Assembly: GCA_012026655.1 (NCBI GenBank)
Contig: JAAILG010000102.1
Span: 62,001-126,000, forward strand
DNA from: Hydrolagus affinis
Taxonomy: Eukaryota
Length of the DNA stretch: 64,000 bases
Direction of reading: 5' to 3'
Within the stretch, counting starts at the first letter, position 1, and the number at the start of each line of letters is the position of its first letter. Position numbers and translations under genes: made by a program. The notes below the pieces were generated by a model, which made no database searches, was not told the DNA's origin, and worked only from the letters and a program-made list of their open reading frames with translations. Shown piece by piece: positions 1-64,000 of this stretch.

Positions 1-861
1 ATTTAAACTTCTGAGCATCAGATTTCTACACTATTTTCAAAATGATAATTTGTTTTCTGCTTTATGCCATCTTGCCATCTCATATAATAGCATATAACAG
101 AGGCGGAACATTGTAAAGACAAGGAAATCTTATTTGGCCCTCTTTTCTCTTTCAACTCCAACTAGTCACTTTCTTATTACAGTATCTATAGAGCTGAACC
201 ATTCTATAAATTGTTGCCTACAGATCCCCTTTTTCTCCAGAAATGCACCTGGTTGCCTCTTGAATTTAAATCAAGACAATTTGCTTCAACGGCCCTCTGT
301 GGCAACTTCCTCTTCGAGTCTATTATCCTTTTGTGTCACGTGTTAAAACTCTTTAAACTACTCAGTCACAGTTTTAGGCTTCACTTGACTGCTTACAAAC
401 CTTTATGTCACGATGGAATGTTCTTTATTCTTTATTTCAATTCAGCGTCATGATGACAATTAGATGAAAAAACGAAGCAGACTTTTTAAAATATATTCTG
501 TCGACTTTTGGAAAATGGGCTAAACCCTGGTACCAAACTTGGTTAAATTTATCGAACTAAGTCAAATCTTCATACTGGCTAGTGGATCAAGGCTAAGCAG
601 GTTGGTTAATAATCAGGCTGTGCAATTCTTCTGCACAGGTGACATTTTATATATTATAGTATCTGGCAGTGTCGGAACAGTGAGCACAAGTATTTTTTTT
701 AAAAGATTTTATTTATTTGCAATTATTTTAGTAAATTGGGCTTAACAATTCAAGTAGATGGTTTAGAATTAATATGTCACTAATAGGTCTTTCTTGTTTT
801 AATAGCTTTGTTATTGTAATGTTCATAATTTCTCGGCACAAATAATACATGAGCTGAAAGT

Positions 862-960
862 AATAATAATCCTTGTATTTGATACAGCACCTGTAACATC
901 GAGAATGTCTTAAAAGGCTTCATAAAGTTTCTACTGTGTGGTGACTATATTTGTAGGACA
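862..960 (-). mobile_element. 3' fragment of Deu/L2-tailed SINE
   Basis: AATAATAATCCTTGTATTTGATACAGCAC... is the reverse complement of the SINE tail (...GCTRTATCAAATGCAAGGATTATTATT) seen in many copies in this window. Confidence 0.7.
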
Positions 961-1239
961 CAGCGGATCAGCCCACAGAGAAGAGGAGCTTTTAAAGTCC
1001 ATTAGTAAGCTCTGGGTTAAAATGGGGTACAACAATATTTTAAAGATGTGCAATGCACTGTGAAATATGCATAGGAGACCTAGTTATGGTTATTGTAGCA
1101 AACACCTTTAAAATTTAAAATTGTGCTGCATGAAGATTTGTGTTCTCCACTATGTGCTGATACACTTGAGGCTGTGTAGTGACCTGGGTCATCCTTGATT
1201 ACATATTTCCACTGACTCTATCAATTGTTTTTTTTTCAG

Positions 1240-1283
1240 ATCCACACCATCTCAGTGGCAGCATTTATTTCAATTTACTGAAG
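1240..1283 (+). other. candidate 44-nt spliced exon (gene unidentified)
   Basis: Branch-point-like ACTGAC at 1211-1216, T-tract plus CAG acceptor ending 1239, donor AAG|GTAAAT after 1283; no recognisable peptide. Confidence 0.3.
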
Positions 1284-2984
1284 GTAAATAAGACAATCAG
1301 AAGATCAGTCACTGCATTTATGTAAATTCATTAGTTTACTAGTATTTCCAAATAGACCTGGGAATATATTGTGGTGGCTCTTTTGAAAGATATAAATTTC
1401 CAAAGGAAAATAGAGGAACTTGCAGCCCCAACTATCGAACAATAATTTACTTGTTCACTTTAGATGATTGGGCACAAGAGTTCAGAGACATCAACTTGAA
1501 GACAGTTTTTGTTAAAACTGCAATTACAAAACTGCTGCCTAAACACAATCCCAATTCAATATGCTATTATATCCATAATTCATGCATTATGTCTATCCAA
1601 TACCTTTCAAAAACAATTAACTGTACATACTGCTAAAAGTGAGAACATCTGGTGTATATAAAAGTACCATAGATCCCCTTGTCTTGTGCGTTTTATATAA
1701 TGAGAGTGACCTATGATCACAATGACACCTCAGCAGGCTAGTGTATCCCATGGGGCCAGAAGAAAGATAGCAAAATACCAAAACAGCTTAACCATTCTTC
1801 TTGCAATGTCGGGTGCAAGGTGTGGCTGCAAACAATTGGTACCTATGCTCGAGAACTGAGCTTTAGAAACTAGAAATCCAGCTCTTCAATATGCTAAACG
1901 TGTGATATTTCTCAGCACTTTGTACAGATAGCTGAACGGTTCCAATTAGACTATTTTTCCCCCTCAATCGGCTTGTGATTTTGTTGCTCAGTTGCTATTT
2001 GGTTGGGTCACTGACTGTGAAAAATTGTATCACACGAAAACCCAGTAGTTATCCTCAATTTTGTTTTAAACTGTGTTGCAAATTGCAGCCCATCTAACTC
2101 ATCGCATGACATGGCCTTTTTGCCTCAACAGCGTTATTGCCAATGAAAGTTTTTTCTTTTAAAAAGAAAGATATTGTAACCCGCATAGTGAATCCCCCCA
2201 GGGTAATGACTTTAATAATGTTCTTATCTTGCTCTCCTATTCCATGCACACACCAAACGCCCAGTTTTAGTCTGACAATATTTGGCAAATAATCTAATTC
2301 TAGCAAATAATCACCAAGAATTTAATGTGGTGTTCTTTGATAAATTTTATGTATCACAATGACTATTTTGGGCAACTGATTTGCATTTTAGATTTATTCA
2401 GCCGCACTGACACCCTTTTTGCCCCTCTTCAAAACACACTGTGGCAAGCATGAGTCTATTTTTCACCCTCAGATAAACAAGACTGAAATATGCGAGCTCG
2501 ATTTCAAAACAAGACGACTAATCACCTCTCAGACCCGATACGGATGAATCAAATTAAACTGTAATTGTTTGTTATTACTGTAAAATTAACAGGATTGAGA
2601 TCTAGGCAGGAATAAACTCGTCGTAAAGCTTACCCATTCACTTTTTAATGTCACAATTTCCAATAAACAACAATTAAACAAAGCAAGGCAGCTAGTTTGG
2701 CAATTTGGTGCATTTAGAGTTGCGCTTGTGACTGCAATGATCCATAGAGTTTAATTGAGTTTTAACCTATTAAGTCCTGATTGTCTCATTAATGCTGTTC
2801 CTCCCAGGTCTAATGAAACTTGTCCTGTTAGGAAAGACTTTTATAAAGAAGTGGTGTTCCTTCATATGACTATTGCTACCTATGCTGTGTGCAGAATAAT
2901 ACAATTTTTACAGCAGAGAATGAGTCAATTTAGCACCTTCTGCCTTGTGCTGCTGCTCGCTCCTGCATTTGAAGCTATTTACTC

Positions 2985-3282
2985 TCATCCCATTCCACTG
3001 TTCCTTTCCCATATCCAGTAATATTATTGTTTCCTAAAATATTTAACCAATTCTCTCTTAAATGTTGTTTTGGTCTAAGCTTCCACAACCTTTTGACATT
3101 CTAACTGTCCTCAGTGTAATTGTTTTCCCTGAATCTCCCTTTCCCCCTCCCCACCTCATAATAATTCTCTATTCACGCCCTTCAGTCACCGACTCACTCA
3201 CACGCTCGCTTTATTTAGAAACAATTATTCATTAATTTTGAAATCCACGATTATATCACCCTTAACCCTCTCTGCTCCAGCA
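2985..3282 (-). mobile_element. degraded CR1 LINE 3' region
   Basis: Resembles the antisense CR1 3' end (GCTTCCACAACCTTT...; TATCACCCTTAACCCTCTCTGCTCCAG) and the copy at 13.7-14.05 kb. Confidence 0.5.
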
Positions 3283-3413
3283 ATAAAAAAACAGTCTCAA
3301 CAACCAGGAATGTTTGAGTAAAGGCAGCGCTTCATTTTGATCATCAAATTTTCAAACCACCGAAGGAGCTGAAAGGTTTATCAGTTGTTAAAAAAAATGG
3401 GTTCAACAGATAA

Positions 3414-3438
3414 GGAGAAAGAGAGAGAGAGAGAGAGA
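3414..3438. repeat. (GA)n microsatellite
   Basis: Direct reading. Confidence 0.85.
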
Positions 3439-4439
3439 AAAAGCTGACAGCAGTGGTGCTGATAAATAGAGACCAGTGCTTCAGACTGTGCCTACACTGA
3501 CATAATGAGGCAGGAAACAAATAAACATTGTCACTTTAACTGAGGCTACATTCCTAGGAATAGGCTCAAGTATTCCATTAGGTCATGCTTTGGAGGCACT
3601 GGAATGGCATAAAGGAATCTATAGACTTGCAGGTATTATAAGGACAGTGTGACCTTCAGTGATTTCTCACGGGTGCAATAAACCAATTGATGGTCCGTCC
3701 TATCGCTGTGAATCGGCCACTTCAGTCACTAACAAAAGACACAATTCAAGCTACAGCTTGGATTAAAGATGAGACAAAATAATTTAAGATGCCTCCTTTT
3801 TTTTAAAAAAAAGGAATCAAAGCCGCATCACTCAAGTGAATGCAAACTGAATAGTTTAGGAAGATAAAATGGTGGTGGGACAAGAAACAGCGATGATAAC
3901 GGCAGTTTGTCCAATGTACTGTAAGATCACAAATCAAGTAGAGCACCCAACACAGTGCTCACACTGGTCACAGTATCGAGGGCAGCGATAGTGACTAATC
4001 CAGAAGGAAAAGTCTTCCACAAGCTATTGTGTGAGATGAGTGCAAATCATTGATATTGAGGCTTATGGCACAGGGGTATGTTGTGGGGAGTGAGAGAAGA
4101 GAAGGGGAAAATAAGAGCTTTGTTGGGTTCCAAGCATTAATGTAAAAAAAATTCACTTATCCTTCAGTGAGGTTTGCCTCAGTATCAAACCTGCAGATGG
4201 GACATTGTAGACCACTTAATCTTAGACGTGAAATAAGACCATTTAATCACACCTTATTGTTTTATTCTACGATCCGTGGCACCGAACAATGCAATTATAG
4301 CTCCTCCGTTTCTGCAAGCTTCGTGAAACTGTTTCACCTCATATAATTAGATTAAAGTGTCTTCCTTTACACGGGCAGCATTATTTTCCAACAGCATGAC
4401 AACCGAGAAGACAAACACTTCACCAAACTCTCCATTGTT

Positions 4440-4470
4440 TTATATATATATATATGTATATACAGTATAT
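4440..4470. repeat. (TA)n microsatellite; further TA runs at about 4697-4711 and 4740-4757
   Basis: Direct reading. Confidence 0.85.
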
Positions 4471-6729
4471 AGAGAAAGGGACAATTTAATTGTGAATCAG
4501 GAATGATCTGAACAGAGCAAAATACTGCACAATGTAAACTAAATTAGCAAGATAGTCTGGTTTGACTCCCTATTTTTCTGGTCATATGGAAACCAATCAC
4601 AATGTTTAAGTGTTTAAGAATATCCAAACCAAACAGCGATTCCATACATCCACCTGCACATAAAAATAACATACTAAAGTAATAATGGGTAATTACATAT
4701 TATATATATATTCCAGAAAGTATTAGGTACAGATTGGCAATATATATATATATATATTAAATAATATATGTTGACTCCCTACTATGTTAGTGGTGTTAGA
4801 AATTAAGCAAAGCTACATCCATATCACTGGACATTTTAAAAAGCTATCAAAGTCAGATTTGAAAATTGCATGGGCAGGGCAGAATCTTGTTTAAAACATG
4901 CTGAATTCACTTTACATAATTAACCGTCAACACACAATGCAAACATCAAATATGAAAGAGACAATAGTTGATGGTGAACAGCAGTATATGGCCATGTAAA
5001 GATATTCACCACTTGAATAAAGTTGATCAATACAGGTGCACCACCCCGAAGATAAACTAATAAAGGGTAATGTGATTAAATAGAGTTCCCTGGCTGGGAA
5101 GAATGGATCTCAACTGCAGCATTTCATACCCAGACATATCTAGATTTTTTTGCTTTGGGCAGGATTTATGCAAAGGGAAGCAATCTGTGGTTTGTTGAAC
5201 AATGATGCATTGTGATGGCTGGCTTGCTTGCCTCCTCAGACAAAATTCTCCATCGGTCCAGTCATTCTCGAGCAGTTCATTTCCCCAACAACTGCACCAA
5301 CACAGAGGTTATAAAGTCAACTCCCATGCAAACATGAGAGGCAAAACACAGACTGGAATTTCACAAACTTCAGGGACAGTCAAGAGCCTCAAAGCAGCCT
5401 GATAAGTCTAAACTCTGAATGGCACAAGATAGACAAGGTAACATTGATATACTGCCCTTCACCCTGAGAGACAGAAGTCAAAGGAAAGGAGGCAAAAAAA
5501 AGTGAACAGAAAAAGCTCACACTTTTTCCCTAAATGCTTCATGTTGTGAGTAAAATGATTTTGTAGTAATCAATGCTATCTATGGTCATGAAAAGTCTTC
5601 CAGAGCACAGTCTTTCCTATGCTGGTTTTACCACTGGCCTGCAACAAAACTCAGTGTGCCATTCATGAGCTGCAAACAAATGGATACAAAGAGGACTACG
5701 GTACAGTATTTCCTACTTTCATCAGCATTATGCCTCGCATCAGGGGAAAATAATATTTTCTATGATGTTCAAGCATTTCCATCAGCAATGACATGACTGG
5801 AGTTTTGCTATTTTGCACAGTCTGGAAGTCAAGACTCTTGCTAATCTAAATCCAAAGTCCCAGAGCAGCATCATGTTAAATGCTACCTGTTTGAAATACA
5901 GTATATAGAAATTTACTCCACACCAGTCTTGAGCACCAAATTGGATTTGACGTGTAAAGTTACTTGGGTGAGTGTTTGAAACCTTCAAATCGACAGGGGT
6001 GGTAGGGAGCTTTAGAAAATTCTAACCCATTTTGTACAATATTATTTCATTTTTCTTTAATTACGGTGGGGAGGTAGCCTCCATTGCATTTTCAATTTGA
6101 TTCCAGTCTTTTGCCCTTTGAATATTAATTGCCTTGGTGCGCAATGCTTTTATAAACCTATGATTTTACCAGTGTGGAGGAGGATTACAAAAAAAAATCA
6201 ACCCGTTCTGGATGGTGACCACCTGCAGGTTAATCTCTCAGATCCTCATACAAATATCCTGTATAATTTTCCTGGAAACCCTGTCTCACAAATTTCCTGC
6301 AGGAAGATTCAAAGGCAACAAAACGAAATCTGGATGTAAAAATAAATTTCCCCATTCACTGTATAGTATTTGATCGGCACCCGTTGTTGTGATAAGGAAT
6401 TATAAACCAAAGCGTGTGATTGATTTGTCACTGGCATGCTGTGCTTTTGTGCACATTGGGACTATTTCGGATTAACCTTATTTTTGTTTAATGTTGTTCT
6501 TGTAGCATAGTGTCAGCGGGTATTAGAATAGCAGGGGTTTGAAAGGCAAACGTGGTTTGAAAACAGCTGATCAGTGGTGTGTAAAATATCAGTGTATCCT
6601 TTGCTGGCTGGTATATGTAAAACGATACCAAGCATCTAACTGATCCCTGATGGTATAGTTTTTGTGTTGGGTTTTAATACGGCAGAAAGGGGGGATCACA
6701 GTTAGGACCTGGCGGTGGGTAGTGATGAG

Positions 6730-6829
6730 NNNNNNNNNNNNNNNNNNNNNNNNNNNNNNNNNNNNNNNNNNNNNNNNNNNNNNNNNNNNNNNNNNNNNNN
6801 NNNNNNNNNNNNNNNNNNNNNNNNNNNNN
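6730..6829. other. assembly gap (100 N)
   Basis: Exactly 100 N, the conventional placeholder for a gap of unknown size. Confidence 0.99.
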
Positions 6830-9800
6830 GACGACAGTCTGCTCATAAGGCAAAAGAAGACAGCAATTATTCAGAAATGGAATAGATCAAAAATCTTATG
6901 ATGTACAGGCGCAGTGGATGGAATTTACAAGTAATATCTTCATCTAAAATTTACTTGAGTACATTGGACTTCTGTGCCTCACATTCTGCCTCACTCATTT
7001 ATCCTTCTATTAGCTCAGCTCCATCATCAAAAACACAAAGAAGCACTGCATCTTGAGCAGCAAGGCTCGCGGGAGATTTCAAACCTTCAGAGATGCCAAA
7101 TGGCCATATTTAGTATGGAGACTCAGAGTGTTTATGTCAAATCGGGTTGTCCAAGGCTGCTTTGAGTTTCGGATTTGAAAATCCTGTACTTGAGCAGGAG
7201 AGATTTGAAGCGTGCGACATTCATTCTCTGCCTGATCCTCGCCTCACTCTGCGTCTCAGTATTTTGACATTTTCAGTGTTGGCATCTCTGTATAGTGTAT
7301 GACAAGCCTGGATGCACGCATCGTGGCTTGTGAGCACTTTTATTACCATGAACAAAAAGAAACAAGCTGCAATTACAGAGAGAAAGATTTACTTTCATGG
7401 AGTGGAACACTTTTAAAACAAGAATTCAGCCCAATCACTTAATATTTGTACCACAGTGCAGCCTCAACAACATTTTGTTGCCAATCGAAGGCTAAAGTAA
7501 AAATAGCTGGAGCAGGTCTTATCATTCCCTCTCCTCCTTAAATCTGGGAGAAGGTACGTCTTAAGATTTCTTAAGGGAACAATTTCGAAAACGCTGAAAA
7601 TGACAGGCTTTAAAAAAAATGTTGACACACGTTGAGGCAAAATGAATGTCAACTTCTTTTTTTCTGAGCAGTGAGAGAATGAAGCTGGTTCTTTTCTCCA
7701 GTTGCAAGCTCTGTGGTATAGGCATGGGAATAGAATAGCCACTAAGAAACTTGAGACAGACCTTTTCTACCATTCTAAGCTATTGCTCACACAGTTCTTT
7801 TGACATTTTGACATACCCTATATTATCAGTCTCTGAACATATCCATGGGGTTGTCAATCAAGTGTTTTTTTTTCTGATAGACTACACGCATCATATTTAT
7901 TGAGCAGGCATTCAATCGTTAAACCCTTCAAGTATGAACTCTTTTTCCTTATAAATGAAGCAAAGAGAATAAAGTGAGCAGACATCGGTTTGTTGAATCT
8001 CAGCAAAGTCCACAAATTGATGGTTGAAATCAGGGTTGGATAAATCTTGCAATGGCATTTTCCCAAACACAACATACAGCATCCAATGGGTATCACAGAA
8101 GGTGAGTGGATAAACTGCATCACATGACCTGTTAAAATGTGGTAGTTTGACTGTTAATGGCAATAGCCTGACTAATGGTTGGTTATCGGTTAGGATAGGG
8201 TGTCCCTAATTAATTTAGGCCTATTCAATGGACCATTTTGAATGGATCGGGTTTACACCTGGCTACAATCGCATTATAACACACCTCGCTATTACGCGAG
8301 TTTGATTAGAACTCATTCGACCCACGAGGGCAATTGCCAGATTTTTTGCATGCACAGTCGTTCATCCAGCATGCTGCTGCGCGCAGGAATGATGTCAGCG
8401 GTGGACTGTTTATCAGGACTAAAGGCCCAGCCTCTCTTCTTGCACTCTGCATGCATGCAAAGTAGGGGAAACTACATCAGAGGCAGTTATTTTCACCATT
8501 GGCATTTATTATGTGATGTTCAGGTTTATAGACCCAAATAACATGGTTTTACTGTATGATGTTACTGGTCTGTATTTATTTTCAAATGAATTCATTTAGC
8601 TTCACCACATAGTAGACAGCCTTTTTCCTGTGGGGCAGCTTGGTTGGATTTGGTTCCAGAATCTACTGGATAGCAGGCACAAACCAAGATTTAATAATCT
8701 AATTATCAGTTACATTTTTATTTTAAAACCTATATGGATTTGCCAAGGCTGAGGGCCTTGCTCTTTTTTAAAAAAAAGAAAAGCACTTCTAACATTTAAG
8801 TTTTGCATTAACACTGGCTGTCAGAGAATTAGTTGCAACAATTCCTTTGACCCAGCGTTGGATCAAACAAAATTGTGGATCCCTGAAAACAACTCAAAGC
8901 GCCACTGTCCAGTACCATAATTTAGGGGGAAAATTCAGAAAGTGAAAACAGAGTATATGATTCCAAGCTGGTATCAGAATTACAATTTTAAAATGCTGTT
9001 ACCACATTTTAAACAATAAATCACCGTCTCATCATTATTTGGACAGTAACTTTGTTTGACGCCTAATGCCTTCACGTATAAAGTGAGTGAAAAGTGCATT
9101 CAAATAAAAAGTTGGATCCATCTGCTGGCCACAGTTGTATATTCATAGTTACCAGCTTGTAGATGTCACTAAGTTTACACTATGCAACATGCAATGTAAA
9201 GTGGCAGCAAAGACAATGTTATGATTCCAACATTTGATCTGCATGTTCAGTTTGACCATAAATTCATGTAACAAATCTGCTTTTTATCAGCCAAGGTTTC
9301 CTGATTGAATACAAGGAGCCATTACAAAATTATTGTTTACTACCTTATGGAACTCGTGTCAACAAACTGTGGTACATAAGTGAAAATATCAAATGACATG
9401 TATAAAGAACAGAGAGCAGATGTGTAATCTATTATTCTTTGATGTGAGTTATCACAATAACATAAAACAGGTTTGTTATGATGCATTTCGTCAGTTCAGT
9501 AATATCTGCAGTCAATTTCACAAGGTTTATTCTGAATGAGGCAAGTGCACAATGAAAGTTCCTTCATCTGTGAACTGCCCATAAACATTTACTACTGAGC
9601 ATAATTACTGCACCATGTACCTTATGGGATCTCCTTGATAACTTTTATTCTTTGAGAATATTCATTTAATAGCATAAATTATATTTAGCTAGGAGCTTTG
9701 GCAAGCCAGCATTCTCAACATTAGGGCTATGTTCCAAGTCTTTATCAGGAAGGACAAAATGTCAGGAGGCTCGCTCTCAGGACCTCTGTTCTTAATATGA

Positions 9801-11630
9801 ATAACATGGCATAAGATTTCATATATTTAAAACTATTTATTGTTCATTTGGAGTTACAAACCTTTTTCTTTAGATATCTCTTCCTCATTATGGTGATATA
9901 TCTCACAGAATGAGTAGAACAATAGCAATGGGTTATCACTCACCACTCAATGAATGTTTGCTACTTTTTTTTAATATCACCTGCTGTTTCACCCTAATTT
10001 ACAAGGAAATTGAATTACCACTGAACTAGCTCCCTCTCCAGTGCAACTTTCTCACATGTCAACATCAAGCCCGGCTCCTGCTTCCTGAATGATCATTTAA
10101 AAAGCATTTGAATTGCATTTAAAGTAAAACCAATAACCTCTGGAGTTCCTGTTGGATAATGTGATTTAATTTCCTTCTTAATTACAGAATACAGCAGTAA
10201 TTTTAATTATCCTCACTAATTAAAGTAACTTGCAGGTGCCATAGTTGTGAAGTTTATTAAGAGGATGGTAAAGTAAATAGCGTTTAGAACTTCGGAGTGT
10301 TCTGTTGGAAATGCCTGAAATAATTATTTCAGTAATTAAGGAAAATATATTTAAGATACAAAAAATTGCACTCCAGGAAGAATATGAAGATATTTTGCAG
10401 ATCAAGTCAAAACAGAGTAATACTTAATATAATTACACACGGAGATATGTTGCAAGCCAGAAGGTGGCAGATGTGAAAAAAATGCATAGAAATGCATCTG
10501 GCAGTTTATCTATTTCATTCTGATGTTCTTTGATATGTACATCCTAATTGTCATTCATTTAAATTTTGTTTCATCTTCAAACTATGTATTCTTTAATACT
10601 GTACAATAAACTGTGGGTACATTTTAGGAATCTGGTACTGAGATGGGTATTTGCAGACAGATGAGACTTACAGTATTTCCATTAAGTCAATTTCTACATC
10701 TTTATTATCCATACGTAGAGATTCCTACCTTCAACAAAGGGAGAGGTTAAATCTCCATGGAATACTCTACGCCTACATCCACAGTGACAGCTCAAGACTT
10801 AAACAAGGGGCAAGTTAAAAAAAATTCCTGTTCGATGTCCGAATTCGTCTATGGTTAGCTAGGATCAAAAACGGCTTGAATTCCTTGATGCTTGCCTAGA
10901 GAGAGAACAGGAAAGACTTAGTCTCCTTAGTCTCTTTTGATGGGCAGTACCTTTATCCACAAACTTTCACCTATTATAATACTCAACATCTATTTTAGAA
11001 GCATGAGCCAATTATTACATTGTTAAGATGGTTGTCGGCTGTGATTTCATCATGATATTTTAAACAGGATGTATGTCCTTCTCAATGAACAAAGGAATTT
11101 TGCCATTCTCTGTTGCCCTTCTGTGCTGGTTCTGAGCGTGATGAATTTATCCCAGTTTCCTGGTGTAACAGACACTTTTGCTCATGTTTATACAGTTGAT
11201 GCAATCCTGAACAAAGTTAGGATCATAAAGATATATGTGCTCTTTACTCTTAAGGTTTTTATGCCTGCTTAAACATGCAGCTCTAAGTTTCAATTGTTTG
11301 TCATTTAGAGCTTTTTTTCAAGCAAACTGCACCAGCTAAACAATGAAAATTAATTTACTCTGGCATTAGATATCATCAGAAACTCCCACATCCTGTTCAC
11401 AGTTTAAAACAGCTTATATAATCAGGATTGTCTTGTGTTTCAGCTGATCTTACACCATACGTGTGTGACAGGTAATTTGATAGGGTCTGGCACACGGCTT
11501 TGCCACAGGTGTGTGCGAAACTGAAGAGGATCAAATTCAGTTTGGATCAACAATTCAGAATTACGTTTCATCACTAAGAAAAATATGAACTGGATTTTTG
11601 CTTTAATGGTGGATACAAAACAATAGGACT

Positions 11631-11685
11631 GATATATCTATATATCTATATCTATATATATATAGAAATATATATATCTACTATC
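11631..11685. repeat. TA/TCTA low-complexity microsatellite
   Basis: Direct reading. Confidence 0.8.
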
Positions 11686-12041
11686 TACAGTACTAGGTAG
11701 AGAAGGACAGACACAAATTCCAAAAGCAAATATATCAGCAGAGTAACACACACAAAACATCTCTGAACACAGTGGCTGATAATCCCTCTTGTGGATGAAT
11801 TGATATCTGTAAAGAAGCAAGTCGGATAACCCTTGCACATGCTCCACGTATTGTGATAAGCCCTTTTATGTGGTCTAATTGTTCTGCTTGTCCTGATAGC
11901 CCCTTAAATACTATCTGTCCAGCTCCTCTATGGCCTAAATATAAACCAGGAAACACTCAAATGTGCTTTCATCACTTGGACAGGCTCTTCATTTGCACTT
12001 CCTTCTCTGATAGCCTCTCCTTGTATTGTAACTATCCATCT

Positions 12042-12280
12042 GTCAGCCTGACTCAGTTGGTAGCACTCTCAACTCAGAGTCAGAAGGTTGTGGGTTTAAA
12101 CCTCATAACAGGTCTTGAAATTGGGTCACTTCATATCTGTTTGTGCGACTGCCTACGTGCAAACTGCCTGCTGTGTTCGCCAACAAAATGCAGTCGCTCC
12201 ACTATACAGTGGATTCTATGAAGCTCTGTGTGAATTATTCTGTCATAAACAGTGTTGTATCAAACGCAAAAAAAATGATC
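12042..12280 (+). mobile_element. tRNA-derived DeuSINE-like copy with internal deletion
   Basis: Head GTCAGCCTGACTCAGTTGGTAGCACTCTC...GAGTCAGAAGGTTGTGGGTTTAAACC (pol III A/B-box-like), then jumps to the 3' part ending TGTATCAAACGCAA. Confidence 0.8.
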
Positions 12281-13671
12281 ATTACCTAAGTAATACAAGT
12301 TAAAGACCAACCACTGAACTCTCTCATCTGTTTGCCCTGACATACCCTCTGCACTCTACGTGCTCACACATCTCCTTTCTCTCTCTCACCAAAAAACATT
12401 CTTTAAATTTCCTCCTTACATTTGCTTACTTACTGGAAATAAAGTTCAAACTATTTACGAGTGTGCTTAGACATTAAAAAAACAGAAATTATAACAGAAT
12501 AAAATAAAGTAAACCTATTTGCCTCTTGACTTAAACATTGTTAGATGTTAAATAAAATATGAGAAGTTTAGAGCAGTGAAAACAAATACCAGTCTACCTT
12601 TAAGAAAACAGTTGACTGAAACTCAAAGCTTTTAGCTGCTTCAGTTTGTCTCAACTACAAAATATAGAACGATATATTTCTATCTATAATGTGTGCGCAC
12701 ACAATCTTAACTACTGTGGAAATGTTAACAATAAATTTCTACAAACACACATATAACATATGCCTTTCTGAATCTAATAAAAGGATTTAATGTATTTTTT
12801 TGCATTTGATTGCAATTTTTGAAAAACAAACATAGCACCATTTACTGAATGAATTCCACGAATATGTCAGACGCAGCTTAAATGCTCATTGAGTGTTTAT
12901 CACATTGAACAGGAAGTGAAACTACTACCAATTTATGGAAAATGTCTTTTCAGTGAAATACCAACAATAGAAAGCTTTATTCTCTCCTGACGCTTGTCAG
13001 GATACACAGGTGACATTGTATAATTGATACCAAGGACAGAGAGAGGCTTGATACAGTATTTTGGGAGCAATTCAGATACCAACTTAAGTGAGTGCTATTA
13101 AATAGGGGAACAAAGGAACCCTGCAGTCTATCAAGACTTTCAGATGACAGTCTCTCCATACCATTGTGTGACGAAACATGGGAAAGCAGTACTTCAGAAA
13201 ACTCCAAAAGGTCAGAGCGGATGTACTGTCATTGCTACCCTTTCACGTATTTAGAGGCCAGAGTTTGAAGAAACTATAGCTTCAGACATTTTAGTTATAC
13301 ACCAGTGGTCACAGATAGAGACATCCACCAACCTGGTGGATCCTCTGAACCGTATCCTCCAAACCCTTCACTAACTTCAGAATCTCATAAAGAGAAAAAT
13401 AATTGCATAATAGACAGTACTTCTGTCTTCCTTTGTATCAACACATTATTTTCTGTACAATCAGTCTTATAGCAATGTTGAATGAAAGAGAACCAATTCC
13501 AAGCTTTTCAAACTGACTTGATTTCTGTACAGTGAAACTGCAAGAGAAGCTGAGGTTTATAACAAGGAATGGCAAGTCTGATTGTATCAACTCAGCTCCA
13601 TTTAGAAGTTCAATGACAATTCGCTAAGGTACAAAATTGTTTATATATGGAATAAATTGTGAAGTCACCGT

Positions 13672-14056
13672 TTCACAGAAAAACAAGAACAGGAGGCCCA
13701 TCAACCCTGTTCTACCAATTTATCAGATCTTGACAGATTTTTTAGTCTCACTGCCCTATACTTTCATTGTATCCCATAATATGTCTATTTCTCACTATCT
13801 GTCTATCTCTCCTTTAAACAATCCCATTGATTCTGCCTCTGCAACTTTCCGAGCGAGAGCATTTCATACCCTCACAACCTTTTGTGTGGAGAAATATTTC
13901 CAGACGCAAGTTCAAACGGTCTCAGGCCTGTCTTTAAGCCAAATAGATATCTTGTAATGGATCCCTCCACCAGAGGGAAAAGTCATCCACTATCTCATCT
14001 GTCAATTACTTCCTTTATTTTAAATATCTCAAACAAATCTCCCCTTAAACCTTTCC
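13672..14056 (-). mobile_element. CR1 LINE 3' end remnant
   Basis: AACAGGAGGCCCATCAACCC, AGAGCATTTCATACCCTCACAACCTTTTGTGTGGAGAAAT and AAATCTCCCCTTAAACCTT match the antisense CR1 ORF2 C-terminus/3' UTR pattern. Confidence 0.75.
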
Positions 14057-14674
14057 AAAAAAAAATTAACATTTATGTCCTATAAAGCTAGAATTCGCCT
14101 CGCAAAGAAACCAAAAGATGAACTGAGGAACACAATATATTTAAGTAAGATACAGACACAAACCAAACTCGGAGATGAATGAATACTAGGAATGGGTATA
14201 TTCATGGATGAAAGTGATACTTATTCTCCCAGCATGCTGATCATATATTGCGTGGTATATATATCAGAGCAATCTTTCACATTTACGCACCCTCTGTGCA
14301 AATCAAACCAGAATGCCCTGTGCACTGGAAACAAAACCCATAACATTCCATTAGAACCCCCTTCAAACACCAAAATTCACTTACAGACACATAAACAATT
14401 TAGTGCTGAAAGATTAGTTTTGTAATATTGAACACAATGAGTGACAGCAGAGAAAACATCAAAAATCACCCTTGTATTAGTTCATTTTTCTCCTATTATT
14501 ATACTGTACTTCCAATCTTCCCAATAATATGTAGAGGATACCAACACCTGGGCTGGCTCCAGAGACTGGGCAACTTGCATTCAGCAGGAGTGTGAGACAC
14601 CAATCTCCCATCTCCAGTTGGGAGACCAAACTCATATTAACACGGCCATTCATTCTTAATGTCTTACAGCCATG

Positions 14675-14740
14675 CAACAACAAAAACAACAAAATTACAT
14701 TTGTAGAGCGCCTTTCACGTCGGGAGAATATCCCAAGGTG
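14675..14740 (-). mobile_element. short 5'-truncated L2-type 3' tail
   Basis: (CAA)n followed by AAAATTACATTTGTAGAGCGCCTTTCACGTCGGGAGAATATCCCAAGG. Confidence 0.85.
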
Positions 14741-16398
14741 GTTGCCACTTCTACCAATCCAGCAATCACAGCAGTAGTTGGGAGTCTAAAAAGTACAAGC
14801 TGTATAGATTTAGCAGAATGTTTTCAGTTCTGCTACTGAGGCGATGTGGGCTCTGTTTCCTTTCTCCTTTGCCTTACTTTCTCTGGAAGGATTTGATTAA
14901 TCACACTGCTAGCAGTAACAGTGAAATTTTGTGAAGCATAATATTTTTCCCCCAAAAGGAATTGCATTTTCTTTTTCCAAAAGGTGGACGTTTTGATGGG
15001 AACCTATGAAAAACAAGCTTATTTTTCTCTACTCTGTTTCCGACAACTGTCCTTCCCATGCAGTTGAAGCCTTTGTGGCGGATGCTGTACATTGTCAAGT
15101 TTGTCTGGCGTCTCTGAGAGTGAATGTCAAATCCATTCTAATCCTAGTACGCATTTGGTGTTTGCAATGTAAACTTGTTATATTTTATTTAATTAAACTT
15201 GCACCTGTTTACATTAGATTTTAACAATTCAGACTAACAGTTCCATGTGTTTACATCATTCCATTTTATAACAGTTAGGCTTTTCAAACATTTGCCTTTT
15301 CCTACGTTGTTAAACTCTCCACTTATAAACCATCCATCCATCTGAGCATTATAGAGTCTAGAAAGCTTTCCTAATTACTTTGGAACCACATTAAATTTTT
15401 CATCCCTCCTCTCCTGAACTTGCATTGGGTTGTTGCATGAGAACTAGTCCTGTTCCAGGAACTTGCCCAAGTGGCCATTCTTCAAGTACAAGCCCAAGAC
15501 ATTGAGCACGCTATGCAACTGTGCAGCATATCACAACTGTGGCCGATCGTGTCCTTCTCTTTGATAAACACTGTTGCATATTGCTTTAACGACCTGAGTG
15601 GCAATTGAATATGGAGGATGCAAGTATCAAAGGATTCTGGGAAGAGTGACTTGCAGATTTTGAAAGTGGTTGATTTGTAGAGTTCGAATAAAAGACTGAG
15701 TGAATATACATTGTGTTTTGGATTAAATAACATTACAGTTACCATTTTAGCAAATAGAAGTGGGAATTATAGCTCATTTCTACACTCCCTAGTCCAGGGA
15801 TACCTTTAACCTACAACGAGCCCTGTTTGTAAGACCACCTGGACATTAATATGGAACTTGTATGAAAATCATGCTGATGTAAAGATGCAAATGCCCCATC
15901 AAACTGAAACTGACAGTTAAATGTACTCTCCCAGCCTGCGTTTCACAGTCTTCTTCTTCTCATATTTATGCAGCGTGAAACCAGTGCTGCTATCCTGACG
16001 GCCTTTGTGCTGCTGTTTTTGTGAATGGAGAGGCAGAATTTGCATTGGGTTTGTATGACATGAAGTGAACTGCATGGCTTGGCTGGCTCTGCGCTCACAT
16101 GCTAGCTAATCTGCAGAAACAGATGCCCCGCTGTGAACAAACTGGAAATGGCGCAGAGCTGATGCTATCAGTGGGGGACCAGGGCTCAAACAAAACTGGC
16201 CAGAGTTCAGCTACTAGACAGGCAGCTTGGGCTTTGAGGCAGTTTGAGGAAAGCAGTCAAATTTACATATCGCTTCTCTTCCAGCAAGTCAAAGGTAGGC
16301 AACCTGTATTTTAACAACTGCCACCAAGGGAATGAAGTGAAATAAAAGTCAAGAAGATATATGAGGGAAAAAAAAACAGAAACCTCGGTAGTACATAC

Positions 16399-16443
16399 CT
16401 CTCAAACGCAGCTCACGGTCTCAAATATGTCCAAAGGAATGTT
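16399..16443 (-). other. candidate 45-nt non-coding exon
   Basis: Minus strand: TTCTTTTGTTTCGGTTCCAG|AACATT...TGAGAG|GTATGT; stops in all three frames. Confidence 0.3.
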
Positions 16444-16804
16444 CTGGAACCGAAACAAAAGAATGCTCCATTTTACAATTTTATAAAGGATTTATCTGGA
16501 CATAAAAGCGGTAAATGGTTCTCTTTAATCTGAAAGTAACTTTACTAAATCTGTTTGCTGATCCCAAAACGTTTCTTGCATACCATATACAGGAGAAGAC
16601 TGTGTCACTTAAGCACCTCAATACAAAACAATAGGCAATCCAGAGGTCAAGCACATGCCTCTGGTCAAGTCACACCTGGTGCATTGCTGGTGAGTGGGGG
16701 GGGGGGGGATGCCAGGCCTTTAATACTTTTAGATCTGCCAAACAAGAGATCACAGTTTCACAGGTTCCAAAGAGACTCATTAGGACAGAAACCAGAGAGT
16801 ATTT

Positions 16805-16874
16805 CACAACAGAAACAACAACAACAAATTGCACTTATATAGTGTGTTTCGTGTTAGGAGGACATCCCGAGGTG
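16805..16874 (-). mobile_element. short L2-type 3' tail
   Basis: (CAA)n AATTGCACTTATATAGTGTGTTTCGTGTTAGGAGGACATCCCGAGG. Confidence 0.8.
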
Positions 16875-16977
16875 ATGGATAACCCAGAGAGTAATCAACA
16901 ACTGGGGCTGGATTGGTTACCAGGAAAAATTGCTAAGGCCATGGCTTAATTCATTTAAGAAACACCTTAGTAGTGTA

Positions 16978-17004
16978 ATGGGAAGATGGGAAGATGGGAA
17001 GATG
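16978..17004. repeat. (ATGGGAAG)x3 tandem repeat
   Basis: Direct reading. Confidence 0.85.
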
Positions 17005-18111
17005 AGGCTCCCATTGAAATGCTCCCGTGGGTTTGCAACAGTAACTCGGTGTTCCTGGAGACATTATGACAACCCCACTGCCTCTGTATACCCAGAAAGA
17101 AATAATATTAGTACAGCATACTTTTGTTTTACTTTTGCTTCCGCAAACGAGTGAAACACTTCAACAAAACTTTAGTTCCACACTTGTTTGTTTTCTAATT
17201 TTGGATGTATGACACTTATGCATTGGAGGGACTGTTTGTTGTGAACATTTTCCCATGGGAAATGGAATCAAGACAAGTCAGACTTCACTCAAAACTGAAA
17301 TAGCCTTCAGAGAGAGAAGGCTTTTTATTCATCAAACGCAAGTCTCTTTATCCCCAGTGAACCCAGGTCCCAGCAGTAAATGGCCATTGCACTCTCTCAT
17401 TCTCTGGTCAGATTATTCGAAGAAAATAAATTAAATGCAATCACTTTTAACAAAACTAATTCATTATGTATTTCAATTATAGCGCAGTGTACTTACATTT
17501 CCAGCAGTGCAGAACATTTCATGATTGCCAATTGATATGTGTGTACATATGCGTCAAGTAGGGTTCCTTAGTTAATTGATGCAAATCTTTCATGTGTATA
17601 GATAGAGAGTCTTTTTGAGTTTTGAATACAAATAATGTGTCATACATAAATGTTTTTTGTTCTTTATGTACAAGCGGATGTGAGTACTGTTTAAAGAATA
17701 TTTGGCACCTGGATTGCACAAAATGAAATGAAGAAAAGCAGTTTAGGATAAAGTGTGAGATTATCCCTTCAATTGGCCTATTATACTCAGTCCTGTAGTA
17801 CCATATCCACAGATAAAGTACCAATCCCCTAGACAGAATCAGTTATTACTGTTCAATCAGGATTTCTGCTATTGCCTGAGTCAATTTCTTTGGTTTCTGC
17901 TTTTTATTTTGCAGCTTTTGAGCATCATTTCCACTGCTTGAAGTGAACCACCGAACTCTGAACTGAAATCCAATATGCTGAACAGTGATCATTTCATATC
18001 CTGTTACAAGTGCATGAGGGTATCTTCAATATTCCCCCAACTACAGTTAATCGGATTTGAATGCAGAGTTCAAACAATAACACTGCTTTCAAATACCATG
18101 ACTGACTCTAA

Positions 18112-18222
18112 TTTCTTCACCTACAAAATACACAGTCACTACACTTTATAGTAAACCCTGTGAAACACTTTGAGATGTCCTCCTGTTATGAGAAGCACTA
18201 CATTAAATGTAGTTATTATATT
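18112..18222 (+). mobile_element. DeuSINE 3' fragment
   Basis: CACAGTCACTACACTTT...TGTGAAACACTTTGAGATGTCC...AAATGTAGTTATTAT. Confidence 0.7.
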
Positions 18223-18484
18223 ATTGTATTCTAACACAACAGCAAAAGGCACTAACTTGTTAACAATACACTAATATATTCCGAATTCAAATTTCACTAT
18301 TCTAATTATAACCATTATGCTTGGTGTAGTGTTTCTCATGTCGGGGGGACATGACAAAGCACTTCACATGATGTACAGTGATTTATCCTGTTTCAATGGC
18401 AAACAAATAGGCAAGAAAGGGTCAGGGTACAAGGCGAAACTTCTCATTTCAGTTGTGCCATGGAATCTTTAATGTCCACCTGAA

Positions 18485-18557
18485 TGTCCACCTTTAAGTG
18501 CTCTGAGATGCCGTATGGCATGGAGGGCGCTATATAAATCGAAGTTGTTGTTGTTGT
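18485..18557 (+). mobile_element. L2-type 3' tail (second family, GGAGGGCGC type) nested in the SINE
   Basis: GCTCTGAGATGCCGTATGGCATGGAGGGCGCTATATAAATCGAAG(TTG)n, flanked by TGAA on both sides; related copy at 28371. Confidence 0.8.
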
Positions 18558-18560
18558 TGA

Positions 18561-18584
18561 ACAGACAGACAGACAGACAGACAG
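18561..18584. repeat. (ACAG)6 microsatellite expanded within the SINE
   Basis: Direct reading. Confidence 0.9.
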
Positions 18585-20340
18585 GGCTCAGTTTAACATC
18601 TCATCTGAAGAACGGCACCTCTGACAAGGCGACATACCCCAGCACTTCATTGGAGTGTCAGTTTAGAGAATGGGAGTTCAAGTCCTGATGCAGGGCTCAA
18701 ACCCACAGCTTTCAGACTCAGAGGCAAGAGTGTGAGCCAGGCTGACAAACATTGAGGTCACGTATACACCAATCATAAAAATTAACAGTCTTTTCATTAC
18801 ATCTTCATAATGAGACCTATAACTAATGACAACTTCCATTGTGTTAATAATGTCATCAGTCACGTTCCACCTGTAACTTTCTCAGTTAGTGTGGAAGAAA
18901 CTTAACAGAGATTCTTCAATTTTAATTTGCATAAATCATTCTTGCAGGGATTATCAGACAAAATTTAAATATAACATTATTTCTCATACAATAATAAATC
19001 TCATAAAAAAAATGCCGTAAAAGAAATTCTAGGCATAATTTCACTATTTGCCCACATGGTATTGCTAAAGAAATGTTACACTGAGCTGTGGAGGCAAAAA
19101 GGTCTCCAACTGTAATAATGGACCCATCATATAAAATTGTAAGTCTGAATAAGTTAAAGAAAGTCACAGAGAGAATGTGTGACATCCTGTACATTGTATG
19201 ACCTGCAGCCATGCTTTTGATGCAATACTAATACTAAACTCTTACTAGAATTGAAGCTGCATTAATCCCTGTCAATGTGTTTTATTGGCATTGTATTTAA
19301 TTCCAGCTAGAGTGCAAATTAACTGGTATCACCAAAACAGCTGATTGTTGGAATTAGGAAAATGCAGAGTCCCTACCTAACCCTCAGTATCCAGGGAGAG
19401 CTTTTATCTTCAATGAAATACAGTATCATCTCTTTTCACTTGACACAAATGTTTCCATTAGCAAAACTCAGTTGGGTCTAACCATAAAACGTGCATTAAA
19501 ATATTAACTCTTTCTCCTTGGACTTGATTTAGATAGGACATTGAAGTTAGCTTGGATATCCCTCAGTGCTTGCACAAGATTTTTAACTTAATGCAAAAAA
19601 GACCTTACATGGTATCAAAACTGTGTTAAGCTTCAAAGAGAAATAGAAAAGCTGCAAAGATTCAACTTGGCATGGCCATAGGATTCTAGCTGGAATAATC
19701 TTACTTCCTAGGGTGTTTTATACTGGAATGAGGAGTTGGATATGTTTGTTCTCCAGTGAAACATAGTTGTCCCGTTTCAATGCCAAATTTAATTTGGATT
19801 AATTGTACATGTATGTGTTTGCAGAACACTGCAAAATACCAAGGTGATGAATGAGGTTGATATATATTATAATTACAAATCGCATGTATTATCACACCTT
19901 TCACTTAAAAATAACTATCTTGAAGAATTTGTAAAATATAAATGATTAGAAATGAAATGGATGTTGTTACACAGGCAAAGTAGCTATTTGCATCACTAAC
20001 ATTCCATGAACATATACTATATATTATAATATATATGAAGATAAATTGTTAAACACCTACATATAATTAAAAAAATTAGGTTACTAAAAAAGCATATAAG
20101 ATTCAGATAAAAGTTAGTGCAAACATGCATTGAGATATTTCATTTTGTAATCCATGACAATCTTGCCACCCCATTTTTATTCTGTAAATTCTGATATCTT
20201 TATTTACAATTTGCCTTCTTTGCACAAAACTGTTGTGTGCTTGCTGGGTTGGTCCTGGTGCTATGATGGTCATTAGAAGTATTGCTGGAGCTCAGTATTT
20301 GATTATTTAGATCACAACAATGCTCACATTGGAGTAGGTA

Positions 20341-20505
20341 AACAACAACAACAACAATAACAAAATTGCACTTATATAGCGCCTTTCACGTCGGGAGGAC
20401 ATCCCAAAGCGCTGAACAGTCAGGTCGGGAGAGTAAAGATAAAGGTAGACTAGAGAGAGCAACAGGAGGATAGAGGACTAGGAAAGAAAGAGTAGGAAGG
20501 GAGGA
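20341..20505 (-). mobile_element. L2 LINE 3' end, well preserved
   Basis: (CAA)n AAATTGCACTTATATAGCGCCTTTCACGTCGGGAGGACATCCCAAAGCGCTGAACAG, followed by a purine-rich (antisense pyrimidine-rich) 3' UTR. Confidence 0.85.
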
Positions 20506-21676
20506 GCAGACTGCATCAAAGAAGTTTCTGATAAAGTAGTTTTCAGTGATGAATGAACTCTACTATACACATTAGGACTGACACAATTGTAGCTACAGAC
20601 AGAGACAGAGACTGACTAATAACAGACTGAAAAATTTAACTTTTAAAAATACGTGTAACAAAAAATGACAAGAACGACATATGATAAAATTACCATACAT
20701 TTCTTATAGGGTCTTACAGAGCAGCTAGCTGGAGTGGGAACTTTCTGCAACCATTCACATGTTGAAATGAAAAAAAAGTAAATAAAGTGATGGCTCTAAG
20801 TTTGTCATTTTAGACTGTGGCTGATTTGATTTTTCTTAATCAGCATCCTGTCATTTATTTTGCCAAATTTACATTATTTTCTTTTTAAAATATATAAAGA
20901 TCTACACGTAGATTGTTTTGCCTATTCATGTATAGAACAAACAACATAAAAATATTACACTTTTGGACACAGCAAACTTTTGGGATTTGACCAAGCATCT
21001 AATTCGCATACAAAGAATAGAAAGGTTCACTTAAATGAAATAGAAAGAATTTCAGTGCCAATTAAATACGCTTCGATGTACACATGGAAGGATGGATTAG
21101 AAATTGGATAAAGGAATTAGTCCGTCCTGTGTGAAACTGGGTTTATTTAATCAATGTTGCGTCAAGAAAACTGGATTAGTTTTTCTTTAAGACAGAGCTA
21201 AAACTTCCCAAACTAATTCAATTTAATAAGTATTCAGTCAATGAATGCAGCAAAAAGGCTAAATTGTAATGAAGACTAAGAAAGAAAGCAAGACTTAATT
21301 ATATTCCTTTGGAGCCTAATGAATAAATTAGCCATGCTGTAGGCTTTTAGTTTGCAGAGAATTTATTACTGTTCCTGTAAGCATCATGAGACAATATTGC
21401 TGGCCTTCAGCGCTGACGATGATGCAGTCTAATTGTGCTAATCCTCCACTTCATCGCTACCTTTCACTTAAAGGAGTTGAGTTTAACAATAACAGATACA
21501 TCTTATTATCAAATTATTTATTTTATTGATCGGTCGAAAGAGAAAAATGGCTGAAGAAAACTTATCTTACTTGATCCTAAGTGATCTTACAATACATTTA
21601 TTGTTCTTATATACCAATAAGAGCACCTGACAGCTGAGACCAGTCAAACAATATTCAGATTCCCCGGCTATCTTAC

Positions 21677-21695
21677 CTGATCTTTAGACTCCAGT
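21677..21695 (-). other. candidate 19-nt microexon (or 3' end of a longer exon)
   Basis: Minus strand: long pyrimidine tract ...TTTCTATCTCCTGTCCTTGTCTCCAG|ACTGGAGTCTAAAGATCAG|GTAAGA. Confidence 0.45.
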
Positions 21696-22536
21696 CTGGA
21701 GACAAGGACAGGAGATAGAAAGCCAATGAAACAGGAGCAAAATTGATCAGGTTCACCTCTGTGGTTGGCTTGAACATTTACTGCTGGGCATCTGCGGTGT
21801 ACACTCAAAGTCCTTAGTGAATACACACTAGACTGAAAGCTACAGAAAGTGGACTGAAACAGATAAACCTGTCTCTGTCTACAATCCCAGAGGTCCCTCA
21901 CATTTTTTTTTAAAGGGAGATCATTGGTTATGCAGAAGGCCTTATTGCTGGGTTTGTCAAAACTGATCAGTCTGTCCAGCAGAGTGGACACAAAAGCAGA
22001 ATCACTCTGACTATCGGTCAGATGTATATGAGCCGTCAAGGGGAGAGCTTCAGAAACAGACCAACCATTCAGCTCTTGCTTTGGTTGTTCTGCTTGCACG
22101 AAGGGGTCGTCACTTGTCCGTTTCAAAATAAGAGTTTGTTTCAAGCCCCTCCTCTAAACACACATTCAGGGCTATCATAAACTTTTGCCATGAAATCTCA
22201 GCAGCCTCTGCACTTTGGCTCAACTCCACAACTTTGCATTGTTAGCAAGTCAAATCTTTATTTCATTATTTACTCCCAGTAAAATTCTTCAGGAAGAACA
22301 AAATACTCTAGAATTATAGAATGAAATGCGTTATAGAAAATTGTTTTAACAGTAAGAAGTTTGATTATATTCACACATATTTTCACAGGGCTTGACTTCC
22401 TCTAACTTTATGACACTCACAACTCTGTTTCGACTTTGCGGAGAGTTAATACTGAGTATTTGCACACAGCTCAATTATATGAAAATCTTTATAAGGAGAG
22501 TCTTGTCAATTACAGTAGTACAGCAGAGCATATTCC

Positions 22537-22916
22537 GGGAGTCTTGCAGCCCAGTGGTTAGAGCACTCGCCTCGCAAGCAAGAGACTCGGATTTTATTAC
22601 CAGCAGGGCAAAATGCTGGGCAAGTTTCATAGTCCACACACCTCTGTTTACCTAGCAGTAAGTTGAACCTGGTTCTTCGTCGGATAGAGGATCACTTTTC
22701 CAGGGATAATAATCCCCCCCAAAAAAACAATAACAATTTGGTCACTCAATCCACTACTGTTTGTGGGACATTGATGTATACACAAATGGCTGCTGCGTTT
22801 CGCCCACAAATATCCAATCTATATACACTTATATACACTTTACAGTATATGTGAAGCACTTTGAGACGTCTACAAGTCATAAAAATCGCTATTTAAAATG
22901 CAAGGACTATTATTAT
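22537..22916 (+). mobile_element. full-length tRNA(Ala-like)-headed SINE with CORE-like segment, Deu-like 3' segment and L2-like tail
   Basis: Head GGGAGTCTTGCAGCCCAGTGGTTAGAGCACTCGCCTCGCAAG; GGGCAAGTTTC...CCTCTGTTTACCTAGCAGTAAG...GGGATAATAATC; tail AAGCACTTTGAGACGTC...ATGCAAGGACTATTATT. Confidence 0.85.
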
Positions 22917-23217
22917 ATTGCCATTTCACCTCTGAGTCCAAGCTTTGGATGTAGGACTGAGATAAGAGTTACTTCTCTAACAATAAATACACAATACAGT
23001 ATGTGTGAATTTGAAGAGATTCAACCAAAAGTCAATTAGATGTAAACCCACAGCATAAAATTGACCATGGTTCAGCATAAACTGACAGTGTCGTTCAGAG
23101 ATGCCAGAAACATTACAAGTGAAACATGAAGTGGAAATGTTCATATTGGTAATGAAGGAGGTTATCTTCAGAGATTAGAGTTTAAGACACATTCTTGTGT
23201 AAAGCCTGGCAAGGTCC

Positions 23218-23620
23218 CAGCACTCTAGCCTCTGAGTCAGAAGGTTGTGGGATCAAGCCCTATGACAGGACTTGGAATCACATGGTCTAAACTGACACTC
23301 CAATGCAGTGCTCTGGGTGCCATCCTTCAGAATAGATACTAAATGAAGGTCCCACTCTGCCTGTTCAGGTGAATGTTAAAGATCTCACAACACTATTCGA
23401 AAAGAGAACAAAGCTTCTCCCGGTGTCCTGGCCAACAGTCGGTCAAATAAAATTGATCTCTCATTGCACGGCTGTTTGTGTGACATTGACTGTCAATGTA
23501 TAAAACCGGCTGCTGTTTTTCACCCGCAAAATACAATCAATCTACTTTCCAGTATATCTTGAGATGGCTCAATGATATGATAAGGTGCTATATCAAATGC
23601 AAGTACAGTATTAGTATTAT
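23218..23620 (+). mobile_element. near full-length DeuSINE-like copy
   Basis: CACTCTAGCCTCTGAGTCAGAAGGTTGTGGGATCAAGCCC head, CTGACACTCCAATGCAGTGCT, CCCGGTGTCCTGGCCAAC, tail GGTGCTATATCAAATGCAAG. Confidence 0.85.
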
Positions 23621-23972
23621 TAATTGTTATCACTGGAGCAATGTGGAAAGAAAGCATATGCTGTATCTCATGGTACTTTTGTATATTGTGACTGTTGAGG
23701 CTCAAGATACCATGCCAAGCCCAAGACACTATTGTTTTTGCACAGACTCTGCCAGCCTCGAGGGCACTTGGGGCATAATGGGATTTTGTGATAGTTTGAC
23801 CTCATGTTTACTGGTGAAATACATTTTCTTCACAACTTCTTCATAAATAATGGCAACGGAGGCTGGGAGGTGCTCCTCAGCAATCATCTTCTCAGTTTCT
23901 TAGGCAAAGCAGAACGCAAAATAAATTCCTTGTGACGCTTAATGTACTTGCAAACATCTGACATCAACTCAC

Positions 23973-24047
23973 CAGGAACCACAATGTCAGTTGTTCATGC
24001 ATCAGTGCGAAGTCATGAGGGACAGTCAGTTTGGTGATGGCACTCTC
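23973..24047 (-). other. candidate 75-nt exon (phase-0 open: ESAITKLTVPHDFALMHEQLTLWFL)
   Basis: Minus strand: TTTCCCACTGCCTCCGCACTTCTTCAG|GAGAGT...TTCCTG|GTGAGT; peptide not recognised. Confidence 0.35.
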
Positions 24048-25151
24048 CTGAAGAAGTGCGGAGGCAGTGGGAAATCTGACTCTTTGACCTGGGCCCTCAC
24101 ACATTTGGCACCAGGAAAACCAGCCATTTCTCATTACGGCCTGCCTCTAGAGGTGAGCGTATCTATGGAAGGAAATGCGATGTAAAAACACCTTAATGGC
24201 AACGCCTGCTAAAAAAATTAGAAATTGCTTTGATCCCCCATGCCGGCGTTCTTGAAGAGCACAACCTTTTTTTTTAAGAAAAGCAAAAACTTGCTACGTG
24301 CGTTAAAACGAAAAATAATCAAAGGCACTTTGAAAACATAATGAAATTATGAAACTAACTTTGTCTTTAGTAGCCTTTTGTTAAATCCTTCTAATTTCAA
24401 TCATTTCACTCGCTCTCAGATTGCCCCAAATACGGAATCTGTTGACATAGTAACACAATGGTTCATTATACACTTTTACGGCACACCAGCTGGAGAGTAG
24501 GGCAAGCCCTTAAGCTACGGGAGGGAGGGAGTGTATCTTCAGAAAATCCTGATTTTGAGAATCAGTTTATTATAAATGTTATGAATATGACTCAGCACTA
24601 CCGACTTGAGGCATTCACAAAAAAAAATCAGAAATGATTTTGCATCCGGCTGAGCGAAAAAAAACTGCGCTCAAAAGCTATCACCAGCCTGCAAAACTCC
24701 AAAGTCAAATCAAGTCTGGAATCATCTTCCCTTTCTGTAATTTAAACCTACTGTTTGTTTCAAGGGTTTGAAACAAAGCCAAGGACCTTTGCCACCTGCA
24801 GAGAAAAGCTGCTTGAAATGAATTGCAATAAGTCACATCCTGTTTTGTACAACTGTGCAGGAACATCTTTAATCAGGCTGTCGATCTCGTCTAACATATT
24901 CAATGAGAAGACCAAGTATTAGCTTCATTTTCTGAGCTCTAGCATTTCCAACAAGATCAATATGTCATAAAGTAAACATATTCTTTATCATGGTGTACTG
25001 TACTTTATCACATAATATAACTTTCATAACCAAATGTGCCATAAATAATTCAGTTTTTGAAATGTAATTTCATAATCAATTTTGTTTTGCATTATTTTAT
25101 GGAAGACAACTTATAAATATGTTATGGAAGTAGCTTTTTGAAATGCAAACA

Positions 25152-25507
25152 GTCTCACCTCTGATTCAGAAGGTTTTTGGATTCAAATTTTCCACATTGG
25201 GACTTTGAACTCAAAGTTTCATCTGACATTCCAATGCAGTGTCAGAAGGAGCGCTGCATTGTCAGTGATGCAGTCTTTTGGATGAAATATCCGAGGTCAG
25301 GTTTGTCTGTTTAGATGGATGATGAAGATCCCACGGCACTATTTGAGAAGTGGAGGGAGTTTCTCCTGAAGTTCTCACCCTACGTTATCAAACACAGATT
25401 TGTACTGAGCTAAACCTATGGCTCGCACACAACGGTTTCTGCAGAAGCAGTTTATTCAAAATTTTCACGAATTCTAACTTGGACATTTTGATGTTGTGAT
25501 AAGGCAC
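25152..25507 (+). mobile_element. DeuSINE-like copy, degraded
   Basis: CTCACCTCTGATTCAGAAGG, CTGACATTCCAATGCAGTG, GCGCTGCATTGTCAGTGATGC, GATCCCACGGCACTATTTGA. Confidence 0.75.
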
Positions 25508-25525
25508 AAGATCAAAAACAAGAGT

Positions 25526-25828
25526 GGAATCCTGTAGGCCAGTGATTAGAGCAGTTGAGTTATAAGCGAGAGACCTGGGTTCGATTCCAGGCAGGGCAAA
25601 ACCTTGGGCAAGCTTCCTTACTCCACATTCCTAATAATAATCCCTCAAAAAAAATAAAAATTTAGTAATTTTCAATCTGTGACTGGTGGGACACTGGTGT
25701 GTGGAATTGGCTGCCGGGTTTCACCCACAAATATATACAGTCAATTCACTTTAAGGTATATTCTGTGAAGCGCTTTGAGACGTCTAGAAGACATGAAACG
25801 CATTATATCAAATGCAAGGATTATTATT
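25526..25828 (+). mobile_element. tRNA-headed SINE (same family as 22537), short subfamily
   Basis: B-box GGTTCGATTCC, CAGGGCAAAACCTTGGGCAAG, tail GAAGCGCTTTGAGACGTCTAGAAGACATG...ATGCAAGGATTATTATT. Confidence 0.85.
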
Positions 25829-26699
25829 CTTAATAAGGATCAGCATTATCAATATAAATACTGCATTCTAACTTAAAGGAACCGTGTGACTGCTAACTTG
25901 GTTCGATTGCTTTCTTCAAATCCGTAAAAAAATTCAAAGCTCCCAGAATGTATGTAATGGTGTATATGTTGTTAAAGTTTCATAAGAACAGGTCTCCTTT
26001 TCATAATGATATTCCTTCAGTCATTTTGATGGAAGTTATGCGTTCTATTTTTGTGTCAAGTTGTTCCTCCTATAAATATTCTTTAGCCATAGTGCAGACC
26101 TCCGGACCCAAGGGGATCTTGCAGCCCTTTGTCCTGTGTTCTCAGTCTTAGATTCAGCTGCCTGATACTATTTCCGTTTTATTTCCGATTTACTGCTGAG
26201 CACAATTCTGTGGGCAAGTATGAGCAGAGTATTTTACAGCAAAACATAAGATGCTTTGGATGGGGGCGGGCAGGAAGTATGCAATTAAGTGCAATGCAAT
26301 TTTAGCAAAATAAAGCAAATTATAAGGTGTCTAATATTGAAAATAACTGTAGTACCTTATGATTAGTCATGTCATTGACAAGCTTAGACTTGTTTATGCC
26401 ACAGTGGTTTGTAATTTGCATTCTTTAATGTTACATAATTAATTCTTGTGGTTGGATACTTAATCTGTACGGAAACTATCAATTAAATTCAGGGAAATAT
26501 CTTCAAAAATGGTAAGAATTAACAATAACTCTCCCTAATTATCCATGACCATGGGATCTTCTCAGCTGCTCGATCTGAGAAACAGATCACAGTGACTCAT
26601 TTTTATTTTAAGAAATCCTACAGAAATTCATACATTTTCACAGATGATCATCATCCTACCATTTATCATATCTATAAGACAACTCAAATCTCTTCAGAG

Positions 26700-27075
26700 A
26701 ATTTTACTGTAAAGTGTAGTGACTGCACATTTGTAGGCAAACACAGTAACCAACATGCACACAGGAATATCCCAGAAACAGCCTTGAAGCAAGTTGTCAA
26801 ATTTTATTTGAGGGATTGTCGGCCAAGATACCAGGAGAATCTCTCTCCTCTTTTCAAATAGCACCGTGAGATTTTTCAACTCTACTGGAACAGGCAGATG
26901 GGACCTCAGTTTAACACCTCATTCAAACAGTGGAATCACTAACAACGCAGCAAACCTGCAGCACTGCATTGGAATGGAATGTCAGTCTAGCCTGGGGTTC
27001 ATTCAAAGCCTGACATGCAGCTCAAACCCACAAATTTCTGACTCACTGGTGAGAATTCTACCAACTGAGGAAGTC
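26700..27075 (-). mobile_element. DeuSINE-like copy
   Basis: Antisense: GGCCAAGATACCAGGAGAA, CTCAGTTTAACACCTCATTC, CAGCACTGCATTGG...TGTCAGTCTAG, TCAAACCCACAAATTTCTGACTCA. Confidence 0.8.
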
Positions 27076-28370
27076 ATGTCAAGTCATTGGGCTTGAAAAC
27101 CTAGTAAGACATCTTCATTCAATGAGCACTCCAGATTTTGTCAGACACGTGCTGCAGAGAGAGGATCACTATCTACATCTGCACGGTCTTGTCACCGATG
27201 CTATTTGGCAATGCACATCAGAAGATGACAAGTAAATAGGACTTATAAAATACTTATATAATTTCATGCACGAGAAGATATTTCTAAATGGCTCACAAGG
27301 TCAAATTCCAATCACAATGGTGCAATTAACTTGCAATTCACTCCCAACCAGCTGTTACCAACCGTCCCACTGGAAGGACACAAGGGCTGGGCCTATCTTA
27401 ATAATTGAATCACTTTTAACCTTTTCCGACGACTTCTTGATCATTTTTATTTCATGACCCATTTGTCCAGAGATTTTGTTTTTTTAAAGCAATCATTCAT
27501 ATCTTACATAAAAACTCGTATTTTTTGTTGCAGAATCACAGCTGCTTTGATTATAACCGAGCACAAAGCTGCCCCTACAACCAACTGCAGATGTGATCAG
27601 CCACTGAGCAACAGCCAAAGAACTTTGGGAAAACTCACACTGATAACCTAAGGTTGTCAGCTGACTTGTCCAATCAGATTTGCTTTCTCAAATCCATTCA
27701 GCTTTGTATAGATTCTATGCTTTTCTCATCCACTTTCCATCCCAATTCAATTCTGTCTTTCATACCCTCTCCAGTCATTTTGTTCCAGTTCCATTCTGAA
27801 ACCGAGCAGAGTTGGTCTCATTTATTTTCCTCTCTCCCTCCCTGTGTTACGTATGACAGTTGTGTGACAGTTTTTGATCTTCGCATTTTCCATCACCACC
27901 TCCATGTCGTTTGCTGCGTTCCATTCCACTTCACCTACTCTATGATAAAACCCAGAAGTTTCAATGTTTGACCATGAATTAAAGGGAGACGGCAAGACAA
28001 CCGTGCAGAGCGGAGATTGTGAATATATTCCCGAGTACTTAATCAGGTATTGCCCAATCGTATGAATTGAGCTTGACTCATGGCCTCCGGCAGGGAGCTG
28101 CAATTGCAGGCTACTGCAATTACTATAAAGTCATGTGGTACCACTGTACTTAAACAGTGTGAGTTGGTTTTTATTTTCTGATATATATATAGAGAGAAAA
28201 GTTTCCCTCAAGATTAATTGAAACCAGAGATCTGTAAAGATCTAACCCAAAATGTGTTCAATCTTATCCTGCAGTATGACTGCCTCACATGTTCCAATTG
28301 TTGAGTGGACATTCAGTCCATATGGACAGTGAATTTAACCTTACACAAAGATTACTAATCCATCTCACTG

Positions 28371-28426
28371 CACTCTGAGGTGCCGTCCAGCGTGGAGGGC
28401 GCTATATAAATCCAAGTTGTTGTTGT
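28371..28426 (+). mobile_element. L2-type 3' tail (GGAGGGCGC family)
   Basis: CACTCTGAGGTGCCGTCCAGCGTGGAGGGCGCTATATAAATCCAAG(TTG)n. Confidence 0.8.
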
Positions 28427-30741
28427 AGGACTGTAACTGAACACTGAGACAGAATCAAGCAAAATGTTAATCTCCTTTACTATGCATTTTTCCAGACAGC
28501 TGACTTTAGGAAAATGCTTCACACTGTGCAGAAATGAGGCAAAAACATCCCCGTTTATTTAGATAAAATTGATTTGAACAAGATTTAAAGTTAAATATTT
28601 TACCAACAATGATCAATACAACTGTTGTTTTGAACTTTACTCTCTGCCTTTTCTTTCACACTGGCTGAAAGTATCAGCTCATTTCCAAATTGAGTCCAAA
28701 AATTACAAATAAAATTGTATAGATGGATAGCTATGTGATTTTAGCTAGTCAAACTACACAGAAGGTAATACATACTCTGGGTTTCCCACGCCTTGGCTCT
28801 TCAAACCTCTTCAAACAAGGATGTGTTCCTCCAGGGAGAGAGTGCACATTTCATTCCAACAAATCTGAAATTTCCATGTATAGATAGAATGCATGGAACT
28901 TTTGGTTTGGATATTCTTAAGCATAGTGATGGGTTTTCACATGTGTAGACACCCAGCTGACTCCTACCAAAAAGGAACATTACACTATATGGTCCAGGCT
29001 CTAAAAGATAAGCTATTAACAATGAAACATAAATGAAGGTGAATGCTGTAAAATTCAAATGTACAAAGCAATAGTTTCAAACTTGCTTTGAAGGGATCAT
29101 TTTCAGAATGAATATTTTACTCAAATGCAATGTGTAAGGCATAATATGTAACCAGCAAAATGAAAAAGCATGCCTGTCCTTTTAAGTTTATCCAGCATGA
29201 GCCACATGGTGCCTGTGTCTAGAAAATCTCTGTTCTTTTCATGAGACAAGGGATCTTAAAGCTCAGGATCTGCAAAGAAATCTATAGAACCTTAAGGGGC
29301 AAGTCTGCAATTTTGCCATTGCAATTTCACTGTTATCTCATATCTCTCAAGATTGAGGGGAAACAAAGTTACTCTATTGAAGTAAAGTGAATGCCTCTAG
29401 CACAGAAGATGTTTGCATGTTTCTGTGTGTTTAGGTTGAGCTATTCTAGAGATCAAAGCAGCTCAGTTACAACAACATACAAGTTACGCACCTTGGAACA
29501 AAGTGCACACCTCATCTATGAGGCTTAATGCATAATTAAACTCTTATATTACTATGCTGTATTACATTGACATAAAGATCATCGGGGGTGAAAATTTGTC
29601 TTTCAGACTCCAAGGCCTATTAGACATGGTCTTGATGTTAACTTGGCACAATTACTGACAAAGCAAGAATATTCCAATTGCTGCTTTTTAGCTGGAGTAG
29701 AATTCAACTGAAGTAGAATTTTAAGAACCTGCTAGAGGCATCTTTAATGGGGCATCTTTAATTTCAGCCACTCCTTACCTCTTAGACACCCAAACACCCT
29801 TACCATGAGGTGCAAAAATGTGTTACTTTCATTTAAAGCAAATTACAGATAGTTTGCTTCAATCAATATGACATAGATGGACACTTATTTGCATCTTCAT
29901 TGTATTACAGTAAGCTGTTGTGCTGAAAGCCTATCGACCTTATTGTGAATCTCAAATTGTTTTTGATAAATTCTAGTTTTGTATAAACTATGTTCTGTTT
30001 GGTTTCAGATATTGGCAGTCAAATTAGGCTGCACTTTGTAAATATTGGAATATGCCCCCAAGTAATCTCATCATTAATCTCATCACATCTAAAAGATATC
30101 ACCTATTTGTATACAAGTCAAGAAGGATGGAAAAGATTGGGTTTGGCTTTTAATAAATCAGTGAAACAACGTGACACCCTCAAAGGTGACGGACGTAGAT
30201 ATATGAGGTTGTTTTTTGGCAGGACAAGAAGGATGTCCTGCCATTTACAAAAAGGAAATTGTTGTCACTGTAAAAATGTTGCACATGTACTGATTCAATA
30301 AGGATGTATTTAAGTATAATGCATGATGCATTGTAACATGATCACTTATTTCAAATTGCATATATTGTGTGATAATAAAAGAGGACTTTCTCGGATTGAC
30401 TTTTCATCTTCAGTTAAATTTCATTCCTGGCCTGAGTTGGATTTACGTAAAGCTAAATTAATATTCCACAAAGGAATTCAGAAATTGCAGCTGGGCTAAA
30501 ATTAATTGGATCCACTTCATAAATGGTCTTAATTGACATTTTTAATCCACTTGCATTACAACTGCACCATGTCAAACCCGGGCATGAAATGCCAATTGGT
30601 GTAACAACCAGCCATTATCCTCATTGCGTTGGGAACCGCTTCAAAATTACCACAAGGACAGATATAAAACATCAGCAGAATGCTTCAATGATATATATAT
30701 ATATAAACATAGACACAGACAAAGACTAGACTTTACAGGAT

Positions 30742-30830
30742 CCCAGGTAGCAAGCCCATATGGGCCCCATATGGGACAAATTGGGTTGGATCCATGCCCA
30801 TATGGGCCCCACATGGGCTTGCTACCTGGG
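30742..30830. mobile_element. 89-bp MITE with long TIRs (CCC...GGG termini, AT TSD; CMC/EnSpm-like)
   Basis: CCCAGGTAGCAAGCCCATATGGGCCCCATATGGG...CCCATATGGGCCCCACATGGGCTTGCTACCTGGG, with AT on both sides (30740-41, 30831-32). Confidence 0.8.
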
Positions 30831-31139
30831 ATAAGATTTCTAATATATGGAGATGCACTTTCACTTTGATAATGAAGGACTTCACTTAACTGGGAATAAT
30901 TCACCTAATTTCTCCATTAATACCACAACATTGTGTGGAATTGGAAACACCCTTACACACCAATATCACTGAGTGTGTTGGTAAGGTGTGAAAGTGTATT
31001 TGAACTTGCTAAAGGGACTGAAGCAGAGGAGAATCATGAAGGGAACTAGGCTGACAAACAGATAATTATTTAATTGAATGTGTCAGGAGTTTATGCAGGG
31101 GATTCTTCCGTCTCTGGAATACAGAAAAAGTCATTGATT

Positions 31140-31800
31140 CGCAGACTGAGTGCATGTTAGTTAAATCTGCAGACGACACCAAGCTGGCACCACTGTGGAA
31201 TGCGAGGAGACAGCTAAGATCTTACAAAAGAGTTCAACAGGGTATTAGTTGGGCTAGTCATTGATACACAAAATTCAATAGAAATAAATGCAAACTACAG
31301 TAAATAGGAAGTAAAATTGGGAGGCACAGTGCCACTCCGTGGAATGATCTTCCAAAGGCGAAAAGGGAATGAAAGTTAGAAATGTTAGTTAACTTGCTGC
31401 TCACCATCTTCAAACTGCACAAGGCCACAACAAACCAGATAAACAGGATGCTGAATGACATTTCATAGAATCATAGAATTATGCAGAGCAGAAGGAGGCC
31501 ATAAGGCCCATTGTTCTGTGCTGGCTCTTTGAAAAGAGCTATACAAATTAACTCCACTCTCTCACTCTTTCCTCATAGCCCTACAAACATGTTCTCCCCA
31601 AATGATCAGCTACTTCTCTCCTACATTTTTTAATGAAATTGGCTTGCACCTCCCTTTCAGGTAGTGCATTTACCAAATCAGATTCCCAGAAGTCACGCTC
31701 CAACCACATAATGTTCTGCTCACATTTAGAGTATTGAATACAGTTCTGATTGCAACAAAATATTAGGAGTTGTGATAGAAAACAGGAAGTACACTTAACT
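31140..31800 (+). pseudogene. degraded CR1 LINE ORF2 (reverse transcriptase) fragment
   Basis: MLVKSADDTKL at 31154-31186 (CR1 RT motif FADDTKL), then KFNRNKCK (cf. FNxxKCK), and SHLEY*IQF* at 31720-31749 (cf. PHLEYCVQFW); multiple stops and frameshifts. Confidence 0.85.
31463..31685 (-). mobile_element. CR1 3' end nested antisense in the older CR1 ORF2
   Basis: (TCATAGAA)2 is the antisense of the CR1 terminal octamer; followed by AGAAGGAGGCCATAAGGCCCAT...GCTGGCTCTTTGAAAAGAGCTA. Confidence 0.8.
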
Positions 31801-33830
31801 AGCTTTATGAATAATGGAAAGATAGCCTTGTTGGTATCCTGAGACCCATAAATCACTGGAAATACAATTCTTTACTAACACATTGGGACTGTGACTCTGT
31901 TCTTGACCCGAGAGTAGAATTTGTTGGCAATATACCCAATGCACCACTTGGTGGTTGTTTTCAGGACCGGGGTTAAAACCATTAGTTTTTGCGCACAGCA
32001 GTGTCTCACAGTCGTGGATTGAAATTACCAATTTTTTTGTGGGGAGGGATGATAACCAATTAAGTTATTAAAATAAACTTTATGTACAGTTAGTGTATCA
32101 GTTTTATTTTTTTAAAAAGGCAATTTTAGGACAGGCACGTCACTCAGTCAACAGAGTATATGTACATAAAAAAGAAGTTTTTCTTTGCTATTCAAATTTG
32201 CACATAAAAAAGAGGTTTCAACTCAAGAACACGAATCTATGCAAAGGATGAGAAAACTATTTGTGCGGATTTAAAAAAAAATTAATTTAGAATTTTTTTG
32301 GGTCAGATGGGTGTATGACCCATCACCATGGACAGAGTTCCACATTTGTTTACTTAGATATTTCCATTTGTCTAGAATGGAATGAACACTTTCTTCCTCA
32401 TCTCCACACCTAAGTTACCTGATTTCAGTCAATTTAGACTTGGACCAGTAGTTTTTAAAAGGACAAAAAAAAGGAACAATTTAAATAGGTAAATTACCTG
32501 TTATGTAATTTTGAACAGATATTGTAATATATAGTGCATGTCATGATATTAATTTTGTATGCTTTCTACAACTAAGTTTTGTATCTTGCTTTAGCCAATT
32601 AAGAAACTTCTGTGTATTGCATCTAGATTCTCAAAGAGATGACATGACACTTGACCATGTAAATTCTAATAAGCGGAATTGTTAACCACTCGGGCAGGTT
32701 GATGAGCATAAGCAGGGGTTTCCAAGATTGTGTGGGATACGGACTTCAACTGCTATAACTGTAACTAGACTATTACAAGAGGTGAATGCACAGAAAAACT
32801 GGAAATTATAATAGGTACCATTAACGTAATTGAAGAGCGGCAGCACTAGATATTCTATTCTATTCTGACTAGATGAGCTTTTTATGTTATGAAATGGCTT
32901 TTTCAATGAAATAATTGATGGAGCTATGGCTTTCTGTAGCCCTTCTTGAAGCATAGACCAGGAATTTCCTTGCTGGCTCAGTGATTCTGCTGGCCTTTAA
33001 AGATAGCTTCCTTCACCTTCTTTCCAAATTGATTCTTGCCATCAAACAGAAAAGCTGTCAATGCAATTCCCAACGGTAGATGTGATCCCTGATTTTTTAA
33101 AAATCATGTGCATTGTCACGAGACCAGTGCTCCCATGAGTATATAGACCAATATGCCCAGATCATAGACACTGCTTGTATTATATTGTGGAACCTTTGTA
33201 ACCTACCAATTGATACCCAATATAATTTATCGAAGTCTTTCTGTACTGCCAGGAATAACGAAGGTCAAATTGCATGAGGCGTCTGCCGAAGCTTATTCTT
33301 TCCCGTTGCCTGTTATGCTATTTGATATTTTTTGAAAATTAAAAACAGCAACTAGCATTTACATTGTGCCTTTCATGTAGGATAGTGTCTTGGAGTGCAT
33401 GAAACAGTTTGGCGGATCCTAACATCATGTTGTTAATAAATAGCAGCCTCCTGTCTGTCTGGCCGAAGCTCTAAAATTATACTTCTCAGATGGTCTATTT
33501 GTTATTAGGTAACATTTATCTAACTCACTTGAAATAAAGTATTGAATAGCTTTAACCTTTGATTGTACTGTACTAAGTACTGAACATTGGGAGTATTATA
33601 TGGTTAAAAGTTGGCACTTCTTTATTCCCATTTACTGTACAGTTGAAACTCAAAATGCCATAAAGGAGACGTGATCTTATTGTCTATAACCCTACAGATG
33701 GCTCTTTCAGAAAAGTTAAAGGATCATAGCACCCTCATGAATTACCCTATCCAAACCACATATTCCTTTCCTCTGTTCAATTTCAATGCTTTATTCCCTG
33801 CATTCCTTAGAGCATTTTCTTGGGGAGGAA

Positions 33831-34147
33831 TTCACATTCAAAGCCATCCACTGCCTCACTCTACATCTGCGACCTCCTAACCCCCTATCAACCTGCCCGT
33901 TCCTCCGCTCAGCAGACTCCGGCCTGCTCCACGTCCCCCGACCCACCTCGCCCCCTCCTTGGCATCCTTCAAGTCCTGCCTCAAGACCCTCTTCTTCAAC
34001 AATCCCATCGGTCATCCCAAATCCCACCTTTCCTTCCACCCTCCCTGTTGCTAACCCCAGCTCAGGTCTGAAACAATGTCTGTGCAGAGCCTTGGAACGT
34101 CCTTCTGACATGAAAGGTGTTATACAAGTGTAATTTTGTTGTTGTTG
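33831..34147 (+). mobile_element. L2 LINE 3' portion (ORF2 C-terminus + 3' UTR + tail)
   Basis: Frameshifted peptides TFKAIHCL, YICDLLTPYQPARS, LRSADSGLLHVP and SFKSCLKTLFF resemble the L2 ORF2 C-terminus; ends CATGAAAGGTGTTATACAAGTGTAATTT(TGT)n. Confidence 0.9.
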
Positions 34148-37100
34148 AATTTTAAACAATTGACAAATGGTTTTGCGTCCCTTATGATAGTTTGTAATGA
34201 CAGTGAGAGAACCACAGTTGACACTTTTCTGAATCTTTTCAATAGCTTCAAACCAGCATATCTCATGTTACGATTAAAGTAAAAGATTTTTGACAGGGAA
34301 TAAAGCGTTGAACGTAAACAAAAGGTTAATTGGAATCTCTATATGCACACTTTAATGATGCTATTAATTTCCTTGGTATAAAATTATTTTGAACTTAAGG
34401 ACCCACTTTTACATTAAGTAATACAATTCACCCACTCATTTTGAGCAAAACTGCCATTTCATATCTATTAGCACTACTTCAATTAGCTGCCTTGTTATCC
34501 ATGTAAGCGTGGGATTGATGCAGTACACATTGTCATCTAAATTCTAGCAAATTGACCATATCCCCAATGAACCTATTGTAACCTAAGCAATTCCAATAGA
34601 TCTTTGGAAGTCAAACAGTCTCAAACTAAAAGTCCCAATGTAAATGCAAATACATCAAATTGTCCTTTGGGGGGGCTAGTGAGGAGATATGAAATATTGT
34701 TTCACATCTCCTAACCACCCCCCACCACCACCCCCCCACCCCACCCCCACCCCAACAAAGAGTCATTACAGATCTCTGCCATACAGTTTTAGTCTGAACT
34801 GAACTGGCTTTATACCTGTAAGTTAAATGAATGTTGATTTTTGATTTACTGATCCCTCTTTTTTTTATTCTAACTTCCATTTGTTATTTAGCATTCATGA
34901 ATTGCCAGAATAACCTGTTTAATGAAACATAAACCAATGGTGTATCAAAGTATTCCCACTCACATTAAAATTATTTTATTTAGTGCATGGATTACACGTG
35001 TAAAACGTTGGAAAATGAGGGGAAACAGTACAAGGAAATTGACTTTGACGGTTAGCTATTGAAGAGTTGGAAGCACTCCAAACTGAAAATAAAATAATGG
35101 TCATTTTCTTTCCATTCTTATCTCTAGCACTAAAAAATAAATGAATATACACTTGGCGATAAACAAATGTTATTATGAATGTTGATATGTGTACACAGAG
35201 AATTTTTTAAAATCTTGCAGTTTAAAATTATAGTATGTACTTCAATTGACAGCATATTCAATCAGGAGTTAATATAAGTCTGCAAACACTCAGACTTACT
35301 CATGCAATCTTGCTCTACCCTTGTAGTTGATTTAATAAAGGCCTTTCTTTATGTCTGTGCAAACACATGCAACACATTCACTCATGTGTATCTGCCTCAT
35401 GGGGCATTTTCCATTTGGAGTCGTGGACTCGCGAAGCGTGATCAGGATTGAAATGCTAAAGTCTAACACCTACACACCAATTAACTGCAAAATACAAGAC
35501 AGACACTTAACAACCGAGCACCAATATACTTTTTCAGCCTTCTATTAAGTTGTCTTTTTGTTTAGAAAAAGGAAACTGGCCTGATTATCTTAGTAATGAA
35601 ATATTGGTTGTTAAAGAATCATCTGATGTTCAATTTATTTAAACTATAGCTGATGTTTTTTTAAAAAAAATCTGAAATATGGTTAAATCATAAGCAAGTC
35701 TGATCAGCACTTCTGATAGCTTTTTTGTTAGCTGTTGGGGTGATACAGTCTTTAGCTTTGCATGCCTTCAACGTAATTTAATGTTTCAGGGTATCAGCGT
35801 GTTCTGGAAAGTGAATTCAACAAGTTGTGGAGTGATTGTTGTGCGTTGCTCCAATTTTTTCACACGTCCTGAAATCAGTGAACATTCTTGCTGTATGGTT
35901 TTGCAGCACTTGCAGCTCCATGGCAGAAATCAGTGATGAGCTTTTCAGCTCTAAGATCTGTCATAGCCAAGAATGATTGAAACTTCATCAGTTATTCACA
36001 TGTCAAGAAGCAGTTCATGAACAACAATTGGGAAGGGTTTGACACACAAGAAAATATTTTCATTTTGACACAGAAGGAAATAGACTGACAATGTCAGATT
36101 ATAGGCTATCACTCTGTGGTTGCATTTGCTGCCTTCTTGACACTGATTATCTTTGGGTCAATCATTCATCAAACACTATTGTATTATAACTCTTCATCTG
36201 TTCATTTTCATATGTTCAAGGATATAGTGAAATTTGTTTTTTTGTTTAACTCATTCATTCTGGATGAAAATTTACGAAGGCATCTTCAGCAGGAAAGGAA
36301 AGCAGCTGTTACTGTAATTCCATTTCATGGAGCATTAATATATTGTACACTAAAGAAAATAAATTGTATGAATCAATACTAAAAGTGTTTCCAGCTTTCT
36401 TCGTCACAGCACAAACTTCTCAGTTTACAACATCCATATTTAACACACCTTTATCTTAAATGTATGGTCACTTTGTTCAGGATTCAGACAAATCGAAGAT
36501 TATTTTCAGAGCAACTGAAACCTGATTTAATTTGCAGACTGTCAAAGATTATATACTAATACTGTACACATATGTACCTATTTCAATGTACTGTATATAC
36601 ATTTTGCATACACTTTTTTGAGATTATTCCAAGGAACAGCCTTACTTAGTCATTGGATCGGTTTATATCCCCATAAATTAACTTGTCAGCATTCAACAAG
36701 GGAAAAATGGGAAGGAGTTTGGTCCAAGACTTTAAAATAATGAAAGGCATAAATAATGTAATCTGATCATTGTTGAATTTAATAGTGATCTTACAGTACT
36801 GGAGGAAACGATTCAAATATTGTGTACCTCAGGCAAGGCAGTTACTTGAAGATAGTTAAAATCACATCAATTATCCTTTAACCCTTGGAATGCTCATAAG
36901 CCCATGGAGCCTCATTCCAGGCTTGGGGAGATGAGTGGCTTTGTACATTTTTAGGTCACACATTCTGATGCTGAAACATATACTAAAATCACAGTAATAA
37001 ACCACTGTACTCAAATATCAGGACAGTGTTATTACACAATACCCATAGAAGGGGTACGCTTTCTATGACAAGTGTGTTTAAATCAAGTTTGTGCACCATC

Positions 37101-37544
37101 ACTTTCACCCATGTCAACTAGGGGTCAATTATCTACTTAGTATGTCCCCCAAATTACATATTGTTGCAAGGAACAAATATAGCCTTGTTCAAAGTTGAAG
37201 CTTTATAATTATCAGAGAATATTCCAAGACATACATTTTAAAAGCCTACTGAACTGAATCGAAGAAAAAAAATCAAACAGCGATTAATAGTAAAGTGTCT
37301 GGTATTAATTAGCAAAATTAAACTACATTATATGGTACTTAATAACCATATGGAAACTTAATACCTTAAGAATTTGAATACAGTGACCAGTTTTTCAGTC
37401 TATATTAACATTCATACAATGCAGTCTTGGTGATTTAGTTATACATAACACATTCTGGAAACCATTGTACTGCATGTAATAGACATCAAATATTAGGCCA
37501 AGATACAGAAGAAAATCTACAGTCATTGTGACATACAGCAAAAA

Positions 37545-37692
37545 TAAATTATTATAATCCTTGCATTTGATACAGCACTTTTCATGTCTTCAAGACGTCT
37601 CAAAGCGCTTCACAGAATATATTGTGAAGGGAATTGACTGTTTGCAGGCAAAATGTGGCAATCAATTGAGCACAGCAATGTCCCACAAACAG
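37545..37692 (-). mobile_element. SINE 3' half
   Basis: AATCCTTGCATTTGATACAGCACTTTTCATGTCTTCAAGACGTCTCAAAGCGCTTCACAG...TCCCACAAACAG. Confidence 0.85.
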
Positions 37693-38924
37693 TTGTTATT
37701 GAACATTCATCAAAATGTTGTCATTTAAATATGTAGGAGTTGTTTTATTATGAAATAGGAGAGTTATCCAGCAGGTAACTATTATAGTGGAACAGTGACT
37801 TTAAAAAATATATATAAACTAGTGAAAAGACACTCCAGTATGGTTTGCAAAAACATACCATGGGTCATCAAGTGTACCTTACATGATGAAACATTTAAAA
37901 GTAAAATAACTTTGCTGCAGTTATCTATTGATGAATCATATCATATTGCAATAGGTAAAAACACGAGGAAGCCATTAAACTGCATTATGACGCATACTTC
38001 AATAGTTTGCTTTTCTAACTTTATACCATCATAAATTGATCATAAGTTAATGTTTAATTAATTCTAGCTTTTCCATATTGCAATGGCTGTTGTTTTAACA
38101 ATCCAAACTGCCATCACAACACCAGTTAATAATCAGGGGTGACAAAGGCTCATAAGTAGCACTCAGCTTTTAATAGTTACCTCAAACACACAGACATAAT
38201 ATGGTTCAACACATTTAGCTGCTTTCTCTAAGTAACTAATGCTGGGTTTTTAACATTTCTACTCGCAATACCTCTCGTCTATGGTTACAAATACTGCATG
38301 GATTTGCCTCTTAGTATGATACTCAGGTGCTCAGGTAATGATTGTTTTTGGTCGAAACGGGGATACAGGACTGACAATACATGCTTATAATTAATAGGTA
38401 CCCGTTACTTTTGGAATGCCCACTCTGTCAACCATTTGGTTAGATCAAATGTATTCAATTATCTAGTAATTTAGAAAATAACATAGCTCACAGTAGAATA
38501 TATACATGGTTTATGCCTGCTTCATCAATTGAGAACTTACATAATACACCTCCCACTCATCTCTCCTACACTGCAAAACAATAGCTCACAGCATATTCAT
38601 TCATGAAGTTCCTCGCATAGCTCTATTATTATTATGCTATTATTTCACAATCAAATATTTTTGGGAAATAAATTGCTTACAAGTATGATTTAACATAAAT
38701 AAACTTTTTTTTAAAAAACTCTTGATCAAATATGCATGACATCAGAAATTACATGTTACATATTGTTTATTTTTCAATCCACAATTCTTGTTCCCGGTGA
38801 GAAAAGCACCCTTTTCCTTCAAAGTAGGTACATCTTCCCAATTACAGAAATTGTGACAATTTGAAAAATACCAGCAGTCTTTAGCTGCAAGCTGTTTATT
38901 GAAGAGAATATTTAAATTATAGAC

Positions 38925-39056
38925 AAACAACACAGAAGCATATACCACAAACAAAATATACAGACAATTCATTTATAATCTATTCTGTGAAGTCCTTTGA
39001 GACATCTCGAAGACGTGATAAGGCACTATATCTATGCGAGGATTATTATTATTATT
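38925..39056 (+). mobile_element. SINE 3' fragment
   Basis: CTGTGAAGTCCTTTGAGACATCTCGAAGACGTGATAAGGCACTATATC...GGATTATTATTATT. Confidence 0.8.
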
Positions 39057-39180
39057 CTGTTGATGCAAAATGTGAGAACAAAAGGGAGGAAATTATACAG
39101 AGGTCAAGGTATTCTATCACAATAATAATATTACCATTCTTCGCTATTTGTTCTTATAATGTGGAGACTTTATCATGATT

Positions 39181-39285
39181 AAATAATAACAATCCTTGCA
39201 TTTGATATAGCATCCTTGATGTTGGGGCACATTTCAAAGTGTTTCATAGGAAATATTGGTAAGTGTAGCGACTCTGTATTTAACA
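39181..39285 (-). mobile_element. SINE 3' fragment
   Basis: AATAATAACAATCCTTGCATTTGATATAGCA...TCAAAGTGTTTCATAGG. Confidence 0.7.
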
Positions 39286-39532
39286 CCCACTACCAAGGAT
39301 AGTACTTTACCAACTTTCAGGATCTCTCGCCACAGGAATCTAAAACCATGTTACTGGCTTGAATAAACGCAAGTCCAAAACTTTTTAATCTATATTCTAC
39401 ATCATGTACATTTGGTTAGCCGTTATGTTTTCACGTTGTGGACTGTATTTTGACTATGGCAGCAGCAATTCCAGAGATTTTAATGCTTGTTTTGTTTAGA
39501 TTGCTTTTCTCTTTCTATTTCTATAGCACATA

Positions 39533-39576
39533 AGGTTTTAATTATGGTTTGCGAAGGTTTTAATCATGGTTTGCGA
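39533..39576. repeat. 22-bp tandem duplication
   Basis: AGGTTTTAATTATGGTTTGCGA / AGGTTTTAATCATGGTTTGCGA. Confidence 0.9.
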
Positions 39577-40519
39577 GGATACCCCATACACACATATACA
39601 CACACAGGCTTGTTGCTTGGCAGCTATGGAGAGGAATCTGTTCCCCTTCACTAGCGAAATACGTGCAATATTGATTCCACAATTACTGCTGTGATAGGTA
39701 AAAGGTAAAGCTCTTTCTTGTCAGGCTGTGGTAGTGATGGTGGATGCACTTCCTCATAGCCTTGTATGACTTTTGTTCAGAGGAGACTTTCTTGGGGTTG
39801 CAAAATACAAAGAATGTTTTCATAACTACACTAGGCTAGTTCAGATTTCAACACAATTCAGATTTACTGTTAATATGCAAGTAAATGGTTTAAATATCAC
39901 TTCACCACTTTTTTTTATAAACCTTTCATGAAAAAGAATGTTCCATATCCTGTGCTAAAGACTTCATAGAGATTTAAGTGTATTGTGTAATAGGGAAATA
40001 GGGAAAACAATTCCCACAGTAATGGGAGTTGGTGTATGTGACAGTAAAACACAGCACATTTGCTTTTATTAGGCACAGAGTTACCATAAACATCAGGAAA
40101 GTGTCTGTAAGTTTTCAAAATATATGGTCAACATATTCTAACTACAGTTTCTATTGCAGCCCATTAATTAACGACCTAAGATAACGCAGAGATTGGATTA
40201 GACATTAAGGAGTGAGTAATGACTTATTCCTGGGTTTAACAAACTGAATTTCGCTTACACACAAATGACAGGAAATAAAAACATGCTGTTTAAGTTGGCT
40301 TCCAAGACGCTGTTATAAAGAGAAGCGGAGGGGGTTGGACACCGAAGCCAAATTAACTGACTGTCTGAGCAGCTGTTGCTTATCATCACCCAAGAAAACT
40401 AGTGCCGGCTAGTCTTGCACCTCGGGTTTGCCCTGAAGCTAGATTGGAGCTGTGCAGCCAAAAAGCACAGACTATAGGGATGAGAAAGAGATTTGGCAGC
40501 TTTTTCATTTGGATATGTG

Positions 40520-40570
40520 GGGAGTGGGGGCGGGTGGGAGGGGGGCGGGAATTATTAAACAGGAAGTCTC
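40520..40570. promoter_or_regulatory. GC-box pair plus ETS motif (candidate regulatory site)
   Basis: GGGGGCGGG twice, followed by ACAGGAAGT, at the end of a repeat-free segment. Confidence 0.25.
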
Positions 40571-41054
40571 TACTTTGTCAGATACCAGTTACCAGCTGTA
40601 GAATACAAACCCAGCAAATGCCCTTCATTAAGATTGGCAGTCACAGTCCTCATTTACGGTTTACAAACAGAGCCTGTTTTCACGCGCATCACCCTCAAAA
40701 ATCAAACCTGTTTTAAAAGGGTTCAGAATCCATCTCACACTTTATCATTGGAAATCCCCTGCCTAACGCTTCATCACTGTTGACAGCTCTAAGAGTGGTG
40801 TGGACTTCATGTCATGTTTATTTCGAGGAGCCAATTCAACGGATTTATACATGCACAGTTGTTTCAAGGTCACCGATCACAACTTTTAGTTCCAGTCCCC
40901 AGGGTATCCCCAATGTTCTGGAAAGATTTGTGCAGTCCAGTGGTGCAAAGCGCATCCAAAACAATTCAGAACCATAATGGCAAGGGGCACAGCTGGAGGT
41001 GGTGTTGGTACCTCGAAAGGCATCAAGAAAACCACCTCTTCAGATAAATGTTGT

Positions 41055-41101
41055 TCCCGACGTGAAAGGCGCTATATAAGTGCAATTTTGTTGTTGTTGT
41101 T
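41055..41101 (+). mobile_element. ultra-short L2-type 3' tail
   Basis: TCCCGACGTGAAAGGCGCTATATAAGTGCAATTT(TGT)n. Confidence 0.85.
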
Positions 41102-41457
41102 CTTTGAGCTGCTGAGGGTTCTAGTGGCTTTACAATTTAGCGAGGCAATTAGCCTTGTCCAAATTCATTTTATTTAGGCCGCTTTAGCAATCATTGGAAA
41201 ACAGATCAGCAACCATAATGAGACTTTCAGGTTGAAACATTGGCTTTAAATTCAGCCAATATAGTTGTGATTCTAGGTTCCACTCAGTTCGTTCACATAC
41301 AGAGTTCAGTCATGCTTCCATTTATGAGAAGTAAAATTACCATGGAGCTACCAACTGAATTTTTGTTTTCTTGAAATAATTTCTTTAGCAATTTGTTCAA
41401 ATTGATTGAAAATTGTTTTTGAATTGCGGCTTGCAAGCCAAGCAAATCTGTTAAGTT

Positions 41458-41494
41458 GGTTCTGACGAAGGGTTGTGGACCCGAAACATTGACT
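41458..41494 (+). ncRNA. minimal type I hammerhead ribozyme motif (probably inactivated by CpG decay)
   Basis: CTGACGA core at 41462-68, extra A, stem II GGGTT/GACCC with GTG loop, GAAAC at 41483-87, short stem I GGTT/GACT. Confidence 0.6.
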
Positions 41495-41590
41495 CACTTT
41501 TCCTTTCTCCATAGATGCTGCCTGACCTGCTGAGTGTTCCCAGCAATTTGTTTTTGTTTCAGATTTCCAGCTTCTGCATTATTTTTTGTT
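41461..41590 (+). mobile_element. short Penelope-like-element terminal repeat derivative with 14-bp TSD
   Basis: TCTGACGAAGGG...GAAACATTGACTCAC...GATGCTGCCTGACCTGCTGAG...TTTCAGATTTCCAGC; TSD TCTGTTAAGT(T/A)GGT at 41447-41460 and 41591-41604. Confidence 0.8.
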
Positions 41591-44500
41591 TCTGTTAAGT
41601 AGGTATGACTGGAGTACTGTATTTTACTTGATTTAACCCTCAAACAAAAAATAATAAGAAATTGAAAGAGTGGACTTTTTTTTTCAAATTCTGTGCCTTC
41701 AACTTTGTAATAATATTTTTAAAAGGTTCAATGTAAGTTTCTGACTTCAGAAGTGGGAGTCAAATGTAATCTGCACCCAAGGTATTTATACTTCACAGGT
41801 GCAAATTGCACTTGATTTTCTACTGAATATCTTTGAATCTCACCTGCTGTGTTTATACTACAGTATAATGGATCCAAACTGCATTAGTCAGGTTAATATT
41901 GCACGGGTATGAATCACACCGCTCCGAAAAATATCTTTCTCTGGCATTGTCAAAAGCTCATTTTATGTTGCACACATTCCCTGAGTCCCATTTATGCCAC
42001 TAAGATGGCCACTAAGGTAGTAAAGTCTTAACACCCAGAGTGCACTAGATCATCCTTAGCTCACATTCAACTTGAGCTGCCAAGATATGAAAATGAACAT
42101 TAATTATGGATCTGTTCATTCCCATCATTGCCAATGATCCATCACCTTCCCTATTAGATCATATTCTCTTCTAACTTAATAATTAGATCTAATGGTTATA
42201 AATAAATAAATATTCACTGAGGCTGTTGCTGTGGGTTCTATAATACACAATGAGCATTGTCAGAAATTGGGTTGAGTTATTATACTGTTATAACGTTATT
42301 TAATATTACTCTGTAGTTATTTCAAATATTCTTCAAACAACAAATGGCTGTTGCAATCCTGCAAGATGGTCATTTCCAAAGATTCAATATGGTCTATTTG
42401 TAAAGGCAGCTCAAAGTGGCAATTCACCAATTTATTTTTCTAGCAAAGCAACATCTTCCTCTCATAGCAGGAACTGCACTTGACAAGAACAATAACTTGT
42501 ATTTTGAGGGAAGCCCAAGTGTGAATATTGGCCAAGCCTGATTTGATTCAGCAAAGGAAATCAACAGGTCCCACCACCAGATTGTATAGATAACTCTTTA
42601 TAGAGATGTCAGTTTCAAAATTAATTTAATTTCTTGTTAAACAGACCATCTGGTAAATGGTCATACACCTGCATGCCACACAACAGAAACTCATGCTCCA
42701 GAAAGGAAAAAGTTGGCAATCTGGCTCATTTAGATTTGAACAGTTATATAATAGGGCCATGTCTGTTCTGGTGCATTATTAATTGGCACCAATTAATAAT
42801 GTGCAAGTTGCCATTGTAAACAGTGAGAACAGGAAATAAGTGGGACTGTGAAACCGAGCAGCAGAAAGGCAAAGATTTCAAACAGGAGCCGCAAATTGGT
42901 TCTCAAGAGACATACGGTTTCTGAGGAAACACCTTATCTTAACTATTAAGAATTTATTTCGCACGTCAGTCAATTATTGTTACTTCACACAGGTAATGAT
43001 TCTCTTCAGAAATTGTTTGTGTTCTCTCACCCATGATTATCATGTGCAGCACGAAAGTTAAACAAGGTTGAAAATTACCCAATGGGATGGTATCAGCGTG
43101 GATCTGTGTTTTGAAGCATAATCCTATCTGTTTCAGTCTAGTTAATTGTGTGGATGTTAAAAAAAAGACTCATGGGTCTACTGTGTGCTTTCAGGAGCAA
43201 AACACTATTGCATTACTTCAAGTAATAAGCAACAGTCATAAACTCTGACATCATCACTTTAGGCGGTTTCACAGTGTTATAAATAAAATTTGTGGAGAAC
43301 ACACTTTATTAGAAAGTTTTAAAAAAATCATTTGCCTTAACCTTTCAGAAAATAGATAAATCACAATCTCTGTTGAAAATGTGGATGGAATCAGTGACAC
43401 CTACGCTTCACACAATAATATATTTGAACTAAAAATAAATCAGGTATCCTGTGCTCCATTGATCAAGTTGAAGTTTCACAGAGGACAATGGCAGATCATA
43501 GAGGTTATGTCTTGGCCCATGCACCAAACAGCTCCAGCTCCACTGAATACTGCTACAGTATATTATTAAGCAACAGATAAAGACGACTTGGTAAGGATTA
43601 GTTATTGTGGCCCAATTAGACTGACGTTGCGGTTGCCACTTTAGATCAAAGTCTAGCTTGATGCATTAATCTGTTTCAGTACTTTGGGAGTAATGTCATA
43701 TTACTTTCAGTTGCATTTGGGCAAGAGAAACTGGATTAATATTTCCTACTTCAATGCATTCTTGCCCTGGATTGAAAGAGATCTTTGCATACAATTAATT
43801 ATATTTTACTCATCTTCTCTGACCTTCTGGAGATGCTGGTCTTTCAGATTCAAGAATACACTTTTGTATACATCAAATAAAGTCCCTTTTACACTGATTA
43901 GTTCTACTACAAAACACAAAGCCTTTTCCGAGTTAGAAATGAAAGTGAATTGTTGTTAACGTGCAATACCCTCAGAATAAAATTTGTCTTCATCTTTCAT
44001 CTAAAAAGGCTCCCCCATCGGATTCCAGATTTAGTGAAGTTCACAGCAGATCAAACTTCCTTAAAATATTTCAAGCTAAAAATTGGACTAGTTTACTCTC
44101 TTTCAAATAAAGCTCTTGAATCCTGATGATATGATGCCAGACTCAAAAATCAATAGAGATTTAAGAATTTGCAGACACACCTCAATTAAACAGTGAAATC
44201 TTTAAATCAATTCAAAGAGAAATTGTGCTTGAGAGAAAGAGAACCAGTTCCTTAAGCTTATCTGGTTGAAATCATTAAGAACTAGAGAAAGCATATTAAA
44301 CTGCTTTCCCAGAACTCTGAAACACTAACCTACAGGTAGGGTGCTACATAAATGCAATTTATTGTCGTTAAAAATAATTCTAATTATTTAGATCTTTTTG
44401 ATAGAGTAAAACAAAACAGTTTCAAAACATAACTGTAAACATAACATTACTAAACTATGCTTTCTTCTAATACCAAAAGTTTAATTAAAAACTTTATTTC

Positions 44501-44926
44501 AGGGAAAGCTCACATCACAAAATGTGCTAATCTTATGGACTGCAGGTAACAAGAAATGTCTTGATCTTTTATTAATATACAGATCTCACATTTTGAAACT
44601 ATTTCTATAATTCCCCAAATTCAAGAGATATTTCTGAATTATGGAGGATGGGTATGGAGGATTGTGGTCAATCTATGGTCAGCCTGACACACCTCTATTT
44701 GAGGGTAGCACCAGCTTCCATAATATTTTATTCCAGAGGCAACCTCTGTGCTACTATTTTAGATATTTTGTAAAATGAAATGTCAAACTGTACCAAACTC
44801 ACATTCATTCCTCTCTTACTTGGGGTTAGGGGATGTTGCACTAATGCTAAAGTTTTGAATGACAGCTTCTGCCACCAAAGAAAGGGAGAACAGATTTAAA
44901 TAGAAGGAATTGGAATATTCACAAAG

Positions 44927-45050
44927 TAATAATAATAATAATCCTTGCATTTCATATGGCACCTTATTATGTCTTCGAGACATCTCAAATCACTTCGCAG
45001 AATACATTGTAAAATGAATTGACTGCATGTTTTGTAGTCGCTTACCAAAC
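44927..45050 (-). mobile_element. SINE 3' fragment
   Basis: (TAA)n ATCCTTGCATTTCATATGGCACC...GTCTTCGAGACATCTCAAATCACTTCGCAG. Confidence 0.8.
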
Positions 45051-46979
45051 AACAAATAGTCAGTTGTACTTTTTTCCAGGAACCTCTTGCGAGGTAAATT
45101 GGCACAGACAATTGAATTAATATTCCAGGATTCACATACAATCTGCACATGCACTGAATGCAAACCTTTCCTCTAACAATGGACAACTCTAGGTAGTATA
45201 GGTGTATGGTGTGGTTATGAGGGGACATTGTAAAGATTACATAACTTAGAAGTCCTCCTGACATAAGTAGTGAGATCTGAGAAATCCTTAAGATTTTGTT
45301 AACTGATTAATCCATACAATTGCGGTGGCTGTAGTTTCAGAATTAGAGCTAATTTTCACTGGTATTGTATTGTTAACTTTAATTTAAATTCTCTTAAAAT
45401 GCCATACGGAAGCTATTGAATATAGCTCGTTGAAACAAATTATTTTCAAAATTTTGGATATTATGCAGTTTGCTTCATCACTTCCGATTGAAGCTCTATT
45501 GACTTTTAACTTACAACTCAAATTTTGTCAATATTTTCAGTTCAAAGTTAATAAATGTGGTTCTTTTAAAAGCACACACAGATGCATAAGAAGCACCTCA
45601 ACAAATGAGCATTAATTGGCAGACATGCAGTGAAATCAATGGTCTTCACACCTGAATTTAACACATTCCAACTGGACCATATCGCAGACACAATAATAAT
45701 CACCTGATCACCAGGAAGAAATAATTATCTCATTTAATCAGAGACTTGCACACATTCTTTGTAAACATTCTAAGACATGCCTCTGGTTACTAAAAGTAAA
45801 CATTTTGCTAGTTTTTAAATAAAAAATATGATGACCTGATGTGATATGCACACAAGTCAGTGACTGAAATGGAAGATAAGTTAATGTTTCATCATCATTA
45901 ACTAGCTGTCCATGAAATACTTTATGAACAGTGCTGGCATGTTCAGAAAGCTTCATGCCAACATAACAGAAATGGAAACCTATAAAGATATTAAAAACAA
46001 GCGCAGGCGGCAGTAATCAACCAGCAACACAGTCAAAGCTTGAACAATTGAAATGGTTCCAAATAAGAAGGGAACACAAGGGCGTGTATTGCCACTATGT
46101 AATTTAGTATAAAATACAAAAGTCCAATATTAGTAAGTAAATATAAAATACCATCTTGCCGATGATCATGTAAGGTGAGTTGCCAACACCAGTCATGCAG
46201 CATCGTGGACTGCATAAATTCTGACAAGAACATCAACATAGAAACGATTCTACAGTGGATAAGTAGACTAAGATATGAGAACTCAGTCAAAAGAGTGAAT
46301 AGAAATCAAGTGTAAGAGGGCAAGCAAATACAATGGCATACTTACACACCAGGAAGAAAATAAGTCTGTCCACAACTTGAAACTATTCCTGGGCTATTAA
46401 GGCAGATTTTGCATCAAAAAGTAATTCATAGACTTCCTGGAACAGAGGACTTGTGTGTAGTTCTCCCCAAATTAAGTTAGCAGAACTGGAAATGGACATC
46501 AAGGGACGTTTTGTCACCAGGGAAGGCAACAGCCGGTACAGCCATTCAAAAGTTCAGTTTTAACAGTGAAGAGTGCAAAGCCAGGAGTTACTTTCCGCAG
46601 AAAGCAACATGTTTCACTGCTAATTATAACATTGTACTTTAAAATTTGGAAAATAACTAATAATTATCAAGCAGTACTTGTAAAAGATCTCGCAGTTAAT
46701 TTTCACCATGTCACAATGCCATATGTTTAAAATGGGGTGGGGGTGGGGGGTATTATACTGTAAACCACTGTCCACTAAGTTGTCTAAGATTACCAATGAG
46801 GGATATTTGCTATGCCTCCCTCATAGATTCTTCAACCAAAGTGCTACAAATATTTGTAGGCAACAGCTGTTGTGAAGAATTTTTCTTGTGGCCATGTAGA
46901 GTGACTGAGGATCCATGCTGGTTACAGGATTTTGTTGCCTTTGCTGGCAGAGGCACTACAATATACTGTACAATCAACT

Positions 46980-47098
46980 GCTGTATTTACTTTATGGCAG
47001 TTTGTGGGATGGTGCTGGGCACAAATGGCCTGCCATTTTAACAAGCAAAATACACATCCACCTCACTTTACAGTATATCCTGTGAAGCGCTTTGAGTC
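46980..47098 (+). mobile_element. SINE Deu/3' fragment
   Basis: GTTTGTGGGATGGTGCTGGGCACAAATGGCCTGCC...CCTGTGAAGCGCTTTGAG. Confidence 0.7.
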
Positions 47099-48536
47099 TA
47101 TCAATTTGACAAGTCATTTATTTCTACATATGTGAGTTGATCTTGGTGGAGAATTGCAGTGAAGGGAAATATTTATTGACTCATGCTTCAAATCCTTGAA
47201 CCATATAATGGAATATCAAGGTGGATTAGTACCAACTCACAGTGATGCCCATCTCTGCAGGTTCTATTTATTCTTTCAGTCATTTTTGTCTCTATATATT
47301 ACAGTTTCTCTTTAATGTAAAATGGAACATTATTCCCTCTTATCCCTCCTACAGCTTGATGGAGATGTTAAACGTTTTTCTTTGTAGAAACTGACTGACA
47401 ATCAATCTTCAACATCAATGCCAATTTTTATTCTGCATCACACCCAACAGTTTAAGGTAAATACTTGATATTTAAAGGTAAATATTTCAGATTTAAAGTG
47501 AAATAAAGCCCAGATTCCATTTTCAAACAGGGCGAAGATAAATCGCTGTAAAATAAAAAGGCTTTCCCTTTAAGACTTCCATATCAATTCATGTTAATGA
47601 AGGCAGGAGCTTCAAAATAGTCTTGAGATTTCCCTGCCTGTCCTCGGGAAACTTCAGCGTGGTATTGGCATGTATCCACTGGCACATAGTCAATATGAAC
47701 TTTCGTGGGTAAGCGTGGGAGAGTCTCTCTCAAACCAGGTCTCAAGTCAGGACAAAGCTTCAAATTAAACTCAACACCAACATTCCAGCTCTCTCCAGAT
47801 TTCAGTTCCCACACGATACCTGGGAATATGTTTGGTTTAAAACCCCGATTTGTGTAGGATAGAGCATTTTGTAGATTTTAGAGATTTCTTTCTAGCCAGT
47901 GAATTACTGTACATGTGAAATGAAGAATATAATAAGAAAAAATATATTTGTTTCCTGAAATAGTCCAAAACATAGATGCAGTTGAAATATCTCTTTCAAG
48001 GCAGACAAAAGCTTACATAAAAGCACTCCAAATAACAAGCATAAAAGGCACACTTCATTTAATTGCTTTTTGTGCAGCACAACAGCACTGAGATGAGAAA
48101 TACAGTTCTTAGGGGTATATTGCCTGACATTTGATGGAATTATATTAATGAATGTTTCACAGAACAGACATGTTCTGCATATCACTTATTTGAATACAAT
48201 CAATATCATTGTGCTAATTCTTGGCTCTACTGAAATATGGATTTCATATTAAACCAAGGAAAACACAAAATCTTTACCCAGAAAATCAACTGCAAATTAA
48301 GTGATAGTTTATGTTACTATGGATTAGCTAAAATACTGATATTAATGACATAAAAGAAACACAAATTGAAATGTTATGCAATTCCTTCTCTTCCATATGA
48401 ATCAAAATCCACAAAACTCAAGGCAACAGTATCTATGCTATCTCCTTTCTGTTTTTTCAGGATTTGCACCAGCGTACACATGCATAAGAGGGGTATTCTG
48501 CAGTACCATGTCTATTTCACAAATTGTAAATTATCA

Positions 48537-48593
48537 AGCACTATGGGACGTCCTCCCGACATGAAAGGCGCTATACAGGAGTAAATTGTATTG
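48537..48593 (+). mobile_element. short L2-type 3' tail
   Basis: AGCACTATGGGACGTCCTCCCGACATGAAAGGCGCTATACA. Confidence 0.8.
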
Positions 48594-48780
48594 CATGAAA
48601 TTGCCCCCCCAAGTTTTTTGCCAAATTCTCAGTGAAAATTGAGCAAAGATGGAGGAGGCACAGAAGTGTGCCTTAGCAGCTTAAGTTAACTAACTCTAAA
48701 ATGGACCTTCTAATCAGGTGCACAATGCATCTTCATCAATCAATACACTACGAAGAGATCGTAGATCAGATGCCCTGGAG

Positions 48781-49018
48781 TAGGGTCAACCATAAATAAA
48801 TTTGTTGCACTGGAGAACAGGAAACTTGACAGCTGATGTTCTAGAAATAGAGATCTCAGAAGCTCAGCTCTCAACAACTTGTCAGTTCCCCAGACTGCTA
48901 CACGTCTTGCATTCTCTTTCTTGAAATCCCACCGATACTCTGGAACATCAAAGAAGAGAGAAAAAATATCCCTATAGCCCTGTACAATCCCTGAAGAGGT
49001 AATGATTCTGGCAACCTA
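48781..49018. mobile_element. possible degraded non-autonomous DNA element (TAGGGTTGCCA...TGGCAACCCTA type)
   Basis: Ends TAGGGTCAACC and TGGCAACCTA are imperfect inverted repeats; related end motifs near 56582 and 60949. Confidence 0.35.
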
Positions 49019-49314
49019 CATCTTTCATCCTGTAAATGACAGACTAGTTGGAATTAGGTATTCAAGGCATTACAATGGGCAATAAAGAAGACTGGTTCCA
49101 ACAACATCTCTTTGGTCATGAAACATCATGGCCCATGAAATATTTTTAAATTGTCCCTACTTAACCTAACAAATTTGGCCCAATATAATAAACCAGACCT
49201 TTATGTGTTTTTTTAAAAAGGCAGTTAATTTAAAAAATAAGACCAAAATCGTTTTAATAATAAGGTAATGTTATTGGGATAAATATAGGCAGAATGATTG
49301 ATTTTCTGTCACTG

Positions 49315-49620
49315 ATAATAACAATAGTAATAATCCTTGCATTTGATACAACGCTTTTCACATCTCCTAGACATCTCAAAGCACTTTACAGAATGTACTC
49401 TAAAGTGAGTTGGCCGTATATTTGTGGGCGAACACAGCAGTCAATTGCGCACAGTAGTGTCCCACAAACAGTTATGGATTGAATTGACCATTTTTTTTGG
49501 AGAGATTATTATTAGGCATACGGAGTAAGGAAACTTGCCCAAGGTTTCACCCTGCCTGGAATCGGACCCAGGTTTCTCGTTTGCAAGGTGAGTGCTCTAA
49601 CCACTGAGCTACAGGACTCC
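49315..49620 (-). mobile_element. full-length tRNA(Ala-like)-headed SINE, short subfamily
   Basis: Minus-strand head GGAGTCCTGTAGCTCAGTGGTTAGAGCACTCACCTTGCAAACGAGAAACCTGGGTCCGATTCC (A box, TGC anticodon-like loop, B box); tail ...ATGCAAGGATTATTAC. Confidence 0.88.
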
Positions 49621-49699
49621 ATTGTGATGTGGTCAAAAACAATTCTCTATATTGTATTATCTAACTTTAAATTCAGGAATCACGTTTGATAGTGTTGTG

Positions 49700-50080
49700 C
49701 ATTATCCAGATTGTGGATTTGAGCTCATATTCGAGGCAGTAATAGCAATCCGCTATATTGGCAGAGGTGCCTTCATACTGATGAAACATTGAAACTGTCT
49801 GTTCAAGTCAACATTAAAAATTCTAGTGGCACTATGCGAAAAGAGGAGGGAGTTTATCCAAGTCAACAAACTCCCACATAAAATTCCTCAGCCACCTGAT
49901 ACAATACAATTTGTAGATTACTTTTCTTGTCGTAAGACCCCTCAAAGTGTTCGAAATGCTGTTTTGTGTCACATTATTGTGTGCTGATTCATTCACATAC
50001 ACATACACACTAACTGTAAAATCCTGTGAAGCAATCTGACACACTTCCAAGAATTATATTAAATTATTACTATTATTATT
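49700..50080 (+). mobile_element. degraded DeuSINE-like copy
   Basis: GAGGTGCCTTCATACTGATGAAACATTGAA, GGCACTATGCGAAAAGAGGAGGGAGTT, CCTGTGAAGCAATCTGA. Confidence 0.6.
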
Positions 50081-51119
50081 TTATCTTAACCTAATATCAA
50101 ACTCTTTTATAAATAATTCTCTTGCCAATTAAAAGTGTTCAGTTTGGTTATTTTTCAGAGCCCTAATTCCCCAAATCATTATTCTCTGAACTCTCTGACC
50201 TACTAGTACAAAGTAAGGAGAGTAAACTTTATACATCTTATTTCAGACAATAATCTCCCCATAAGTTAGAAGTGTAAATTGATAAAAACAAAATGTTTAT
50301 GCTTGTTATGCATCAAGCAATTTGATACATTGCCCGAGTGGCCATTTTTCATTACTTATCAAAGGTAAAAAAGGTTTTGCTCAACAGTAAATATACTCAA
50401 AAAACTTCAAAATGGCCATATTTTCATGAGTTTCCATATCAACCCATCTATCAAAACAAAAAAATGGTCTCATAGGAATCTAAGACACCTGCTAGTTGGT
50501 AGTCAGGGTAAGAAAAACACATTCAAACAGAATTTGCTCCTGATGTTCATTGTTAGTGGTGACATACTGGAGATAATTGTAAACTTTGTTTAAAAAAGGT
50601 CTGCCAATGATGGATAGACAGACAACAGGAAGATAGTGAGAAACAAGCTCTTGTTTCATTATAAAGTCTAATGGAAAATGGTCCATAAATATACATTTAT
50701 AGTTGCAAAAAGGTCATGGCCCACTTGTAAAATGAATTCACAGCAATTTTATACTTCACAAAATGAGCACAGAAAAGTGCAGACACTATGATTTAAAAAA
50801 ACACTAGCGAATGGATTTTACTGCCATATTTAGTGGCATCGGTGCACAATATAATATAAATTTAAAATGGAAATATTTCAAAGCAGCTTGCAAATATTTA
50901 AATTAGAAAAATTCTAAATTCTAACAACAAATGACAATTTTAACATTATCCGTTAGCTGCAACTTTCAGCCAACAACAATTGATACTTATCCAGCAACTG
51001 ACAAAAAAAAAGAGTGAGCATGAACCAGAGCTGGAAAGGAGCTATGATTAGGGATTAGATGGCTGACAATACAAGAGGTTAGTCTTTGGGTGGGATTTGA
51101 AATCAACAACAACAACAAG

Positions 51120-51195
51120 TCCAGTTGTAAAATCCTGATGTGTATCTTGAAGCCACAACCTGTTGACTCAGAGTTGAGTGTAGTTGACAATGAGG
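51120..51195 (-). mobile_element. DeuSINE head fragment
   Basis: CTTGAAGCCACAACCTGTTGACTCAGAG, antisense to the SINE head. Confidence 0.55.
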
Positions 51196-51366
51196 ATAAC
51201 ACTACAAGCGTGACAGTATGTGGTACAATGGTGAAGCAAGGGGGTGAGGTACAGTGATTTCCGAGCACTGTATTTGCAAAGGAAAGAGGCAAAGTGACTG
51301 GACCCATCCAGAAGAGTATCCAGAGGAGTTGGATTACAAGAGATCAAAGAGATGAGATAATGGTAC

Positions 51367-51416
51367 CCTCTCGACATGAAAGGCGCTAGACAAATGTAAT
51401 TTTGTTGTTGTTGTGT
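51367..51416 (+). mobile_element. ultra-short L2-type 3' tail
   Basis: CCTCTCGACATGAAAGGCGCTAGACAAATGTAATTT(TGT)n. Confidence 0.85.
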
Positions 51417-53837
51417 TAGGCTGTGGAAACATTGATCCATTGAGGATGAACAATGAACAGCATAAATTTAGAAACAAACAACAGCAACACCAGATCTATC
51501 CCAGAGAGGCAAATGCACCAGCGATACAAAGTAATGCCGAAATTTCCTTGAGGCACAAATTTCCTTGTGATAGTAAGGGCAAAGAAGGATAAGGAAACAG
51601 ATGAATTATCCCCTTCAAATGATAAATCTCTCAATGCAATTAATTTCATTTGTTGCTAATGACTTCCAGTCAACAAAAAACACGTTTGCAAAGCGATTTG
51701 ACGAACACATTGCAGTAATGTGACAAGAAGAGCAGAAAATATGAAAGTGAGAATTTGCTAAAAGAACCATTTAAGAAGTTTGACCTTAATAGAGATCTAA
51801 TCTTCCACAACCTGACGGTAATTGTATTTTACAGTACATGTGAATCACTTTGAAGTGCATTTGAATTTGGTTCCACACACTTATTACAGTCCTCGATTGT
51901 TATAGTGCATTCTTTACTAATATCTAGTAATGCAAAGTTTAAATAGACTGACCAAAAATGATCATGTAATGTTACTTTTTCTTGTAGGTCTGTGGTTGAC
52001 AGTGTGTTATTTTAAGAAAACAAAATGGATTTTTTTTAATTAAAAGGTATGTTTGGCACTTTTCATGTGCATACAACTCAGAAATTCACTCGTAAACAGA
52101 TAATAGAATGGTTGTGTATGAACTTGCTGCAGGTGCACGAAGGACTTGTGGTAGTTTCAATGGAACACCTGCCCTGTTCAATTGTTCAGGTCATGCTATA
52201 TTCAAAGGGCTCACACAATGATCTGCAGTTTGCAATGCTCCAGTGCTCAGCAGACAGCATTCCAGCAAAGCAAAGTAGGCACCTAATGGGATCTGCCATT
52301 CTGAACTGATTTGCTCCTGATACAAGATAAGGTATTTGTTATATTTCTGGCTGCTCAGTACAGCTTCAGCCTAGAGAAAACAAAGCTTCCATTTTTATGC
52401 TAATAAATGTGATCCCATTGTCTCTGTTCACTAATCCCTAAATAGCAAAGAGCTGCTATTCAGAGTATCAGATCAAGCCAGGTAACCTTAAACTCCAATT
52501 AAATACAATTTCCTCTGTGGAACAATGGCAGAACAGGAGCTCGCAAAGCAATGCCAAGACTGTCCACTCAGAAAGCTACAGGTTGGAGATTGTCAAGCAA
52601 GTTCCCATGACATAATAATGCTTTCCAAAACTTTTCAAAAAGAATCAATACCATTATATATATATTTATATAATATACATACAATATCAGTAACTTCCCA
52701 AACATGCTTTTAAGTGACATTTTAAATATTATTCAACATTTCGGAATCATAAATTTCAGCAGATATAAATGAAACCTAAATCTAAAAAAACATGTACCAA
52801 CAATCATAGGCTTGTTCACTTTATACCAAGTGAATGCATAATTTTGACAGGTCTATATTGAATAGACAAGCTTCAAATTACTGAAAATATGTCTCATTTG
52901 TCACATAGTGATGGGAAAAGGGAAATAAGTTTGTAAAAGAGAAAATATAAACAATAAAAAAATTACCACAGACACTGAATTCAGTCAAGAAACCAACAAT
53001 CGAGTAATAGTTTAATAATAAGATGCAGGGTATGCCCTAAAGATGCACAAACACATATGTTAGATGTAGGTTCAGATTAGGACTCGCTCCGGAAAGTCTG
53101 CAGTGTTTATTAATAACAGGCTACAGCAGAAGCTGCTGGAAGAGCGCGGTCACAGAAATTATTTGTTCCCTAGCAAGGAGGCCATTCTGTTCAACCAAAG
53201 TAACTGCAATGTCACACTCTTCTCTTTCTCTGCAGAGACATACGTGCATGGTGTGTCTCAACCTGGTGAATACAGTACCTAATTTCTATGCTACCTCCAA
53301 CTGCACTTCCCCTGTTTTATTACAGACAATATGCTGTTTCCTTTTCTTGGAATGGATAAGCTACACAGCACCTTTGTTGATAAACCTTCCAATTTGGAAT
53401 AAAATAATTAAACAAATATGCACAATGAGAGTGCAGTCATCGTAAAATCCATTACCATATTTAAAGAGCCTAATAGAGATCTTCATTGATGCTCAACTTA
53501 AGCAAACGCAAATCCTTTTTTTAAAAAAAAACTTTGCAGGACAAGTGCACAACTTATACAGCTTCATCCTTTTTAAAATCATTTTTAAAAATGGAGCCAG
53601 CCTTTCTTATACTCTTTATTAGATTCTTGCATTAAAATTGATTTCCAGGTACATTTTACTGTGTATAAACCCACATGTTAAAGTATTGATTAGTCATGGT
53701 GTTTACAACCTGAAGAAAAAAATCTCAATTTTCCATTAAACCTTGAGATATTGCATTTTAAACTGTTAACCTGTTTGCAGTACCACATCATGCTTACAAA
53801 GAGAACAATTTATTTGGATTAGTTATTTCTGTCCATG

Positions 53838-54120
53838 CATGGCTCCGTTGGCAGCATTGTGAATCAGAAGGTTGTGGGTTCAAGCCCCAAGTGAAGGACT
53901 TGTAAATTCAGTCTTGGCATTGTCACAGGTGGCATCCTTCTGCTGAGGTCTCAAATCGGTTTCCCATTTGTGTCTGTTCAGATGGATGTTAAAGATCCTC
54001 TGGCACACTTGAAGAGAAGGGAGTTTCTCTCCTGGTGTCCTGGCCAATATTCCTCCAAATAAAAATTAATCAAACTGGCTGCCGTATTTGCCTGAAATGC
54101 AGTCACTACGTGTCACGGTA
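53838..54120 (+). mobile_element. DeuSINE-like copy with deletions
   Basis: CATGGCTCCGTTGGCAGCA...TCAGAAGGTTGTGGGTTCAAGCCCC; GATGGATGTTAAAGATCC; CCTGGTGTCCTGGCCAATATTCC; TGGCTGCCGTATTTGCC. Confidence 0.8.
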
Positions 54121-54212
54121 CATATTTGATACCTAGGCAGACTTCAGCAATTGTACAGAAGTTCTTTTAACTTCATGAGTTAATGAATGTAAGTTAACTC
54201 AATGCATAACTG

Positions 54213-54373
54213 AAACAAAAACAGAAATCACTGGGAACACTCAACAGCAGGTCAGGCAGAATGTATCTATGGAGAAAGGAAAAGTGAGTCAACGGTTTGG
54301 GTCCACGACGAAGAGTCCAGAGATTTCTGTTTTTGTTTCAGATTTCCGGCATCTGTAGTATTTTGCGTTGTTG
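54213..54373. mobile_element. Penelope-like-element derivative, inverted + direct arms with internal deletion, 14-bp TSD
   Basis: AAACAAAAACAGAAATC...GTGAGTCAACGGTTTGGGTCCACGAC, then GATTTCTGTTTTTGTTTCAGATTTCCGGC; TSD TCAATGCATAACTG at 54199-54212 and 54374-54387. Confidence 0.8.
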
Positions 54374-54436
54374 TCAATGCATAACTGCATGTATTTCCAA
54401 ACCATCCAGATTATGAGCACACAACATTTAACTTCA

Positions 54437-54507
54437 CTGTTCAACGCCTTGGGACATCCACTCGACGTGAAAGGTGCTCTATAAATATAATTTTGTTGTT
54501 GTTGTTA
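54437..54507 (+). mobile_element. short L2-type 3' tail
   Basis: CTGTTCAACGCCTTGGGACATCCACTCGACGTGAAAGGTGCTCTATAAAT...(TGT)n. Confidence 0.85.
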
Positions 54508-55955
54508 AACCTGCTTTGTAATGCTTCAGAATTCCAATTGTGTTTAAAAATTAAGTGGTCCACAATTTGAGTGTAAATTGGTGCATGTCTATATGCACAA
54601 TTGTGTTTTGCCATTGTGGTAGAATAGAGGTTCAGGCCTATTATTTTTACCCCAGTTCCTGATCTCAATTGTAACAGGAGAAACCTTGAATAATGACAGG
54701 GTTGCTCTGTTCTCACTGCAGTCTTACTTTTCTTGACATTTTGAGTCAAAATTTAATAATTTCAAGGCTTTATTGTTTTTCAAAGTGACCTTTTATCCTA
54801 AACTTCCTGCATTATTTTACTTTTAAATATTTGTTTCTCAATTTAATAACTATAGTGATGTAACTATAATGGACATCACAATTGTGTGTATCTTGCAGAA
54901 GTTGACCCGGTAATTTTTTGATGTAAGGAGGATAGTGATGATATTATATAGTTCCCTGTCAAAACCCTGCTGCTAATAATAGGTACTGTACTTTAAGAAA
55001 GCCAATATTTTTCATAAATATATTTAAGAAATGCTGCTTTCCATTAATAGTAGATGTGTGTCAGTGAATTGGAAACTGTAATGTAATCACAGGGTTCAGC
55101 TGATGAACAAACTGTTTGAACTTTGCTCTCACTGTCACTAAGGATTGTTATTTGTGTCTAGGGTATGATGTCAATTGTACTCTTCAAGACCTTGAGAAAG
55201 TTAAATACCTCACAAGTCAGAGTTGGATGAAGTATGTACAGTAAAAACAAACATTTCTTTTGTGAGTAATCTATGAATTCATTCCATTCTAATTTCTTTA
55301 CACGGCCGACACATACATTTCAATATTTTCCCAAACTTTATCATTGGTCCCAAATTTATATAAAAAAAACTATTACTGTGATCCTTATCATTGGGTAGAT
55401 TCAATAAAATGCTTCATTAAAATTGTTATCACAGCTGCATATTAACATTTACACACTACAGAGTTTCTTTTTGCCTCCAATAATGGATGTAAGCTTATGG
55501 TAAGAGATGATTTAGCTATTTTATAGGGTGTCAAGAATGAAAGGTTATTTGCATTGTGTGAGCAATTCACATTGTCTTCATAATGTATCTCATTAATGTT
55601 TCATGAAATAATATTCTTGCACACTGAATGTTGAGTGCCTTGCAATATCAATTCTGTATATTTGAAGTACACCTTTTCCAATGAAACATAATTTCCAACA
55701 GATACAATTTGTAATCTCAAAGTCCACTGTTTAGTGGTTTGCTCAACAAATATAATCAGTTCAGGAGATTTCACAATTTCAGTACAAGAATATAACTTGC
55801 TAGTTGGATTTGGTTTCTGATCTTCACTTTTGTCTCTATAACTGGTATGCCTTTTGAGTGACACTGAACGGAAACTGGAAGTTGATCTTCTGCTAAAAAA
55901 AAATAAACAGTATTGGATGCAAACAACGTTTTAAGATTCAGGAGGGGAGATTCTT

Positions 55956-55998
55956 ATGAAAGGCGCTACACAAGTGTAATTTTGTTCTTGTTCTTGTG
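55956..55998 (+). mobile_element. ultra-short L2-type 3' tail
   Basis: ATGAAAGGCGCTACACAAGTGTAATTTTGTTCTTGTTCTTGT. Confidence 0.75.
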
Positions 55999-58764
55999 TG
56001 AGCTAGATTTTAAAAACAAACATGATTCCATCTTGAGAATACTTCCTTTCCACTGCATTTAAAAGATGGGAAAATATTTAAATCATCTCAAACTTCAGAA
56101 ATGTTCGCAAGGTTTGTTAATCAGGTGGTTGATACCAATGATAGAAAATTAAATTTACCCATTTTTAGCGACCAGAGTTAGCAGCAAACATTAGACCTTT
56201 CTGACTGGATATAAAGTACTGCCAGACTTCCTTTTCTTCAACTCATTGCACTGTTCCCATTGTATTATTTTTAGCCATATTTGTAGATTATTTGTTATTT
56301 CCCTCCATCTCTCTTTGTAGATGGAGTCATCATGTCATCTTATCATCTCATGGGAGAAATGGCCTGCCCCATAAATCTACCATTTTAAACCTAACAATGA
56401 AACAAGATGACAGATCTTAGTAACTGTTCATTATTTAATTTTTAAAGGAAATACTGTAAAGTGTTTTTAAATTTAAATTCATCAGCTCATGTGTGTGTTC
56501 ATGTATGTGTTGAACTTCAGAAGTCCATATGGCAAGGATTTACTAATTCCCAATACCGTAGTCCTACTTTTTCAAGTTGATCAGGGTTAGCAAACTGGGA
56601 CTTGTAAATTCTAGTCAATGCATAAACATTTCTGCAGTGTCAAACATTAGAAATTGCTACTGATTGCTAGGCTTCCCCCTACAGATCACCCTGCCAAAAT
56701 AGCCAAGGACAAGATATATACCCAACCACAAAATCACCAGGGATTACCCACTGCTTTTCACTACTTCTCCTTTCTCCAGACTAACAACTGGGAAAATGAA
56801 TACATAATAAGCTGTCAAACATTTCTCCCATGAGATGATTAAGAATAAGATTGTTTGTCTCCCCCTGTGGCTTCAGCCAGAGGCAACAATCACTCCATAT
56901 TACATCTACAAAATTTACAGTAATTTACAGTAAAACAGAGACATTTCCATTATGCATATGCACAGAGAATGACTACTTTCCCAATGCATCAGTTTGGGTC
57001 TTGCTTATGTCAACACATATTTGAGAAGCATATACAGTACTATTGTTATCTGTTGTTATTTCCCTGTGATTTTTACTATCATGTTAACCCTTTCATTAAA
57101 ATCTATGAAATGGTGGTACCCAAGAATGCCAGTTCTCAGCCTGACAAGAATTTCCATTATATTTAATTGAAACTCACAAACCCTTTCAGACAATTTTAAT
57201 AGAAAATAGTTGAAAGGCTTTAATAGAATTTTACCTCCATTTACTTATAAAGGAGTACTGTAGTAACTTGCTGTTGCCTAGGTGTATTGGGAACAAACAT
57301 TAGGACAGCAACATTTACCATTATTTACGCTTGTGAATTTGATCCACCAATGCCATCAGAATCTCGAAAAAATACTTGTGCATATTAAAGAGGCAAAGTT
57401 TACACTTGGTTTGAACAAGTTTCTGAACTTTAAAAACAGCACCATTCATTGTACAAAGCATCACATCCAAAAGTAATTTACAGAAGAGCTCTTTGAACAT
57501 TTTCTAATAGCTTGGTATTTTTTTGCTGCTTAAGTATTGCAGCCAAGTCAGAAATCCACCGAATGGTTTTATCATTCCTTTGTATAATTACTGTCTGAAA
57601 AATCCTGTCTGCAGCCTATTTTGGGCAAAGCATTCTTTTCACTTTTGTTCTTCCTGTAGGGCATTTCAGAGACTTCTTCAGCTTGATTAATTTCCAAACA
57701 TCTTCTAAAAAAAAATCAAATTATAGACAATAGATCATTCAGATAACGCCTAAATATTTTGCTTTATCCCCCCGTTACTGTCATTTCCTTATTCTTCTGT
57801 AATTAGCCATTTCCTTCACTTTTTTCCTCAACAATAGATAATTTATTTCAATAGTTTTAATCTTGTAAAGACGGGGCAGGTTAAAAAGCTTAATCATCTT
57901 TCCCTGATTTCAGAACTGCAACATTATCACATTAATATGATTTAGGAATGTGAATTTTTAGAGTAATTCTGATGAATTTGTCAATGTATAGTATTTTTGA
58001 ACCTTCGTTTGGAATCCCATCCCAGTGTTTCATGTATAGATTAGTTCATAGTCATTTTATAAAGAGTCATTAAATATTTTTGACTTGCCTTCAAACTTTT
58101 AGTTCACAATATATTTAACATTCTTTTTCTATGTTTGTTTGTTTTTGCTCTTTTTTTTTAAAAACCAAATGGAATCGTATGTCCATTTTGTGAATGCTAC
58201 ATCACTTTTCTAAGCATTTTACTATTTGTGGGATATTGCTGGAGCCAGTGAGGGATATAAACTAGCTAAAAATCTGTTGATGGCAGAGAACCTGATTAGT
58301 AAAATGGCTTTAACACTAGCTAAGAAAACAGTTCTGCATGGGAGCTCCACTGGTTTCGGAGTGATGCCATTCTTGTTAGTTGGCACCAGATGGTCAGACA
58401 ATATGCAAATGATGAGTGGTTCATGGTAGAAGGTTGCCTTCTGGGTTAATGCAATCTCTGAAACCAAACAGACACCCAGGAGGTCTTGAAACAGCTCAAT
58501 GATCTGAACAAAAAGTATTAAGGGAAGCCAGCATCTAATTAGTTTTAAACAAATATGCTCCACGAGTTTTTATTAGAAATATTCATTCATTTTAGGTATA
58601 TTTGAAGTGTTACTGCCATAGATTTTTTTCTTCTTTAGGATTTAGCAATTTTTAATAATTTTTCAAACTTTTTCTTGCAGTATTATGATATGATAAATGG
58701 CGTGATCTCTTTGAAGCTATTATGACAGTATTGGGGTTGACAATGCAACATTCACAAACTGGAA

Positions 58765-58993
58765 CAAAAACAGAAGTTGCTGGAAAAGCTCAGCAGGTCA
58801 GGCAGCATCCATGGAGAAAAAAAAGTGAGTCAATGTTTCAGGTCCACGACCCTTCGTCAGTTCTGACGAAGTTCTGAGGAAGGGTCGTGAACTCACTTTC
58901 CTTTCTCCATGGATGCTGCCTGACCTGCTGAGCTTTCCCAGCAACTTCTGTTTTTGTTTCAGATTTCCAGCTTCTGTAGTATTTTATTTTTTT
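58765..58993. mobile_element. palindromic Penelope-like-element derivative with 15-bp TSD and hammerhead core
   Basis: Inverted arms 58763-58830 / 58891-58958 (3 mismatches in 68 bp); TSD ATTCACAAACTGGAA at 58750-58764 and 58994-59008; minus strand 58827-58860 reads CTGACGAAGGGTCGTGGACCTGAAACATTGACTC. Confidence 0.85.
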
Positions 58994-60082
58994 ATTCACA
59001 AACTGGAAATAGCCTTGCAAATTGTGAATTCCACTTTGTGAATTGTGTGATTTCATACCAAATTTACTATTTTTGAAAAAATAACCGGTTTCTGCCAAAA
59101 AAACACAATCCTGAAATCTAACAAAGTTTAGCTATATTTCGCCCAGCATTCTGTTTTTCTGACCTGCGTTGGATTTTCTTGGTAGAAAAATAACACTCGG
59201 CAAAATTCCATCTTAAATTGAAAACTGGAAGTTGCAAACATTGCAGTAGCTTCAGCCTTGCAGGTGCTGCATTCCCAACCTCTGAGTTGGACTGAACCAA
59301 ACTCAAAGTGGAGCTATGCTCAAAGTTTACCTGGCACAGCTCTGTTAATGCTTAGTGGATTGCCTGAGGCTTTCAATGCTCTGTTCTTGAGGTTAAAGTA
59401 AGTTGTTCTTACTCCAAACACCTTCTCTGTGTTGTCTGTGAGTTGATATACTCTTTAATCTTGATCTCTCTTAGTAACAATAAGAACCAATCACAAATAC
59501 TGTACCAACAAAGAAATCCTCAGCAAAAACAACACTACTCTCATAGTAAGAAATCCTCACGATAAATCGTGAGAAACACACTCCTCACCATTTACAAGAT
59601 TCAATTTTCTCTGATGGGTATATGCGTACATGAGAATACAAACATTTAGTGACTCTTCAAGTTATCAAAGAAATGGAGGCAACTTTGGGGCTGGTTTCCA
59701 TGCCAACTTGGACGGTGCAATCTGGTTTGCAACTCCCACCATCAAATGTTGAATTGCCTCTAGGCAGAGAATAACTCCATAAGAGTGGAAAATACAAAAT
59801 TATATGGCAATTACCACTGCCCCAGGCAAGTTTTACTCTGAGTCCTCACAGACAGCATGGAAGTCAGAATTGCTTATTGAGGGTACTGATAATGTAAAGA
59901 TAGGACTCAGGTGATTTATTAAAACTGATCTAGTTTTTGTCTGTTTCTAAAGTTCAAATGATCGCAATAAAATTAGTTATTTGACCACATTACAGTTAAA
60001 TTAAGATAACAAATCAGGTCTTTGTAACAAATCAGGCAGAAGTGTATTACTAGCTTCTTATCATTAGAATATTCGCTGTCTC

Positions 60083-60181
60083 CAGCTTCGGGTCTGAAAC
60101 AATGACTGTCCAGCACCTTGGGACGTCCTCCTAATGTGAAAGGCCCTAGATAAATGTAATTTTGTTGTGGTTGTTGTTGTT
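60083..60181 (+). mobile_element. L2 3' end (same subfamily as 33831-34147)
   Basis: Shares GGTCTGAAACAATG(A/T)CTGT with 34065-34083, followed by the stem-loop and (TGT)n tail. Confidence 0.85.
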
Positions 60182-60782
60182 AAAATATGCAGCATGTAGC
60201 AGGTTAACTGCACTTGTGACCAATAGAAAGTTAAAGAGGGAGAAAGATTTGATCTCAAAAATGTTTTGCACTGGACAATAGTTTGGTGGCAGTGTTGTTC
60301 AGTCCTCCACAGCTGAAAATAAATCTGTCATGGTTCCTGCTGTTGAATTGCCATTACCACAGTGACTCAGACATAGATGAATCAGAACAAAATGCTCTGG
60401 TCGTGGCTCTGATAAGGAACTCATCTCCTACCAGTTCTGCAGTCAGACTGTGTTTGAGATAGATTGCAATCTAATATTAGTGAAGGATTTGCAAAGGCTC
60501 AGTGATGCTCTGTCCTTGCCAGTTTTATTCCATCTATCTGCAACTGCACATGACTCCAGATGTAAGAGCATGTGCCACATTAGTGCCTGAGCATCAAGAT
60601 CAACAATTTGCATGAGAGCTGAAAGTCCTACTCAGTACTAAAGTACACTTTGCTCAAAGTCACTTACTACTTTCTCGCACTTCAAAATGTAGTGCCCCAG
60701 GTTGTCGTACATTCATACAATGATACTAATCTCCAGGAACTTTTAAGTACAAGAATTTCACAGGAAGACAAAAGCTTCAACA

Positions 60783-60861
60783 ACATCAGATACAGCATAT
60801 TGTTATTTCAATATTATTTAATTAGACATTAGATACAGCATATTGTTATTTCAATATTATT
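60783..60861. repeat. 43-bp-period tandem duplication
   Basis: AGATACAGCATATTGTTATTTCAATATTATT identical at 60788-60818 and 60831-60861. Confidence 0.9.
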
Positions 60862-63269
60862 CACCATTAAATTGTAGTGAATTACTTTACTGTACTGTAT
60901 ATATGAGTCTCCACAGCCCCCCGGAAGAACTTACAGGATATTCATATTTAGGTTGCCATGGCCTCTTTGTTTTGGCGTTCCTCATTTGAACAAGTATTGG
61001 TTGTTACTGCTTCTAGAAAAATATCCGCCGCCACCCTTCCGTCAGAGGTCTTTTACAGCACAGGCATTTATCTTTGGTTTATGTACAATTTACAGCCAAA
61101 ATTCCAACATCACAAAACTTCAGAAACTCCAGCATTCCTGCACATAATTGAATTAATTGTGGTTCATCACAGTAAAGCATATTATTACCTGTCACCCTGC
61201 AGCACAGAGCATTAACTGACAGGTGTAAGTACCACCAAATTAAGAATTAATATTACGTTTTCTGTGCAGCAATAAGTCAATTGTACAAATTAAGGCAATG
61301 GGGAAACACGCCCCCATGATTCTTCAAGCTAACTCAACAGTTTTAATCAGTTTCCAGTTTCACCAGAACTTCTTGCTGATTTTCAATCTTATTTTTCTGG
61401 CCAATTCTGAAGTCTCCAGGATATTCACTGAACCTTATCTGGACGCCAATTATGTAGCCGCAGCCTCCCTGTAGAGTCACTAACTAAAAGGTCCACACTC
61501 AGTGGTAAATGACTCTGGGGCTGGTAAGCATCTGACCAAGACGAACATTTCCAGCAGAACTCCAGAAGCGGCTTTCAGTGGACTGTATGAATTCGCTGAG
61601 GACAGAAATGTGACTTTTCAACCAAAAATAAGTTATTGGGTCCATTGGCGAGCCTCTGCACATATATAGTGTTATTATAACGGCAGCCATAGTCGTCTGT
61701 CTGTACCACTACTGTCAGGCAAGGATCTGTGTCAAATTCTTTTTTTAGAAAGTCCATATTTTTCCTTTTCATTCCCTCCCACAGTTCCTATTCATCTACA
61801 TGGTTCAGCACATTGCAGTCCCAGCTCACCATTTATGAACCAAGTGTTTAAATGATGATAATCTATCATCTTCACCTATTCTTTCTGCCATTCAAGTCTT
61901 TCTTTGGGGATTTCGGCTAAAGAATGTGTTCATAAAGCCACAGTATAAGAACAAAACAGGTATACTTTGTTAAGTATTTGCATTTCCAATGGTTCAGCAA
62001 ATTTCTACAATAAAATGTAATTGCTCTTGTAGCTCAAATTAAGCTGAAACTAAAAGTAAAGTAGGTAAATCAGGCAAACACACACTTTAATAGAAGTCAA
62101 TTATGATGGGTTTAATTTGGAAAGAAACAGCTCTTAACTTTTTACCAATTGAACAATATTGCTAGAAAGTTTCACTTCCCCCTCCATCCCCAACCTACTA
62201 CTATATAAACTTTACTTATAAACTTTATTTATAAGATTTATTTGGGGCATTCACTTTTTGTTTTATCTATTCTCATACAACTTTAAGCACATAAACTTTA
62301 AGCATGCATCAAACATATGCTTCATTTGTGCTTGTGTGCAAACAGTACAATTATTTTACTTTATACAGTATTGGTAAAATAGGAACCTTTCAATTGCTGC
62401 AAAATACATTAAAATACATTTTGAAACAATATATTCATCATATCTTTGCATGAAGACTTCATGTTTTCTTTTCAGAAAATTCATAAGGCATTTGCTGGTA
62501 AGGGAACTGCTTTTCAATAGTGTATTCACAACTTTCATTTAACACAAAACAAGATACTAGTGCACCATTTTGCAATAACCAAAAACAATCATCACCATTA
62601 TTCTTTTCATTCATATTTAGGTGTATTAATACTGGAACTCGTCAAACAAAATCAAACATCTCTATCCCAAGTGAGAAAGAAGAAACCATAGCTTTGAGAG
62701 ACATGCCTTCATCCACTGCACTTTTAACTTGAATTATTAATGTACTTTCACATCGATAACACTTTTCCCTCTCCCTTTGACAACACCATCTGGCTCGGCT
62801 AGACCCCTGATCACAGCTGGGCTTTGTTGGCTCCTCTATAACACAAGAATTTAATCCCTTGCAGGGTTGCCTTTATTGCCTCCTAGCTTGCTGTTATTAC
62901 TCACATACATGGCACTGTGCACTGAAGCCCAATCTACATCCTATGGGATGAGGCCTTTTCTGACCTGTCCCAGCAGAATCCACAAGAGAACAGAAACCTT
63001 ATAAAGATACAGCAGGATCTCTGAAAAAATGAATAATTTGCTGTTTCTTCATCTCCCTCTCCCACTGTAAGACATTATTATTAGAAGTATAATGCAACAC
63101 TCATTTCCACATGCGTCCAATAATTAAAGCCAACACCGTGCAGTCTTGTAAAAAAAATTAAACACTTTAAATAGCTAACCCTAAATAAGGTTCATCAGAT
63201 TGGCAAGAGTTACACATAAGGCAGAGGTATAAACCTGGGCTCCATAAGTAGGATTCCCGCCTTAGAATA

Positions 63270-63545
63270 TTAGACTTTAGAACTCATAGTCTGAGAGTGT
63301 GCTGCTTTGCTGTAGGTGCTGTTCTTTGGATGAGGTTATACTAGAGTCTCATCTGCCTGTTCAGGTGGGTTTTAAAAATCACTATTTGAAAGGGAAAGTT
63401 CTTCCTGGTGTCCTGAAGATCAATGCCACTGAGTGAGCAATAATTGCTCACTCAGTGGCATTGCTGTGCATAAATTGGTGGCCACATTCCTCTACAAATA
63501 CACAGTCACTGCACTTCAGAATAAAATCTTCTGAAGTGTTTATGG
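63270..63545 (+). mobile_element. degraded DeuSINE-like copy containing a perfect palindrome
   Basis: CTTTGGATGAGG, CTGCCTGTTCAGGTGG, TCCTGGTGTCCTG, TTGCTGTGCATAAATTGG, CACAGTCACTGCACTTCA. Confidence 0.75.
63421..63463. repeat. perfect inverted repeat, 21-bp arms, 1-nt spacer
   Basis: CAATGCCACTGAGTGAGCAAT-A-ATTGCTCACTCAGTGGCATTG. Confidence 0.95.
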
Positions 63546-64000
63546 CTAGCACTAAGTACAGATAATCAATGTACTGTTAGTTGTACTTATACATTTAATG
63601 AGGTACTTGACCTCTATAAGTCACTCAGCTGTAATTATGCCAGGAGAATTGATCAGAAAATCTTCAGCAAGAACAGAAAGGAGCATAATGGCTAGATCCA
63701 GACATCAAAGTGGCCTTCACTATAACAGAATAGAGTTGACAAAGAGCACTGTAAGGTTTGGTTCCCAACTCCATCGATCAACCCCATTACTATCATAATA
63801 CCCAACTGCAGTTACTGCTTCTCTGTCATTTTCTACACAGTGAGAAGCCAGTATTACAATTTCTGTGAGGCGGAAAGGCAACCACATTATCATTCAAGTT
63901 CAGTGAGAGATTTGTCTTTGTTGGCAATGTCCTGACAGGACAGGACCTGGAGCTCTCTCCTAACAAGGATTCAAGTTCCAAGGTTACCCTTCACTTCAAA

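What the first reader, a model, noticed from the sequence alone, without database searches (positions are those of the whole stretch)
41447..41604. TSD-flanked 130-bp element that begins at a minimal hammerhead ribozyme core
Seen: the element starts TCTGACGA-A-GGGTT-GTG-GACCC-GAAAC-ATT-GACT. This gives a CUGANGA core, stem II, GAAA and a 4-bp stem I (GGTT/GACT), inside a 14-bp TSD with one mismatch. Known: Penelope-like elements carry minimal type I hammerheads in their pseudo-LTRs, and variants with a very short palindromic stem III cleave as dimers. Inference: the 54.2 kb sibling has CGTT at the same position, so the ancestor was probably GAAACGTT (palindromic AACGTT, GUU cleavage site) and CATT is CpG decay. 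The family looks like a non-autonomous, retrozyme-like short element mobilised by a Penelope enzyme.
Basis: partly seen in the sequence, partly recalled or inferred. Interest (0 to 1): 0.7.

Follow-up and report, generated by a model that had tools for sequence, protein, structure and literature searches.

The report
Solo hammerhead leader of Penelope retrotransposon
This 130-base insertion is the ribozyme-bearing end piece of a common, protein-coding Penelope-like retrotransposon, likely a dead short copy made when reverse transcription ran off the front end of the element's RNA, and not a separate kind of mobile element.

Summary
A minimal hammerhead motif (41458-41494) opens a 130-bp element inside a 14-bp TSD with one mismatch. 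CpG decay is confirmed: the family majority is GAAACGTT. The Penelope link is direct: the same sequence is both the 5' leader and the 3' tail of a ~3.1-kb RT + GIY-YIG element with the Neptune-type cysteine linker. The 'non-autonomous retrozyme family' reading is not supported: short and ORF-linked copies intermix on a tree, include identical rows, and are not tandem. About 2x10^4 loci per genome (22 in 1.1 Mb). The modal TSD is 14 bp. The less expected part: 5' ends pile up at the hammerhead's first bases (67 of 92; 21 of 30 in a separate set; 4 of 5 ORF-start copies), with no significant pile-up at the cleavage site. Inverted partners end near position 100, direct arms near 134. This suggests run-off cDNA from uncleaved RNA primed at two internal sites (inferred). 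This copy's ribozyme is likely dead. Known class, new member; modest mechanistic interest.

The parts
41447..41460 (+). Left target-site duplication (14 bp; last GT shared with the element's 5' edge)
   Evidence: 14 bp is the family mode
41461..41590 (+). Solo leader/pseudo-LTR of a Neptune-type Penelope-like element (hammerhead, leader and long tail)
   Evidence: 86-90% identical to the 3' end of RT/EN-bearing copies L081, L085-L088; the same segment precedes the ORF start
41458..41494 (+). Minimal type I hammerhead motif: stem I 41458-61/41491-94, CUGACGA 41462-68, stem II 41470-82, GAAA 41483-86, decayed palindrome ACAU 41486-89, predicted cleavage between 41490 and 41491
   Evidence: family majority CGTT
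41560..41590 (+). Optional ~30-34 nt Penelope 'tail' (between the ~100 and ~134 3'-end classes); boundaries approximate
   Evidence: bimodal 3' ends; 59 of 62 inverted partners end at or before 111
41591..41604 (+). Right target-site duplication
54199..54387 (.). Sibling insertion: head-to-head arms (inverted arm positions 12-102, direct arm with its 5' part largely missing) inside an exact 14-bp TSD (54199-54212 / 54374-54387)
58750..59008 (.). Sibling insertion: head-to-head arms, both starting at the hammerhead edge, inside an exact 15-bp TSD (58750-58764 / 58994-59008)

Best explanation
The element is a solo copy of the ~135-nt hammerhead-plus-leader repeat that forms both ends of an autonomous Neptune-type Penelope-like retrotransposon, likely made when the element's own reverse transcriptase started inside the 5' leader of uncleaved RNA and ran off its 5' end. 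Shown: identity with both ends of the ORF-bearing element, the ~14-bp TSD class, the 5'-end pile-up at the hammerhead's first bases, two 3'-end classes, and neutral CpG decay. Inferred: the GIY-YIG nuclease, probably as a dimer, cuts both strands about 14 nt apart; each 3'-OH can prime at one of two internal U-rich sites (about 100 and about 134); the RNA begins at or near the A of CCCCAGTT, the first base of stem I; priming in the 5' copy of the leader gives these short copies, and priming in the 3' copy gives the longer 5'-truncated ones. The hammerhead would work only as a dimer through ACGU in the master element. In this copy ACGU has become ACAU, so it is predicted to be inactive.
For: Near-full copy L081: leader fragment (positions 59-130), ORF, 3' UTR, then hammerhead and tail. 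RVT_1 E 1.5e-6 and GIY-YIG E 0.0029, both under the Pfam gathering cut-offs; Atlas top cluster RVT_1/HTH_animal/GIY-YIG at 0.97; DKG, CX4CxxC linker and CxxC inside the GIY-YIG region in natural copies. 27 of 30 copies found with the upstream 3' UTR query continue directly into the motif (one of the 30 is the query's own locus; L042 and L053 break at the junction and L054 is internally deleted). 5' ends: 67 of 92 pieces reaching position +3 stop within -6..+3, while only 12 of the 25 that pass stop in the next 100 nt (unselected subset 7 of 12). Core-pattern set: 21 of 30 stop within 7 nt of position 1. ORF-start copies that reach the motif: 4 of 5 independent ones start there. Public contigs X1 show loose ends at -1/-2 (80 and 104). 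Both arms start at the edge in 11 of 48 inverted insertions from sets not selected with the full 130-mer, which recombination does not readily explain. TSD lengths 13-15 in 37 of 56, with mirrored A (-10: 33/56) and T (+9: 34/56) flanks. In vitro precedent: both strands cut and extended, two internal RT starts that define the tail, unprocessed RNA the main substrate (PMC11167929). CpG-linked core G8/G12 are mutated in 45 of 162 cells, against 81 of 321 at other CpGs and 39 of 726 at non-CpG core sites (subfamily A), so genomic copies are not under selection. Duplex energy of the 6-mer around the palindrome: ACGU -3.5, ACAU +2.8 kcal/mol.
Against: No direct RNA 5'-end data. A cap-like extra G before AGT was seen in 8 of 15 (p 0.01) but in only 1 of 4 in the separate set, and could also come from target sequence or cDNA fold-back. 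In D. virilis Penelope the start site lies 46 nt upstream of a 75-nt intron (PMC2377424) whose 3' end maps to helix I (PMC4209133), and CCCCAG|TT here looks like a splice acceptor, so the edge need not be the start site. Most sets came from similarity searches that return the best 40 candidates, and alignment ends are uncertain by a few bases. Short/long labels are more clustered than shuffles (32 against 44.5, 0 of 500), and four columns differ between short and long subfamily-A copies (p 2e-6 to 1e-3); I attribute this to query bias (table) but did not remove it. No intact full-length ORF was seen. No cleavage assay.
Confidence: 0.7

Rival explanations
1. One reading: a separate non-autonomous, retrozyme- or SINE-like short family, transcribed from its own masters and mobilised in trans by the Penelope protein.
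For: Short copies dominate and share a 5' edge. The protein-binding region lies in this leader in PAc (PMC11167929), so a transcribed solo copy could be a substrate. Some short/long differences in subfamily A. Animal retrozymes are proposed to be pLTR derivatives (bioRxiv 10.64898/2026.07.22.740005).
Against: Identical short and long rows and 32 label changes; no column differs in subfamily B (best p 0.12; 35 short, 20 long); no tandem arrays; the segment has no sequence that is absent from the autonomous element; ORF-start copies share the same 5' edge.
Confidence: 0.12
2. Solo pseudo-LTRs arise by recombination between the two terminal repeats of full-length insertions, as solo LTRs do.
For: The full element has direct terminal repeats; a solo copy inside one TSD is the structure this predicts; solo pLTRs were ascribed to recombination or deletion in a rotifer (PMC3846280).
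Against: 48 of 85 insertions are head-to-head, and 11 of those 48 have both arms starting at the edge. First-look candidates: 203 for the ORF start against 2458 for the leader, both lower bounds. Junctions often carry extra or duplicated bases.
Confidence: 0.08
3. The RNA starts further upstream, and the 5' pile-up comes from RT stalling at the folded hammerhead, or from processing at the acceptor-like AG just before it.
For: The D. virilis intron ends at helix I; a pyrimidine tract plus CCCCAG precedes the motif; several copies show deletions across the hammerhead (junction list), so RT does sense the structure.
Against: RT meets the structure first near position 34 and has melted it by -2, so a stall is expected at the other side (inference). 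No shared exon-1 sequence lies upstream of the edge: the longest matches to the element body were no greater than for random DNA in 59 of 61. No splice joint at this site was listed in the RNA runs.
Confidence: 0.1

Closest known systems
Neptune-clade Penelope-like elements with minimal hammerheads in the pLTR (Cervera and de la Pena 2014, PMC4209133; Craig et al. 2021, PMC8557442)
   Same: RT then C-terminal GIY-YIG, CX2-5CxxC linker, DKG, minimal hammerhead with unpaired base after A9, G10.1-C11.1 pair and palindromic 15.2/16.2, 5' truncation, head-to-head inversions, optional 30-40 nt tail at one end; most motifs occur as single copies of truncated elements.
   Different: Stem II is 5 bp; no (TA)n targeting seen; TSDs are tightly 13-15 bp, longer than the 8-10 bp in rotifer elements (PMC3846280); the sharp 5' edge at helix I is not described in the passages I read.
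PAc, Poseidon of Anolis carolinensis (Frangieh et al. 2024, PMC11167929)
   Same: Hammerhead at the pLTR-ORF junction, two RT start sites that define the tail, AT-rich targets, both strands cut, template apparently uncleaved.
   Different: Different clade (Poseidon lacks the cysteine linker). In PAc the ORF starts inside stem II; here the ATG lies about 170 nt downstream, beyond the tail. Start sites here are U-rich, not AC-rich.
Metazoan non-LTR retrozymes (PMC7229834; bioRxiv 10.64898/2026.07.22.740005)
   Same: Type I hammerhead, non-coding, related to pLTRs, TSDs longer than 4 bp.
   Different: Retrozymes are tandem repeats of 150-450 bp units, mostly with canonical hammerheads, expressed as circles. 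This family is dispersed monomers or head-to-head pairs with a minimal hammerhead, and is part of the autonomous element.

Membership tests
Penelope-like element, EN+ (parent element) | Single ORF with RT and C-terminal GIY-YIG endonuclease in cis with the motif | tested here: met
   L066/L081 487-aa frame RVT_1 E 1.5e-6; L072 GIY-YIG E 0.0029, both below gathering; Atlas 0.97; in cis. All copies seen are broken.
Penelope-like element, EN+ (parent element) | Terminal direct repeat (pLTR) with optional 30-40 nt tail, 5' truncation and inverted partners | tested here: met
Neptune clade | CX2-5CxxC linker between RT and EN, DKG motif, cysteines inside GIY-YIG, C-terminal EN | tested here: met
   CQRRRCNTC and CIRCSWC in L072; PADKGG in L066; definitions
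Neptune clade | RT phylogeny placing it with Neptune rather than Nematis (which shares the linker) | not testable with these tools
PLE minimal type I hammerhead | CUGANGA, unpaired base, stem II closed by G10.1-C11.1, GAAA, NUH and short stem I | tested here: met
   descriptor hit, 0 in shuffles; family majority
PLE minimal type I hammerhead | Palindromic 15.2-16.2 for dimer helix III | tested here: not met
   Not met in this copy (ACAU, duplex +2.8 kcal/mol); met in the family majority (ACGU, -3.5)
PLE minimal type I hammerhead | Compensatory covariation in stems | tested here: inconclusive
   Only one-sided changes between subfamilies (stem I U-G/C-G; stem II C-G/U-G; loop GUG/GUA); a genome-wide core pattern gave 81 hits (control 1), nearly all this family
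PLE minimal type I hammerhead | Self-cleavage as a dimer or with protein help | not testable with these tools
   needs an assay
Non-LTR retrozyme | Head-to-tail tandem units each with a hammerhead | tested here: not met
   1 same-strand pair within 1 kb among 106 core-bearing pieces, about 500 bp apart
Non-LTR retrozyme | Lineage independent of the autonomous element | tested here: not met
   intermixed tree with identical short and long rows; partial caveat
Non-LTR retrozyme | Expression as monomeric linear or circular RNA | tested here: inconclusive
   Poly(A) single-cell runs of another organism label show both orientations, 65-73% of reads running on into unlike sequence, no end pile-up; such libraries cannot show small circles

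The most novel reading that the evidence does not exclude
The genomic copies record the Neptune transposition cycle: the RNA begins at the first base of the hammerhead, the ribozyme stays uncleaved in transposing RNA (its CUGACGA core can pair with its own CGUU), and a dimeric nuclease cuts with a ~14-nt stagger whose two ends prime two different internal sites, so that most insertions are ~135-nt run-off copies and head-to-head pairs with one long and one short tail.
Probability: 0.4. Interest if true: 0.6.

Novelty: new member of a known kind. Interest (0 to 1): 0.35.

Why it matters
As a single locus it is ordinary: one of roughly 20,000 decayed ends of a known class of retrotransposon. The family-level pattern bears on two open questions, what the Penelope hammerhead does and how tails and inverted ends arise. 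If the 5' edge is the RNA start, cleavage would decap the RNA and cut off the 3' priming sites, making the ribozyme a brake or an off-pathway switch, not a maturation step for the copies seen. The young subfamily gives precise coordinates for testing this. It also warns annotators that such TSD-flanked 130-bp repeats can be mistaken for SINEs or retrozymes.

Tried and rejected
Rfam scan of the window at E<=5: no hammerhead family. Pfam on two short fragments: 0 of 2. PDB sequence search with the RT frame: 0 hits at E<=1. tblastn of the RT-EN frame against the window: no hit, so no parent ORF lies in the window. 5' ends at the ribozyme cleavage site: 10 of 35 ends in positions 14-47 fall in 28-33 (p 0.08), and several of these are internal deletions across the hammerhead, so I rejected a cleavage-site peak. 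Cap-G signature: not replicated. Shared exon-1 sequence upstream of the edge: none. Search for other hammerhead families to obtain covariation: nearly all 81 hits are this family. Sequencing runs: no RNA holder listed; the RNA runs laid were additions from another organism label and show no molecule-end pile-ups, which is uninformative for fragmented libraries. Monomer folding z-scores were not significant (0.07, 0.66, -1.17). Earlier scan findings: none returned. Literature searches found no report of a 5'-end pile-up at the hammerhead edge or of this family; the library is partial, Repbase/Dfam were not available and supplements were not read, so absence is weak.

Full report
Numbering. Position 1 is window 41461; the family's upstream bases CCCCAGT are -6..0; predicted cleavage lies between 30 and 31.

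Observation. The 130-bp element, the 14-bp TSD with one mismatch and the hammerhead motif are present as described. A descriptor finds this motif once in the window, twice in 1.1 Mb of unselected stretches (both this family) and never in 5 shuffles. Rfam has no matching model at E<=5. Three of the four stem I 5' bases fall in the left TSD; the family strand is AGTT/AGTC. Two sibling insertions in the window are head-to-head pairs with exact 14- and 15-bp TSDs.

What it belongs to. The genome (1.11 Gb) gave 2458 first-look candidates for the 130-mer; 22 loci in 110 unselected 10-kb stretches extrapolate to about 2x10^4 (stretches came from larger contigs). Eight of the first 30 loci were examined upstream and several run into a shared 3' UTR and the end of a GIY-YIG frame. 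A search with that upstream part returned 30 loci, 27 of which continue into the motif. A protein search led to L081, about 3.1 kb: leader positions 59-130, a broken ORF, 3' UTR, then hammerhead and tail. The frame matches RVT_1 (E 1.5e-6) and, in L072, GIY-YIG (E 0.0029), both under gathering; the Atlas top cluster is RVT_1/HTH_animal/GIY-YIG at 0.97. DKG, a CX4CxxC linker and CxxC within the nuclease are present, which fits Neptune or Nematis by the definitions read; Neptune is the vertebrate-associated choice but was not tested on a tree. The window element is 86-90% identical to the ends of five RT-bearing loci. The ATG lies about 170 nt from position 1. I recall similar repeats from cartilaginous fish; no call establishes the organism.

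Is it a separate short family? In 137 pieces from loci L031-L290 (the first 30 loci were left out because they were selected by likeness to the window copy), short (78) and long (59) copies need 32 label changes on the tree and include identical rows; shuffles average 44.5, so there is some clustering, which follows the queries used. No column separates short from long in subfamily B; four do in A. One same-strand pair within 1 kb was found among 106 core-bearing pieces. So it does not meet the tandem definition of non-LTR retrozymes (PMC7229834, passages; bioRxiv 10.64898/2026.07.22.740005, parts 1-3 of 5). Single minimal hammerheads as remnants of truncated PLEs are already described (PMC4209133, parts 1-2 of 4).

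Hammerhead state. Majority bases give an intact core and ACGU in both subfamilies; at the palindrome CpG, subfamily A has C 61/T 17 and G 45/A 30 of 82. CpG-linked core positions decay as fast as other CpGs (45/162 against 81/321; non-CpG core 39/726). Only 15 of 137 pieces keep a strict intact motif. Subfamily differences are one-sided wobble changes. The window copy has lost the palindrome and carries U-G in stem II, so it is predicted inactive. A young copy's predicted monomer fold keeps stems I and II but pairs the core GACG with CGUU (z -1.17, not significant).

Ends and targets. TSD score >=9 in 59 of 113 long-tail insertions against 0.9% of mismatched flanks (loci L031-L090, edge-cut units and units longer than the reference were excluded). 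Of 56 kept (two over 17 nt and one duplicate dropped), 37 are 13-15 bp, mode 14, with mirrored A and T flanks and an A/T centre. 3' ends are bimodal near 100 and 134; 59 of 62 inverted partners of long-tail arms end at or before 111, about 30 of them at 98-105. 5' ends: from three searches with the 3' half only (128 pieces; six self or duplicate loci and edge-cut pieces dropped) and the unselected stretches (24 pieces), 67 of 92 reaching +3 stop in -6..+3, while 12 of the 25 that pass stop in the next 100 nt. A core-pattern search gave 21 of 30 starting within 7 nt of position 1. Among 30 loci found with the ORF start, eight reach the motif in cis; four share one flank and count once; 4 of 5 independent ones start at the edge and one is a partial tandem. 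Public contigs show loose ends at -1/-2 and a steep fall in depth upstream; subfamily divergence upstream inflates that fall. There is no significant excess at the cleavage site.

Mechanism. PAc cuts and extends both strands, starts RT at two internal sites that bound the tail, and uses mainly unprocessed RNA (PMC11167929, parts 1-2 of 4). Applied here (inference): an RNA starting at stem I carries the leader twice; priming in the first copy runs off after about 100 or 135 nt, priming in the last copy gives ordinary 5'-truncated elements, and priming from both cut ends gives head-to-head pairs with unequal tails. CCAGTT resembles an initiator consensus (recalled, not from a call). Against this: no RNA-end data, a non-replicated cap-G signal (8 of 15, then 1 of 4), and the D. 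virilis arrangement in which an intron ends at helix I and the start lies upstream (PMC2377424 passages). I put parent identity at about 0.95 and the run-off mechanism at about 0.55-0.6.

Other papers: PMC8557442 and PMC3846280 were seen as passages; the rest only as search listings. No supplements were read; those of PMC4209133 and PMC8557442 list hammerhead families and might include this one.

Verdict. Real feature, correctly spotted, of a known class. Not a new non-autonomous family. Interest 0.35, mainly for the family-level end pattern.

Noticed in passing
L229, L232, L241, L246, L255, L257, L274 (TSDs): At least 6 of 56 TSDs (7 counting L241) duplicate the same ~14-bp site, TTCACTTTACAGTAT, of an abundant SINE-like repeat, in both orientations, against about 0.2 expected; three more (L028, L207, L214) hit a second site of that repeat's tail (0.3 expected). 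Suggests a preferred cut site.
   Followed up: partly
L302, L306, L307, L311, L313, L314, L296-L298, L304: Internally deleted forms: the ORF start (110-980 nt, with or without the leader) joined to a second leader copy that begins at or shortly upstream of the hammerhead edge; compatible with run-off then template jump, or with deletion derivatives. L296-L298 and L304 share a long upstream flank.
   Followed up: no
L231-L260: A young subfamily with at least 40 copies identical over 83 nt, stem I AGTC/GACT, and clean TSDs; the best material for assays.
   Followed up: partly
L347 (G000:C6013): A diverged hammerhead-bearing repeat with a different stem II and downstream sequence; its upstream bases are TGAGT, as at this family's 5' edge, so it may be an older PLE family.
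   Followed up: no
L212, L222, L235, L157, window 58861-58891: Deletions that remove the hammerhead core and join the stem I 5' side to the region of the cleavage site, as if RT jumped across the folded motif.
   Followed up: partly
window 49547-49618 (-), 22540-22611 (+), 25525-25654 and families D1-D10: tRNA-like heads (Rfam tRNA 38.9 and 22.6 bits) and several abundant SINE-like repeats ending in (GTT)n or (ATT)n; ordinary repeats, not studied.
   Followed up: no
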